From a virus: a DNA stretch of 64,000 nucleotides. This document shows, one piece after another, positions 1 to 64,000 of the stretch; positions within the stretch are counted from its first letter, which is position 1; every line of letters begins with the position of its first letter. The DNA is taken from IMG/VR virus record IMGVR_UViG_3300031656_000001; one strand, given 5' to 3'. The translations under genes and the position numbers were made by a program. The notes below the pieces were generated by a model. The model saw only the letters and a list, made by a program, of their open reading frames with translations. It ran no database searches and had not been told where the DNA came from.

Positions 1-97
1 TTGTTGTCCTTCTGTTTCCTGTGCAACTGGTGCATATGCATTCAAATAACTATATAAAAATTCTTTATTTTTCTTCATATTAACTAATAGTATTTCA

Positions 98-859
98 TTA
101 TATGTTAAATTTATCTTTAAACATTTTACGTCTTCTTATAAACTCTTTAGCATAAAAATCTAAATCGCTTTGTGTTAATGAAAATGTTTGTGGTATATTG
201 TCTTTTTCGTTCGCAATCCATACTTCGGCCCCATCGGCTTTAATACCAGTTCTATCCCAGTATGCAATATAATATGCAGCCATTTGAATGAAGTAATCTT
301 GTATCCAATGTTCTGCTTTCGGTTTACGTGAATTCTTATAATCTATAATTGCAATTCTGTTATCAATCATTTCTGATATATTATCAACAGTTCCTGCCCA
401 ACCTCCACCTTTCGTTGTCCATAAAAACGTTTCAGCTTCTATGACTTTTTTAACTCTATCGAAATAATCTGCGCTATTATAATAGAATTTATAAAACATT
501 TTCCATGCTTCTTCTAAGTACAATGCTCCGTTGTCATCATCTCTGAATTGGTTAGTCTCTTCGTCTTCTTTTGCTAGATCTTTAAGAATAATAAGTCTTT
601 CGGTAGCTTCACCTGAAGTACTCTTATACAACTCTATGAGCCTGTGCATTATAGTACCTCTATTCATAGAAAGATTTGAGATCCTATCAGCTTCTGCTTC
701 ACCAACTTTTTTACGCCATTTTGCTAAACCTGACATATCTTTGGTATTACCCAAAATAGTGGTAACTGATGGTAATTTAGCTATTACTTTATCACCTTCA
801 GTTACTTGGTAAAATCTAAGACCATCTTCGTGAACTCTTTCTATTTTATATTGATCCAA
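98..859 (-). CDS. PD-(D/E)XK exonuclease (Cas4/RecB-like phage exonuclease)
   Basis: LPSVTTIL, RGTIMH, AGTVD, IIDYKNS and QMAAY motifs. Confidence 0.75.
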   Translation of the reverse strand: MDQYKIERVHEDGLRFYQVTEGDKVIAKLPSVTTILGNTKDMSGLAKWRKKVGEAEADRISNLSMNRGTIMHRLIELYKSTSGEATERLIILKDLAKEDEETNQFRDDDNGALYLEEAWKMFYKFYYNSADYFDRVKKVIEAETFLWTTKGGGWAGTVDNISEMIDNRIAIIDYKNSRKPKAEHWIQDYFIQMAAYYIAYWDRTGIKADGAEVWIANEKDNIPQTFSLTQSDLDFYAKEFIRRRKMFKDKFNI

Positions 860-860
860 T

Positions 861-1349
861 TTAGTTTAAGATTAAGTTGGTAAATTTGTCCAACAATGCT
901 GTCCAAATATCCATGTTAATAAAAATAAACTTATAGATTAAGAAAAGTAATCCACCAACGAATGCTGATTTTAAAATATTACCTAAAACTGGTAAAATAG
1001 AAAGGTCATCAAATACTGGCCATAATATAACTAAATAAGATGACGATTGAGATACCTTCTGAATTTGAGGATATACCATGTCGGCTAATCCTATCTGCAA
1101 CATAAAATTGCCGTAAGTTGAAATCTTGTTAAGAACATATGCTTGTTGAATTTCGCCTGATGCAGTTTGCACTTCTTCTGGTAAATTGATAACTCCATAA
1201 ATTCTACCCAACCAATCAACTCTTAATGCAAAGTCTTTGTTTAATTGTTCTTTGTATTGTATTGCAGTTCTTCTAAAGATCCACCATATTCTTACATCTG
1301 TGTAGAGATCCTTCCAGTAAGTGAATGCGCTTATAAACCATTTTCCCAT
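861..1349 (-). CDS. hypothetical membrane protein
   Basis: 162-aa ORF in a tightly packed operon with a C-terminal hydrophobic segment. Confidence 0.5.
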   Translation of the reverse strand: MGKWFISAFTYWKDLYTDVRIWWIFRRTAIQYKEQLNKDFALRVDWLGRIYGVINLPEEVQTASGEIQQAYVLNKISTYGNFMLQIGLADMVYPQIQKVSQSSSYLVILWPVFDDLSILPVLGNILKSAFVGGLLFLIYKFIFINMDIWTALLDKFTNLILN

Positions 1350-1350
1350 G

Positions 1351-1635
1351 TTATTGTGTTTTAGTAAATTCTTTTAATTGCTCTACTGATTTTAATCCAG
1401 AGGCTCTGTCTTCTATTTCTCCGTCTACTATATAAAGTAACGTAGGTATAGATCTGACATTATATTCTGTTGCCAAATCAGATTCAATGTCTATGTTAAT
1501 TTTAATAACTTCAACGTCTGTTATTTCTTCTTTGTATTTTATGATCTGTTGTTCAAGCGATTTACACGGTCCACACCAATCTGCATAAAAATCTACTAGC
1601 AATCTTCCTGTTTTGAGTTGTTCTTTTATTTTCAT
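1351..1635 (-). CDS. trxA: thioredoxin
   Basis: VDFYADWCGPCK active site and VRSIPT cis-Pro motif. Confidence 0.95.
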   Translation of the reverse strand: MKIKEQLKTGRLLVDFYADWCGPCKSLEQQIIKYKEEITDVEVIKINIDIESDLATEYNVRSIPTLLYIVDGEIEDRASGLKSVEQLKEFTKTQ

Positions 1636-1871
1636 ATTAATATCCTAATGTCCATTCTGTTAATAATTCATTATCAGTAAGTCTAATGTAAGTATCAAGT
1701 GTCATTGTAATTGCAACTTGTCCTTCCATTATTAAGATCTTAGTGAATTCTACTGAATCTTCAAATCTTTCGTCAGAATCTCCTTGATATAATTCCGAGC
1801 TAATTTTAATAAGATTATCGATTGATTCTTCTTGTATCCAAATCTGTATGTCCATGTTTATTGTTTAGATA

Positions 1872-2552
1872 TTATATACCGTATTTGGTAAATGTTTCAA
1901 TAATACTATTAAGAGATGCTTTAAATTCTTCTTCAGTCATGGATAAAAACTGATTTGTTTGTAGATTTTCTACATGATTGATCTTTTCTAGTTGTAGTAT
2001 CTTTTTGACCATTTTCGTAGTATGTGGAAACATAGAGTTATCAATCTTATATAAATAACCGTTTGTTAATTTTTCTGATGTTCCTTCTAAGTTACGTTCA
2101 AATTCTAAAACACCATTTATTACTTTTTTATAATATCCCATCTTTACCAAGATACATGTATCATTGCTTGATCTTTTTGCAACCCATGATTCTACTGGTA
2201 AACCTTCATTATCTTTTATTAATTTACGTTTTGTTGGTAAATCTGGTAAATGCTGTGAAATGGATATATCTAGCAATAACATATGTACATTAAGTGCACA
2301 ATCAATTATTTTATTAAGATCTGATTCTATTAAGTACCAATCTGTTGATTCATTATGATCCATTATAACACATAGATCTAAATCCCATGTATCGGAATCA
2401 AGGAGAAATCCACCGACTATGTGTATGTCATACTTTGTTAAGATAGGTAAAATAGATGGATCGGATAAAAATGCCTTAACTATTTCATAAGATGGTCTAC
2501 ACCATGCTATCTCTGTTTTGACAGACCCGATTTGATAATAAAAGTCTGACAT
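1872..2552 (-). CDS. putative Pol-beta-superfamily nucleotidyltransferase-like protein
   Basis: IHIVGG-x8-DLDL resembles the hG[GS]...DhD motif. Confidence 0.4.
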   Translation of the reverse strand: MSDFYYQIGSVKTEIAWCRPSYEIVKAFLSDPSILPILTKYDIHIVGGFLLDSDTWDLDLCVIMDHNESTDWYLIESDLNKIIDCALNVHMLLLDISISQHLPDLPTKRKLIKDNEGLPVESWVAKRSSNDTCILVKMGYYKKVINGVLEFERNLEGTSEKLTNGYLYKIDNSMFPHTTKMVKKILQLEKINHVENLQTNQFLSMTEEEFKASLNSIIETFTKYGI

Positions 2553-2555
2553 AAT

Positions 2556-2843
2556 TTATACAGAGTATGTTGCGTTTATTAATTTCTTAAGTTCTTTTAG
2601 TTTGATTGAAAAGTTTACAACATGATCTAATGCAAAGTCTACTAGATCTGAATGATCTAAATCATTCTTATTAGAATTCCATTGATCTACCGTTTCTGCA
2701 TCATCTGATTCTCCATGTGCATCATCATTAAAATTAAAAAGAGTTTCGTCATTAAGAGAATCTAAATATGTTACTATTTTAGATTCTTCTGATGTAGAAA
2801 GCGATTCGTTTATGAATGATTCAAATGTTTTGATTATTTTCAT
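2556..2843 (-). CDS. putative internal head protein with capsid-targeting N-terminus
   Basis: N-terminus MKIIKTFESFINE resembles T4 MKTYQEFIAE; downstream of the GATATATAA motif at 3131-3139. Confidence 0.55.
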   Translation of the reverse strand: MKIIKTFESFINESLSTSEESKIVTYLDSLNDETLFNFNDDAHGESDDAETVDQWNSNKNDLDHSDLVDFALDHVVNFSIKLKELKKLINATYSV

Positions 2844-2848
2844 ATCTA

Positions 2849-3109
2849 TTATTGGAATGTTTCCATTGCTAATTCTTGAACATAATCAGGAAATTCATCA
2901 TTGAAATCATCTAATTCACTATCTGTTAATTCCTTTCCATTTGTCCATTCAGCATAAGCTGCGAACGAATCTACGAAATCAGGATAATCATTAGAATCTA
3001 CGCCTTCAATTTCTATACTGCGCATATCTACTTTTTTACCTTTAAATTTAATAAAGGTTACTTGCTTATATTCGTTTAAAAACGATTCAAATAATTTTAC
3101 GTGTTTCAT
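2849..3109 (-). CDS. putative internal head protein with capsid-targeting N-terminus
   Basis: N-terminus MKHVKLFESFLNE; late motif directly upstream. Confidence 0.55.
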   Translation of the reverse strand: MKHVKLFESFLNEYKQVTFIKFKGKKVDMRSIEIEGVDSNDYPDFVDSFAAYAEWTNGKELTDSELDDFNDEFPDYVQELAMETFQ

Positions 3110-4070
3110 AATTTTGGTATTTTTGTTTTATTATATATCTACAATAACTTAGCACAAATTTCACGGATGGTTTTCTCATCCTCTGTGGTCAGTTTCCATG
3201 TTGCATCCATTAGTTTGTGTATCTCATTATTCCATTCTGAATCTTGAACACCAATTGGTCCATTAATATCATGTCCTTCAGATTTTAAATAAGCAACAAG
3301 CTCTTCTATATCTGATGAATCACAATCATCAACGAATTCTTCTACGTCAATATCTATGCTTTCTGGATAATACGTTGGCATATGATTAGTTATTAAATAC
3401 TGGCTGACCAGTGTTATACATTAATTGACAAAAGAATTTTAAAGCTCTCAAACTGGTTCCGTCTGCTCTTCCAATTGCTCCTTGTAAATCGTTTTCAACG
3501 ACAGCTTGTACAAAACTACCACCTTCATATCCAATACCCCATTTGGTACATAAAATACTTGCTCCGATATTAATAACATGTTCTTTGTTATCTTCGCTCA
3601 TATCATCAATTCCAGCATACATACTGTTTTCTTCGAAATAGTGTCTTACTATATCTCTTACTTCTTGTACTTGTTCTTGTGCGTCCATTTTATTTATTTT
3701 TACGTTTATATTTTTTACAATCTTCTTTACTTCCTTGAAATACAATGGTATCATCTATAGTATCTATGACTTGATAAACATCGTCGTATTCATATAATCC
3801 TGTTATTCTTAATTCCTTTTTCATATTATCGTTCTAATATTACAAAAGCTCCAAATGCATTATCAAATACCTGCAATAAGTTTTCATAATCACCCGACAT
3901 CATGTCTTGTATTAGTTTATCTGTTTCTTCTAACGTCAGATCTAGTTGTCTTCCTAGGTTCTTTGCTATTCCCATTAAAGCGAATGCATTTCCTTGAGGT
4001 CCTGTAAGATCTATGATAATTGGTCCGTTTGTTGGTTGTTTTTCTCTGATCATATCTTTAACTGTTTTAA

Positions 4071-4146
4071 TTATACTACTAATATACAAATAATCTGCTT
4101 ATAAAAAAAGCTTTTAGTGATTTAATTTCATAAAAGTTACGAACAA
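4071..4146 (-). promoter_or_regulatory. early-type promoter element (representative of about 16 copies)
   Basis: TTGTTCGTAACTTT box, then a T-tract, then TATATTAG(Y)A(K)TATAA, recurring upstream of accessory genes; resembles the Bacteroidota -7 TAnnTTTG. Confidence 0.8.
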
Positions 4147-4381
4147 TTCTGATCTTTATTCTTTTTGTGCTTTTCCTTTCTATAGAATTTCTTCTTATTA
4201 CGATGAGGTGCAGGAACTCTTAATCCATCAAACCATTCTTGTAGTGTTAATTCGATCATCTTAAGCTTATCTATTTTTTTGTTCTTTTTCATGTCTGATG
4301 ATTTTATTATAATGCTAATATACAATTTATATTAGAACTGGTAAAGTATATTGTAACTTATTTTACAAAGTTGCGAACAAT

Positions 4382-4413
4382 AAAAAAGGGTTTCATATTT
4401 CTATGAAACCCTT
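4382..4413 (-). terminator. intrinsic terminator after tRNA-Ala
   Basis: AAGGGTTTCATA-GAAA-TATGAAACCCTT hairpin followed by a T-run. Confidence 0.8.
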
Positions 4414-4437
4414 AGTTGTTGATTGGGACGTTTAATG

Positions 4438-4511
4438 TGGAGAATAACGGAGTCGAACCGTTGACCTCCTGCGTGCAAGGCAGGCGCTCTAGCCAGCTGA
4501 GCTAATCCCCC
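4438..4511 (-). tRNA. tRNA-Ala(TGC)
   Basis: full cloverleaf, G3:U70 identity pair, TGC anticodon; CCA not encoded. Confidence 0.97.
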
Positions 4512-4589
4512 ATGTCTATTTTAATAGAGTGTTAATCAACAGAAGTATCTATCTGTATTATTTTAGCATTATATTAAAAATGACAGAAA

Positions 4590-4766
4590 TTATGCGTTAT
4601 TTGCTGCAGAAACTGCAACTCTTACTTCTTGTGCTAAACTTTTGATAGTTTGCATAGATTTACGTACTCTCGTACCCGCAGCTTTGTTTCCTTTTTCATT
4701 GAACTTTGCAGCATCTTCTTGGATTGCTGTTAATTCTTCTTGCATTGTTACTAATAAATTTTCCAT
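4590..4766 (-). CDS. histone H1-like (Hc1-family) nucleoid protein, 58 aa, absent from the ORF track
   Basis: MENLLVTMQEELTAIQEDAAKFNEKGNKAAGTRVRKSMQTIKSLAQEVRVAVSAANNA; GNxAAGTRxRK motif. Confidence 0.8.
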   Translation of the reverse strand: MENLLVTMQEELTAIQEDAAKFNEKGNKAAGTRVRKSMQTIKSLAQEVRVAVSAANNA

Positions 4767-4792
4767 TTTTCTTGTTTTAATTAATTTAATTA

Positions 4793-4820
4793 TTATACTT
4801 GTGATTGTTATTTTGTTTCA
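4793..4820 (-). promoter_or_regulatory. middle-type ECF-like promoter TGAAAC-N16-GTATAA (representative of 7 or more copies)
   Basis: same spacing at 12494, 21816, 22035, 39670, 40353 and 57273. Confidence 0.7.
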
Positions 4821-7804
4821 TTTTAATTGACATTATGTTAAGAAATATAATTCGTCTTTGTTTATTGTGTATTCTACTCCGTTGGTAGATCTAATATGTG
4901 CATTGTATTTCGTACCTGTCCATGAGAATTCTACATCGATTGGAGTCTCATCTTCTGGTTTAAGATTAACTTTACCACTTTTGCTACTAAACAGCACCTT
5001 TAACTTTCTTGCTAACTCAGCGTCGCTTGACATTGTATATGAAAGGTATACTGTATCAACAGTTCCTTTAAGTACTCCACCGTATTTGCTTTTATAGATA
5101 AATTCTTTGCCTATCAGATCTTTCTTTAATCCTAATTCTATGTTTTCAAATCCTTCCATAATTATATCATGTTAGATAATATTATCTTTCTCATTTAGTT
5201 CCTTGATTCTTTGTTCAAGCTTTTTATTTGCACGATCTCGTATGTTGCTTTCTACAATACCCAATATAATAATTGTGGTAATTATTGTTAGTACTGAAAT
5301 TGATAATATCATATCTTTTGTTTTTAGTTATTGTTTAGTTCTTGTTAATACTATTGTTGAACACCATGCTAATTTGTGGTTTGGTTTAAAGAAATCATCT
5401 TCTGGCATATACCAACTCAGATCAGTATTCCATAAGTAATTCTTTAATCCATCTTTAAACGAATCCATGTTTTTAGGATTTACCTTATTGATTTTACATT
5501 CTAGTTTCTCTGGTAAATGTTTCTCTGCTAGTATATAGACATGGTCAATCCAATCTTTATGTGCAGTTGCTGAATCACCAGATCCTCCATTGAAACTGTA
5601 TGAATCATCTAGTATATCATTAAGTCTTTTATTTTCTATAAGTTCATCATCATCAACTTTAACAACATTAAATGTTTTAAGCATATCTGTTTCTAACGTT
5701 GGTAGATATTTCATTTCAATGATTTCTCCTGCCAATTGACCTAACTCATAGCTTCCTATATTCAATTCTATTATTGGATGTCCATTGTCATCATATACTG
5801 GAGCATTTATACATTCTACAATTATAAACACATTTGCTATTACTACTAAACATACTATAATCCAAATCATATTAGTTTTTGTTTTTTGTTAAATCTGTGT
5901 ATATTGCATTTAATCCTGCGATCACTGTGTTATTTGGTAATATTTTAATTGTTTCCATTCTAGAATTATCATCTGTCTTTTGCATCTGTCTTGATGAAGC
6001 TTCTACTCTAATTAAATCACCAACCATTATTGCAATTTCATTTTCTCTCTCTAGAATCCTATTAGTACATTGTCTACTCTGTGCAACAACATCTTCATTT
6101 AGTTTTATTACTTGAGACGATAAACTTTGAATCTTTTTATTCTGTACATCTACCAACTCTAAATATTCTGTTGGTACAGTTCTCAAACTATTAATTAATT
6201 GAGGTCCTGTAAGAACTAATACTGTCGTGAACAGTAACATCAATAGCGCTATGATTCTTTGTTTAGGTGTAATCTGACCTAATATACCTGATATGTTTTT
6301 AAACATTATAATTTATTTTTAATCCCACCATCCAAGAATATTACGTTCCATTATTTTAAATAATAATTTATGAGCTCTTTCTTGGTTAATGTTTCCAATA
6401 TTCATTGCGATAACTTGTTTACTCTTTTCTGTATCATTTTTACCAAAAGGTCCTTCACCGTTCAATACTCTTTTATGGATCAATGGATATTTAGCGAAAT
6501 AGTCATCGAAGTTTTCTTCTAGTTCTCTAGATTCCCATGTTGATGAGCCAGTCCCATCATCTATTGGTTCAAACCAATTCTTTGTTTTATGATAATCTGA
6601 GTATTCTACTTCATAAAACTCATCATCAATTAATTGCATTAACTTTACGCAAAGTCTCATATCTCTTGCATCTTTCTGTGCCCTTGTGTGTCTATCTTGC
6701 TCTGCAATATAATTTGCTTGTGCTGTCAATTTGTGTTTTAAGATCTCAAAGATATAATGAGAATCCCAGTTACGATCTTTCCATATGATAGGAAACCAAT
6801 AAATAAGATTCTTCACTCCTCTTGCAAAATTCCTATGCATATTACTACCATCATGATACCACCATAATGGAATAAACTCAAGTTTTTTTCTAATCCATGA
6901 CTTAGCATCTCTCTCGTCAGTCCATTGTTCAAATATACCTTTTTCTGGTTCCATGTCTTCTATTAATGTTTACTTCCTATGATTTGATATGCTTCTGATA
7001 ATTTGTCTTGTGCTTCGCTAATTAGATCTTTTATGTCAGTCTCTATTTTAGCTACTGGATGCTGCTGAAGGTGATCATCTATAATGGACTGAATAACATG
7101 TAATCTGTCCAACATTTCGTGATAATAAAATTTATCTAATTTTGGCTTTTTGCTCATATATTTCTAGAGAGTAATGATGCCTCATGCGATTTAACTAATT
7201 CGGAAACATCTGACCAACACAATGATTGTTCGTGTGATTCTGATCCACCTTCGTCTATTTCATCAATACATAATTGAATCAACGCATCTACGTCTGGTTT
7301 TAATTGTGGATATTTTGCCAATACTTCTTCAGTGTACTCTAGTAATTGTGTCATGTTTATGAATTTAGTTCTTCAATAATAAGTTCTGTTTCGTGTGCTA
7401 TTCCAATAGTCAATCCGTGTTCATTGAATTTGGATTCGAATTGATCTGGATTCATTGCAATTTGAGTAGCTATGCTACTGTAATCTTTCCCATCTGGTCC
7501 AGATGTGTCTTGTGGATCTAGGTTAATAAACCCTAAATAACTTTCATGTAATTTATCAAATTGATAATCGTTAACTATCATTTCAATAAATGATTTTGTT
7601 GTTTGCCTTTTTTTAGGTTTCGGTCTCATTGTACAATATTTATATAATTTCAGATATCATCCAAATTATGAAAGATACGACGGCAATTTTAAATACACCG
7701 TCGACCATTGTATAATGAGATTCAATCTGTTTTCGTGATCGTCCTTGCCAATCTTTTGGGTTCCATCTTTTATTTTCAGTAGCCATGTTGTTTGTATTTG
7801 TCTG

Positions 7805-8503
7805 TTATATGAATTCTATTGTATTTGTTTCACTATCCCAATCAAATGTTAATGGCATATTTGTATGTTCATACTTTTCATTTAATACACTTGCATTAAT
7901 AAAATGAGTGCCATTAACTAATTTATATCCATAAGAACCGTGTATATGTCCAAAGATGTGAATTTTAGGTTTGATCAAATCTACTCTTTCTCTTAGTAAT
8001 GCACAACCTAAGTTTCCTTCATTATATGGAGGTCCACTTATGTCTAATATTCCTTGAGGAGGTCCGTGCGTTACTAATATTGCAGTATCTGTTGGAATAG
8101 CTTCCCATTTTGACATTAGACCAGGTCCACCTTTAGGTAGATTAAAAGCCCAACTGTAAAATTCAGGTTGCCATGGACTTCCATAGATACTAAAGCTTTC
8201 TCCTTCTTCATTAGAGATTACACATGTTTTATCTTGTAAGTATGTTACAAGATCTTCGTATTCTTTTAAGATCTCAGCAGTATCTTCTGCATTTATTTCA
8301 AATCTTCTATCATGATTCCCTGCAATAAATACAAGGTTGTCATAATCTTGAGACATGAACCATCGTAAGAAGTCGTGTATTTCATAAACACTATAACCGC
8401 TATTCATAAGATCTCCTCCAAAGATTAAAGTATCTCCACCTGGAAGATCCACTAATTTATGTCTAGTGTGAGTGTCTGATATTGCTGTTATTCTGTGTTT
8501 CAT
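7805..8503 (-). CDS. calcineurin-like metallophosphoesterase (MPPED/239FB-like)
   Basis: SDTH, GGD, AGNHD, THGPP and FGHIH metal ligands intact. Confidence 0.9.
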   Translation of the reverse strand: MKHRITAISDTHTRHKLVDLPGGDTLIFGGDLMNSGYSVYEIHDFLRWFMSQDYDNLVFIAGNHDRRFEINAEDTAEILKEYEDLVTYLQDKTCVISNEEGESFSIYGSPWQPEFYSWAFNLPKGGPGLMSKWEAIPTDTAILVTHGPPQGILDISGPPYNEGNLGCALLRERVDLIKPKIHIFGHIHGSYGYKLVNGTHFINASVLNEKYEHTNMPLTFDWDSETNTIEFI

Positions 8504-9200
8504 AATATTCGTTTTCTGGTTAATTCTTTTCTGACATTGAATACTTTTGTTATATGCTACTTTGGCTTTTTAGTTTCATTGTTCATATGTTTATCTCTCA
8601 ATTCTTTTTGATTTTCTAAATCCCATGTTTCGCAAAGTCCTATAAGATCGTCTTCTGACAATTCATATAAAATATTATGATCAATCGGTACCTTTGCCGA
8701 TTTGAGTACCTTCTCTGCTTTTATTATAAGTAGCGCTCTGGTATTTAATTCTTTTAAAATTAGTTGTTCTGCTGGTGTTAGGTTTTTTTCGTTTATTGAC
8801 ATTTTAGTTGTTTTTATAAGATTTAACTGTTTTACGATAATTAACTACTGATTTTGCTAAGCGATCTAATCTCTCTTGTGGATTATCGATCAACACTCGT
8901 TCTGCGTATGTTTGATCAGAATCAAATTCTGTCGCTAAACGTTTTGAATTTAATTGATAAATGACTTCAACTAATTTACCAGTATACCATGATCTTTTTA
9001 AGTACCTTCTCCGAATATAACCTGATTCATAAGAAAGATAATCACAATGTGTAATTGGATCATGAAAGCATACTGTACCGTTGTCAGCTTGTTGCTGACT
9101 GGTCAGTTCGATGCATTTGAGTGTTTTTAATTTATTGCTCATAATTGTTTTGTTTTAATTTATACTACTAATATACAAATAATATTTGACATAAAAAAAT

Positions 9201-9554
9201 CTAGAGTGAATTTAATTCACTTTTTTTCGCTTTAATATGTTTACAGTCACCTCTAAAGAAATTCTTTGCAGGACATGTACAATCCCATACGTTATTATCT
9301 TCAGTGATTTGATATACTACGCCTTCTTTAGATCCATTTGCTTGCCACTTTCTTTTAGTTTGGATCACTTTGGGTGGTTCTGGTGATAGTTGTTTTTTGG
9401 ACGTATTAACTACTCCACTGAATCTGATCTGCTCTCTAGTAGTACCATCTGGAACCAGGTGCCAACCGGGGCATACATAAGTACCTGATATAGTTTTAGC
9501 TATACCAAATACTGATCCTAGTCCTTTATCTAATGGGAATGTATAAGTTTTCAT
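9201..9554 (-). CDS. SWIM zinc-finger protein
   Basis: CTCP-x8-CKH; start moved to MKTYTF. Confidence 0.7.
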   Translation of the reverse strand: MKTYTFPLDKGLGSVFGIAKTISGTYVCPGWHLVPDGTTREQIRFSGVVNTSKKQLSPEPPKVIQTKRKWQANGSKEGVVYQITEDNNVWDCTCPAKNFFRGDCKHIKAKKSELNSL

Positions 9555-10436
9555 ATTTTTAGTTATTACAGTCATCACCATCATAAGTATCATGTTCAGA
9601 ATAAACTCTTAAGTTTAAGTAAACACCTAATTTAGAATAATCCCCAATATAAGAGGTATCTGTTCTAATACTCTTGTCCCATTCAAAACAAAAATCATAC
9701 TCTTCTTGAGTAAGATATTCTTGAGTGTTCATGATTTTTTCAAATCTATTAAACTTCTCTTGTTCTGTATATTGAACAGATTCTTTAGATCCTAATAATA
9801 GATCTAATTGTTCATTCATTCTTACGATAACTTCTGGTTTTGTGTTTGACATATCTTGATTGCTTTTAATTATACTACTAATATAACAAAAAAAAGCCAT
9901 ATAAAAAAATATATGGCTGTTTAATTTCTAAAAGTTACGAACAATTTAGTTTAGTTTTAATTTGAAGTCTTTAAGGTATTGACATTTTTCGTATTCTTCT
10001 TGTGTTTCAAAATATCCAATCATCTCATTTATATCTTCAATTGTGGGTGATTTGTCTGGTTCTATAAAAAATACTGGCATCATGTCTTCTGGAAATTCTT
10101 GCCCGTCTTCTATAACAATAAAACTCAAATACACTAAAAGTTGTTCTAGTGTTGCATTACCTGATATAAGTTGATATGAATTTTCTATTGATTGACTATA
10201 CATTTTATTTGGTTTTTTGCCAAAACAATTCAGTATTGACATATATTGATTCTATGGTATTGTTTGTCTTAACAATTGCATTTATATATGCCTTAGGGTT
10301 TTTGACTTTGTCATATGCCTTAGTTTCCCCATTTTCATAATTAACAACTACGTTTGAACCACCTGGTGTCAAACTCAATTTATTTGTCCTAAACTCATCA
10401 CTTATAAAGTATCCCATAGTTATTATACTCTGCTAA

Positions 10437-11030
10437 TTAATAATGTTTCACGTACTTGAATATGTTAACTCCAATTGGACATTCTTCCCGTTCAGGATGC
10501 CATTGTACTGCGAGTATCTTAAGATCTTCATCCTCGAACGCTTCTGGAATATATCCACCATCAAATGATAAGTGTGTTGTTTTAAAATTATCTGCTATTC
10601 TAGAGCACCATTGATGATGTCTTGAATTAACTTCAAACAACTCATCGTCTAGATTTTTAACATAATGGAATTGTGATTCTTTTTCGCTATGATCATTATC
10701 ATTTGAGAAGTCATCGTTTAAATGGTAATCTGCAATACTGTCACTAAGATCTGTGACTTCTCCGCCAAAATAAAGATTCAATACTTGCATGCCTCTGCAA
10801 ACTCCTATTATTGGCTGTTTGTTTTCTAGTGCAATTTTGATCCAATTAAATTCATTTGCATCTCTATCTGGTCTTTTACCAATATCTGCACCTCCGCATA
10901 AAATAAGAGGTCCATCTATGTTTTTAAACCTAAGATCTAACCAAACTAATTCAAAATCATTAGATTCTAACCATTCTTTGTATTTAATCTTTTCAAGTTC
11001 ACCCTTAGGTGGTGCAACATATACTTTCAT
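10437..11030 (-). CDS. class I glutamine amidotransferase, peptidase C26 / gamma-glutamyl hydrolase family
   Basis: CGGADI, GVCRGMQ, VNSRHHQ and QWHPE. Confidence 0.9.
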   Translation of the reverse strand: MKVYVAPPKGELEKIKYKEWLESNDFELVWLDLRFKNIDGPLILCGGADIGKRPDRDANEFNWIKIALENKQPIIGVCRGMQVLNLYFGGEVTDLSDSIADYHLNDDFSNDNDHSEKESQFHYVKNLDDELFEVNSRHHQWCSRIADNFKTTHLSFDGGYIPEAFEDEDLKILAVQWHPEREECPIGVNIFKYVKHY

Positions 11031-11045
11031 TTATTATTTATCTAA

Positions 11046-11077
11046 CAAAAAAAGCCGAGCGAATGCCCGGCTTTTTA
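11046..11077 (-). terminator. intrinsic terminator
   Basis: AAAAGCCGGGC-ATTC-GCTCGGCTTTTTTT. Confidence 0.75.
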
Positions 11078-11097
11078 TTAATTTATTGGTTTGTTGT

Positions 11098-12453
11098 TTA
11101 CTTCTTTTGTTTAGCCATATCGTTAGCTAGATCATTTAACATCTTCAACTCTAATGTTTGTAATGCTCCTGAACCTCCGTTGCTTCCGCCACCTCCAGCT
11201 ACAATTTTAGGGAATGTAATACCATTTGGTCCAGCTAATGCTTTAGCAACTCCAATTGCAGTCTCTTTATTAATTCTAGCTTGTTCTAATGGACTAAGTC
11301 CTGCCATAACTTTAAGTTTATCACCTTTTGCTTCTGCTGCTTTTAGTGCCAATGTAGATGCTGCTTTGTACTTATCTTCTTCAAGTTTTTCCTTAGCTAC
11401 CAACTTATCCTTTCTTGCTCTAATAACTGCTTCAACTTCATCTGCTTCCTCTGCTGCTGTTCTTTCGGCAATTAACTTTCTACCTTTAACAATCGCAGTT
11501 GCTTCTTCTTGTTGTGCCGCAATCAGCTCTTGTTTAGAATTCGCTTTATCAGCTGCATACTTAATCTTCTGTTTTAATTTGATATCGATTTCTGCAACAT
11601 AATGTACATTATCCATAGAAGTATACGTTGATAAGATGTCGAATGTTTGAATATCTGATATTGAACGTCTAATAGAACCGTCTTTGTTGGTTTTAGGTGT
11701 TACATCAATATACATTTCTTCACTTCCGTCTTCTAATTTACGAGTTTTAGTCGATGTATTTAATAGTACTTGACCGTTTCTTAACTGATCTTGAAAGTAT
11801 TCATCTAATTGTGACTTACCACCAGAATAATGTGCTTCTGAACTCATTCTCTGTGTACTAAATGATGCAATTTTCTTTTGATAAGAAAGCAACGTAGTAC
11901 TCATTAAATTTTCAAAGTTATTGTAAGTGATATGTAAATCAATCATCTTCTCTGTGCTATTTGGTAAATCCCATTTAACTGTATGCTCTAATTCTGCATT
12001 ATCACCTTCACTAAATGTACCATCTTTCGGGCTACTTGATATCCAAAGATCGGCATCTGGACTTTTGTTTGCTTCACGACTTACTTGAATTGTAAAGTTA
12101 TTTGGCCATACTGTTTTTGTACTGAAAATACCAGAGTAATATAGTCCTGGATTAAATTGTGTCCATAACGCACCTTTGATTGGCTGAATAATTGTACGTT
12201 CTCCTGCATCGTTAATACTTAATGGATTTGCTATTCCAAATAAGAATACGAAAAACGCGATTGGTAAAATAGCCATAGGTCTAAATATAACCGGGAATTC
12301 GAATTCTGTTTTTAAGTCCCTGTCATAACTGTTAGGATCCTCGTTGTACTTTTTTGCTACGATGTTTTTTTCTTTGTTGTTTGCTCCAACTTTACCTAGG
12401 ATATAGGTTGTTATTCCTACGATAAAAAGTAATACTCCAATTGTTGTAATCAT
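11098..12453 (-). CDS. SPFH/band-7 membrane protein
   Basis: two N-terminal TM helices, SPFH-like core, Ala/Glu/Lys coiled coil and Gly-rich tail. Confidence 0.75.
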   Translation of the reverse strand: MITTIGVLLFIVGITTYILGKVGANNKEKNIVAKKYNEDPNSYDRDLKTEFEFPVIFRPMAILPIAFFVFLFGIANPLSINDAGERTIIQPIKGALWTQFNPGLYYSGIFSTKTVWPNNFTIQVSREANKSPDADLWISSSPKDGTFSEGDNAELEHTVKWDLPNSTEKMIDLHITYNNFENLMSTTLLSYQKKIASFSTQRMSSEAHYSGGKSQLDEYFQDQLRNGQVLLNTSTKTRKLEDGSEEMYIDVTPKTNKDGSIRRSISDIQTFDILSTYTSMDNVHYVAEIDIKLKQKIKYAADKANSKQELIAAQQEEATAIVKGRKLIAERTAAEEADEVEAVIRARKDKLVAKEKLEEDKYKAASTLALKAAEAKGDKLKVMAGLSPLEQARINKETAIGVAKALAGPNGITFPKIVAGGGGSNGGSGALQTLELKMLNDLANDMAKQKK

Positions 12454-14467
12454 TTTGTTTTGTTTTTAATTATTATTGTTAATGCCTTTAATTTTATATC
12501 AAGGACTTTCTTTTTTGTTTCAATTCCGTTTATGCCAATTTTGTATATTCTGTTACTAACTCATTAATTCTGGTTTGTACAGCTCTCTTAGAACTTTCAT
12601 CCTTAACTTTAATATCTAAACCATATACTGAGTTTTGTAAGATGCTTAAACTTGTTAATAAATTGCCGACAGTTGTTTTGTCCAATGTATTAATAGACTG
12701 TTTAGCAAAGTGAAATTTAATAAGTTCTGTTAATGCTTCCTTAGTTTTTTTCATTTTTGCAACGCAATCAACATACATTCCAATTAGAGGTCTGTCGTAT
12801 GATTTTTGAAAAGATTCAATACCTGTAATGTATTTGTTATTTTCTTGTACGTATCTAATACCAGAGTGAGTTGGAATTTTGATGGACATTTTATCAATAC
12901 CGTACTTATCCAATTCAATCATAAGTAACTCCATTAAATTAGGAGTATATGTACATTTGGTTTCAAGTACGTTCTTTGCATCCATTGAATATAAAGGTAC
13001 AATCTCGGTATATGCACTTACTGGATATTCAACCATTTCAATCTCTAAATCATGAACAGTTTCAATTGTATCATAAATTCTTTTATGATTTCTAATAAAT
13101 CTAGTTGCTTTGATTTCAGTTTCTAAATCAACATAAACATGCTCCTCGTTATCATCGTCGTACTCTCTATTGAACGATACGATAGTTTCGTTATATTCTT
13201 TAGGTGAAATAGTAGAATGATCCTCAATGTTGTCGTATCCAATATGTTTTCTATTACTAGATTTATATGTGATAGTTTCAGGCTTCTCTGAAGTAATCAT
13301 TAATGTTCCAGCTTTGTAGCCTAATAATGGATCTACTAAGTTCTTTCCGTTAACATCTAAATTCTTAATAGAATAATCTACTGGTGTTTTGAATGTGTAC
13401 AAATTTGTTTGTGGATCAAAACCGACTTTAATTGTATGTTGCATAGTTTTACGTTTTTAATTATAAGTAAATATACCAATTTTATTTGAATAAAAAAAGC
13501 TTGTTGTGCTTTATTTTCAAAAGTTACGAACAATTCAGTTTATTATTCACAAATTGGTTCCATTCTTAACCAGTAATCTGAATCATCTTTTAATTTAGTA
13601 AATTTAACAGTATCGCCTACTTGTAAACAACTATAAAAACCAAAAGAGGTCTTTGATGTCCAACCGTCATTGAATGCTAATTTATATGTTGTATATCCGT
13701 TACTCAATGATGTAGCATTTATAGTTTCAGTTGTTTTTGCTACTATCACCTTTAATGATTCTATTCTTTCAAGAGGTTGTCTCGGAGTATCTCTACATCC
13801 ATACATTCCCAATGATAATATAATAATTGCTAGTATTTTCTTCATGTTATTTAAATTTAACTATTTCTTGATAAGTACTTGAAAACCCAATTCTATATCC
13901 AATAAGATCAAATGTATATGTTGAATCTCTTTTGATTTTACCATACCAATCTGAACTTCTAAAGTTACCATAAATTAAATTATCATCTAACTTATACGTT
14001 CCTTCATTTGTGTATATTAAATAATAGGAATTTGATGTTCCATCTGACATTTGAACAATACGTTCTTTGTCTGTTACCTTTACTGTAACTGTTTGCTTGT
14101 TTCCATACATAGCAACCGTATATGCTATTGAAAGTGCGAATGCTAATACTACTAATCCAAATATTGATTTTCTCATGTTGTTGTTTTTAATTATTATAAT
14201 ATTGCATTTAAGTTGCCCGATACTACTATAAGCATCCTCATTCTGATGTCACATTTCATTGCGTTTTCATAATCTGCATCATCCTTATATTCTGTAACGT
14301 GTTTTTCTAATTGTTTTATTCTGGCATCAATTCTAGTGATTTCAGATAATAATCGGTCTCTTAGTGTTTCTTTCATAATAATTGTATGTTAGTTTTTAAT
14401 TATAAGTAAATATAACAATTTTATTTGAATAAAAAAAGCTTTTTGGGCTTTATTTTCAAAAGTTACG

Positions 14468-14529
14468 AACAATTAAGATTCTTTAACTTCAGGAATAAAC
14501 TCTATTGTTAGTTCATCAATTTGCCCATC
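14468..14529. repeat. 62-bp exact repeat, second copy at 31821-31882
   Basis: identical sequence encoding DGQIDELTIEFIPEVKES* plus the edge of the promoter box. Confidence 0.9.
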
Positions 14530-14927
14530 TTCTAACTCACTCCAACTAACTGATTCTACTGAACATAAATTTATACCCATATAATTAGGTATAACTTGTA
14601 ATGGTAACGGGCATTTTGCTCCATTGTTAATTTCTGTTACTGTCTTTTTAAACTTTTTCATAATTTATTATATTTTACTTATTTCTTTACTATACCAATT
14701 AATTAGCCTTATACATCCCTCTCTAAAAGTATCGTGCATATCAGCATTCTCTATACCAGTTACACCATCACCAAAAGGTATATTCTCAGGTACAACAGTA
14801 ATATACTTTCTGTAATTATTATAGTCATATGTAGGTAAAGGTAGTCCAGTCTTGGTAACTACTATTTCTACTAACTCATCAGTTTTTAATTTATCGTAAT
14901 TCATAATATTTAGTTTAATAATTCTAT

Positions 14928-15347
14928 CTAATTTATACTCATTAATTCTTGTGCAGCGTTCTTAACTTCATTGTTATCTGCTTTTTCTTCGCTACTTGCA
15001 AACTTCTTATTGAATTGTCCCATTACCATTCCAATATTTTTAGCACCACCATCAATTAAAATCTGTACTTCTTCTCTAATCTTTTCAATTGACATTGTTT
15101 TTGGCATATATGGTAGTAACCATTCTATTTCAATAATAGCGTCTTTGTTTCCAGCGTCTAAAACTTCTTTCAAACTCTTATTCATTTTAACAACGACTTT
15201 AGTAACATTAACATCTGATGCTTCTATGCCACGACCTTCGTTATTTTTAATCTCGCTCTTAAGTAATCCTAAGAATGTTTTTTTGATTGTATTTCTTTCC
15301 TTCATCGCTGTGATAAAGTCTGTGTTTATTTGTTCTGATTTGTTCAT
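14928..15347 (-). CDS. GatB/YqeY-domain protein
   Basis: ITAMKER...LLKSEIKN...LPYMPK...NIGMVMG...KAD pattern. Confidence 0.8.
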   Translation of the reverse strand: MNKSEQINTDFITAMKERNTIKKTFLGLLKSEIKNNEGRGIEASDVNVTKVVVKMNKSLKEVLDAGNKDAIIEIEWLLPYMPKTMSIEKIREEVQILIDGGAKNIGMVMGQFNKKFASSEEKADNNEVKNAAQELMSIN

Positions 15348-15349
15348 AA

Positions 15350-16399
15350 TTATACGTTTTGTAATTCAGCAAAAAACATGTTCTTCGCTTTCACTGAAAT
15401 ATATTTGTTAGTATCCTTTGGTGTTAATCCGTTTTCTGTCATAACATCAATTTCTTCATTCATGATATCGTTAATCAACCATCTTAAAAGATCTCCGGTT
15501 TTCTTCACATCATATTCAACTGGACTATTAAACACTTCACCTAAAGCTTGGTTGAATCTGTTTCTGGTCATTGCATATTCAACGAATTCGTTAACACTAT
15601 CTAATTTCTCTACATCAACCGGAGCTAATGTCTTAACTTTAGATACTGAATGCTTTTCACCTTTTACTTTAAATCTGTGATTAGTTCCATTGTAATTAGT
15701 TTCCCATACAACGCCTTCACCAATTCCTGATTTACCGAAATGTTTAGCGACAGGACATTCTTCTTCAATAGCTAATGTCAATTCACTCAACTTATTTGAG
15801 ATTCTTGATGGATCATTAAAATCAATTTCAATTTCCCATGTTGGAAAATCTGTCATATTATAAACCTTCAATTCAGGTGCGTGAATATTACTATAATCAT
15901 ACCATTGAGATACAAAATCTTCGTCATCTGGATTTGATACTTTAATACCAAAGATAAAGAATGATTTTTCAATTTCAGAAATACCAACACCTTTTTGAAT
16001 TCCCTTTCCTGCCCATTCACCAAAGATTGAAATACAAAACTTGGTTGTATCAATATTGTGGATGTATGCAAAGTCTTTGAATTCAGTTTCCCAATAATCC
16101 ATGTTGGATTTAACAAAGAATGAGAATCCCATGTGAGAATCTGCATTAGTATCTAAATCAAATGAGTTGTTTCTTGATTGTGTCCATACACCAAACTTGT
16201 CATTATAACTAATTCCTGCATTTGTTCCATGTAACTTTACTGTACCTTTGAATTTAATCGTAGGTTTTGGTTTAAGTTGATCATAAATAGCATCTCCATT
16301 TTCATCAAGACCTACGTATGAATAACTTCTATTGATTGCACTTACTACATTTCTGTATTGCTCAATCTTAGGGAACTTTAAACATTTGATTTTATCCAT
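15350..16399 (-). CDS. RNA ligase, Rnl2 family
   Basis: motif I KLHGTN, FGEWAG, FFIFGI, GEGVV, FKVK. Confidence 0.85.
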   Translation of the reverse strand: MDKIKCLKFPKIEQYRNVVSAINRSYSYVGLDENGDAIYDQLKPKPTIKFKGTVKLHGTNAGISYNDKFGVWTQSRNNSFDLDTNADSHMGFSFFVKSNMDYWETEFKDFAYIHNIDTTKFCISIFGEWAGKGIQKGVGISEIEKSFFIFGIKVSNPDDEDFVSQWYDYSNIHAPELKVYNMTDFPTWEIEIDFNDPSRISNKLSELTLAIEEECPVAKHFGKSGIGEGVVWETNYNGTNHRFKVKGEKHSVSKVKTLAPVDVEKLDSVNEFVEYAMTRNRFNQALGEVFNSPVEYDVKKTGDLLRWLINDIMNEEIDVMTENGLTPKDTNKYISVKAKNMFFAELQNV

Positions 16400-16486
16400 T
16401 TTGTTTCTGTTTTAATTATAAGGCTAATATAACCATTATTATTGACATAAAAAAGCTTTTATGCGTTTATTTTTTATTTAATTTTA

Positions 16487-16581
16487 GAAATAGGGCCGGA
16501 CTCGAACCGGATACCGTTCTAGACGGATTAGACAACCATTTGACAGGATTCGGGACCATCCCTCATTACGCCCACCTATTT
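16487..16581 (-). ncRNA. atypical tRNA-like RNA (no clear anticodon arm)
   Basis: AAATAGG/CCTATTT acceptor, CCGG-TTCGAGT-CCGG T arm, CCGT/ACGG variable arm, enlarged D loop. Confidence 0.6.
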
Positions 16582-16601
16582 TTTTCTTTAATTTGAAGTT
16601 G

Positions 16602-16674
16602 TACACCTAATAAGAGTCGAACTCATATCTCTCGGTTCGTAGCCGAGTGTTCTATCCAATTGAACTATAAGTGT
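16602..16674 (-). tRNA. tRNA-Arg(ACG)
   Basis: cloverleaf, CTCGG-CTACGAA-CCGAG. Confidence 0.95.
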
Positions 16675-16680
16675 GAAAAT

Positions 16681-16774
16681 AAAAATAAGTCTTCTGGAGC
16701 TTCACCAGCCTTCTAGTATACATGTACCTCTCAGTTAAGAGTCAGTACGAGCTTTCTTACTTTGACTTATTTTT
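16681..16774 (-). ncRNA. candidate structured RNA
   Basis: 11-bp terminal stem, GTAC/CTCT nested arm, CTGG-TGAAGCT-CCAG T-loop-like hairpin. Confidence 0.45.
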
Positions 16775-17335
16775 AATAATTGTGAGGGCTTCTAATTCTT
16801 CTAATTGCTTTTCAAATCTATCGATACTACCCCACATAATGGAAGCTTCAGGATCTAGTTCTTTGATCTGCTCTACTAATTCTTTACATCTACCATCTTT
16901 GTAGAATTTGTTTTCAATAGCAGATGCTAAATCGTTTAAGTGAGATGGTGCATGTATTGAAATTCTTAAATCGTAATCTGACCATTTAGTTTTCCAATCA
17001 ATAAACATAATACCTTTAGTTAGTTTATTTTCTAGATCATGTAACTTGCGATTCCGAACTCTAACAATAGAATTATCAGAACCGAATAAATGCAAGAATC
17101 GTAAAAACCATCTCGGACAATATTTCGGCTTTGCTTCATAATCTAATGCAAGTACTAATGGAAACAATGCTTTAAATGCAGGACTTTCTTCGTTCCATAT
17201 ACTAGTTCCAAGATATCTGTATTTTTCAGCAAATGTTCTTGGAAAAAACATAGCACGTATATCACCAAGACTAATGTCTCTTGTGTGTATCATCTTGTAT
17301 TTTTTACCTCTAAATAGTCTCATAATTTTATATTT

Positions 17336-17623
17336 TTATTTACCTTTATATTGCCACATAACACAATTACAATAAGCATGAACTGATCCTTCTGTCATGC
17401 CAGTATAATGATCATGTTGTAAGTGTATTGGATTTCTTAACATACCTGGTGGAAATAACTTTAAATTGATTTCTAAATCAGTAATTTCCTTTGGTGGCTT
17501 TTTATCCAAATCTTCTTTACAGTAATAACATTTACCGTTTTGTTCCTTTGTGTATTGTTCTCTAACTAACCTTCTATTCTTTCCAGATAGTTTATCGTAA
17601 TCTAATGGTAACTTAAATTCCAT
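17336..17623 (-). CDS. endonuclease VII-like His-Me finger nuclease
   Basis: CYYC...HLQHDHYTG...HAYCN. Confidence 0.7.
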   Translation of the reverse strand: MEFKLPLDYDKLSGKNRRLVREQYTKEQNGKCYYCKEDLDKKPPKEITDLEINLKLFPPGMLRNPIHLQHDHYTGMTEGSVHAYCNCVMWQYKGK

Positions 17624-17635
17624 ATTCCTTTATAA

Positions 17636-18922
17636 TTAAAAGTTTCGTTTTGTTTCATAAACAGCTTTAACTGTAGGGAATCTCAATGAGTTGGTCCCTC
17701 TTTCATTTAAAGTTTCTTCGAAATATTGTACACATATTTGTTTACCTACAATATCATTAGGATTTAAAAAGTAATGTCGTCTCTGTTCATGTGAGAATCC
17801 GCTTCCTACACTAACTCTATTTCCTTTGTGTTCTATTACTACATTCTTCATCATCATTTCTTCAACTTCTAATTCATCAACGATAACTCTGTTTATTGCA
17901 TTTTCAATATCTACAACAATATATTCAGCATCATGGAATTTCTTAACTTTAAGAACATCTTTACTTCGCTTTCCTTTATATGTTGTATTCTTACGGAGCA
18001 TTAAACCTTCCCAACCTTCTTCTTTAACAGTTTCCATAAATGATGCTAAATTATCATCGTCTGCTTCTATTTGAGGAAGTACTTGAATAAATTCATCTTC
18101 TGTTATAGCGTTGTTTGCATTTAATATTCTTTCAAAGAATAATGTATCAGAAACTTTATCTGTAAATTCTTTCATAGTTAACATATCAAATATAAAGAAT
18201 TTTGGAGTTTCAATTGTATGATTCTTTCGTTTGATCTCTTTAATGATTCCTTGAAAATCTTCATTTCCATCAGCATCAGTCATACAAATCTCACCATCTA
18301 AAATCATATTAGATAATCCTAACTTTTTAATTGAAGGCTTCAATGCGTCTAATGTTATGAAGTCTTTTCCGGCTCTACTATAAAAATTAATATCGCCTTC
18401 TTCGTTGATCATACATATACATCTTACGCCATCTAATTTTCTTGACAAATACCAACCATCATTCCAATCAACTTTCTTTGCCATCTTCTCATCATATGAA
18501 TTAGCTAATGCAACATCGAATGTTGGTATCAATCCAGGTATCACCTTGTTGATTGTAGAGGCAGTAGAACGTGTCTTAAGGTTTCTATCAAGAATACTAA
18601 AGATCAGATCAGCGTGACTCTTATTAGCCTCTACGAATCCATTAATATAACTTATAGCCTCATGTCCTGTAAGAAATCTAGCATTTAGATCTCGTAACAA
18701 ATCAAACAGATTGGTGTATCCATATTTTATTAGATTTGAATTCTTTTTACAATTATCAGAAGTTACGCCATATTGTTTGAAAGTATCATATGTATGGTTA
18801 AGTGCTTTCTGCACATCTTCATTATCAGCATACTCTCTAAGAACATTTAACTTATCAGTATTTGAATTTGTTGAATTCGATGCTGTAACGAATTCCTGTA
18901 TTGTTTGTAAATAATTACTCAT
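17636..18922 (-). CDS. lig: ATP-dependent DNA ligase
   Basis: KLDGVR, LDGEI, EGLMLR, LKVK, VGSGFS, SLRFP. Confidence 0.95.
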   Translation of the reverse strand: MSNYLQTIQEFVTASNSTNSNTDKLNVLREYADNEDVQKALNHTYDTFKQYGVTSDNCKKNSNLIKYGYTNLFDLLRDLNARFLTGHEAISYINGFVEANKSHADLIFSILDRNLKTRSTASTINKVIPGLIPTFDVALANSYDEKMAKKVDWNDGWYLSRKLDGVRCICMINEEGDINFYSRAGKDFITLDALKPSIKKLGLSNMILDGEICMTDADGNEDFQGIIKEIKRKNHTIETPKFFIFDMLTMKEFTDKVSDTLFFERILNANNAITEDEFIQVLPQIEADDDNLASFMETVKEEGWEGLMLRKNTTYKGKRSKDVLKVKKFHDAEYIVVDIENAINRVIVDELEVEEMMMKNVVIEHKGNRVSVGSGFSHEQRRHYFLNPNDIVGKQICVQYFEETLNERGTNSLRFPTVKAVYETKRNF

Positions 18923-19010
18923 GATTGTCTTGTTTTAATTTATACTACTAATATACGACATATATATGACATAAAAAAATATTATGCTGTTTATTTTCAA
19001 AAAGTTTTAA

Positions 19011-19658
19011 TTATCCTAACGAATCTGGATAAAAAAGTAGCGTGGGATTTTTCTTTTGTATGTCGATGTCTGGATAGTTCTCTTTGAATTTCATTACATC
19101 GAATCTAGATGTGATCAAATGAAAACCACTTTTAGTTGGTATAACTGACTCGATCTTAGGTCCAACTTTATATCCTATTGGAATTCCTACATCATCAAAT
19201 TCAACTTCAGTAATTGGTTTACATTGATATTCAATATATGCAACCATCATTGGTGAAACCTCAGTAACATCATCAAGATCTATGATCCATCTTTTCTCTC
19301 TAGTATTAAGTCTACCGACAGTAGAATCAAATAAACCCTTTTGTTTATGATTTCCATCTTGTATTCTTTGTGCTAAAGTAACCATCATATTTAAACTCAC
19401 ATCGAAATGATTTTGTTTTTGTACATGAATATATCCTCTAGCTTTAAACATCTCACACAATTGCATGATCTCGTCATATCTCTTTTCAAGATGTTCTATG
19501 CTTTCAATACAATAAGTTTTAATTGTTCTTACTGATTGGTGATTATCGCGTTCTCCGATTGGTTGATCCTTTTTACGTTTAAAAACATAAAGCATATAAA
19601 AGTCTCCTTCTTTATCGAAGTTTAATAATGGTTTGATTATTTCTAAGTTGTTTATCAT
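19011..19658 (-). CDS. putative archaeo-eukaryotic primase (AEP)-fold protein
   Basis: WIIDLDD and PTKSGFHLI resemble AEP motifs I and II; start moved to MINNLEII. Confidence 0.5.
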   Translation of the reverse strand: MINNLEIIKPLLNFDKEGDFYMLYVFKRKKDQPIGERDNHQSVRTIKTYCIESIEHLEKRYDEIMQLCEMFKARGYIHVQKQNHFDVSLNMMVTLAQRIQDGNHKQKGLFDSTVGRLNTREKRWIIDLDDVTEVSPMMVAYIEYQCKPITEVEFDDVGIPIGYKVGPKIESVIPTKSGFHLITSRFDVMKFKENYPDIDIQKKNPTLLFYPDSLG

Positions 19659-19757
19659 CTTGCGTAGTTTTGTATATGTAAATATAACTAAAATATATGA
19701 CATAAAAAAATCCTGGCTAAAAAGTTATTAACAATTTCACCAGGATTCTAATGTTTA

Positions 19758-19997
19758 ACAGGAACGTTGTTAGTATTCATTCGGCTCTGCAGCTATATCT
19801 CTTTTATTGTCTTAGCTTCAATAACTATTGGCCTACTGTACTTCAGCGTTATTTCTTCACCTTAATGAGAAGTTGACATTGTCAGATTTTTTTATACTGG
19901 TTAGACGTTCCATTTGCCGTGTCTGTAATTAGCCGAAGCTTTCTTAGTGGACATTATTGGCTTTCTGTGTATAGTTATGGTTTGCTGAACCGTTCCT
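19758..19997 (-). ncRNA. Y-RNA-like ncRNA A (CAGCAA family, about 240 nt)
   Basis: AGGAACG-GTT-CAGCAA...CGTTCCT-GT terminal stem with a multi-hairpin interior. Confidence 0.75.
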
Positions 19998-20000
19998 TTG

Positions 20001-20053
20001 CAGGTTTCATTTTTGGCTATTTATAATTGCTTGTAAGTTGCTGTAAGAAACCT
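20001..20053 (-). ncRNA. Y-RNA-like ncRNA B (CAGCAA family, about 53 nt)
   Basis: AGGTTTC-TTA-CAGCAA...GAAACCT-G; late motif at 20065-20073 just upstream. Confidence 0.75.
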
Positions 20054-20349
20054 TATTTCTTTTATTATATATCTTGTTTTATTGTGCGTACTCTGAGACA
20101 TTCTCTAATGTGAACCATTTCTTAGGTCGACCATCTGGTGATTTAAACTCTGTATATTCAGATTCAGAATATGCATACGCTGCCGCTGCAAAAAATCCAT
20201 TATCTACAACACATATCATATTGTCCATAAATTTAGAATCTGTTACTTGGGTTGCTCCCATTTCTAGTAGCTTTTCACATTTTGAATCGAATGAACTTCC
20301 TAGTTCAACTCCGTTAATTTGATTTACGTATTTTCCCATGTTTTTTGTT

Positions 20350-21789
20350 TTAAATAGTTATATCAGAATATCTTTCATTCATAATTGTCTTGTCCATTAT
20401 TGATAATGGTGTAAAATCATCTCCACCTAAAAGTGACTTTAAGATTGCTGGAGAGAAACCACTTACTAATGCAGTTCCCATTTTATCAAAGGCAACTGGT
20501 ACATCACCGTGTCTAGAATTAAGGTTCCAGTAAATAATCTTAGGAATCTTATAACCTACATCACTGTATAATTTTTCAATCATTTGCTGTGCGGTTGGGT
20601 TCCATTCGTTAGTATTTCCTCTGCTTCCCCATGATCTAGTACTTGTTGCTTCATCAAATTGCATATCTGATAATATCATTATTTTATCTGGCATTTGATC
20701 TGCTTTAACTTCATGTTTCACTGCTTGATCTAATACTTTCATGAATGCGGCTTCTATATTGGTATTCATTCCCCAATCAGATCTATTCATTTGTTGAAAT
20801 CTATCGTATAAATCTCCCTTTAAATATTGTAATTCAGGTGAACCGCTAAATGTTAAGAAAGAATCTTGGAATGGTCCTTCATTTCTCTCAGAAATATAAA
20901 GTCCTAATGAGATTGCAACATCCATACAAGTTACATTTGCATTGTTTCCTGCTGCGCATGACATTGATCCTGAAGTATCTACCATCGGTAAAATCATTTC
21001 AGTTGCTCCTTCTAAGAAATTAGGTAGAGCTTTCCATTGTGCGCTTGCTACATCTTTATCACCTCTATGTAAAGACTTAGTGATGTCATAAGGATAAACT
21101 GCACCTGCATTAATTGTTGCTTCGCCTTTCTTAAGAGCATTCACATAGTTTTCATATCCAATTGGTGCATTCTTCCAAAAAGCTTTTTGATATCTAGCAC
21201 TTGCCACAGATGGCAACTTAGAGAATTCAATAGCTTCCCATTCTTTAGCACACATTAATGTTTCAACAACTTGTGTTAATCCAACAATAGTTTTACGGTA
21301 TTGCTTTGGTGTCATGCCCATAAAGTTTCTAAGCTTTGCAGCTGTTGCACCTTTACGTGGCATCCATTTAGCACATAAACCATTCTTATCTTCTATTGCT
21401 TCTGCTATTAATATAAATGCTTTAGTTTCTAATTTAGTTCCTTCAAATACTAACAAGTCATCCCATCTTCCAAATTCTGAAATAAGGTTTAAGTTTCCTT
21501 CAATTGCTGCAGTATGATTTTCTGCTAAATAAAGTACAATATCTTTAAAGATCTGTCTTTCACCAGCACCACCTCTAACATCTCTTGCCCAAAACAATAT
21601 CTTCATTGCTCTTAATGGATCAGTATTAAACGCCAAAGAAAATTGACTAATAAGTCTAGCTTTATCTTGGCCTCTCATTGCTCCGATATTAAAGAATAAA
21701 TCAACAACTGTATTTAAAGAAGTTGAGTTTGTTGCCATACCATTTTCTGTTACGACATCATCTTGACGAATTGCATCTACTAATTTCAT
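20350..21789 (-). CDS. DUF2828-family Ro60/TROVE-like helical + vWA protein
   Basis: TENG, RDVRGGAGER, EFGRWDDL and AKWMPR in the helical domain; vWA MIDAS DTSGSM, SDMQFD, YWNL, VSGFS. Confidence 0.85.
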   Translation of the reverse strand: MKLVDAIRQDDVVTENGMATNSTSLNTVVDLFFNIGAMRGQDKARLISQFSLAFNTDPLRAMKILFWARDVRGGAGERQIFKDIVLYLAENHTAAIEGNLNLISEFGRWDDLLVFEGTKLETKAFILIAEAIEDKNGLCAKWMPRKGATAAKLRNFMGMTPKQYRKTIVGLTQVVETLMCAKEWEAIEFSKLPSVASARYQKAFWKNAPIGYENYVNALKKGEATINAGAVYPYDITKSLHRGDKDVASAQWKALPNFLEGATEMILPMVDTSGSMSCAAGNNANVTCMDVAISLGLYISERNEGPFQDSFLTFSGSPELQYLKGDLYDRFQQMNRSDWGMNTNIEAAFMKVLDQAVKHEVKADQMPDKIMILSDMQFDEATSTRSWGSRGNTNEWNPTAQQMIEKLYSDVGYKIPKIIYWNLNSRHGDVPVAFDKMGTALVSGFSPAILKSLLGGDDFTPLSIMDKTIMNERYSDITI

Positions 21790-29256: not shown

Positions 29257-29329
29257 TCTAAGTGGTAGGACTCGAACCTACGATCTCTTGCTCCCAAAGC
29301 AAGCGGAATACCAACTTTCCTACACCTAG
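29257..29329 (-). tRNA. tRNA-Pro(TGG)
   Basis: C1-G72, CTTGC-TTTGGGA-GCAAG. Confidence 0.95.
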
Positions 29330-29361
29330 TTTTAAAGATCCATATTTCAGAATCTTTGTTG

Positions 29362-29434
29362 TTGTCCCTGCAGGGTTCGAACCTACGCTCTTCTCGATCA
29401 AAACGAGACGTGTTGCCAATTACACCAAGGGACA
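29362..29434 (-). tRNA. tRNA-Gln(TTG)
   Basis: U1-A72, TCTCG-TTTTGAT-CGAGA. Confidence 0.95.
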
Positions 29435-29442
29435 ATTTCATT

Positions 29443-29460
29443 ACCAATATGTCAAAGAAC
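29443..29460 (-). promoter_or_regulatory. boxA-like antitermination site
   Basis: GTTCTTTGACATATTGGT between an early promoter and the first tRNA. Confidence 0.6.
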
Positions 29461-29629
29461 ACTTTGTTTTAATTTACAATGTAAATGTACCACAAAACTT
29501 TTAAACTAAAAACCTTTTTTAAATATTTTTACTGAAGTTGCGAACAATTCCGATATTAACCAAAAAGAAAAAGGACCAATCTGTGAAGAGAGGTCCTTTT
29601 GAATAGATAGTTATATTAATTTAATTAAA

Positions 29630-29767
29630 TCATACTAACATTTTGTTTTCAAAAGAACCGCATAAATCCGAGTTCCATATAGACTTGCTAAAATATAAGC
29701 CACAAATCTGAACCGTCGGATTAGATCCGAATTGTTCATTTGTATTATGTCTATGTAGTGTTAGCAT
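29630..29767 (-). CDS. 45-aa small ORF or possible leader peptide upstream of the tRNA array
   Basis: MLTLHRHNTNEQFGSNPTVQICGLYFSKSIWNSDLCGSFENKMLV, followed by the hairpin at 29569-29600. Confidence 0.4.
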   Translation of the reverse strand: MLTLHRHNTNEQFGSNPTVQICGLYFSKSIWNSDLCGSFENKMLV

Positions 29768-29854
29768 TGTTAGTGTTAATTAGTGTTTATTTAATTTATA
29801 GTCTATATATCATTAACTTTTTAAAAGTTTCACAATTTCTAGGTTTATTTTCAA

Positions 29855-30466
29855 TTAATATCCCATATTCTCTGCGATGATCGTTTTTCCTCTTCTAATA
29901 CGATTCTTTATAGTCTGCAATGGAAGCTTATGTTTTGTTGCAATATCTTCATACTTCATGTTGTTAATTAATCGATCTTCAATAATAGTTTTATACATTG
30001 GCTTCAAACTGTTTATGTTCGTCAAAGCTAATTCATATCTATCTGTAAGGTCTTGATCTTCATCTAACCAATCTTGTTCTGATTTGTATTCAGACTCGAT
30101 TAATAGATCCTTAGCAGATGTATGTCCATGTTGTTCAGACAATTCAATACCAAATTCTTTCATAGCATCAATGCTATATTTAGAATTCCTCTGGCGTATC
30201 CAACCTAAACATTCATTGAATGCAATACGATATAGCCATGTTGTAATTTGATAGCTTGGATCATATTGATCAATCTTAGTCCATAACTTAGTCAGTGTGT
30301 TTGTTAAAATATCGTCTGTAGCATCACCGTCTTTAACTACATTTGCAATATAGTTTCTAAGTCCTGGTTTTACTCTTTGGTATAATTTTGTATAATCTTG
30401 TTCAGATTTAGAATTAACAAAGTTTTCTGATAATTCACGGTAGCTAGGCTGTTTTGTTTTAGACAT
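29855..30466 (-). CDS. ECF-type RNA polymerase sigma factor
   Basis: region 2 DDILTNT...TWLYRIAFNECL; region 4 MKYEDIA...LQTIKNRIRRGK. Confidence 0.9.
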   Translation of the reverse strand: MSKTKQPSYRELSENFVNSKSEQDYTKLYQRVKPGLRNYIANVVKDGDATDDILTNTLTKLWTKIDQYDPSYQITTWLYRIAFNECLGWIRQRNSKYSIDAMKEFGIELSEQHGHTSAKDLLIESEYKSEQDWLDEDQDLTDRYELALTNINSLKPMYKTIIEDRLINNMKYEDIATKHKLPLQTIKNRIRRGKTIIAENMGY

Positions 30467-30749
30467 ATATTTATTTTAAGTTGTTGTTATTATTATAGTG
30501 CTAATATAACACTTTTTATTTAATTGGGAAAGTCTTTTGTGACTTATTTTCAAAAGTTACGAACAATATTATTCGAACGGTGAAGTGGATTTGTTTAAGT
30601 TTTTAAATATTACTACAATAAAAACGATGATAGTGAAAAGTAAAATGATGTGATCCATAATTGATTTCTTATTTGTTATATGTAAATATACCACAAACTT
30701 TTGAATAAAAAAAGCTTTTTATGACTTATTTTCAAAAAATGTGATATTA

Positions 30750-31151
30750 TTATCTTAATTTGACTTCAAACCTATTCTCCATTCGATCTAACGCTTCAAC
30801 TGGAACTCCGTGAATGTTTTCACCTTCATGTCTGTTCTCTACAATTAAAGAATACACAGTATATCCATGTTCTTTTGCAAGATCATAATATGCTTTCATT
30901 TCCCATTCTTGTGTAAATGTATTTGAAACAACAATTTTATCAACATTAACCTGTTCACCATCAGTTTTCATCCATGCACTAGTTTGATTTTGGCAGTAAT
31001 TATGTGCTAACTTTAATTTGGTTGCATCAAAGTTATATACACCATCTTCCATAAAATATTGATCTGCTTCCATGTGGATTCCTCCAATTGATTTTGCTAG
31101 TGTTGTTTTTCCAGATCCTGGTAAACCTCTTAGTAAATATAATTCTTTCAT
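30750..31151 (-). CDS. P-loop polynucleotide-kinase-like protein (AAA_33)
   Basis: LRGLPGSGKTT, EADQYF, VSNTFTQEWEM, NIHGVP. Confidence 0.85.
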   Translation of the reverse strand: MKELYLLRGLPGSGKTTLAKSIGGIHMEADQYFMEDGVYNFDATKLKLAHNYCQNQTSAWMKTDGEQVNVDKIVVSNTFTQEWEMKAYYDLAKEHGYTVYSLIVENRHEGENIHGVPVEALDRMENRFEVKLR

Positions 31152-31825
31152 ATCTTAATTGTTTTCGTGAGTTGATTGTTTCTTAAAAGTTACGAACAAT
31201 TCATTAGCTTGATACTTCTGTATTATCTTCTAATCTAGTTTCTAGTTCTGTAATATATCGCAATACGCTTATTGGTGTATGTAAATAGTCTTCTTCACAA
31301 TTGTTTTTCCAGTAGTTTAAATCTTTCATATAGTTATTAGTTTTAATGCTTCTTGTAATCCTTCTTCTAATGCTTCTTCGTAATTAGGCCAATTTTTATT
31401 TCCGTAATATCTACTCCATGCTCTATACTTTACTTCTTTTGGAATAGTATCAGTCATTGGTACATATAAACTCCTATATGCTTTAGCATTTGGTAAGTAA
31501 TTAGATTCTACATTTATATCATGTGTTTCTCTTAACCATCTTTGTAATAAAGATTGAGTTGGCGCAGACGTATATGCTTTACCGTCTTCTGAATTTACAG
31601 GATAACCATCCCAGCATTCTTCTCTCATTACTTTAGATAGTTCATCTTTACTAACATAATATGCATCATGCACATCTTCATCGAATCCCTTTCCTTTTGC
31701 TAATGTTGCCGTTTCGAAACTTACTAATTGATCTTTCATATCTTAATTTGTTATACTACTAATATACAACTTTTTATTGATATAAAAAAACTTTAGAGTA
31801 CTTATTTTCGGAAAGTTGTTAACAA

Positions 31826-31933
31826 TTAAGATTCTTTAACTTCAGGAATAAACTCTATTGTTAGTTCATCAATTTGCCCATCATCGAATTCAGTCCAATT
31901 GACAGATCGTACTGCTACTAAATTTATACTCAT
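31826..31933 (-). CDS. 35-aa truncated paralog of 14473-14661
   Basis: MSINLVAVRSVNWTEFDDGQIDELTIEFIPEVKES. Confidence 0.5.
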   Translation of the reverse strand: MSINLVAVRSVNWTEFDDGQIDELTIEFIPEVKES

Positions 31934-33377
31934 TATATGTAAGACTATTTCCACTCAGATCCGAAATCTAAGTTTGGCTGTATCTTATAAGACCCATCAT
32001 CTTCAGGAGGTTCAACTCTTTCAACTACCTTTTTTACTTGGGGTTCCATTCTCTTCTTACTAGTATGATCCTTTAACATTTCAGGTCTATTTTCACGAAC
32101 CCACTTAATATACCATGGTGCGACTTTGTTAACATGAGATGCTGTCATTCCAGCGTATTTTCCAGTTCTAAATACCATATTATTTTATTTTATAATTCCA
32201 TCCAATTTGTATCTTCTGGTAAGATTGTCATAGTTCCACCGAGTTCCTTTGCTTTATTAATATAATTCTCTAGAACCGCAGTTGGAAAACTAGTTCCTGT
32301 ACCATATGATCCTTTTCGGCATTCATAACAACTACCTGAATATCCATAGAATTTTACTGTAGATTCATCTTCCATGATTCTCTCAATTCCACTGTTCATC
32401 TTCCATGCGTCACCGTCTAAATAACCACCGGCCCATGATGCAAATACCTTATGGATCGTTTTTAAAAATGGATCTGTTGCTTTTGGGTTTTCTATTTTAA
32501 CTACTACCCATTGTTCTGGTTTTGTCATGATTTTGTGGTTTTATAAATTAGATCATTTACGTTTTTTATTCCAGCTTTGATCTTTGTACATTTTTCATAT
32601 AATTCACAATCAGCATATAATTCCATAATAGCTGTTGTAAACGATTCTCCATGATACATCATTATGGTATCATAATTCGCTGTCAATAAGTTAAGATATA
32701 AACTCTTAACCGTCGATTCGTTTATTTCAACAGGCTCATCAATACGATTTCTGATCTCTAACATCATGACTCTTATCATTGATAGGGTATTATCATCCAT
32801 CTCATCTAATATATCTTCAAGTGTTATCATTTGTTTAATTTCTTAAATTTAAAAATTCGTTTACGTGTTTGAACATTAGACCTTGAAATGCTCTATCTTT
32901 AGTAGTCCATTCATATCTAAATTCATCAAAGTACATTGTATATTCAATCTCATCACCTTTAATACTCCCGTGATATCCATATCCTGTTTTGACTTCGGTC
33001 TTTGGCTTCCAATCTTTTTTAAGGTTTGTAATTAACTCATTGATCGTTAGTTCTTTAGTATGTTGCATATTATTTTATTGTAGGTTTTATATTCTTCAAT
33101 AATGATATTATATCTAATGCCAGGTCAAATCCATCTGAGGACATAGATTCTAATTCTAGCACTTGTCCTTTGATATTGTCTATTAATTCAAGCTGGGCTT
33201 GTGTTGCAATTAATTTGTCATTGTCGGTTTTAAAAATCATCATAATTATTTGTGTCGTTTATCTATTTTATACCACATTCGTGTTGACCATGAACGATAT
33301 CGGTTATTACTTTCATCTAATTCCCATATATGGCAATCATGCGGTCTTACTAAATATTTTACTAGTTGTTCCATAAT

Positions 33378-34373
33378 TTATAATCTTTTATATTCTGGTT
33401 TAATAAGTCTCCAAATGGTATCTGAATAATCTTTGTTATCCAACATTTTAAATAATACAGCTGAATACTTATTCCATTGTACCGATTCTGCAAATTCCTT
33501 TCTATTAAGATTTTTGTTAATATTGAATCTTGCAATTGTTAGTTCTTCTATCAAACGGTATTCGGATTTTAGTTCGTTAATATACACATCAACCCCCTTA
33601 AAGAACTCATCCGGCACATCTTTCAACATTTCGTAAATATCATCACCCTTACTTAAACATTCCCATACCGATTTTGTAGAGATTTCAGTCATTATTTTAT
33701 GTAACCTAAGATAATCCTCAAATTTGATTTTACATCTATCGCCATTTCCAAACTTAACCACAAATCCTTCTTTATTTTCCCAGTTCAATGTTTTTAAATG
33801 TTCATAGTTTTTAATAGTATGATATTTTTTAACGACATCATATCCATTTTCTCTGAAAGTATCTAATGAATACTCTTCACCAGAAATAGTTCCGATTCTA
33901 CCTAATAGAACCAATCTATCTTCACCAATATAATCTACTACGATTCTATTTGCAGGATAAATGATTTCAAACATATAAGTTGAACCTTTATCAAAATGAG
34001 ATTCTTGAAACTTCTCTTTAAACATTTCAGCACCTTTAATTGCTTGATCAGAAGCGAATGATCCTCTAGATGCAAATACCCATTGTCCATCATAATAGAA
34101 TGCAATACCTAAAGATCCATCCATCTTTTCATAGACATCAAATTCTTTAGTTGGTGTATGTTGTGCTTCTTCAATATTAAAAAACTTTTGAAATGGTCTA
34201 GCAACTATGTTACCTTCATTATCTGTGACCAATCCTCTGCAATGTAAAGTGATACTATCCCATTTTTTCTCAAACTGAGTGGCTTGAGAATAATTCCAAA
34301 TAGTTAATGGAAGTGTTGGATGGGTTTGTTTGATTAACCAACCTTGTTCGTAATATTCTTCTAATAGTACCAT
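33378..34373 (-). CDS. RNA ligase, T4 Rnl1/RnlA family
   Basis: CRGLV, RPFQKFFN, EKMDGSLG, SRGSF, FEII, EGFVV, KIKFEDY; start moved to MVLLEE. Confidence 0.9.
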   Translation of the reverse strand: MVLLEEYYEQGWLIKQTHPTLPLTIWNYSQATQFEKKWDSITLHCRGLVTDNEGNIVARPFQKFFNIEEAQHTPTKEFDVYEKMDGSLGIAFYYDGQWVFASRGSFASDQAIKGAEMFKEKFQESHFDKGSTYMFEIIYPANRIVVDYIGEDRLVLLGRIGTISGEEYSLDTFRENGYDVVKKYHTIKNYEHLKTLNWENKEGFVVKFGNGDRCKIKFEDYLRLHKIMTEISTKSVWECLSKGDDIYEMLKDVPDEFFKGVDVYINELKSEYRLIEELTIARFNINKNLNRKEFAESVQWNKYSAVLFKMLDNKDYSDTIWRLIKPEYKRL

Positions 34374-34461
34374 ATGTATTTTTAAGTATAATGCTAATAT
34401 AAACATTTATATTGACATAAAAAAACTTTTGAGTACTTATTTTCAAAAAACTTTTATAATA

Positions 34462-34580
34462 AACTAATATTGCCTTCCAACCGGCACCCAAACTCTATGG
34501 TTGGTACTTCTATGATAATGTTTGGTTCTGCTTATCATATTACTCTTTTTCACTATAGCTCTCGCAAGGCAATACTAATT
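34462..34580 (-). ncRNA. candidate kissing-loop structured RNA
   Basis: 15-bp terminal stem; two hairpins with complementary loops CCAAAC/GTTTGG. Confidence 0.65.
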
Positions 34581-35356
34581 TAAATATTCTTTATCTTTGG
34601 TAGTAATCAAATACCTCTTCTAATTGACTTTCGTCTTTAATAACTGAGGTCCACCAGCCACCTCCTGGTTTCTCAACGGTTTCTTCTTGATCTGCCCATT
34701 CTGTTTCAATAACATCTACAAAAAACGTCTTAGGTTTGAAAGGTAATTTAATAAACTGTCTACTTGCAAGTACGCTTCCGTCTTTTAATTTAACAGAATT
34801 ACTTGTGAAAGTGCTGCCATTGTCTCCTCTAAATATAATTGCATCTAAATAATAAGGAGCTCCATTTTTACCGTCTTTAAATATAGATGATAATCTTTTA
34901 TTTTGGTACATTGATGTTTTAGTACCGACATGGTCTGATACTTCACGCCATTCTGAATCAATACATGTGATATCACAAAGAGGTTCTTGTAAACATAATT
35001 TCTTAACAGCATCTGAAATTGCGCGAGCTGTGTATGGCGCAGAACCACCGCTCTGTCCACTTTCACCAAACTTATTTACTAATGCAAGTATCTCTTTTTC
35101 AAAAGGTATAATTAGTGCATCTTCTACTGTCTTTTTCAGAATTTTAAATTCTAATACTGCTTTTTTTACTGTGTTGCTAGTTGCCATGATTTAATTGTTT
35201 AAAGTTAATTGGTTTTCGTTAAATATATGTAATAATCCATATTCGTCCATTTCTGCAACTAATCTAACGTTACCTTCTTTCGTTTTAAATACAGATACTA
35301 TTGTACATGGAAATTTATATCCTTTTTCTTTTGTGGCTTTGTCGCCTATTTTAAAT

Positions 35357-35614
35357 TTACTCATTATTGGAGGATATTAATTTTAATTTGTTTGTTCTAT
35401 TTAGTTTTTTGATAATGCTTTCTCGTTTTGATGCGGTTGATCTATCTGACAATGTTTCAGAATATACTAAAGTTACTGGTCGTCTTGATCTGGTATACTT
35501 TGCGCCTTTATTAGATTCGTTATGTTCTATTACTCTACGAATTTTGTCGACTGTGATTCCTGTATATAAAGAACCATCTGAACATTTAACTATATAGACG
35601 TACCAATCTTTCAA
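35357..35614 (-). CDS. GIY-YIG nuclease (UPF0213-like)
   Basis: WYVYIVKCSDGSLYTGIT...RRVIEHN...KGAKYTRSRRPV. Confidence 0.9.
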   Translation of the reverse strand: MKDWYVYIVKCSDGSLYTGITVDKIRRVIEHNESNKGAKYTRSRRPVTLVYSETLSDRSTASKRESIIKKLNRTNKLKLISSNNE

Positions 35615-35994
35615 TGTGATTCGTGAAATAAAGAATTCGCCGAAATCATAGATTCTTTGGTTGCTATTTGTAATGAATCTATTTGTGGATTTAGATCTTC
35701 AACATCTTCAAACTTTTCGATTGCAGTTTTTATAGCGCCTCGTCTGGTTTTAGCCCATACTGTATTCCAACCACCTTCTTTAAAAGAGAACAAATATTCT
35801 TTGTACAGGAACACATTTGGAGTCCTCTGGAGCTGCACTAAACCTGACTGATTAATCTTATTAAGAATATTAACGATTGTGTTGTATTGCTCCCCACGAC
35901 CTACCAGCTCTTCAGAATATGAACTTAGTGCATCTTTGATTACCTGTTCTTCGGCTGGGTTTAAATTTATTTGCATAGAGTAACTTGTTTAATA

Positions 35995-36510
35995 TTAAAA
36001 ATCAGAAAATATACCTATTAGTTTTTCGAGTTCTTGTGGAACATTTCCCCATAAGTCAGTGGAAACATTAATAATTCTTGTCTTTGGATTTGATTTGTGC
36101 TTTTTGTCAGGATATCCTATAATAGACCATGATTTACTAGACTTTTTGGGCCAAGCAGCCATAGGCCAATATGAAAATGCACAATTGATATCACTGATGA
36201 AATTTACACGATTAATAATTGAACATCTAGGCGATAACATTTTCTTTTCGTCTAGTAATGCAATTGCTGAATCGAAATCACCTTCTATGAATTTGATATT
36301 ACCATTTAATCTTGTAATGCAATCTTGTGTAGTTTTTGGATCATGTGCAAAATTACCAAGATGATATACTGTATCTTCTTGTTTTACAACTGTATTCCAT
36401 TTTAAAATAAGATCATCTGTCATTTCATCGACATTTGTATATGGTCTTTTATATTTTTTAATGGCAGATGGTCTTCCCAATTGCATGTTAGATGTTACAA
36501 ATATTTTCAT
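35995..36510 (-). CDS. inactivated calcineurin-like phosphoesterase
   Basis: family scaffold retained (RPY..VDEM...WNTVV...VYHLG) but all metal ligands replaced. Confidence 0.75.
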   Translation of the reverse strand: MKIFVTSNMQLGRPSAIKKYKRPYTNVDEMTDDLILKWNTVVKQEDTVYHLGNFAHDPKTTQDCITRLNGNIKFIEGDFDSAIALLDEKKMLSPRCSIINRVNFISDINCAFSYWPMAAWPKKSSKSWSIIGYPDKKHKSNPKTRIINVSTDLWGNVPQELEKLIGIFSDF

Positions 36511-36513
36511 ATA

Positions 36514-37050
36514 TTATGCTACTATAAATTTAATGTTATATTGATCCCATAACAGAGAAACGAATTCAGTTTCATTTACTCCACCTTGAGCGTTTTTAAT
36601 TCTACTATCATCTGAATTGTCTACGAAAAGATATAGAACAAAATCATAATGTGTAGAGTATATCATAGATTGACCAACACCAGATCTAAGATCGCTGCCT
36701 GATTGTCCTCTTTTGAATTCAATGGCAACCTTAAGTCCATTCATTTCTACAATCATATCAGGTCGGTTTTGTGTACCCATAAATAAAATATGATGTACTG
36801 TTGTATTTACATTACCTTCCCATTTCAGATTCTTTTTAACGTACTCTTTGGCGATCTGTTTTTCTTTGCCATCGTTTTCTACTACATACTGTGTCAATGA
36901 TTCGACAAGATGAGGGTAGATAAATTGCTTTATCTGATCCTCATTCTTGCGTTTATAATCAATTGTACCAAATATGTCATTGTGTGTTATTGACTCTGAT
37001 ATGAGATCAAGAAACTCAATACGTTTTTGGCTCTTATTTGCTCGATTCAT
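36514..37050 (-). CDS. PD-(D/E)XK restriction-endonuclease-fold protein
   Basis: RPDM...AIEFK...GQSMIY. Confidence 0.65.
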   Translation of the reverse strand: MNRANKSQKRIEFLDLISESITHNDIFGTIDYKRKNEDQIKQFIYPHLVESLTQYVVENDGKEKQIAKEYVKKNLKWEGNVNTTVHHILFMGTQNRPDMIVEMNGLKVAIEFKRGQSGSDLRSGVGQSMIYSTHYDFVLYLFVDNSDDSRIKNAQGGVNETEFVSLLWDQYNIKFIVA

Positions 37051-37583
37051 TTGTTTCTGTTTCTAACTCAGGTGATACTGTCTCAACTTTCGTCATAGCA
37101 TCTAACTTAGCATCAACTTCTGATAATTCAGTATGTAATTCATTAAGCTTAGTATTCATTGTGCTTAATTCTTGCATTGCTATACCTACTGATTCACCAA
37201 CTTGTGTTAACATTGTGATAAATCTACGTGCGCTCTCAATTCCTGTTCCTTCAACATTAAGTAATGCTTGATAAAGCGCATTCAATTCATGTCCTCTTAA
37301 AGAAACGATTGCATCTTCATCAGATGTTACCATTCTAGCTTGTGATTTGAATTGATCATATAATGATACAACTACTGCAGCATTTTGTGTTTTCCAAGTA
37401 TATCCTTTGTTAAGGTGTTCTTGTAAAGTTTTAATAGATTTTACATTATCAAATTTAATGTCGAATCTTTTTTCTGAAGCTTCAGTTTGCATAGCATCTA
37501 TTTCTACTGCTAATTCTGATTGGCGTTTTGTTAATTTTGTACTCATAGTTAATTTATTTGTTATTGTTTATTATTTATCTTTG

Positions 37584-38057
37584 TTAAAAATCTCCGTTTT
37601 TTATTCTAATGTCGAAGTCTTCGAAATCTTTAAATTGTGCTTCGTCAGTTTGCATTCGTCTTTGTATCGTATCGTTTACATCAGCTCTGTAGTTTAGTCT
37701 TTCAATTCTAGTCATTCTATCTACATCTAAATAGATAACTGCACATTGAGCTCTGTATTCTTCAGGTAACATATCTAAACCATCTTTACTCATGATCATT
37801 ACGTCAGCTTCATTGAAATCGGTTTCAGTTTGACCATAAAACCAACCATTGAATTCCATATACTCAATAAAATCATTTGCTTCTATTTTTGCTTTAAATT
37901 GTTCTTTAGTTACAAAATGATAATCGGTACCATCTACTTCGTTAGGCCTTGCCTTTCTACTAGTATGACTTACGCCGACCGTAAATCCTTTCTTTTCTAA
38001 TTTCTGCTTTAAATAATCTTTTCCAGATGCTGCTTTTCCTACTAGTATTAATTTCAT
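37584..38057 (-). CDS. gmk: guanylate kinase
   Basis: GKAASGKD, SHTSRKARPNEVDGTDYHFV, FIEY...YG. Confidence 0.9.
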   Translation of the reverse strand: MKLILVGKAASGKDYLKQKLEKKGFTVGVSHTSRKARPNEVDGTDYHFVTKEQFKAKIEANDFIEYMEFNGWFYGQTETDFNEADVMIMSKDGLDMLPEEYRAQCAVIYLDVDRMTRIERLNYRADVNDTIQRRMQTDEAQFKDFEDFDIRIKNGDF

Positions 38058-40076
38058 ATTGTTTATATGGTCTAGTTTATAATTGTTTAAGTTAAAATAT
38101 AAAATGTAAGATTTTATATAGTATTGTTTCGCTTTTTGTTTTCTTATATCCCCATAATTCAGATTCGTTCATGTTCTCCATCCATGTTCTACTAGGTTTT
38201 CCTAAGAATAATATGTCAAAATTATCTACAGTAAATCTCTTAACGTTTGTTCCGTTTGGTAATCTACATTCAAATGCTAATAAGCAACTAACAATATAAT
38301 TCTTTCTAATTTGTAGAAGATTAAATCCCCAGCACCCATCGCCATCGTGCAAATAAATGTCTAATAGATTTATTTGTAAATTCCATTTTCTTGTTTTCCA
38401 AGATACTTTTTGTAGTAATCCCATTATTGTTCTAGTTTATAAAGGTCTTTTAGTAAAGATGAATATGTTCTTTCGCATGATTCAAAATGAAACACATCAA
38501 CAAATGATGACATGTTATTGTATACTGACCATAAGTATTGTCCAAACCTCAAATCAGTTGAATTTCTTCCGTCACCATTTTCAGATGACCAATTTAAATA
38601 TTCTTCGTTTAATATAGTGTACGTTAGTTGCATATAGTCTTATACAAAGAACCAACTAAAAGTTTCTTTAATTATACTAATTGATACTTCATGATATATG
38701 AACCATTTGATCCAAACAAATGGCCAAAATATAAAGTCCATTATTGACCAGAAAATACTTCCATGTATGTGATGTCCTATTACTGCGGTTGGTAGTGCAA
38801 ATAAAATAGTTGGTAGTGAAAAGTTAAAATTCCACTTTGTGTTTTTAGTTTTTATCTTCATGTTTTTTACAATTACAAATTCCTAATTCATCCCAATCTC
38901 CGCAACATTCCGGTTTGGGTATTTTTTTATCTGGTGATGACTGATTCCACATTTCATCCCAAAAGATCATATCATCCGCCATTTTCTACGATATATGTAG
39001 TTTCTACTTCTGGATCTTCTATTACATGAACTATACGTGGTCTTGGTGCTCCATTAGCTTCTAAGATCTTACATGCTCTATTATATACAGTCTTTGGTAT
39101 ACAACCATTGATACCAGAACCTATGTCACCTGGTACATCTAAAATGCTTTCAATATACTTGTAAATAAAATCGTTTTCTTTCATATTACTCATCTTCAAA
39201 TTCGTTAAGATCATCTAGTCTATTAATTTTAAAATAGATATCGTCTAATCGTTGCTTCTTCTTTTTTAGATGAAGTTTACGTTTACGATCTCCTGGATCA
39301 TAATCTTCACGTGAATCTTTACTCTTTTTCATTAATTGGATAATTATACGGTGGTACACTACCATCAGTTGTCGTTTGACACCATATGTTTGGTGGATTT
39401 CCTGTTCCTGGCGGAAATGGAATATAAGGCATGTTTGGTGGTGGATATGAGAAATCTGGCATTGTGATTATTGGAACTATTACATTCTCATTAAGTAATA
39501 ATACAGCTTCATTTGTATTTATATTACCGTCTTCATGTAGTTCTGTAATTCTATCGATACATCTCTCTTTCTTATTAAGAATGATATCAGCCCATTTAAT
39601 TGTTATGTGACCTTGATCTAATAGCCTTTCTATGATTGATTCTCTGTTCATGATTTGTTAATTTAGTTATTATACAAACTTGGTTTCACTTTGTTTCAAA
39701 AAAAAGCACCGTATTTATTAGGTGCTTAATTCTTCTTTTTCAGGGATGTCTTTATTTCTTCTTTTTAGATTTACATAAATTAATTTGTTCTTCTACATTT
39801 TCAAAGTGCATTGTTATCTGATCTACTGCTTCACTTAATAGATCTCGTTGCTTATCATCAATATCATCTACTCTGTCAATTTCTTGATCAATTCTAATAT
39901 CAAGAGCATGAGTACGATCTAATAATTCGATATGTACGTCTTCGAAATCTAATTTGAATAGATCAAGTTCGTTAGTTAATGCTTTAATTTTCATAATTGA
40001 TCTAATTACATATACTACGGCATATGTTACTAATACTACTAATGATCCTAATGCGAATGCTGCTAATTGTTCCATG

Positions 40077-40334
40077 TTATATTGTTTTTGGTTCTGTTAC
40101 TAATTCTAAAATATCGTCATTTACTTTATCAAACTCGTATTTACCTTTGATAAATTCGTTAAGGGCTTTACCCTGAGAATCAGCTGAATTGAATTTTTCA
40201 AAATCAACGGCTTCTACTTCTTTATAAAGATATGAAGCATGGTTGAAATGAACCATTAAAGTTTTGTGTTTGTAGCTGTATGATGCTGACGTAAGAGTAG
40301 AGCTATCATATTGAGATGTAGTTGATGTTATCAT
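40077..40334 (-). CDS. KTSC-domain protein
   Basis: DSS.L...Y....LMVHF....Y.Y..V......F..A.S.GK..N..IKGKY. Confidence 0.8.
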   Translation of the reverse strand: MITSTTSQYDSSTLTSASYSYKHKTLMVHFNHASYLYKEVEAVDFEKFNSADSQGKALNEFIKGKYEFDKVNDDILELVTEPKTI

Positions 40335-40383
40335 ATGTTGTGTATTTAAACATTATACAATAACATCTTATTTTGTTTCAAGT

Positions 40384-43300
40384 TTATGAATTTCCACCAC
40401 CAAAGCCATTTTCTTTTAGAGCATCTATTGATGATTGATCTAACGTCACTGTCATTTTTGATGGCATTTTAGCAGGTTCTGCGGCAGCTGTGTTTTTATC
40501 TTTGAGTGGATTCATTGCTGCACCAACTGATGATACTGCATCTTTAATACCTTCGAATGCTGAATTACTAGATGTATTACCTTCTTCTACACTGCCTTTA
40601 AATTCTTGTAACATGTCTGCTAATCGTTGCATTGCTGATTCTAATGATTCACCCATTGCTGATAGAATATCTCCTGGAGAACCGCCTTCAGATAGAACTG
40701 CTAATGCTTCAAACATCTTTCTACTCTCTGTTAATTTAGTAAGATCCAATGAATTAATAGCTCCTTGAATTTTAGGGAAGTTTTCTCCAGCCTTTCCATA
40801 AGTAGCTGCTAATGCATGTTGCATTTTCATTTGATTATAATAACCAACAGATGCATCTCCTGCGTCAACTCTACCAAATAATAAATTAGAGAATATGTCA
40901 CCTGTTTCAGAATCCATTTTAGCATTTGCTATTGCAGGAATGGCGTTGCTCATTTTAGCGTATGTGTCACCTACTGCGATTGCAAGTTTCGTAGCATTAA
41001 ATAAAGTATTAGCATCTGATGTTTCACCTACTGTTGTAAAACCTGCAACTAAATTTTGTAAATCATTTTTAATTTTCGTACTGTCTATATCTTTGAATGC
41101 TACTAATTCTTTAACAACAGAACTTAATTTTTTATAAGGTTCTGATATTAAACTGATTACTTCAATACCCTTTTCAAATGCAGTGGTTCCTTGCCACCAA
41201 CTTGATGTTTTAGATTTACCACCACCAATTGCCGTAAATGTATCGGTAAGCGCTTCTATTAATAATTGAGTATTAGTACCTATTTTCTTTTTTAAAGCAC
41301 CTGGTTTCATGTCACTTAGACTTGTCCATCCAGTTGCTTTACCATCAGCGTCGTATCCATCTGCAAATTTCATATCTGCCATATTTTGAACACCTTCTGC
41401 TAAATTCTTAAGCGGTAATCCTAATGCGTTAACTACTTTGGTTCCTTTTTCAAATGAGGTGGATCCTTGCCACCATTTAGAAGTTTTACCGGCGCCGATT
41501 TCAGCGAAGGTTCCACTCAGTGCTGTTACTATTAATTTAGTATTATCTGCAACTCTTTGTGCGTTTGCTGAAAGATTTGAAATTTTAGCATATTTTGTTG
41601 GTTTTCCTTCTTTATCCCATGCTATTGGGAAATTAAGATTTGCCATTGCTTGGAATCCTAAAGCTACGCCAGTAAGCGCTCCTCCCATTCCCATCACAGC
41701 TGAAATACCATCAGCTACTGGAGATGGTGTTCCACCTCCAAATACAGATTCCCATAGTGATTTTTTACCACCTGGAAATTCTGTTCCTATATCTCCAAAT
41801 ACTTTTGCTAAAACACGAGTGATCATAGCTGCGTTTGCAGCAACTCGTACTGGTGCGTCTGAATCCATTGATTCATATTTAGTAGGTTTACCGTCTTTAT
41901 CGTATTCTACTGGGAATCTAAGATTGGCCATGTTTTGCATACCAACTGCTATATTGGTAAGAGCTGCGCCCATTCCCATTACAGCTTTAATACCATCAGC
42001 TACTGGATTACTACCGAATAAGAATCCTCCTTTGTGTTTATTACCTATTCTTGCAAATGTCTCTGATAATATACTTGTCATGAACATTACATTCACTGCT
42101 AATACATTAGTATCTATGCCTTCTGATAATTTTTGAAATTCGACTAAACCAATTGCTATAGAATTTAAAGCCTTTCCAACTAATATCATAGCTGCAGACC
42201 CTGCAATTACTAATGGAATTGTAAATGGATTAAGAGCAAATGAATCTCTCATAGATTCTATCATAACTTCTAAATATGTCTTTGGTCTTCCACCACCAAT
42301 TCCCATAAAGCCTTCTGTTTCTTGTCCTGAAGGTGCAAATAAACCTGTACCTGTGAATAATTTTTTGAAATTAATAGATGCTAATGGAGTGATTCCTTTT
42401 CCAATAGCAAACAATGCACCACCGGCGATTGCCATTGCTGCTGAACCTGCTATTATAAATGGAGAAGCTAAACCGGCACCTGCCATGGCAAGACCTACTC
42501 CAACAACTATTGCACCCATCATACCAACATGTTCCCATGTTAAATCTTTAATTGCTGCACCGAAAACCGATACACCTAACCCTATTGGTAGTAAAGCAAG
42601 TCCGGCTACTGCCATTGCTGCTGAACCTAATACAATTGCTAGTGGTATTGGACCTATTCCTGCTACTCCAAATGCTACTGCTAAGCCACCTATAATTGCA
42701 CCCATCATACCGATGTGTTTCCATTCTAAGTCTTTAACTGCCCAGCCCATTACTGCCACACCAATTCCTATTGCTATTAACGATATTGCTGCAAAGCCCA
42801 TTGCTATTGCACCTTTTTTAATTTGTTTGTGTGCTAAACCTGCAACTGCCATTACTATTCCTATACCTGCAATAACTGCAAGTACTTTATACGATGTTAA
42901 AACATCATCTCCTGTCATATTACCTAAAACCATTTGCATGATCCAAATAGCTACAGAAAGTGCAACGATTGCTCCGGCTGCAAATATAAGAGCCTTAGCT
43001 CCTTTTCTAATTTGTTTACCAGCTAATCCAATAACACCGAATACTACTGCTATACCTGCCACAATTAACATGACTTTCGCTACTTCTTCAAAACCAATAC
43101 TTCCTAATATAAGGTGAGATAATACTAATGCTATAGATACTGACAATATTGCTCCTGCAGCAAATATAAGTGCTAAGCCTGTTTTTTTCATTGATTTATC
43201 AACTTGCATCTTATCTAATAACCAGAACATTGCACCGATTGTTAATACAACCATCACTGCTGTTCCTAATCCTGCTAAAACATAAGATCCAATAAATCCT

Positions 43301-44070
43301 ATCAACACAAGTGTTAAACTAAGTCCTAATAAACCAAGTGCTAGTGATTTTAATGCATTTCCAAGTTTTTTGATACCCTTTGGATCTAGTCCCATTTTAT
43401 CTAGTACCATTAACATCAATCCGAATCCTAGTAATATTGCACCTGCTACTAATAATCCCTTTAATGCATAAGGTGCTAATAACGCAACTAATACTAAACT
43501 CACTGATAGTATCATTAAAGCTTTACCTACATCACCAAGTGCTGCAATGTTTTTTAATCCTTTCTTAGTTAATTTCTTAGTAGCCCACATTAGACCGTCT
43601 ACCATTAATTTAATTAGTGGTACTGTTACTATCATTGCGAGTCCTGCAAGAATTAATAGCGGTAATGCTAATATCATTAATCCTGCAAACTTTAATATTG
43701 ACCAACCTACATCACCAAGTGATAGAAGACCGTTAGTCAGCGCTTCCATTTTTATTTTAAGTTCTTCACCGTCTGGTGCACGATTCAATGAATCTACAAT
43801 TATACCTAAACCAAGTCCAATAGGTTCTAATGCACCTGAAGTAATTCTAAGTACTAATGCTTCTTTAATAGAAAGTTTGCTGCTTCCACCTGAGGCCTTG
43901 CCGCCCTTTAGCGCTTTGACAAGTTCATCAATTTTTTTGTACAGGTCACCACCTACAGAAACCGATGTTGCTGTTTTCTGGGTATTAACTGTTATCTGTT
44001 CTAAGAATTTATTACCTGAACCCATTCTTTCGAATGCGCTGGCTAAAAATGGTGGTATTAGTGCTGCCAA
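40384..44070 (-). CDS. tape measure / baseplate hub protein
   Basis: 1228 aa, long Ala/Gly/Leu hydrophobic repeats, follows the tail tube and chaperone genes. Confidence 0.75.
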   Translation of the reverse strand: MAALIPPFLASAFERMGSGNKFLEQITVNTQKTATSVSVGGDLYKKIDELVKALKGGKASGGSSKLSIKEALVLRITSGALEPIGLGLGIIVDSLNRAPDGEELKIKMEALTNGLLSLGDVGWSILKFAGLMILALPLLILAGLAMIVTVPLIKLMVDGLMWATKKLTKKGLKNIAALGDVGKALMILSVSLVLVALLAPYALKGLLVAGAILLGFGLMLMVLDKMGLDPKGIKKLGNALKSLALGLLGLSLTLVLIGFIGSYVLAGLGTAVMVVLTIGAMFWLLDKMQVDKSMKKTGLALIFAAGAILSVSIALVLSHLILGSIGFEEVAKVMLIVAGIAVVFGVIGLAGKQIRKGAKALIFAAGAIVALSVAIWIMQMVLGNMTGDDVLTSYKVLAVIAGIGIVMAVAGLAHKQIKKGAIAMGFAAISLIAIGIGVAVMGWAVKDLEWKHIGMMGAIIGGLAVAFGVAGIGPIPLAIVLGSAAMAVAGLALLPIGLGVSVFGAAIKDLTWEHVGMMGAIVVGVGLAMAGAGLASPFIIAGSAAMAIAGGALFAIGKGITPLASINFKKLFTGTGLFAPSGQETEGFMGIGGGRPKTYLEVMIESMRDSFALNPFTIPLVIAGSAAMILVGKALNSIAIGLVEFQKLSEGIDTNVLAVNVMFMTSILSETFARIGNKHKGGFLFGSNPVADGIKAVMGMGAALTNIAVGMQNMANLRFPVEYDKDGKPTKYESMDSDAPVRVAANAAMITRVLAKVFGDIGTEFPGGKKSLWESVFGGGTPSPVADGISAVMGMGGALTGVALGFQAMANLNFPIAWDKEGKPTKYAKISNLSANAQRVADNTKLIVTALSGTFAEIGAGKTSKWWQGSTSFEKGTKVVNALGLPLKNLAEGVQNMADMKFADGYDADGKATGWTSLSDMKPGALKKKIGTNTQLLIEALTDTFTAIGGGKSKTSSWWQGTTAFEKGIEVISLISEPYKKLSSVVKELVAFKDIDSTKIKNDLQNLVAGFTTVGETSDANTLFNATKLAIAVGDTYAKMSNAIPAIANAKMDSETGDIFSNLLFGRVDAGDASVGYYNQMKMQHALAATYGKAGENFPKIQGAINSLDLTKLTESRKMFEALAVLSEGGSPGDILSAMGESLESAMQRLADMLQEFKGSVEEGNTSSNSAFEGIKDAVSSVGAAMNPLKDKNTAAAEPAKMPSKMTVTLDQSSIDALKENGFGGGNS

Positions 44071-44145
44071 TTTATGTGTATATCTTTTTTAGTATAAAAC
44101 AAACGCTACTAATGTAGCGTTTGTCTATGTACTCTTTATATATCT

Positions 44146-44431
44146 TTAGAATTTGGGCATCTTCATTGAAGGTGCACTCATCTGTGGGATCTTAGGCATC
44201 GAAGGCGTTTTGTACTTAGAGCTCATATCGCTCTGTTGCTGCGCCGACTGTTCTTCCTGATCCTTGTTCTGATTATTCTTCTCTTTAATGTATTCCGAAA
44301 GATTCTTTAAATAATACCAAAACTCGTAGTAGTACATATTTTCGATCTCTGACGGTTGCATTCTGAGATGTATACCCAGATAGAACTTAGTCTTAAAGTA
44401 ATTCTCCAGCGAGATCTGAAATAATGAAAAG
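44146..44431 (-). CDS. tail/baseplate chaperone C-terminal frame (gp51-like), probably frameshift-accessed
   Basis: SLENYFKT...SEIENM..E lies partly upstream of the first usable ATG (44361); +1 frame relative to 44393-45397. Confidence 0.55.
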
Positions 44432-45397
44432 ACTTTTGATGCCACCTGGGAAGTCAAGAGGGGCTTTCGCGATCTCCCCATCGAATTCCATTTCAAGTGT
44501 TGTTTCAACTCCAATTTTCATTTTTTCTGCTAGTCTATAGATAACCATGAATTTCTTTTCGTTCCATGCTTTATAGTCAACTTCTAAATTGAAAATTCTA
44601 GGTAAATTAAGTTGTCTCCAATCTGGCGTGATATACGGTAATATTTGTATAAATGCTTTATCGAATTCTATTTCTTTTTCCTGCCTGTCTTTTAAATACT
44701 TAGTTATTTCTTGCATTACACCAATTGAAGGTGGACGCATCATAACTTCACCAGCTGATCTAGTTTTAATAACATATGTTCTGTCTTTAGAACTATAGTA
44801 AGCTTCTATTTCAGTAGGGACTACTGTGGCAACTAAATATTTAGTTGCTAGTTCGATATCTACTGTTTTTTTAGTGTGTTCAGTTTTACCTTTAAGAATT
44901 AATTTATTCTCTGGTTCTGGAAAGGTAAGATCTCTAATAGTCAATAGAATTACAATTCTATCTTCTTCTAAAATATCCTTGTAAGATAATCTCTTATCGT
45001 TTGCAGTGATCTGAGTACACATCTCCACGATGTGATTCAATTTCTCTTCCATATCAATGTAGTTGTTCTCATCCATTGTAGAAAAGTGTCTAATTTCAGC
45101 AGCTCTCGCAGATCTGATTTTAATCACAGTATCACGTGGATAGAATTTACCCTTTGATGGCAGAGTTTCTTGATCAAGATTCATCCATCCTAAAAACTGG
45201 TCTGCAGACTTTTCAGGTCTTGCTTGTCCAAAGTTATCCATGTTGACTTTACCTAATCCATTAGAGTCTACTGTCTCTAGCATTTCTGCTGCGACCGTTT
45301 CAGTTGCTTGACTGTCAGTTGCCTTTGAGTTAATTTGATCTTTGGCTTCTAACATCGCTTTTGCAGCTTCTTCGTTTTTGTTTACTTTTTCGTTCAT
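44393..45397 (-). CDS. baseplate hub / tail assembly chaperone (gp26-like)
   Basis: LPSKGKFY, DRIVILLTIRDLT, MRPPSIG; lies between tube and tape measure. Confidence 0.65.
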   Translation of the reverse strand: MNEKVNKNEEAAKAMLEAKDQINSKATDSQATETVAAEMLETVDSNGLGKVNMDNFGQARPEKSADQFLGWMNLDQETLPSKGKFYPRDTVIKIRSARAAEIRHFSTMDENNYIDMEEKLNHIVEMCTQITANDKRLSYKDILEEDRIVILLTIRDLTFPEPENKLILKGKTEHTKKTVDIELATKYLVATVVPTEIEAYYSSKDRTYVIKTRSAGEVMMRPPSIGVMQEITKYLKDRQEKEIEFDKAFIQILPYITPDWRQLNLPRIFNLEVDYKAWNEKKFMVIYRLAEKMKIGVETTLEMEFDGEIAKAPLDFPGGIKSLFIISDLAGELL

Positions 45398-45704
45398 GTT
45401 ATTATTTATTTAGATTTTTTAGCTTATTTTTAATAAAAGACTTCTGTTCGACGGCTTTGATACTTAATTCTCTTTTTATTAAATCTCGTATCCATGCGCT
45501 AACAGAAACTGGCCGGTTTTCAGTCTCCAACGCATCATTTAAAATACATCGATTAACTGCGGCCACTTCAATCTCGCTAAGAAGAACTTGAAGCTTTTTT
45601 GTTAATTTGTGGTTATTCATAATATTTTGGTATGTTAATAATATATTATATTTATTTTACAAAAAATAAGAAGGTTTCTTGCGAAGCCTTCTTATTAAGT
45701 TTAA

Positions 45705-46262
45705 TTAGTTTACTTCTTCTGCATATACATCAGATCTCCATGTGATATCTAATGTTTGTACATCTCCTGATGAATAATCAAGTGAATCTGTAAATGAAAG
45801 TCCTGAAATAATGAAACAGTCATCTAAAGTGATTTTTCTGAAAATATCACCTTCTCTGTTAAATTGAACTATTACAATTGTTCCTACATAATTCTTCTTC
45901 AAGCCCATTTCACCAGTTTCTGGATTATATTGTGCTCTGTACCATTGACGTAATGTTTTATATAAGTACGCTTGGTTAGAATCATTTAAGTTCAATGAAA
46001 AGTTAATAGCTACATCTATCGAAGTATCATCTACTGTACCAGCGAATGATCTAGTAGCTTGTTTATACTTTTGAGTGATAGGTGAAATATCTTTATGCAA
46101 TGCTGCTAATCCTCCAATAGTATTAACATGTTGCAATAATAGTTCTTGTCCAGCAACACCGTCTGGAGGTAAAATAGTTACCTCAAAAAGGTTAGCTTGT
46201 ACAGGTTCGAAGTTCTTCCCTTTCTTTTGTGTTTGATCTTCTGAATAGTGTGGTAATGCCAT
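45705..46262 (-). CDS. tail tube protein (gp19-like)
   Basis: follows the sheath; NLFEV, LRQWY...YNPETG, LDYSSGDV..LDITW. Confidence 0.8.
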   Translation of the reverse strand: MALPHYSEDQTQKKGKNFEPVQANLFEVTILPPDGVAGQELLLQHVNTIGGLAALHKDISPITQKYKQATRSFAGTVDDTSIDVAINFSLNLNDSNQAYLYKTLRQWYRAQYNPETGEMGLKKNYVGTIVIVQFNREGDIFRKITLDDCFIISGLSFTDSLDYSSGDVQTLDITWRSDVYAEEVN

Positions 46263-46280
46263 AATTTGTATGTGTTTATT

Positions 46281-46289
46281 TTATATATC
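46281..46289 (-). promoter_or_regulatory. late-type promoter motif GATATATAA (representative of about 15 copies)
   Basis: found shortly upstream of nearly every structural gene. Confidence 0.7.
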
Positions 46290-46297
46290 TTATTTTG

Positions 46298-49150
46298 TTA
46301 TGCAAAGTTCCCAGTTGCTATTTCTCCTGTATTCAAGATAGTTACTCTCGATACTAAGATTTCAAGACCTTTAACTGGCTCAACAAAAGTATCTAAAATA
46401 CCCATGTTGTGATCAATTACATCGTTAGTGTTGTTAGATCCATCCATGATGTTTCTATAATCGTATACACCTCCGTCTTTCTTAACTGATTCCATAAATG
46501 AATCTGCTAAAGTCTTAATCTCTAATCTAGTTTGAGCGTTATTGAACTCGAATAAATAGTTTTTCAAGATTTCTGCTAAACCATCTTCAATATAGATCAT
46601 CGCTTCTCTTACGTGAGCAGAAGATAATGCTGATTGAATTGATTGTTGTGCAGTTTTATTACCTTTAATAGTTAAACCAACTCCTCTTTCGAATACGATT
46701 GGGTTAATACCAAATGGCTCTAAGTTATCTCTATCATTTTTATCAAATGCAAATTCTAAACCTTGTACACCTGTACCTCCTACAACACCTCTTCTTGGTC
46801 CTGCAATAATAGACCATGGTAATGCGTCTAAATATTTGTCGATATAGTTGTTAGATACGTATGCTGCTGGTGGAATTACTTTAGTTCTACCGTTTTCTGA
46901 GATATTAAGTCCTGGTGAATAGTAGAAACCGAAGTTTGCACCTTCATTAAGACTTGGTAATGTATAGATTGCAGTAGGGTTAAGTTCTAAGTTTCCACCT
47001 GTTGCTACTAATCTTGTATCAAATGCTCCTAAAGAATTTTTGAAAGAAGGATTAGTTGCTGCTTTAAATTCTTTCACCATAGGTGCATTAAGAATTGCAG
47101 AAGCATTTTGTCTTTCTTTACATAATTGAGTAATTTCTTCTTTATTAAGAATAGTACCTGATTCTAAAGAACCAAATGTATCAACTACATATCTGAATGT
47201 TATTGCATCTTTGTCTATTAACGTATTAGATAAACCATTACCTGGTTTCAATTGAGTTAATAATTGAGAAATTGACTTTGGCTGTTGAGTTGCCGCCGCT
47301 AATGGGAACATTGTATAAGTTGTTGTACTTTCCTCATATCTCTTAAGTGTATATGCTGGTCTTTCAACAAGTTGTCTATGACATTGGAATTCATAAATAT
47401 TAGAAAGTGTATCGTCTGATACTGTCTTAATAATTCTTTTAATTCTAGCCAATTTACCGTCTTTTGCTGGTACATACATTCCTACTTTAACTGTCTTCCA
47501 ATCAAATGTATCATTTGCTACTAGAGAAGATAATTTAAATATTGGTGATCCAGATTCATGTATGAAACCATAACCGCTTAATTGTGTAGGTAATATTACT
47601 GCTCTAGTATTTGGTGCAATTGTAGTAAATTCAAAACTTGTACTAGCTGTTCTTGCTTTTGCTGTAATTGATGTTGCTATTGGTGCTGCGTATGTTGAAC
47701 TAAATGATCCTCCACCTGCGGCTACAATTCTTATAACGTTTCCGTTAGGTGACGAGTATTCTTCGTCTAATGTTGCGATAGCTATATAATCTACACCGTT
47801 TGATGCTAATAAGAAGTTACCTTGTACAACACCGTTTGCTGCGATTAATGCACCTGCGTTAATTCCGTTACCTGCAGGGCTTGCAATATGTATTTCTCCG
47901 TCAACAACAGTTACTGCTCCTGAATTAAAAGTACCTGCAGTAAGATCTGCAAATTCTTCATATACATTTGGTTTAATATTTGCTTCTGTTGTAATTCTAA
48001 CATCTCCTGCATCTTGAGCAATTGAAGAAATCTTTGTAAATTCTCCTGCAACTGCTGCTCTTAAATATCCGTTGTCACTAATACCTGCTGTTAGTAAATC
48101 ACCAATTGTTGCAGTTTTTAAAACTACTTCATTTGCAGAAACTTCTGTTATTTTATCAGTTGGAATAGCATTAGGTGTTGCATCTTGTTCAACTCTATGT
48201 GATAATACCTTGTAATCTTGATAGATGTTAAAGTCATTACCAACGAAATCGATAGAACCTAAAGCTTCTTCATTGATTGCACAGAATAAACCTGTTCTTC
48301 TTGCTTCCAAGTTAATTAAAGTCTCAATGTATAATTGACGACCTTCTTGATCTTGAAATTCAGGAATAACTGATCCAGAATATTGTGCTACTAAACTAAC
48401 TTCTCTCAAAGCTGTAAAGCTAGCTAATTTAGATCTTTCTAAACCTTTTTCAGTAAAGAATGCACCGTATGTAGGGTCATTTTGTAATATAGAAGCATCG
48501 AAAGATCCTTTAAATACAAATACGTCTACCATGTAATCAGATACGTAATCTAAATCTTCAATACCTTCTGGTACGTTTCCTTCACCATACCATTCTCTTG
48601 CTGTCATTTCAAAACCTGCAGTATTAGCAGCTTGTCTTATGATAACTGTAATAGGTTCTTGTTTGATGTTCGCGAATGAAATTGCGTTGTCTGAAGTTGC
48701 AGAAATATTATTTGCTGCTGTTAATGTTTTTATATCAGATGGTACCCAAAATTTATCTGTATCAAACACTGTACTGTATTGAACCGATGCCGTTGTAGCT
48801 GCTAATCCTTCTTGTGAAGAGTTAGTTGCTGGCGATACCAATGCAATTCTGTCTGCTGCGTCTTTTACTGTTAAATTTAAAGCCAAGATCGGTCCTCTTG
48901 AAAGAGTTTCGATACATGATCTGTGGAAATACATACCTTTCTTTTCTAAAGATTTGTCGATACCACCGAATACTTGAGTGAATTGCTCAATATTTTCAAT
49001 AAATACCGGAGTGTTATAAGGTCCTTTTTTAGAGGATCCTACAACTAATCTAATAGTTTCTGCTGGAATGTTTACCGTTTGTGATTTGTCAAACTCTAAG
49101 CGATATACGCCTGAGCTCTTGAACTGTAGTAATTGAGGACTTAGTGCCAT
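46298..49150 (-). CDS. tail sheath protein (gp18-like)
   Basis: SSGVYRLEFD, GSSKKGP.NTPV..., AGPRRG, DRDNL...INPI, KTAQ, LFEFN. Confidence 0.92.
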   Translation of the reverse strand: MALSPQLLQFKSSGVYRLEFDKSQTVNIPAETIRLVVGSSKKGPYNTPVFIENIEQFTQVFGGIDKSLEKKGMYFHRSCIETLSRGPILALNLTVKDAADRIALVSPATNSSQEGLAATTASVQYSTVFDTDKFWVPSDIKTLTAANNISATSDNAISFANIKQEPITVIIRQAANTAGFEMTAREWYGEGNVPEGIEDLDYVSDYMVDVFVFKGSFDASILQNDPTYGAFFTEKGLERSKLASFTALREVSLVAQYSGSVIPEFQDQEGRQLYIETLINLEARRTGLFCAINEEALGSIDFVGNDFNIYQDYKVLSHRVEQDATPNAIPTDKITEVSANEVVLKTATIGDLLTAGISDNGYLRAAVAGEFTKISSIAQDAGDVRITTEANIKPNVYEEFADLTAGTFNSGAVTVVDGEIHIASPAGNGINAGALIAANGVVQGNFLLASNGVDYIAIATLDEEYSSPNGNVIRIVAAGGGSFSSTYAAPIATSITAKARTASTSFEFTTIAPNTRAVILPTQLSGYGFIHESGSPIFKLSSLVANDTFDWKTVKVGMYVPAKDGKLARIKRIIKTVSDDTLSNIYEFQCHRQLVERPAYTLKRYEESTTTYTMFPLAAATQQPKSISQLLTQLKPGNGLSNTLIDKDAITFRYVVDTFGSLESGTILNKEEITQLCKERQNASAILNAPMVKEFKAATNPSFKNSLGAFDTRLVATGGNLELNPTAIYTLPSLNEGANFGFYYSPGLNISENGRTKVIPPAAYVSNNYIDKYLDALPWSIIAGPRRGVVGGTGVQGLEFAFDKNDRDNLEPFGINPIVFERGVGLTIKGNKTAQQSIQSALSSAHVREAMIYIEDGLAEILKNYLFEFNNAQTRLEIKTLADSFMESVKKDGGVYDYRNIMDGSNNTNDVIDHNMGILDTFVEPVKGLEILVSRVTILNTGEIATGNFA

Positions 49151-49210
49151 AATTTTTCTATTTTTGTTTTTTTACTTTTATTATATATCTACTCTTATTT
49201 CGAAATTTAT

Positions 49211-51043
49211 TTAGATCAGGTCATATATGTCATATTGTAAATCTCCATCGGATTTATTATCTTTATATAATACCATCTCCATCTTATCGTGAATGTCTGG
49301 ATCTATAAAATCTAGAAGTTCTTCTACACAATCTGCATAATCAGTTGTGTTAAAAAACTCAGTAGAACTTATAACTGTCATGACTGCATCGTCATTTCCC
49401 ATTTGAGCTCCATACCCGCCTCTTGGTAAACCACCAAAAAGACTTGCTTCGTTTATAGTCGTTTCATCTGTTATATTTATCCTATTTATTTTATACAGTT
49501 TTGAAAAATTCTGACAAAATATAGCTTTATTATCTGATTTAATTTTAAGTCCATGTTTTAAAGTCTTAGAATCATGTCTATGTCTAAACTTAACTACCAT
49601 ATCATCATCAAAATCATTTCTTTGCGGGAATACAGATCTTAAGTATTGGAATAATATAGACCCATATGTGTTGTATTCTACGATCATCTTAACATTCTCA
49701 TTATAAAAGATATCACATGCTAAGATATAAAGTACTTTAGCAAAATCTTCAATGACATGTTCGTTGGACCTGAATATCCCTATCTGATTTAATTTAAAGA
49801 AATCATACATTGCACCTGGATTCAATTGTGCTTCTATTTCACCAACAGACATCGGTATTAATTCAAATATATTAATAACTGAATGATCTCCTCCGTTTCC
49901 TTCTGCAATATCTACAGAAAATACCCAGAATTTATCTTTATCTTGTACTGTTTCTATGTCGAATGTTGGATCAAATAATAAAAAACCATTTGTATCTATT
50001 CCTGTGTCATCAAATATTTCAAAATCATGGTGTACATATTTCTGTACTCGCTTTCGCATTTTCTTTAAATCAATAGGATCTAATAATAGATTAGAAGATG
50101 AAACGAATTCATTTCCGTACTGTCTATTAAATGCTTCTATAGAACCTAAATTTCCAAGTTCTCTTTCATACCATGCATCATCTCTGTCTGGATGTTCCCA
50201 CCAGTCAATTCGCATTGGCTTATATTCGTTTTCGCCTCTATCTGCTGCCGCATATATTTGATAGAATTTATTAAATCCATTAGGCGTTGATGTTATTGTA
50301 ATACGAGATACCTTAGATGCTGATAACGTTGGATAAACATTCTCATAGAACGCATCCACAATCGTTGGGTGAATATGTGCAAACTCATCAAGATATAGAT
50401 TATGAATTGTAAAACCAATACCTGCTTTCGCTGTGGTAGCTTGTCCTACTAATCTACAACCATTATCACACTTAACATTCATTACATCATATTTAACGAT
50501 ACCTGGTTTCATAAAGAATGGAACGTTCTCAACTACAACTTTCGCCTTATCTATAATTTCTTTTGTTGAATCTGATTTATTGGCAAGTAGTAATGTGTTC
50601 TTATCTGTATTGAATATTAAGTACCATGCATTAAATATAGATGCGGTAACTGTTTTACCCATCTGACGTGATGCTAATACAATATTGAATCTTTCTTCTT
50701 GAAAGTTTCTCAACATTGTCTTTTGATATTCTCTAAGCTTTACTTGTTGAATACCATTATCAGTCATTACAACTGCGTATGTTTCTGCAAAATGGACAAT
50801 GTCAGTAGCACACTTTGCTAACTCACTTATTTCTTCATCAGTATATTCAAATACTAGATTACCTTTTTTTAGGAATGTTTTACCCTCATAAAATGGCATA
50901 GCAACTTTAGGTCTAAAACCTTGATCCATTGCAACCATAAGATCGTCAACTTGTTTAGTAGACCAAACAATTTTGCCTGAATCTACATCGCTCTCGTCCT
51001 TTGGTATCCATTTATTATCACCGACGTATGAATCGTTTGCCAT
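49211..51043 (-). CDS. terL: terminase large subunit (gp17-like)
   Basis: ASRQMGKT Walker A, LYLDEFAH Walker B, TSTPNG, SVDIAEG, NDDAVM. Confidence 0.97.
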   Translation of the reverse strand: MANDSYVGDNKWIPKDESDVDSGKIVWSTKQVDDLMVAMDQGFRPKVAMPFYEGKTFLKKGNLVFEYTDEEISELAKCATDIVHFAETYAVVMTDNGIQQVKLREYQKTMLRNFQEERFNIVLASRQMGKTVTASIFNAWYLIFNTDKNTLLLANKSDSTKEIIDKAKVVVENVPFFMKPGIVKYDVMNVKCDNGCRLVGQATTAKAGIGFTIHNLYLDEFAHIHPTIVDAFYENVYPTLSASKVSRITITSTPNGFNKFYQIYAAADRGENEYKPMRIDWWEHPDRDDAWYERELGNLGSIEAFNRQYGNEFVSSSNLLLDPIDLKKMRKRVQKYVHHDFEIFDDTGIDTNGFLLFDPTFDIETVQDKDKFWVFSVDIAEGNGGDHSVINIFELIPMSVGEIEAQLNPGAMYDFFKLNQIGIFRSNEHVIEDFAKVLYILACDIFYNENVKMIVEYNTYGSILFQYLRSVFPQRNDFDDDMVVKFRHRHDSKTLKHGLKIKSDNKAIFCQNFSKLYKINRINITDETTINEASLFGGLPRGGYGAQMGNDDAVMTVISSTEFFNTTDYADCVEELLDFIDPDIHDKMEMVLYKDNKSDGDLQYDIYDLI

Positions 51044-51044
51044 T

Positions 51045-51710
51045 TTATTCTTCTGTAATTTCTATGTCTTCTATGTCGCTTTCTTCAGTACTACTTTTAA
51101 TACCCTTTTGAATTGCAGACATTAGATCCTTCGTACCTCTTTGTATATTCTTATCCTTTGTGTTTCCACCAGAACTTTCTATTTCTTTTACATCGTCTCT
51201 TTTTCTATAGATTTCTATATCACGAGCAATTCTTTTAGTAGATTCTTCTGAAGCCATTAAATACATTGTCTGCGATTTAATAATATCTAACATTGATTTT
51301 TGTAAAGTTGCAAGAACTTCAAACATTCTTGGTGCTAATTCACCATCGTCAATTGTTTGTAAAAGTGTAGTTAATGCTCTCTCGCCAGCTTGTAGTTGAT
51401 AGATCAAAGACGACATAGTCATCTCATCCATTTCTTTTTTGGCTCTAATATATTCATCTCTTTCAATAATATCTGCATCGAGATAAAATTTCATAAGAGC
51501 TGTTATTGTTTTCTGTGCCTTTTTAGTTGCTGCTGATTTTAATTCAACATAACTAACACGAGGCACTGAATCTGTGCGTGGTTGTTTAATTGGAAGGTCG
51601 ACTGGATCTGTTTCTACATCCATCATTCCTGTATTTCCTATCAAGTCATCTAACTCTTGGCGAATTTGATCCGCTTGTTCAGATATATTCTTTTTCTTTT
51701 CTTCGCTCAT
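51045..51710 (-). CDS. probable terminase small subunit
   Basis: immediately upstream of terL; helical, PRMFEVLATL, RGTKDLM resembles gp16. Confidence 0.6.
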   Translation of the reverse strand: MSEEKKKNISEQADQIRQELDDLIGNTGMMDVETDPVDLPIKQPRTDSVPRVSYVELKSAATKKAQKTITALMKFYLDADIIERDEYIRAKKEMDEMTMSSLIYQLQAGERALTTLLQTIDDGELAPRMFEVLATLQKSMLDIIKSQTMYLMASEESTKRIARDIEIYRKRDDVKEIESSGGNTKDKNIQRGTKDLMSAIQKGIKSSTEESDIEDIEITEE

Positions 51711-51754
51711 AAATTATTATTTATAGGTTATATATCAACCTATCTTGGATACGC

Positions 51755-53704
51755 TTATCTGTTTTGATTGTAGCGTCTCAGTTGGATCGAAGGTATTGCG
51801 TTATCTATAATAGTTGCAAGGTGATTATCTCTGACAATGTATTGTTGCAATATATTAAGTCTTTGTTCAGCTTCAATTGGTTTTGTAAACATTCTTATAT
51901 TAGTCAGTTTTAATTGTCCTGGCATAAGAGCATATTGTTTACTAGTTGACCATCCATATGACGCTATAGATTTGGTTTCATCTAATATCTTCGTGATACT
52001 GTTCTGTGTTGTATTACTTGGTAATAAATTATTACCAGGCTCTAACTTAAATACAGTTGTTGATATTTTATTATATTTGTTATTTAAATTGAATACTAAT
52101 CCATACCATGCATCTGAAGCAACTGGTGTATCATATGTAAATTGATGTACATCGTTGTTTATTTGAACAGACACTGCATCGTTGGATGTTGTTATCTTTA
52201 AACCTTTATCGTTAATTAAACCATCTAATATGGTTGCACTTGGATTTGTTACTGTTAAGTTAGGTTTAAACCATACTGTAACTGCTAAATTGGAATCTGC
52301 TGCCAATACTGATTTTCTTTTGTAAACTAACGCTTCTATTCCAATATCTTTAATACTACTAAGATCGTATGCATTTTTACTAACTATAGTCCATTTGTTT
52401 CTGATCTCAGTATCTAATATACTTAGGCCATTGTGAATTCTATCTCTAGTTCCATCACCAACCTCGGTGAATACTGTTTGATATTGTTCTGGCTTTGTAA
52501 CTTTTGTATATTCTTCTTGTACTTGTTCTCCAAATACTTCATCTAAGCCTGTTACTAAATCTGTAAGAGCTGTCTCTGTTGTATCATCAGTATGTATTGT
52601 ACTTGTTCTATCTTCGTACTTCTTAAGTAATACTCTCCAATATGTTGTTGTCAAATTAAATTCATCTGCAAATGATACGCCACTAACTTCATACATTCTA
52701 TTATTAAGTGGAAAGTACAAGTAATCTCTCATTCTAGGTTGTTTTCCTGTACCGAAAGCTGCTTCAAATTGGGCTGATGTTATATGAATTTCAAAATCTT
52801 CGAAACCCATTCCGTATATGTCAAATCTAAATTCATTAGATGGCATTTCGTTATCAGGTACCATTATCTTGATCTCCTTGTTTTCTTTTACATTATAAAG
52901 TGAATACTCCATTAATATAACGTCACTTGATCTTTTATCAGGTTCTACTCTAAAGTATTTGACCTTGTGTCCAAATATATTAGTTGATACATCAGATAGT
53001 TGTTTATATAAATTCGTAGGCTTTTGTAAAGCATATGGATCAAATAAATTTTCAGAACATTCTACCGTAATATTTGCACATCCATTCATTGCTGCTGGAT
53101 CTGTACAATCAGTACAATATTGTGGACATGATACTATTACGCCTTCTACTGTTTCTAAATTAAAAGTAATACTTAATAATGATAACGAATGTGCTGTTGA
53201 TAATCTATTAACAGTAAATCTAACAGTAATCCAAAGTGGTTTAAGAGGATCAAATACAAGACCTAATAAATCTGCAGCTCCATTTGTAATGTTCAGTGGT
53301 GCGTACTCTGACATGATACCACCATCACTGTTCAATGGCTCTTGTGACCATTTGAATTCATAATCAAATGAGTTATTAGCATCCAGTGGTTTGTAAAATT
53401 GAAGTGCTGTTCCTGTAAATATCGGAGGTGTTACTACTGTAAATGTAAATGCATTAATAATAAATGCTACTTCGAATTCTGTATTTCCTACTATTATTTT
53501 ATCACCAGTTGTTAAATCAAGATTAGTAAGATTTCCAACTACAATAGAGTCACCCGCGGTCATTGCTAAAGTACCTACCGTATTAGGAGTATTTACACCT
53601 GCTATTATGTTCCATGAATTAATGTCAGTGACATTTTCATATGGAGTAATTAATTTAGCGAGGAATGCATCGCCTATTTGATCTGATGTAAAGTTATTTA
53701 CCAT
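51755..53704 (-). CDS. neck/head-closure protein (gp14-like) with C-terminal LamG-like domain
   Basis: FGHKVKYF, P..RDYLYFPLNNRMYEV; VWFKP...WYGLVF...NIRMF. Confidence 0.6.
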   Translation of the reverse strand: MVNNFTSDQIGDAFLAKLITPYENVTDINSWNIIAGVNTPNTVGTLAMTAGDSIVVGNLTNLDLTTGDKIIVGNTEFEVAFIINAFTFTVVTPPIFTGTALQFYKPLDANNSFDYEFKWSQEPLNSDGGIMSEYAPLNITNGAADLLGLVFDPLKPLWITVRFTVNRLSTAHSLSLLSITFNLETVEGVIVSCPQYCTDCTDPAAMNGCANITVECSENLFDPYALQKPTNLYKQLSDVSTNIFGHKVKYFRVEPDKRSSDVILMEYSLYNVKENKEIKIMVPDNEMPSNEFRFDIYGMGFEDFEIHITSAQFEAAFGTGKQPRMRDYLYFPLNNRMYEVSGVSFADEFNLTTTYWRVLLKKYEDRTSTIHTDDTTETALTDLVTGLDEVFGEQVQEEYTKVTKPEQYQTVFTEVGDGTRDRIHNGLSILDTEIRNKWTIVSKNAYDLSSIKDIGIEALVYKRKSVLAADSNLAVTVWFKPNLTVTNPSATILDGLINDKGLKITTSNDAVSVQINNDVHQFTYDTPVASDAWYGLVFNLNNKYNKISTTVFKLEPGNNLLPSNTTQNSITKILDETKSIASYGWSTSKQYALMPGQLKLTNIRMFTKPIEAEQRLNILQQYIVRDNHLATIIDNAIPSIQLRRYNQNR

Positions 53705-54367
53705 TAACGTAATGACTACAAGTCTTATTTTTATTATATATCAGAATTTCTATCCGTTATTAAAAGTATTTCTGGATCATCTGCTTCAAATGGCTCTAAT
53801 TTTTGAATTATTGCATTTATGACACCGAATGTTTCGTTCGCAGAATCATCTGTCAAATACATATCAAGAATCGTCATGAACTTCTTTAACTTAAATACAC
53901 TGTACATTTGATTATTTGATAATAGTTTACAACGCTCTAATATGTCATTAGTTATGTTTAATTCACGAGTATCAAATAAATCAAAGAGCCTTAGAGATCC
54001 TCTAATTGTTTTAATATTATACTTAATTGTTTTAATCTGATCAATATTTACTATTCTACTATAACTCAAATTCTTGTTTAAAGTTACTTTAATCCAAGTT
54101 AAATTTTTTATATTATTCAACATTTGCCAAATAAAATAAATAGAAGTCGCTTCTTTGTGTATTGATACTTCATTAACCGATTGAAATCTACTAACATCTG
54201 ACGCAAACCATTTATTAATAAATTCACTCATGTCATCTACTGATATCAAATACGAATCCGTTGTTATTTTTTTAGTATTAATACTGCGCTGAATTAAACC
54301 CCACAATTTAACATCTATAGAATTGTATTTATATAGCGTAATATCAATAACCTCTGTAAAAATATCT

Positions 54368-54796
54368 CTATTTTCTATAAACATCTTGTTGTCTTTCTAT
54401 ATTTTTTAAATCATTAAACAGTTCTGCCTTTGCATGTATTTTCAATTCATTGAATTCACGCAGCCCAATTTCATTTTTTAATAAGAAAAAACTAACTGCA
54501 GCTTCTGATGGAGTATATTTATCTAGCTGTATTTTCGGTGCTTTTTTGGTCTTTGTATAAAACCATCCAGGAACACCTTTAAATCTTTGTGCTACCATTG
54601 CCCATGATTGAACCACGTTGCCGCCGTTTATACCATTTAGATTAAACATATTTGCGTTCGCAGGATATTTAATTGCAAAGAAGCGATTGATCATAAAATG
54701 ATGACGTTTCTTTGCATGATTTTTAATATTGTTATATTGATCTGGTTTCGTGAACATAATTTTCACAAAATCAAATAGTTTAGTTTCGTCTAGCAT
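54368..54796 (-). CDS. putative clamp loader small subunit (gp62-like)
   Basis: LFDFVK...FMINRFFA; co-transcribed with gp44 and RNase H. Confidence 0.45.
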   Translation of the reverse strand: MLDETKLFDFVKIMFTKPDQYNNIKNHAKKRHHFMINRFFAIKYPANANMFNLNGINGGNVVQSWAMVAQRFKGVPGWFYTKTKKAPKIQLDKYTPSEAAVSFFLLKNEIGLREFNELKIHAKAELFNDLKNIERQQDVYRK

Positions 54797-54977
54797 ATTG
54801 TTTATATGTTGAGTATTGTGGTTGTTCGTTTAAATGCAATCGCATATGCATCTTTTTCTAAAAGGCTCTTATATTTATCTATTAATTCAACAGCAAGTTC
54901 TTTAACTTCATCTCTTAAGTTATAAGCGTTTGCTTCTATTAATATAAGTTCGATATCTGTAAGATCTTCGTGCGTCA

Positions 54978-56249
54978 TTAGAATAATTTTTTGCTAGGTG
55001 CATTCGTTGGCTCTTTATAAGTGTCAGTCTTTTTACCAACTAATTTCATAGGAGCTGCCTTAACTGTTTTTTCTTTTGGAATATCCATACCTGCAAATGC
55101 ATCTGGACCAAACCCACCTTTATCTTCTAACCAAGATGTTCCTTCTAAGATCTTTTCCATATCCATGAATTGTTCTGGTTTTTCTAGTGCTCCTTCCCAA
55201 TCTTTATCAATTGCATCATAAATTGCACGCTGAATCGAATCTGGAATAGTTTTGATATGTAATAACATTAATGCTATATTATTAGCAAGAGATGCTTTAA
55301 TCAATGTTGATGTACTGTGTCCGATAACTCTGTAAATAATATCTACTAAATTGTTTCTAGAATCTTGATTAAACAAGTACTCAATTGTGAAATTATCTAA
55401 TTCTTTAACAAACTGATCATAAATAATATCTGCTGATTTCTCAGTGATTGAATAAGTTCTAAGCTTACCATTTTTCATTTCTTTTTGCCAAGTAACTACT
55501 GATGGTATATTATCAGATTTATCACCTATTAAAATCTTGTTGAAAATAAATCTATCACAATCAACTTCTGTTATGTTTATTTTAAGATCTTTGATCCATT
55601 TTAATACACTATTTTGGTATGAATCTCTGGCTAAACTTGCACCTCCCATATTAAAAAGGAAATCATCATTGTCCATTGATCCAGTTACTGAATCTTCCAT
55701 GTCTCTTTCAAAACCTTCATATGCATACAAAGACTTTTTAGTATTGTAATACCACAATGTGTGCGCATCGTTAGTTTTAGAGTAATTAACCAATTGGATA
55801 AGATCTCTATCACCTGACCATACTAAACATGATTTACCTCTATTATTAAGTGCAGTTGACCATCCGAAAATAACATCATCTGCTTCTGCTCCTTGTATTT
55901 GATGTACTGTAACGCCTTTAGCTTCAAGAATCTTTTGAAATTCTTCATATACTGAATATACTGCAGTCCAGTTTACACTGCTGCTTTGTGTTCTTGTACC
56001 CTTATAATCCGCTTCTGGATAAAGGTCTTTACGCCATGATTTTGAATCTACTGTCAAAACCACGTCATCTACAAACATTTTTAACTTTCGCATCTCTGAT
56101 GCAAAGTCAATGGCTAACTTTCTCATAAACTGAGACTTTTGTTTATCATCGCCTAACAGTTGTCCTGTTTTAGGTTTTGGTAAAACAAAAAGCCTACTGA
56201 ATACAAAATAGTTTCCGTCGATCAATAGTGTGTGTTTTCCCACTTTCAT
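54978..56249 (-). CDS. rnh: 5'-3' exonuclease / T4 RNase H (FEN family)
   Basis: LIDGN, SWRK...YKGTR, EADD, SGDRDL.QL, GDKSDNIP. Confidence 0.9.
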   Translation of the reverse strand: MKVGKHTLLIDGNYFVFSRLFVLPKPKTGQLLGDDKQKSQFMRKLAIDFASEMRKLKMFVDDVVLTVDSKSWRKDLYPEADYKGTRTQSSSVNWTAVYSVYEEFQKILEAKGVTVHQIQGAEADDVIFGWSTALNNRGKSCLVWSGDRDLIQLVNYSKTNDAHTLWYYNTKKSLYAYEGFERDMEDSVTGSMDNDDFLFNMGGASLARDSYQNSVLKWIKDLKINITEVDCDRFIFNKILIGDKSDNIPSVVTWQKEMKNGKLRTYSITEKSADIIYDQFVKELDNFTIEYLFNQDSRNNLVDIIYRVIGHSTSTLIKASLANNIALMLLHIKTIPDSIQRAIYDAIDKDWEGALEKPEQFMDMEKILEGTSWLEDKGGFGPDAFAGMDIPKEKTVKAAPMKLVGKKTDTYKEPTNAPSKKLF

Positions 56250-56295
56250 ATTTTTATTTCTTTACTTAGTCTAATACTATGACTATTATTAATTA

Positions 56296-57252
56296 TTATG
56301 AATTAATTATACTTTGTATTTCATATACACAGCTTAACATCGTTATTACAGGATCAATTACATGAGTCCTTTGTGCTTGGTGTTTTGCAACTGTTATGAT
56401 AATAGATGGTATATGTTTTATATATTGTCCTTTTTCCTGCTGAATATACTCGATGAATTCTGCACCCAATGTTTGTAGTACATCATCTACTCTATTTGCA
56501 TAATTTCCTACTAATGCTTGGTAGTTTTTAGCAGGATCTGTCTCGTTAAAGATTAATTCAAATACATCTTTATAAACTGAATTGAACTTCTTCACATCCA
56601 CCGCTGTGATATTGGTAGTACCTTGTGTTTTATATCCCTGTAGTTTATTAAGAGTAGTTCTTAAATCTGGAAAGTTACGTTTAACAAATTCAACCAATGC
56701 TGGTTTTTCAATTGTCATACCTTCTTTACCACAAATTTCATATACTCTCTTGATATATTTCTTTGTTAGTTCTGTTTCTTCTGCTTTATCAAAATCAAAA
56801 TCGATAACTTCAAAACGACTAAGAATTGGATCTGGTAATTTATTAATGTAATTACAAGTTGCAATAAATCTTGAATTTGAAGAGAATGTTTCCATAGTTG
56901 CACGAAGTGCTTTAAAGAATTGATCCGATACTCCATCGACCTCATCTAATATAACCACCTTAAACATTCCCGGCTCATCCATGATTGAAACAGTAGAACA
57001 GAAATCTGTAATTCTGGTTCTAATCACATCAACTGAAGTATCTGTAGATGCATTGATATACAAATACGGTAGTTTAAATTGATTGACGATTGCTTTTGCG
57101 CAAGATGTCTTACCAGTTCCTGGTGATCCTGCAAATAACATATTCTGGACAAGGCCATCGTTGAATTTTGACATTACCCTTTCTGGTAATATTAGTTCAT
57201 CTAATGTCGATGGTCTGTATTTCTCTGTAAAGAGTTGATTTACTGATTTCAT
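56296..57252 (-). CDS. clamp loader AAA+ subunit (gp44/RFC-like)
   Basis: EKYRP, GSPGTGKT, LDEVD, SRF; start moved to MKSVNQ. Confidence 0.93.
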   Translation of the reverse strand: MKSVNQLFTEKYRPSTLDELILPERVMSKFNDGLVQNMLFAGSPGTGKTSCAKAIVNQFKLPYLYINASTDTSVDVIRTRITDFCSTVSIMDEPGMFKVVILDEVDGVSDQFFKALRATMETFSSNSRFIATCNYINKLPDPILSRFEVIDFDFDKAEETELTKKYIKRVYEICGKEGMTIEKPALVEFVKRNFPDLRTTLNKLQGYKTQGTTNITAVDVKKFNSVYKDVFELIFNETDPAKNYQALVGNYANRVDDVLQTLGAEFIEYIQQEKGQYIKHIPSIIITVAKHQAQRTHVIDPVITMLSCVYEIQSIINS

Positions 57253-57316
57253 ATATAAAGTATATTTACATGTTATACTGCTAAAGCCGCAAAATGTTTC
57301 AATGATAAATATATTA

Positions 57317-57826
57317 ATGGGTAAATCATATTCGCATATAAACATCACACGTACGTCAGGTCCAAATCCTAGAAATCGTTACGGTATTATACTTGCACCT
57401 CTAGCAAAGCTCTACAGGAAGTTCCTAGTAGACCACAGGCATATAAAACGATGGTCAGACGATGATAGATTTGTAACATGTGTCCTTAGAATGCAAAAAC
57501 CTGCAGTTCGTAGTGTTATTTTAACTAAAAAGTACTGGGATCATAGTAATGGTATATTGGTTGATCTAGTTACATTACATGATAATTGTAATACTGTTGA
57601 GTGGATTTGTGCAATAAGTCTTAAACCAATCAAAGCTAAGTTTATGAATTTTGATTTGGAGAACTTCTTACATCCTGAGTATTATGATATCTTAAAGGCT
57701 CCGATGATTGATAGCCGTATCTTAAAATCTTCAATTGAGTTTCGCAAGAAATGTAAAAAACTCTTGCTCGATGAGAGACAAGAGTTTCTTAGACTTGCTA
57801 AAAAGAACGCTAAACGCTCTCTTTAA
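57317..57826 (+). CDS. hypothetical basic protein; the only credible plus-strand gene
   Basis: fills the gap between two minus-strand genes; GATAAATA just upstream. Confidence 0.7.
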   Translation: MGKSYSHINITRTSGPNPRNRYGIILAPLAKLYRKFLVDHRHIKRWSDDDRFVTCVLRMQKPAVRSVILTKKYWDHSNGILVDLVTLHDNCNTVEWICAISLKPIKAKFMNFDLENFLHPEYYDILKAPMIDSRILKSSIEFRKKCKKLLLDERQEFLRLAKKNAKRSL

Positions 57827-57829
57827 ATA

Positions 57830-59398
57830 TTACATTAATTTTGCGAATCGTTGAGCGATTGTTAAACCTTCATCTAATTTAATAGTTTTAGGTAATTCTA
57901 CTGCAACTGATTCTTCTATTTCATATGTTCCGTCTTTAACGAAATCAGCATGACCTGTCATACCGGCTAGTTTCATAATAGAACCTTTATCACCGGTCAT
58001 TGTCATTTCATCATAACCGTCTCCGAATGGATCAATATCTATAGTAACTTCAACTCCAATTTCTTTACCTTTATCTTTAATATAAGAATAATCTGGTTTT
58101 CCATCTTCGTCTTCTTCATCTGAATATGATTGTAATCCTGATAATGTCGCTTCATTAAGATCATCACCAGTTGGTGTATCTAATGATTCGTTTTCATTTG
58201 GTGTTTTAGGCACGATAGGCTTTCCATCTTTATCTACGGGTTTTGTTGCAACTTTAAGATTCTTAGATCCGCTTAGTGCTTTTAAATCTTCTTGTGCTTT
58301 TCCTAAATCAGCTACTAGTTTTTTACTTTTTTCTAAGTCATCACTACCATCAACATCATCTTGTTTTAATTTTGCTTTTAATAATTCAACATTAGCTGTT
58401 AATTTTTTAGCTTCATCATCACCGTCCTTTGCTTCATCATATTTAGTTTGCGCTGCTTCAACAGCAACTTTTGCAGCTTCTTTCTTCTCATCAGCCTTTA
58501 CCTTATCAGCTGCGTCTTTTTCCTCTTTTTTCTTTTTATCATCAGCTTTTTTAGCAGTGGCTTCGTCATCATTTGCAGCTGGTACCTTTTTAGCATCATC
58601 TTTATCAGACATCTGAGATTTTGATTTTGCATCTGCAGCAGCTTCTGCTTCTGCCGGTGTTTGTTCAGCAGCTGGAGCATCACCCTGTGCTGATGTATAA
58701 TCCTTTAATGATTGAGTATCATCAGCAATTCTATCTTCTAGTGTAGAAATTTCTAATTTAAGTTGTTTAGCTTCTTCACCTGATGTTGCTTTCATAACTG
58801 TTTTAGCAGCTATTAATTTAGCTTTAGTTTTACCTAAGCTAGCGACTTTAGCTAAACCTTCATCACCGCCAGTTAATTCTTTAATTCTGTCGCTTATGGC
58901 AGAAGACTGATCTGAAAGTGCTTGATTTTTAGCTTTATTTGCTTGATTAAGAACTTCTAATTTCTTTTTCCAATCAGCTGCATCTGTTTTTTCTTTTGTA
59001 GCTTCCTTTTTCTTTGCAAAATCAAGATCATTAATTGCAGATTGAACTAATGCTTTCTGATATTTTTTAAGGTTAGCTTTAATTTTTGTGAATTTAATTG
59101 GAGATTTTATAAAATCTAATAAACCTTCATTAACCGAAGTAAGATTAGTTAATTCAAAAAGTTCTTCAAAAAGATCATTAATTTCTGATTCTAATTCAGT
59201 AGATTCACCAACTGTTCCAATTCTATCAGATAATTCTGTCAGTGTATTTAGAATTGTATCAACGTCTCTTATTACTTCAGTTCTAACTGTGTCGCCTGGA
59301 GTTACAGTGTCAATAGATACTTGATCAACCGACTTGTTCGTTGGCATGTTCTCGTTTACGAATTGTTCGTAAAGCTTTAATTTAGATTTTAATTTCAT
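57830..59398 (-). CDS. putative head/internal virion protein
   Basis: LKLYEQFVNE N-terminus, Lys/Ala/Asp coiled coil, next to the capsid gene, late motif. Confidence 0.55.
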   Translation of the reverse strand: MKLKSKLKLYEQFVNENMPTNKSVDQVSIDTVTPGDTVRTEVIRDVDTILNTLTELSDRIGTVGESTELESEINDLFEELFELTNLTSVNEGLLDFIKSPIKFTKIKANLKKYQKALVQSAINDLDFAKKKEATKEKTDAADWKKKLEVLNQANKAKNQALSDQSSAISDRIKELTGGDEGLAKVASLGKTKAKLIAAKTVMKATSGEEAKQLKLEISTLEDRIADDTQSLKDYTSAQGDAPAAEQTPAEAEAAADAKSKSQMSDKDDAKKVPAANDDEATAKKADDKKKKEEKDAADKVKADEKKEAAKVAVEAAQTKYDEAKDGDDEAKKLTANVELLKAKLKQDDVDGSDDLEKSKKLVADLGKAQEDLKALSGSKNLKVATKPVDKDGKPIVPKTPNENESLDTPTGDDLNEATLSGLQSYSDEEDEDGKPDYSYIKDKGKEIGVEVTIDIDPFGDGYDEMTMTGDKGSIMKLAGMTGHADFVKDGTYEIEESVAVELPKTIKLDEGLTIAQRFAKLM

Positions 59399-59468
59399 AA
59401 TTGTTATTTTATTTTCTATTTAGCATTATTATATTATATATCTAATTTAATTTTGGAAAGTTTACAAC

Positions 59469-59498
59469 AAAAAAAAGGTCATCCGAAGATGACCTTTT
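59469..59498 (-). terminator. terminator after the major capsid gene
   Basis: AAAAGGTCATC-TTCG-GATGACCTTTTTTT. Confidence 0.85.
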
Positions 59499-59528
59499 AA
59501 TAATAATATTAATTATTCTAGTTTAAGA

Positions 59529-60908
59529 TTATAGTGCTAAACCTTCAACATAGAATTTTTCGTATTGTGTACCTGGGTGGAATCCAGCTTCAACTAATGC
59601 GTATCTAGATTTAACAGCTACTTTCGGAGCCATTGTTCCTTCTGCGATCATTTGAACTGATTCAGCCATTAAGTAAGGCATGAAAATTAATCCAGCACCG
59701 TTACCATCACCTTTTCTACCAACTAATACTTCATGTGTAGTTTTACCTCCAGCAGTAACACCTTCGAAAGCCATGTTAGGATCAGTGTAAACATTGATTC
59801 CAGCAACAGAACCTACTGGGTAGATTGCTCCTGCAACTTGGTTAAATGTGTTAGCCATTGGGTTAGATACAAATCCTGCAACACCTTGTAAAGCTGAAGC
59901 AACTTTTGCATCAACTACAGCGAAGTTACCAGCACCTCTTCTACCTCTGTTAGCAATTAAGTTTGCAGCGGCTAAAACGTGTGTTAAGATTCTTCTATTA
60001 ACATCACCGTAAGTGTTTCCACCTTGAGTGTAAACTAATTCTAAGTTTCCAGCTAAAGTACCTTCACCAGCAATAGATCTCATTTTAGATAAAATGTGAG
60101 TATTGATAGATTGAGTTAATTCGTTAGTTAAAACTGCTTCTACTTGAGCAACAGCATCAACACCGAATTGTTTTAAATCTTGTACTTGCTCTCTTGTAAC
60201 TGCAGCAGCAACTTGGAAAGTTTCAGCAGCAACACTTTTAGAGAATAAAGAAAGACCCATTACTTTATCAGGAGTAGATTCACCAAGATCTCTTGACATT
60301 GGCTTATCGTTTGCATCAGCACCTGAGAATCCAGGAATGTGATCTTCTAAAGCTTTAACTAATTCAGCACCTGCATATCTTGCAGCTATATTTGCTTCAC
60401 CGTCTAATGCATCAACAATTTTGATAATTGATTTTCCATCAATTCTAGAAGTTCCAACTAATACATCGTTACCTGCAGCAACTGCATCAACTGCACCTTT
60501 AATATAAGTAGGTGTAACGTTTCCGTCAACTTTTCCACCTTCGTAAGTAAAGTCTAAGTAAGACAATAATCCCATTGGTCCTGCCATTGGTACTACTGGT
60601 ACTAAGTCTAAACCGATAGTTTGAGCAGCTACTTGCATTGCTAATGGTAATAAAGTCGGAGACTTGTCACCAGAACCATTTTCACCACCTGCTGCACCGT
60701 TAGATACTGCTGAAGGGAAAGATACTGCACCCATACCTGCTAAGTTCATGTTAGGGTTTAAAGACATGATGTTCGCGTCTTCGTAAAGTTTATGGTTGTG
60801 ACAGTAAGTCGACATCCATGCTAATTTGCTAGATTCGTTAATACCTGTAGCTTCCGAGATTATCGGTGCCCATGTATTTTTGATCTCAGCTTCGTTTAAT
60901 AAATTCAT
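59529..60908 (-). CDS. major capsid protein (gp23-like)
   Basis: V.PM.GP.GL, T.EQ.QDL, IA..GRRGAGNF, F.PY, PKV...SRY. Confidence 0.95.
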   Translation of the reverse strand: MNLLNEAEIKNTWAPIISEATGINESSKLAWMSTYCHNHKLYEDANIMSLNPNMNLAGMGAVSFPSAVSNGAAGGENGSGDKSPTLLPLAMQVAAQTIGLDLVPVVPMAGPMGLLSYLDFTYEGGKVDGNVTPTYIKGAVDAVAAGNDVLVGTSRIDGKSIIKIVDALDGEANIAARYAGAELVKALEDHIPGFSGADANDKPMSRDLGESTPDKVMGLSLFSKSVAAETFQVAAAVTREQVQDLKQFGVDAVAQVEAVLTNELTQSINTHILSKMRSIAGEGTLAGNLELVYTQGGNTYGDVNRRILTHVLAAANLIANRGRRGAGNFAVVDAKVASALQGVAGFVSNPMANTFNQVAGAIYPVGSVAGINVYTDPNMAFEGVTAGGKTTHEVLVGRKGDGNGAGLIFMPYLMAESVQMIAEGTMAPKVAVKSRYALVEAGFHPGTQYEKFYVEGLAL

Positions 60909-61022
60909 AATTTGAGAATGTTTTTTTGTTTGTTTGTTTGTGTTTAGTTAAAAACTCGACATTCAATGGGTGTTCTGCTTCTGTCACCCTTTATCGTCGA
61001 TTGTTATTTATATATCTATGTT

Positions 61023-63083
61023 TTATTTGTTAAATCTCTTTTTGAATGCTTCAGCCATTTCTGTAACATCGTAACCGATGGTAGATTTAGGCGCTTCATC
61101 CTTAGATTCTGTTACCATTGCAACTTTTTCCATTTCAACTTTAGTATCTCTTAAGTCTCTAGTTTGCCAGAAATTAGCAACTTGGTATTCAGTTTTTAAT
61201 GAGTGGTATTTAGCTTGTGCTGTTATTTGATTCTGTTTAGATTCAGATAAGTTTTCCCATGCTGCGCTGTATTCCGCTGGCATTGCAGTAATAAACAATG
61301 GTTGTGCACCTTTGTTTTCAACAATAAGCTCTGCGTTATTCATTAATGATGAGATTTCAGATTCAGTCATAAAGCCTCTTTGAGAAACTGTATTTCTAAC
61401 TTCTGTTTTAGCTGATTCATTTAATGCGTTATACTTTTCTCTTGTCGTAGATGATACAACTCTAAAGAATGAAGGATTTTCATTTTCTTTTGCTGTAGCA
61501 TTTTCTACTAATTTATCTAATTTAGATGAGATTTCGCTTTTGTAAGATTCTAATGGATCTAATGCTCCTTCTTCACCTTCAGTTTCTTCTTCACCTTCAC
61601 CAGCTTTAGCTGCTTTGGTTTCTGCTTCAATTTCTGAATCAGATTTAATTGCGTCAGATTCTAAATCTTCAGCGTCTTCTCCATTTACTTCACCTTTAGT
61701 ATCACCTTCTTTTGAATTATCTCCTGCTTCAACTTCTTCACCTTCGATTTCTTCAACTTCTTTACCAGCTTTATCAGAATCAGCAGCTACTGCGCCTTCT
61801 TCAGAATTATCACCGATGTTTTCGATTTCTTCAGTTTCTTCAGCTTCGTCAGCGTCTTTTGCAGGAGCTTCAGCTTCTGCTACTTCTTTAGCAACTTCTT
61901 CACCTTCAACTTTATCAGCTGCTTCAACTTCTTCCTCTTCAGTTTCTTCAGCTTCAGCGTTAACTGGTACTTCAATAACTGTTTCGTTTAATGATTCTGC
62001 AATATACTCTGCATATTCAGAAACTGATTGTAAGTTTTCTTTTAAGTATTCAACATACTCTAATAAAGATTCGTGAGAAGTACTTCCTTCGTTATGTGCT
62101 TCTGCTAAATAATTAGCGAAGTCTTTAACTTTAGAAACTGCTTCAGCAACATGCTCTGTATAAGAGATATTGTTATCTAATGTTTCTGCTAAAGATTCAG
62201 CATATGAAATACTTTGATCTGTTTTCTCAGCAACATGTTCAGAATATTGAATGTTATCGTCTAATTTACCAGCGATGTATTCTACGTATTCTGTTAATTG
62301 ATTAACGTTTTCTACAACGTGATCACTATGATCTTTCAAGTTTTGTACTGTTTTATCTTCTGAAACTTCTTCATTTTTAGTTTCGATAGATTCTTTTAAT
62401 GTCTTGATCTCATTCGCCAAATACTCAGAGTACTTATTGAAATCCTCGGATTTTACAAATTCTGCCATGTTTTTATTTTCTTTTATTTGTGTGTTTGTGT
62501 TTTTAATAGGTTGGTTATCAATAGCTTCTGTGCCATTCATTTCGTAAATTGCTAAATTTCCTGCGTTTGAATAACCATACGTTTCGTTAACTCTCTTTAA
62601 CTCTGCGTTTTCAAAACCTGGATCAGCAACTAGATCATAAGTAAATAATTGTTTAATCTTTACTTGTCCGTTAGATTCAACTGCACCTGCAGCTCTAGAT
62701 GAAATCTGTAAAGGAACACCAGCATCTACTAAAGCTTTAGCTTGTCTTCCAGCGTCTGTATCTAATAATTTGATACGTCCTCTTACTTCTTTACTATCTT
62801 TGTCATATACAAGTTCTTCAATGATATGTGATACATTCTTTAAAGAAATGTCAAATTGTGCAGGATGATCTAATTCGCCCAATAACTTACTAGCTTTAAT
62901 TTTAGCTTGTAATGCTTCAATTTGTGGAACATACTCCGACTCAGTGTATATACGGTTGTTTTTGTTTTTTTGATCGATTTGACCAAAAATACCTTCAAGA
63001 ATGTAATCTTTGTTCTCTGAAGTTGTTACACTTAGAGCTGATGAAGACATCTCGACGATTAATAAATCGTTAGTATTTTTCAT
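61023..63083 (-). CDS. prohead protease (gp21) fused to an acidic scaffold (gp22-like)
   Basis: NKNNRIY, GELDHP, VSHII, ISSRAAG, DLVADPGF, followed by about 480 aa of acidic coiled coil. Confidence 0.88.
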   Translation of the reverse strand: MKNTNDLLIVEMSSSALSVTTSENKDYILEGIFGQIDQKNKNNRIYTESEYVPQIEALQAKIKASKLLGELDHPAQFDISLKNVSHIIEELVYDKDSKEVRGRIKLLDTDAGRQAKALVDAGVPLQISSRAAGAVESNGQVKIKQLFTYDLVADPGFENAELKRVNETYGYSNAGNLAIYEMNGTEAIDNQPIKNTNTQIKENKNMAEFVKSEDFNKYSEYLANEIKTLKESIETKNEEVSEDKTVQNLKDHSDHVVENVNQLTEYVEYIAGKLDDNIQYSEHVAEKTDQSISYAESLAETLDNNISYTEHVAEAVSKVKDFANYLAEAHNEGSTSHESLLEYVEYLKENLQSVSEYAEYIAESLNETVIEVPVNAEAEETEEEEVEAADKVEGEEVAKEVAEAEAPAKDADEAEETEEIENIGDNSEEGAVAADSDKAGKEVEEIEGEEVEAGDNSKEGDTKGEVNGEDAEDLESDAIKSDSEIEAETKAAKAGEGEEETEGEEGALDPLESYKSEISSKLDKLVENATAKENENPSFFRVVSSTTREKYNALNESAKTEVRNTVSQRGFMTESEISSLMNNAELIVENKGAQPLFITAMPAEYSAAWENLSESKQNQITAQAKYHSLKTEYQVANFWQTRDLRDTKVEMEKVAMVTESKDEAPKSTIGYDVTEMAEAFKKRFNK

Positions 63084-63139
63084 AATGTTTTATTTTTCTA
63101 TTTTTAATATATATCATACTTTATTATCTAAATATCTTA

Positions 63140-63478
63140 TTACAATCCTGCTAATGGATCCTCTTCATCCTCTTCGCCTTCTCCGCCTTCCTTTTCAGCT
63201 TCTTTTTCAGCTTCTAGTTCTTCTGCAGCTATATCATTGTATATCTTAACTAATTGGTCAATTTCACCTTCTGCGAAAGCGTTTTCACCATAACTATCAT
63301 AAAAATATTGTTTAAATTCATCGTCAGTCATTGATGCTGTTACAGCTCCTAAAATCTCTGCAGATTTTATAGTAGAACCTGAATCTAATTTAATATCGTC
63401 AATAATTATCTTGGAATCTTCTCCGGCTCTCATTGCATCTTCTGTAATGAAGTCTTCAAATGTTTTAATAATTTTCAT
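63140..63478 (-). CDS. acidic prohead core/internal protein
   Basis: MKIIKTFEDFITE; between portal and protease like T4 gp67/68. Confidence 0.6.
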   Translation of the reverse strand: MKIIKTFEDFITEDAMRAGEDSKIIIDDIKLDSGSTIKSAEILGAVTASMTDDEFKQYFYDSYGENAFAEGEIDQLVKIYNDIAAEELEAEKEAEKEGGEGEEDEEDPLAGL

Positions 63479-63505
63479 AATCTATATATCTTTTTTAATA
63501 GTGTG

Positions 63506-64000
63506 TTACATTGCGAATGGATCTTCAGCCTCTGGCTCTTCAGCAGTCGTTTTCTTTAATTTAGATTTGGCTGCTTCATTACCTCTAATTTCATCATCAC
63601 TTAATTTAAGATATTTCTTAACTAAGTATTCTTGATCGAAGTAATATTCTTCTTCCATTGTTTCTTGATTTGTTGTCATTAATGAGTCTCTCATTGTAGC
63701 AATAAAGTCTAAACGTTTCTCCATTAATTCCATGTCTTTTAATTCTGAGAATACATTTTCTTCATTAAATCGTAATGCGACTTGTGATTTGAATTGTGGA
63801 TCGTTTGTGAATTCAGGATATTTAAGACACATTTGAATAAACAAAGGCTTAGATAAAATTTCCATGAATGTAGATCTTAAACGTTTGATAAATTTACCAA
63901 ACTTAATTTCATCTCTAATCATACCATCAGCAGCAAGATTGAAATCTCCACCACCATCTTCATATAAGAATCTAGAGTAAGGTATTTTTGAAACGTGTTT
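63506..64000 (-). CDS. portal protein (gp20-like), C-terminal part; gene runs off the window
   Basis: KIPYSRF...RDEIKFGKFIKRLR...F.E.K..E..EKR. Confidence 0.9.
   Translation of the reverse strand, partial: KHVSKIPYSRFLYEDGGGDFNLAADGMIRDEIKFGKFIKRLRSTFMEILSKPLFIQMCLKYPEFTNDPQFKSQVALRFNEENVFSELKDMELMEKRLDFIATMRDSLMTTNQETMEEEYYFDQEYLVKKYLKLSDDEIRGNEAAKSKLKKTTAEEPEAEDPFAM

What the first reader, a model, noticed from the sequence alone, without database searches (positions are those of the whole stretch)
19758..19997. Large structured cargo in Y-like RNA A
Seen: inside the terminal stem are ATAACTAT/ATAGTTAT long-range pairing and an AGC-TTCG-GCT tetraloop hairpin. That hairpin can alternatively pair with downstream GAAGCT and AGCCGAA, suggesting a switch or pseudoknot. 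AGAC/GTCT, TGAC/GTCA and CTTC/GAAG arms are also present. No long ORF spans it, and a hairpin plus T-run follows at 19705-19747. Inference: an unknown effector-binding or catalytic domain.
Basis: partly seen in the sequence, partly recalled or inferred. Interest (0 to 1): 0.7.

Follow-up and report, generated by a model that had tools for sequence, protein, structure and literature searches.

The report
Triple-pseudoknot partner RNA of Ro60-like protein
This 238-base phage RNA gene sits behind the gene for a ring-shaped, Ro60-like RNA-binding protein and folds into three knots in a row, a shape kept by evolution in dozens of related phages and not described for any Ro60 partner RNA in Rfam or the papers I searched; it probably acts as a bait or tether for a host RNA-handling machine.

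Summary
Folded alone it is unremarkable (z = -0.17). In 70 distinct homologs (166-274 nt) it resolves into a variable 5' arm and three H-type pseudoknots in a row: PK-a, PK-b (with an optional GAA/AGUA arm) and a 2-bp PK-c. Compensatory changes support these (58 same-branch double changes, 6.6 expected). The UUCG hairpin is only a swappable cap. The proposed switch, ATAACTAT/ATAGTTAT and TGAC/GTCA are not conserved; AGAC/GTCT has better-supported rival partners; CTTC/GAAG is undecided. Of 43 informative copies found by RNA pattern alone, 41 lie downstream of a DUF2828 gene, whose model matches Ro60 over its full length. One to three pseudoknots also recur under the same handle in unrelated lineages. 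The RNA works like a Y RNA but fails the YrlA, type III antitoxin and tmRNA membership tests. Best guess: a rigid tether or bait for a host S1/KH-domain RNase (0.45). Main rival: a mimic of tmRNA parts that docks on the 30S subunit (0.22). There are no expression or binding data. The scan saw this handle family before on other DNA, and once tandem pseudoknots beside a Ro60.

The parts
19759..19996 (-). RNA A, 238-nt Y-like non-coding RNA (ends inferred from the family)
   Evidence: 70 distinct homologs of 166-274 nt, nearest about 80% identical; no Rfam match
19982..19996 (-). Handle, 5' half: 6-7-bp stem strand plus CAGCAA; presumed DUF2828 binding site
   Evidence: Stem pairs with 19761-19766; positions 4 and 5 change together on 2 and 6 branches; CAGCAA in 66 of 70
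19759..19766 (-). Handle, 3' half: closing strand plus the last two bases (UG here)
19962..19981 (-). Unpaired A/C-rich linker; carries YUAY in 64 of 70 copies (23 expected). An AUG lies at nt 27-39 in 64 of 69 homologs, but not in this copy
19916..19961 (-). Arm A: variable branched hairpin, here capped by the UUCG hairpin 19931-19940; cap is UUCG, UUAG or GNRA in other copies
   Evidence: local fold; caps; alignments
19881..19912 (-). PK-a, H-type pseudoknot: stem 19910-19912 with 19898-19900; loop 19904-19906 pairs with 19881-19883 after an A-run. Weak in this copy (3+3 bp, p = 0.12), strong as a family
   Evidence: alignment-free test: 24 of 25 representative regions hold such a knot, 14 at p<0.1, Fisher p = 5e-7 (members are related)
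19798..19878 (-). PK-b, H-type pseudoknot: stem 1 19875-19878 with 19808-19811; stem 2 19867-19870 with 19798-19801
   Evidence: stem 1 100% paired with 3 of 4 pairs changing on both sides on a plain MAFFT alignment; stem 2 280/280 cells paired in six sequence forms and predicted unaided by RNAalifold with 7 double changes
19812..19866 (-). Optional 55-65-nt side arm inserted in PK-b (1-3 nt in seven copies); two short covarying stems around a purine-rich internal loop
   Evidence: P4 and P5 paired 27/27, with 5, 3 and 2 same-branch double changes; insert lengths
19831..19847 (-). Tip hairpin with GAA facing AGUA (bulged-G / loop-E type motif, inferred); the same tip caps helix H5 of 8 of 30 Flavobacteriales tmRNAs
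   Evidence: 56 of 63 inserts; 8/30 tmRNAs against 0.02 expected; stem covariation
19772..19795 (-). PK-c: 3-5-bp hairpin with GC(A/C)G loop whose last two bases (19787-19788) pair with 19772-19773
   Evidence: top pair of a tree-corrected all-against-all scan, E = 0.02, 32/32 canonical; 140/140 cells; stem changes together on 5, 5 and 7 branches
19705..19747 (-). Intrinsic-terminator-like hairpin plus U-run
   Evidence: z = -4.4, 0/200 shuffles; a crude test finds one after 38 of 67 homologs
20001..20052 (-). RNA B, short sibling with the same handle, 4 nt upstream; probably co-transcribed
   Evidence: present 2-9 nt upstream in 55 of 70 homologs; Rfam Dicty_Class_I_RNA 28.1 bits, E = 0.0037, below gathering 41.5
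20350..21789 (-). DUF2828/DUF7788 gene (479 aa), Ro60-like ring (helical repeats plus vWA); presumed protein partner
   Evidence: Pfam; all 13 Foldseek hits with E<=0.001 are Ro60/TROVE, full length, best 9kop E = 3e-9, TM 0.58

Best explanation
RNA A is a long partner RNA of the phage's Ro60-like DUF2828 protein. It is transcribed with the short RNA B up to the terminator and cut out as a stable RNA (inferred). The end-to-end stem with CAGCAA is the protein's docking site (inferred from the Ro60 fold, co-occurrence and analogy to Y RNAs). The cargo folds into three H-type pseudoknots joined by 0-4-nt linkers, with two exchangeable side arms (shown by covariation). Such short linkers suggest one stiff stacked stalk with A-rich strands along it (inferred). 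It works by shape, not as a switch, enzyme or mRNA. It is the effector-binding module that ties the ring to a host RNA-handling machine, most likely an S1/KH-domain exoribonuclease such as PNPase, as a bait that the enzyme binds but cannot easily unwind, so that phage RNA is spared or decay is redirected (inferred from precedent only).
For: Structure. G-U-keeping changes, A-rich loop 3 strands and the terminator all point to the minus strand. Linkage: 41 of 43 informative metagenome copies, found by RNA pattern alone, have DUF2828 upstream on the same strand, 40 of them within 625 nt of the 3' pattern. Fold. Modularity: the same handle carries an A-rich loop (B, C), a permuted tRNA-like domain (D, L377) or one to three pseudoknots of unrelated sequence in other lineages, so shape is kept while sequence is not. 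Downstream genes fall into 30 families, so it is not cis-acting. Precedent: Y RNAs are modular tethers and Yrn1 contacts the KH/S1 domains of PNPase (10.1101/312249); phage phiLo Ro60 with Yrl RNAs binds and attenuates host PNPase (PMC12135203).
Against: No transcript, binding or partner data. The canonical Ro60 site GNCGAA is absent (0/70), and DUF2828 is only 11-18% identical to solved Ro60s. Fine features such as the 2-bp PK-c and the GAA/AGUA tip look more specific than a sequence-tolerant KH/S1 surface needs. Two copies lack DUF2828 within 1.1 and 2.9 kb upstream. The copy in this window folds weakly and has the thinnest PK-a.
Confidence: 0.45

Rival explanations
1. The cargo imitates the non-tRNA part of host tmRNA (open stretch, hairpin, run of pseudoknots, H5-type tip) and docks the Ro60-like ring on the 30S subunit near the mRNA entrance, or soaks up factors that recognise tmRNA (bS1, uS3, RNase R, toxins).
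For: Order of parts: unpaired A/C-rich stretch with AUG in 64 of 69 copies, hairpin, three pseudoknots. In tmRNA the MLD, H5 and PK ring wrap the 30S beak, and H5 and PK2 touch uS3, uS4 and uS5 (PMC8363625). The GAA/AGUA tip caps H5 in 8 of 30 Flavobacteriales tmRNAs (0.02 expected) and 56 of 63 inserts. Six related loci carry a tmRNA gene nearby, one a few bases upstream of the RNA. Sibling RNA D appears to mimic another translation RNA.
Against: No overall homology: tmRNA HMM 0 of 70 hits at 3 bits, shared k-mers within the shuffled range, and the RNA-A covariance model does not hit tmRNAs. The H5-like tip lies inside PK-b, not before the knots, and is deletable. There is no tRNA-like domain or CCA end. 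The AUG is missing at that place in this copy; its context scores between real starts and internal ATGs (1.6 vs 4.0 and -4.3), and CUA is as conserved as AUG. The tip may be a common stable cap.
Confidence: 0.22
2. The knots are pseudo-antitoxins that neutralise host type III toxins (ToxN, AbiQ, CptN, TenpN), with the Ro60-like ring protecting the RNA ends.
For: Type III antitoxins are small H-type pseudoknots in tandem, and phage TE escapes ToxIN with a pseudo-ToxI RNA (PMC5086642; PMC3475682). PK-a and insert-less PK-b are of similar size.
Against: The three knots are not repeats of each other. Linkers are 0-4 nt, so cutting would not leave the single-stranded tails that bind the toxin. No Rfam match. 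Antitoxins are toxin-specific in sequence, while these knots change sequence freely.
Confidence: 0.1
3. The cargo is a new ribozyme or ligand-binding fold.
For: A compact pseudoknot-rich core, and a conserved 3' module (PK-c and its tail) kept even in the 117-nt copy L042.
Against: No Rfam ribozyme or riboswitch match. Few invariant unpaired bases in the cargo. The knots are sequential, not nested around a pocket. Other lineages use unrelated sequences under the same handle.
Confidence: 0.05
4. The RNA is a tiny mRNA whose AUG loads ribosomes onto a short arbitrary ORF, the knots serving as roadblock or stabiliser.
For: AUG at a near-fixed distance from the handle in 14 of 18 divergent representatives, where about 0.15 each is expected.
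Against: ORFs run 2-44 codons with no shared frame or peptide. Five copies, this one included, lack the AUG there. YUAY, which YrlA RNAs also conserve (PMC4201824), explains the motif as well.
Confidence: 0.05
5. A conformational switch in which the UUCG hairpin swaps partners.
For: The 7-bp alternative pairing is perfect here and in six other copies.
Against: Absent in 63 of 70 copies; the cap is often GNRA or UUAG. It would break PK-c, the best-supported knot. Downstream genes are unrelated and the terminator does not overlap the RNA.
Confidence: 0.03

Closest known systems
Ro60 (Rsr) with bacterial and phage Y RNAs: Yrn1, YrlA/YrlB (PMC4201824; 10.1101/312249) and Thermus phage phiLo Yrl1/Yrl2 (PMC12135203)
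   Same: Encoded next to a Ro60-fold gene on the same strand, in tandem with a sibling; 5' and 3' ends paired; protein handle plus exchangeable effector module; YUAY after the handle.
   Different: Protein is DUF2828, not Pfam TROVE. Handle is a 6-7-bp stem plus CAGCAA, without GNCGAA. Cargo is three pseudoknots, not a tRNA-like or simple stem-loop domain. About twice as long.
Dictyostelium Class I RNAs (Rfam RF01414; PMC7919456)
   Same: AAG start, short end-to-end stem, CAGCAA-ending motif, CUGU end, variable interior. Sibling B scores E = 0.0037.
   Different: Class I RNAs are 42-65 nt, eukaryotic, with a DUSE promoter. RNA A is 238 nt and is not matched by the model.
tmRNA H5 and PK2-PK4 (Rfam RF00023; PMC8363625)
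   Same: Open stretch, hairpin, then consecutive pseudoknots; same GAA/AGUA hairpin tip as H5 in 8 of 30 Flavobacteriales tmRNAs.
   Different: No tRNA-like domain, no conserved tag, no detectable sequence homology; the tip sits inside the second knot.
Type III antitoxins ToxI, antiQ, CptI and phage pseudo-ToxI (PMC5086642, PMC3475682)
   Same: Small H-type pseudoknots in tandem with A-rich loops.
   Different: Not repeats, no tails between units, no toxin gene beside it, closed by a terminal stem.
Tobamovirus upstream pseudoknot domain (PMC4683447)
   Same: Three consecutive pseudoknots whose structure, not sequence, matters and which bind a host translation factor (eEF1A).
   Different: Part of a plant virus 3' UTR; an analogy of shape only.

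Membership tests
Y RNA (YrlA/YrlB type) | Encoded near a Ro60 ortholog on the same strand | tested here: met
   DUF2828 model matches only Ro60/TROVE at E<=0.001; 41 of 43 informative copies linked. The protein is a remote Ro60-fold relative, not Pfam TROVE.
Y RNA (YrlA/YrlB type) | Stem formed by the 5' and 3' ends | tested here: met
   shorter than in known Y RNAs
Y RNA (YrlA/YrlB type) | GNCGAAN0-1G Ro60-binding motif near the 5' end | tested here: not met
   0 of 70; motif defined in PMC4201824
Y RNA (YrlA type) | tRNA-like effector module with D and T arms | tested here: not met
   no Rfam or ARAGORN call on RNA A; cargo is pseudoknots
Y RNA (YrlA/YrlB type) | Bound by the Ro60 protein in cells | not testable with these tools
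   needs immunoprecipitation or gel shift
Dictyostelium Class I RNA | AAG start, about 6-bp end stem, adjacent motif ending CAA, CUGU end | tested here: met
   sequence at 19758-19998 against PMC7919456; the first bases of the 11-nt motif differ
Dictyostelium Class I RNA | Length 42-65 nt and Rfam RF01414 gathering score | tested here: not met
   238 nt and no hit for A; B 28.1 < 41.5 bits
Type III antitoxin | H-type pseudoknot units | tested here: met
Type III antitoxin | Near-identical 34-36-nt or longer repeats with single-stranded tails, cut into monomers | tested here: not met
   three unlike knots, linkers 0-4 nt; definition in PMC5086642
Type III antitoxin | Cognate toxin gene directly downstream | tested here: not met
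   downstream ORF has no Pfam family and differs among homologs, 30 families
tmRNA | tRNA-like domain with CCA end | tested here: not met
   ARAGORN and Rfam negative
tmRNA | Conserved tag reading frame | tested here: not met
   ORFs of 2-44 codons, no shared peptide
tmRNA | Hairpin followed by consecutive pseudoknots | tested here: met
   layout; shape only, homology tests negative
Riboswitch / cis-regulatory leader | Constant class of downstream gene and an expression platform overlapping the domain | tested here: not met
   30 downstream families; terminator lies outside the closed RNA
Known self-cleaving ribozymes | Match to a ribozyme covariance model | tested here: not met
   no hit at E<=10 in the window copy or L007

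The most novel reading that the evidence does not exclude
The phage grafts a look-alike of tmRNA's ribosome-gripping parts (H5-type tip and pseudoknot run, without the tRNA half) onto a Ro60-like ring, to occupy or re-purpose host 30S subunits or the tmRNA quality-control factors during infection, as one of a set of interchangeable mimics of host stable RNAs carried on one handle.
Probability: 0.2. Interest if true: 0.85.

Novelty: new variant of a known kind. Interest (0 to 1): 0.62.

Why it matters
Known Y RNA effector modules are tRNA-like or simple stem-loops, and the partner of most is unknown. A covariation-backed triple-pseudoknot module with natural deletion variants (117-274 nt), recurring in unrelated sequence in other phage lineages, gives a second defined cargo class on one handle. 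That makes the open question 'what do Ro60 partner RNAs tether?' testable by swapping cargos in a single pull-down. It also adds a compact natural RNA fold for structure work and may point to a phage counter-defence aimed at RNA decay or ribosome rescue.

Tried and rejected
Single-strand folding: uninformative. Exact 15-mer scan of viral contigs: 100 hits, taken as mostly chance and not analysed. Annotated phages: no real match. Rfam on two copies: nothing for the cargo. A recalled likeness of the group-2 insert to 5S rRNA loop E gave no Rfam 5S hit. HDV-, twister- and pistol-type topologies were considered from memory and do not fit the sequential order of the knots. An 11-nt tetraloop-receptor reading of the CUAUG motif was dropped because the partner word varies. 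Conserved peptide: rejected. Sequence homology to tmRNA: rejected; the arm-A GUGGA/UGAA loop occurs in 17 of 70 RNAs but 1 of 37 tmRNAs. No genome is held for the window. Two reviews (PMC5062991, PMC10870794) were not held, so an earlier description there cannot be excluded. No protein-complex job was run: the open question is RNA-protein. Caveat: the anchors are sequence patterns written after I had seen the helices, so they lean toward the model. Searches use plain MAFFT alignments; in 46 and 50 no structure was given. Only one pair passes the strict all-pairs test (effective n about 21).

Full report
Setting. The window is part of a large T4-like myovirus genome: major head, terminase, sheath, clamp loader and an Rnl1-type RNA ligase, a second RNA ligase and a DNA ligase, and 17 tRNA calls. 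The finding lies on the minus strand between an 86-codon ORF and a 230-codon ORF, about 350 nt behind a 479-aa DUF2828/DUF7788 gene. A scan for a stem plus CAGCAA found four such elements in the window: A (19759-19996), B (20001-20052), C (27492-27546) and D (27832-27974). The host is probably a member of Bacteroidota; this is an inference from promoter style and from a close relative in a Saprospirales bin.

Check of the observation. There is no long ORF, and the hairpin with U-run behind the RNA is significant (z = -4.4). Taken alone, the arms are not above chance: 57 helices of 4 bp or more against 54 in shuffles, and an 8-bp helix arises in 15% of shuffles. The RNA folds no better than shuffles, and little besides the terminal stem survives in the centroid. 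Rfam has no match for A; B gives a sub-threshold hit to Dictyostelium Class I RNA.

Homologs. Loci of related DUF2828 genes and RNA-pattern scans of viral and metagenome contigs gave 70 distinct full-length homologs of 166-274 nt, the nearest about 80% identical, plus a 117-nt minimal form (L042). In the metagenome scan, which used only the RNA's 3' pattern, 52 of 55 hits are real elements. Of the 43 with enough upstream DNA, 41 have a DUF2828 gene upstream on the same strand. A short B-type sibling lies 2-9 nt upstream in 55 of 70, and the downstream genes fall into 30 unrelated families. So the RNA travels with DUF2828 and B, not with the gene it precedes.

What the cargo is. On a plain MAFFT alignment, RNAalifold found the terminal stem, a long-range pairing of the pyrimidine tract with the purines after an A-run (7 double changes), and a 3' hairpin. 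A tree-corrected scan of all column pairs gave one significant pair: the third base of the GC(A/C)G loop with a base 16 nt downstream, C-G in 19 and A-U in 13 of 32 sequences (E = 0.02). That is a pseudoknot (PK-c). Counting my model on a plain alignment of the 3' half gave 97% paired cells and 8 pairs with changes on both sides (3.4 expected, 0/500 shuffles), while slid controls gave 24-38%. With motif anchors over all 70, PK-b stem 1 is paired in 276/280 cells, stem 2 in 280/280, the PK-c stem in 304/316 and its loop pairs in 140/140. On a tree, both partners change on the same branch 58 times, against 6.6 expected and at most 17 in 5000 simulations; these anchors lean toward the model. PK-a varies too much to align. 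An alignment-free search found an H-type knot ending within 4 nt of PK-b in 24 of 25 representative regions, 14 at p<0.1, Fisher p = 5e-7. The members are related, a few best solutions are off the family register, and this window's own PK-a is weak (p = 0.12). PK-b carries either 1-3 nt or a 55-65-nt side arm between its stems. The arm has two covarying stems and a tip where GAA faces AGUA, which I read as a bulged-G motif from general knowledge. The cargo is therefore: open linker, variable arm A, then PK-a, PK-b and PK-c joined by 0-4 nt.

The UUCG hairpin is real but is only the cap of arm A; other copies use UUAG or GNRA loops. Its 7-bp alternative pairing is complete in 7 of 70 copies and would break PK-c. 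The ATAACTAT pairing exists only here; its 3' strand belongs to the side arm. TGAC/GTCA is 57% paired; its strands belong to PK-a and PK-b. AGAC/GTCT was not counted directly; its strands are taken by arm A and PK-a. CTTC/GAAG is fully paired in the nearest subgroup with one double change. It shares two bases with PK-b stem 2 and has no local partner in insert-less copies, so it is left open as a possible alternative or tertiary contact.

Generality. Under the same handle, other phage lineages carry one to three H-type knots of unrelated sequence. Five of nine such non-tRNA phage cargos beat shuffles at p<0.05, and in one lineage the loop-tail stem changes on both sides at 3 of 6 pairs. Other copies carry A-rich loops or permuted tRNA-like domains. 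Pseudoknot stalks are thus a recurring cargo class kept by shape.

The protein. The AlphaFold model of DUF2828 (pLDDT 76) matches only Ro60/TROVE structures at E<=0.001, over about 510 columns; the best is phage phiLo Ro60 (E = 3e-9, TM 0.58). Y RNAs consist of an end-to-end stem that binds Ro60 and a second module that binds an effector; Yrn1 contacts the KH/S1 domains of PNPase (10.1101/312249). PhiLo Ro60 with its RNAs binds host PNPase and slows it (PMC12135203). Jumbo phages use ROT/TROVE proteins alongside RNA ligases in RNA repair (PMC7824862). The YrlA motif GNCGAA is absent from all 70 RNAs, so this works like a Y RNA but is not a member of the described types.

How it likely works. 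Shown: the fold, the strand, the linkage to DUF2828 and B, and the Ro60-like protein model. Inferred: expression, processing, binding of the handle, stacking of the knots into a stiff stalk, and the partner. I put 0.45 on a tether or bait for a host S1/KH-domain RNase such as PNPase, on precedent alone. The main rival (0.22) is mimicry of tmRNA parts. The order of parts resembles the MLD, H5 and PK ring that wrap the 30S beak (PMC8363625). The side-arm tip equals the H5 tip of 8 of 30 Flavobacteriales tmRNAs (0.02 expected), and several relatives have a tmRNA gene close by. But a tmRNA profile, k-mer counts and a covariance model show no homology, and the tip is deletable. Pseudo-antitoxin (0.10), ribozyme (0.05), mini-mRNA (0.05) and switch (0.03) follow. 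An AUG sits at nt 27-39 in 64 of 69 homologs with no conserved frame and an intermediate start context. It is absent there in this copy and overlaps a YUAY word that YrlA RNAs also keep. I cannot say which of the two is selected.

Novelty. I found neither the handle family nor this cargo in Rfam or in ten literature searches; two relevant reviews were not available. Earlier AI notes of this scan report the handle family in many genomes, and one reports tandem pseudoknots beside a phage Ro60. They are leads, not support; my readings of the Ro60 fold, the Class I likeness and the pseudoknots were formed before I saw those notes. Verdict: a new variant of the Ro60/Y-RNA kind with a new, well-supported effector fold and an untested function; interest 0.62.

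Noticed in passing
window 27832-27974 (-): Sibling RNA D carries, by eye, a permuted tRNA-like cargo (T-arm, closed acceptor-like stem, D-arm) as in YrlA; L377 (Lentisphaeria bin) has two similar ones.
   Followed up: partly
window 27492-27546 (-) and 20001-20052 (-): Short siblings C and B with A-rich loops; B matches the Dictyostelium Class I RNA model at E = 0.0037 with the same start, motif and end. Whether dictyostelids use a DUF2828 protein was not tested.
   Followed up: partly
L341 2338-3076: An RNA A homolog lies a few bases behind a phage tmRNA gene and just before tRNA-Gly at the head of a 22-tRNA cluster, with no DUF2828 within 2.9 kb upstream.
   Followed up: yes
L361, L363, L374, L237: Phage tmRNAs with an unusually long 23-residue tag (starting GENPF, ending ALAA) near RNA A loci; their 3' halves show small tandem pseudoknots by eye.
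   Followed up: partly
window 19721-19737 and nine other intergenic sites (4133, 9931, 13520, 14459, 22685, 28940, 30553, 31186, 31812): A 17-nt motif AAATTGTTNNTAACTTT occurs 10 times, all on the minus strand (1.8 expected); probably a phage promoter or operator element. One copy forms the loop of the terminator behind RNA A.
   Followed up: partly
window about 27990 and 29455 (-); L001, L042, L045, L051 upstream of B: A boxA-like word (CTTTGA core) precedes RNA D, the tRNA run and some B+A pairs (12 of 70), as expected for stable-RNA operons.
   Followed up: partly
L395-L424: Helix H5 of 8 of 30 Flavobacteriales tmRNAs ends in a GAA/AGUA hairpin tip, a feature I have not seen discussed.
   Followed up: yes
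L054, L057, L058, L287, L289, L293, L303, L307: In this lineage the handle reads CGGCAA or CAGCAA and a GA-repeat purine run precedes the first pseudoknot; L063 reads CGGCAC.
   Followed up: partly
window 26327-26402 (-) and 26500-27300 (-): ARAGORN calls a tRNA with a 4-nt anticodon loop reading; the long non-coding stretch upstream, with several hairpins, has no Rfam match.
   Followed up: no
window 15350-16399 and 33378-34406 (-): Two RNA ligases of different families in one phage, plus a YqeY-like gene at 14928-15347: an RNA-repair theme.
   Followed up: partly
window 20079-20339 (-): An 86-aa ORF of no Pfam family separates DUF2828 from the RNAs; relatives have different small ORFs or none there.
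   Followed up: no
L386 4006-4698: Four handle RNAs in a bacterial bin, two with about 200-nt cargos of other folds.
   Followed up: no

Follow-up and report, generated by a model that had tools for sequence, protein, structure and literature searches.

An orphan stem-closed RNA with a predicted kissing loop downstream of a Tad3-like gene in a large marine T4-like phage

Introduction

What kind of RNA occupies the short gap between a Tad3-like gene and an RNA ligase gene in a large T4-like phage of marine metagenomes, and whether it belongs to either neighbour, is the question raised by the 64,000-nt stretch of viral DNA analysed here (the window). A sequence-only reading had outlined a 119-nt core at 34462-34580 on the minus strand, in which a long closing stem encloses a tetraloop and two hairpins with complementary loops; it placed this core upstream of the Rnl1 ligase and regarded it as a compact design typical of ribozymes or aptamers. 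Large phages of the Bacteroidota type hold many uncatalogued stable RNAs, almost none of which has a known job. The RNA treated here, short, sealed by a stem of its own and with a specific tertiary contact predicted, is cheap to test. Were it to represent a new ribozyme class, or a decoy RNA directed at bacterial immunity, the result would be notable; as it stands, and as judged from sequence, the RNA appears to be one well-formed orphan, which limits its interest.

Results

Genomic setting of the RNA

The capsid protein encoded in the window shares 51% identity with that of an uncultured huge phage and about 37% with those of Lak phages, and from these capsid relatives together with the promoter style we infer a Bacteroidota host. 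The genes neighbouring the RNA are all on the minus strand. Upstream lies a unit comprising gmk, a phosphoesterase gene, a gene for a short GIY-YIG protein and a Tad3-like ORF (34591..35187, minus strand; PF25185, the type I Thoeris inhibitor family, E 4.5e-21). The downstream neighbour was assigned by profile as an Rnl1-type RNA ligase gene (33378..34373, minus strand; PF09511, phrog_562), and a gene for an AAA_33 (PNK-like) kinase is found near the RNA. Rfam detects 14 tRNAs in the window, and two RNA ligases and a DUF2828 protein are among its gene products. The Tad3-like protein has at least 563 relatives, whose gene neighbourhoods are very different among close phages.

The closing stem of the RNA starts 8 nt past the stop codon of the tad3-like gene and is separated from the rnl1 start by an 86-nt spacer. 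Within this spacer is one copy of a promoter-like repeat (T-run, ATGTC ... TATATTAG; 34381..34455, minus strand), copies of which precede about 10 genes of the window and probably serve as promoters. Since the repeat lies between the RNA and rnl1, the RNA lies upstream of the likely rnl1 promoter rather than within the rnl1 leader. Several of the other promoter repeats in the window have simple hairpins in front of them. Neither an intrinsic terminator with a U-tract nor a conserved promoter delimiting the RNA was found at the locus. A late promoter directly upstream of the RNA was considered and rejected, as the candidate GATAAAGA departs from the consensus, GATAWATA, and is not retained in the related contig L326. 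The GATAWATA motif itself is likely a late promoter, with 20 of its 21 sites in the window located on the minus (coding) strand just upstream of genes.

Anatomy and folding of the RNA

The whole predicted RNA has 123 nt (34460..34582, minus strand) and is slightly longer than the 119-nt core. The 15-bp closing stem proposed previously was confirmed at 34580-34462 and can be extended to 17 bp at 34582-34460, including two G-U pairs. This stem, P1, is formed by a 5' arm (34566..34582) and a 3' arm (34460..34476), with pair probabilities of 0.78-1.0 in a 370-nt context. The 5' arm is followed by P2 (34558..34565), the GC-GAGA-GC hairpin, which consists of a 2-bp GC stem and a GNRA tetraloop that reads GAAA in another strain (change at 34561). 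J2/3 (34540..34557) is an A-rich 18-nt linker containing a CUAUAG palindrome and AGUA; the palindrome would allow dimers, yet is expected by chance. P3 (34511..34539; pair probability 0.88-0.99) has an 8-bp stem, TATGATAA/TTATCATA (34539-34532/34518-34511), and a 13-nt loop L3 (34531-34519), and is joined by the linker J3/4, GAAGUA (34505..34510), to P4 (34477..34504), whose 6-bp stem CCAACC/GGTTGG (34504-34499/34482-34477) closes a 16-nt loop L4 (34498-34483). Both junction strands of the sequence-only reading, GAGTA and GAAGTA, are on the minus strand together with its hairpins. AGUA...GAAG words flank both hairpins; compared with the AGUA/GAA of loop E, they are off by one nucleotide and form two overlapping motifs.

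The complementarity of the two loops was also recovered. In L3, GCA (34531-34529) and CCAAAC (34525-34520) are predicted to pair with UGC (34486-34484) and GUUUGG (34493-34488) in L4, giving 3 and 6 Watson-Crick pairs, respectively, and a duplex energy of -10.1 kcal/mol. Both loops are identical in every copy of the RNA found, all of which come from one phage population, and loop complementarity taken alone has a p value of about 0.004-0.03. The kissing loop between L3 and L4 of the 34582-34460 RNA is therefore best described as a plausible predicted contact. In a folding model without pseudoknots P4 reaches a pair probability of 0.36, and a rival pairing, GUACC/GGUGC, about 0.5, indicating that the proposed fold needs the loop-loop helix for its stability. 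P1 and P3 are robust even with the flanks included.

Several measures set the fold apart from random sequence. The minimum free energy (MFE) gave a z score of -3.66, with none of 200 shuffles as good, and the MFE of the 123-mer, -31.6, compares with -18.9 ± 3.0 in dinucleotide shuffles (z about -4), 3 of 3000 of which fold as well. The architecture was reproduced in 0 of 3000 dinucleotide shuffles of the 123-mer, and of ~2000 candidates with two hairpins from 2.5 Mb of related phage DNA, a single GC-rich, repeat-like stretch outscored the RNA (39.1). The GC content of the core is 42% vs 15% in the adjacent spacer. The two G-U pairs had been taken to fix the minus strand, an argument that carries little weight, since the plus strand has a fold of almost equal quality (z -3.30); gene direction and the GNRA-preserving strain variant are better support for the minus strand. 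Searching the window for antisense targets longer than 11 nt returned none.

Searches for homologs

At the gathering threshold, Rfam detected only tRNAs in the window, and at E<=10 the best match had an E value of 0.33, with all matches far below gathering. The sequence-only reading could not match the RNA to a family, and none of the covariance models of Rfam 15 matched it above gathering. A blastn search against 50,697 phage records gave no match or chance 19-24-mers. In DNA pattern scans, all matches in viral contigs were chance on inspection, those in GTDB were none or chance, and the metagenomes yielded one identical copy only. No further copy was found elsewhere in the window, where the RNA is single-copy.

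We also built a covariance model, R1, from the single sequence, which limits its sensitivity. Among 149 IMG/VR records reached via relatives of Rnl1, Tad3, the capsid protein and a sigma factor, R1 detected only L326; no match was obtained in four huge or jumbo phage records or in 153 bacterial genomes (among them G151 and 151 genomes of the family to which an Aquimarina genome belongs), and individually retrieved loci gave no homolog either. The weak R1 matches were coding sequence. A sequence-free descriptor search revealed no like architecture in 2.5 Mb of clade DNA. Homologs of the RNA are accordingly described as not found rather than as absent, most of the searched records being fragments and the model coming from one sequence. 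Taken as such, 34582-34460 is a real piece of sequence anatomy, uncatalogued, and an orphan backed by one phage population.

Comparison with known RNAs

In kind, the RNA is closest to the orphan phage RNAs and to GOLLD and ROOL, and is a member of none of these. T4 RNAC and RNAD are phage-encoded structured RNAs of unknown function (PMC9697503), and GOLLD and ROOL are stabilised by kissing loops and A-minor contacts (PMC12286853). The RNA has no Rfam match to GOLLD or ROOL and is several times shorter than they are; it also lies outside the tRNA cluster and lacks a T-loop.

The SRP Alu domain and the purine riboswitch both join two adjacent hairpins loop to loop and close them with a terminal helix, a topology that the RNA is predicted to share. 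The SRP Alu domain was rejected since there is no UGUNR U-turn between the kissing hairpins, where the linker is GAAGUA, and the purine riboswitch since its conserved J2/3 and ligand pocket are absent; neither family matched in Rfam. The consensus of the SAM-I clan of riboswitches comprises a GCAACC/GGUGC P3, an AUC/GAU P1 and a P2 pseudoknot. CAACC, GGUGC, UUAUCA and GAUAA are all found in the RNA, but only with their order permuted; it has neither GCAACC nor P2, and Rfam gave no match. Core motifs of the T-box are likewise absent from the RNA, and the family scaffolds of the lysine and glutamine-I riboswitches, which contain loop E, are unmatched in it.

A pseudoknot between stems I and II occurs in about 40% of hammerheads, and like a type III hammerhead the RNA has an open closing stem and two hairpins that differ by 2 bp in their stems and have loops pairing by prediction (PMC3088659). 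The hammerhead core is absent: the hairpins are separated by GAAGUA instead of CUGANGA, no GAAA follows the second hairpin (the sole GAAA lies in J2/3), and 26 nt occupy the cleavage junction, vs 1 nt in the hammerhead. The hairpin ribozyme was rejected as well, with neither NGUC of loop A nor GAAACA/GUAUAUUAC of loop B found and no Rfam match. Retron ncRNAs have long a1/a2 arms around short hairpins, and G residues face each other at the inner end of their stem (PMC7736814); P1 has similarly long arms with opposing G at 34565 and 34477. Other retron features are missing: the 3' hairpin has 6 bp and is no long msd stem, and the neighbours are the Tad3-like and Rnl1 genes, with no adjacent RT gene.

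The DUF2828 protein of the window is reportedly Ro60-like, and like the bacterial Y RNAs (YrlA) the RNA is small and stem-closed in a genome with a DUF2828 protein and RNA ligases. Its P1 is unbulged, UUCRA and a tRNA-like module are absent, and no YrlA match was obtained in Rfam, so that a Y RNA was rejected.

Strain variation and the slot after tad3

Identical copies of the RNA are present in many assemblies of the same phage. In L323-L325 it is unchanged despite many changes in the Tad3-like protein and an Rnl1 only 76% identical, and in L326 (Tad3 81% identical) it carries a single change, GAGA to GAAA, found also in a contig of another run. This is the sole variant of the RNA among the strains; it is structure-neutral, keeping the GNRA consensus, and is also compatible with a weak alternative hairpin, CUU-GCGA-(G/A)AG. 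The RNA has 1 segregating site in 123, against 20 in 123 upstream and 11 in 236 downstream (RNA vs downstream, Fisher p 0.045). This low variation hints at selection on the RNA. A shared recombination block may explain part of it, because the promoter and the rnl1 5' end are also little changed; rnl1 is mosaic (window 33378-34373 compared with L323), its first 150 nt being nearly identical and the next 300 nt 26% different.

The position after tad3 is variably filled in the relatives. It is empty in L312 and L313, where tad3 and rnl1 are 18 nt apart, and in L314-L321 the same slot holds a tmRNA gene directly after the tad3-like gene (L314:3628-3962; tag GNTELAMAA). L149 and L395 have a small hairpin and a promoter repeat after tad3 (L149:3590-3650, L395:3598-3660); this 45-60-nt element could pair in two alternative ways through its repeated GTTCA/TGAAC words. 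In some sister phages tad3 is followed directly by genes, with no structure, and most related phages are without the RNA. On the other side, rnl1 relatives at 75-93% identity occur without the RNA; 89-93% identical rnl1 genes sit after a kinase gene with no RNA between, and in L327 a tRNA-like element (2400-2475) lies directly upstream of rnl1. These variable tad3 and rnl1 contexts indicate that the RNA is tied to neither neighbour. The link to Rnl1 implied by the sequence-only reading was weakened on three counts, namely the promoter-like repeat between the RNA and rnl1, the rnl1 relatives lacking the RNA, and the direct adjacency of tad3 and rnl1 in a relative. From its distribution across these genomes the RNA looks like an exchangeable module in the slot after tad3.

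Discussion

Our tentative explanation is a stable, stem-closed noncoding RNA of ~120 nt that would be released by trimming from the tail of the upstream transcript and would act in trans as a protein-binding or decoy RNA. We favour it because the ends are sealed, the interior is predicted to be compact, no expression platform is present and the slot holds a stable RNA in sister phages. With no evident promoter of its own, the RNA would be transcribed as the tail of the unit running from gmk through the GIY-YIG gene to tad3, and host ribonucleases would trim this transcript back to the 17-bp stem joining both ends. P3 and P4 would lie side by side and be held in place by the helix between their loops, the A-rich linker and the GNRA loop may dock on helices, and the product would be a nuclease-resistant particle roughly the size of a tRNA. 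Such an RNA would most likely bind a phage or host protein, or be a decoy, in an RNA-level conflict between phage and host, in the manner of other stable RNAs of this phage. The tRNAs, the two RNA ligases and the DUF2828 protein fit such a conflict and identify no partner.

The main rival, possible though on the unlikely side, is a cis-acting 3' end-cap or insulator, which would remain attached to the mRNA of the tad3 operon, block 3'-5' exonucleases and separate this unit from the promoter repeat of rnl1. The position of the RNA, 8 nt past a stop codon and just before a promoter-like repeat, agrees with such a role, as do the simple hairpins in front of several other promoter repeats and the small hairpin at the same place in L149 and L395. 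For this purpose, however, the 17-bp stem alone would be enough, leaving the GNRA loop, the inner hairpins and the complementary loops as surplus; moreover, some relatives have no structure after tad3, and a U-tract terminator is lacking.

It is unlikely that the RNA is a self-cleaving ribozyme, or a ligand-binding aptamer, of a class not yet described that processes the polycistronic transcript. The topology resembling a type III hammerhead (PMC3088659), the purine-rich junctions with their repeated AGUA...GAAG words, and the nearby Rnl1 and AAA_33 kinase, which could heal the cleaved ends, would suit a ribozyme. They are countered by the lack of a core motif of any known class or an Rfam match to one at E<=10, and by the occurrence of rnl1 mostly without the RNA. 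Known small ribozyme classes are widespread, whereas this RNA is an orphan. Of the description as a compact design typical of ribozymes or aptamers, the compact, structured and non-random element stands; the ribozyme or aptamer received no positive support, the cores of known classes being absent. We would also give little chance to a new class of small catalytic or decoy RNA, of which this would be the first example, in which a kissing-loop RNA either cleaves itself and has its ends healed by Rnl1 and PNK, or sequesters an anti-phage protein of the host while the Tad3-like inhibitor encoded just upstream acts beside it.

The patchy distribution, including the empty site in L312 and L313, and the terminal inverted arms could be read as traces of a stranded mobile element, be it the kissing-loop leader of a lost endonuclease or tnpB gene, a MITE-like insert whose inverted ends are 17 bp long, or a retron-like ncRNA lacking its RT, to which the G residues that face each other at the inner end of P1 would correspond (PMC7736814). 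This origin is improbable, as the RNA is single-copy in the window, has no long msd stem and is accompanied by no reverse transcriptase among the window ORFs; furthermore, it is followed by a promoter and not by a ribosome-binding region, and it shows no decay across strains.

A riboswitch-like leader governing read-through into rnl1 is quite improbable. The distance of 86 nt to the rnl1 start, the two nearly equal folds of P4 and the fact that the RNA travels with the rnl1 5' end in the strains would be in keeping with it, but a promoter-like repeat intervenes, neither a terminator nor an expression platform is present, rnl1 relatives lack the RNA, and the RNA folds on itself and not over the start codon. 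Finally, it is highly improbable that the fold arose by chance or has no function, or that the sequence is a 24-codon ORF (ATG at 34538): the short frame is open, no homologs were found and loop complementarity alone has the p value given above, but an ORF of this length is common by chance, and the fold differs from its shuffles and its GC-poor spacer as given above.

Other structured elements in the window

Several further elements were observed in the course of the analysis. Stem-closed AGG...CAGCAA...CCTG elements lie among the tRNAs (window 27491-27547 and 27831-27975, minus strand), and the RNA described here differs from these in having no CAGCAA motif. The tRNA island includes long stretches without credible ORFs (26400-27320 and 28690-28860, minus strand), which have several hairpins, one of them of 9 bp (near 27110-27080), and may hold further ncRNAs. 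A tRNA-like element at window 28405-28475 (minus strand), of which the element upstream of rnl1 in L327 is a close relative, has a T arm and an irregular 5' half and scores below the Rfam threshold. The DUF2828/DUF7788 protein is encoded at window 20350-21789. Window 57754-57860, which separates the clamp-loader gene from the upstream late gene, contains two strong adjacent hairpins surrounded by a 7-bp stem.
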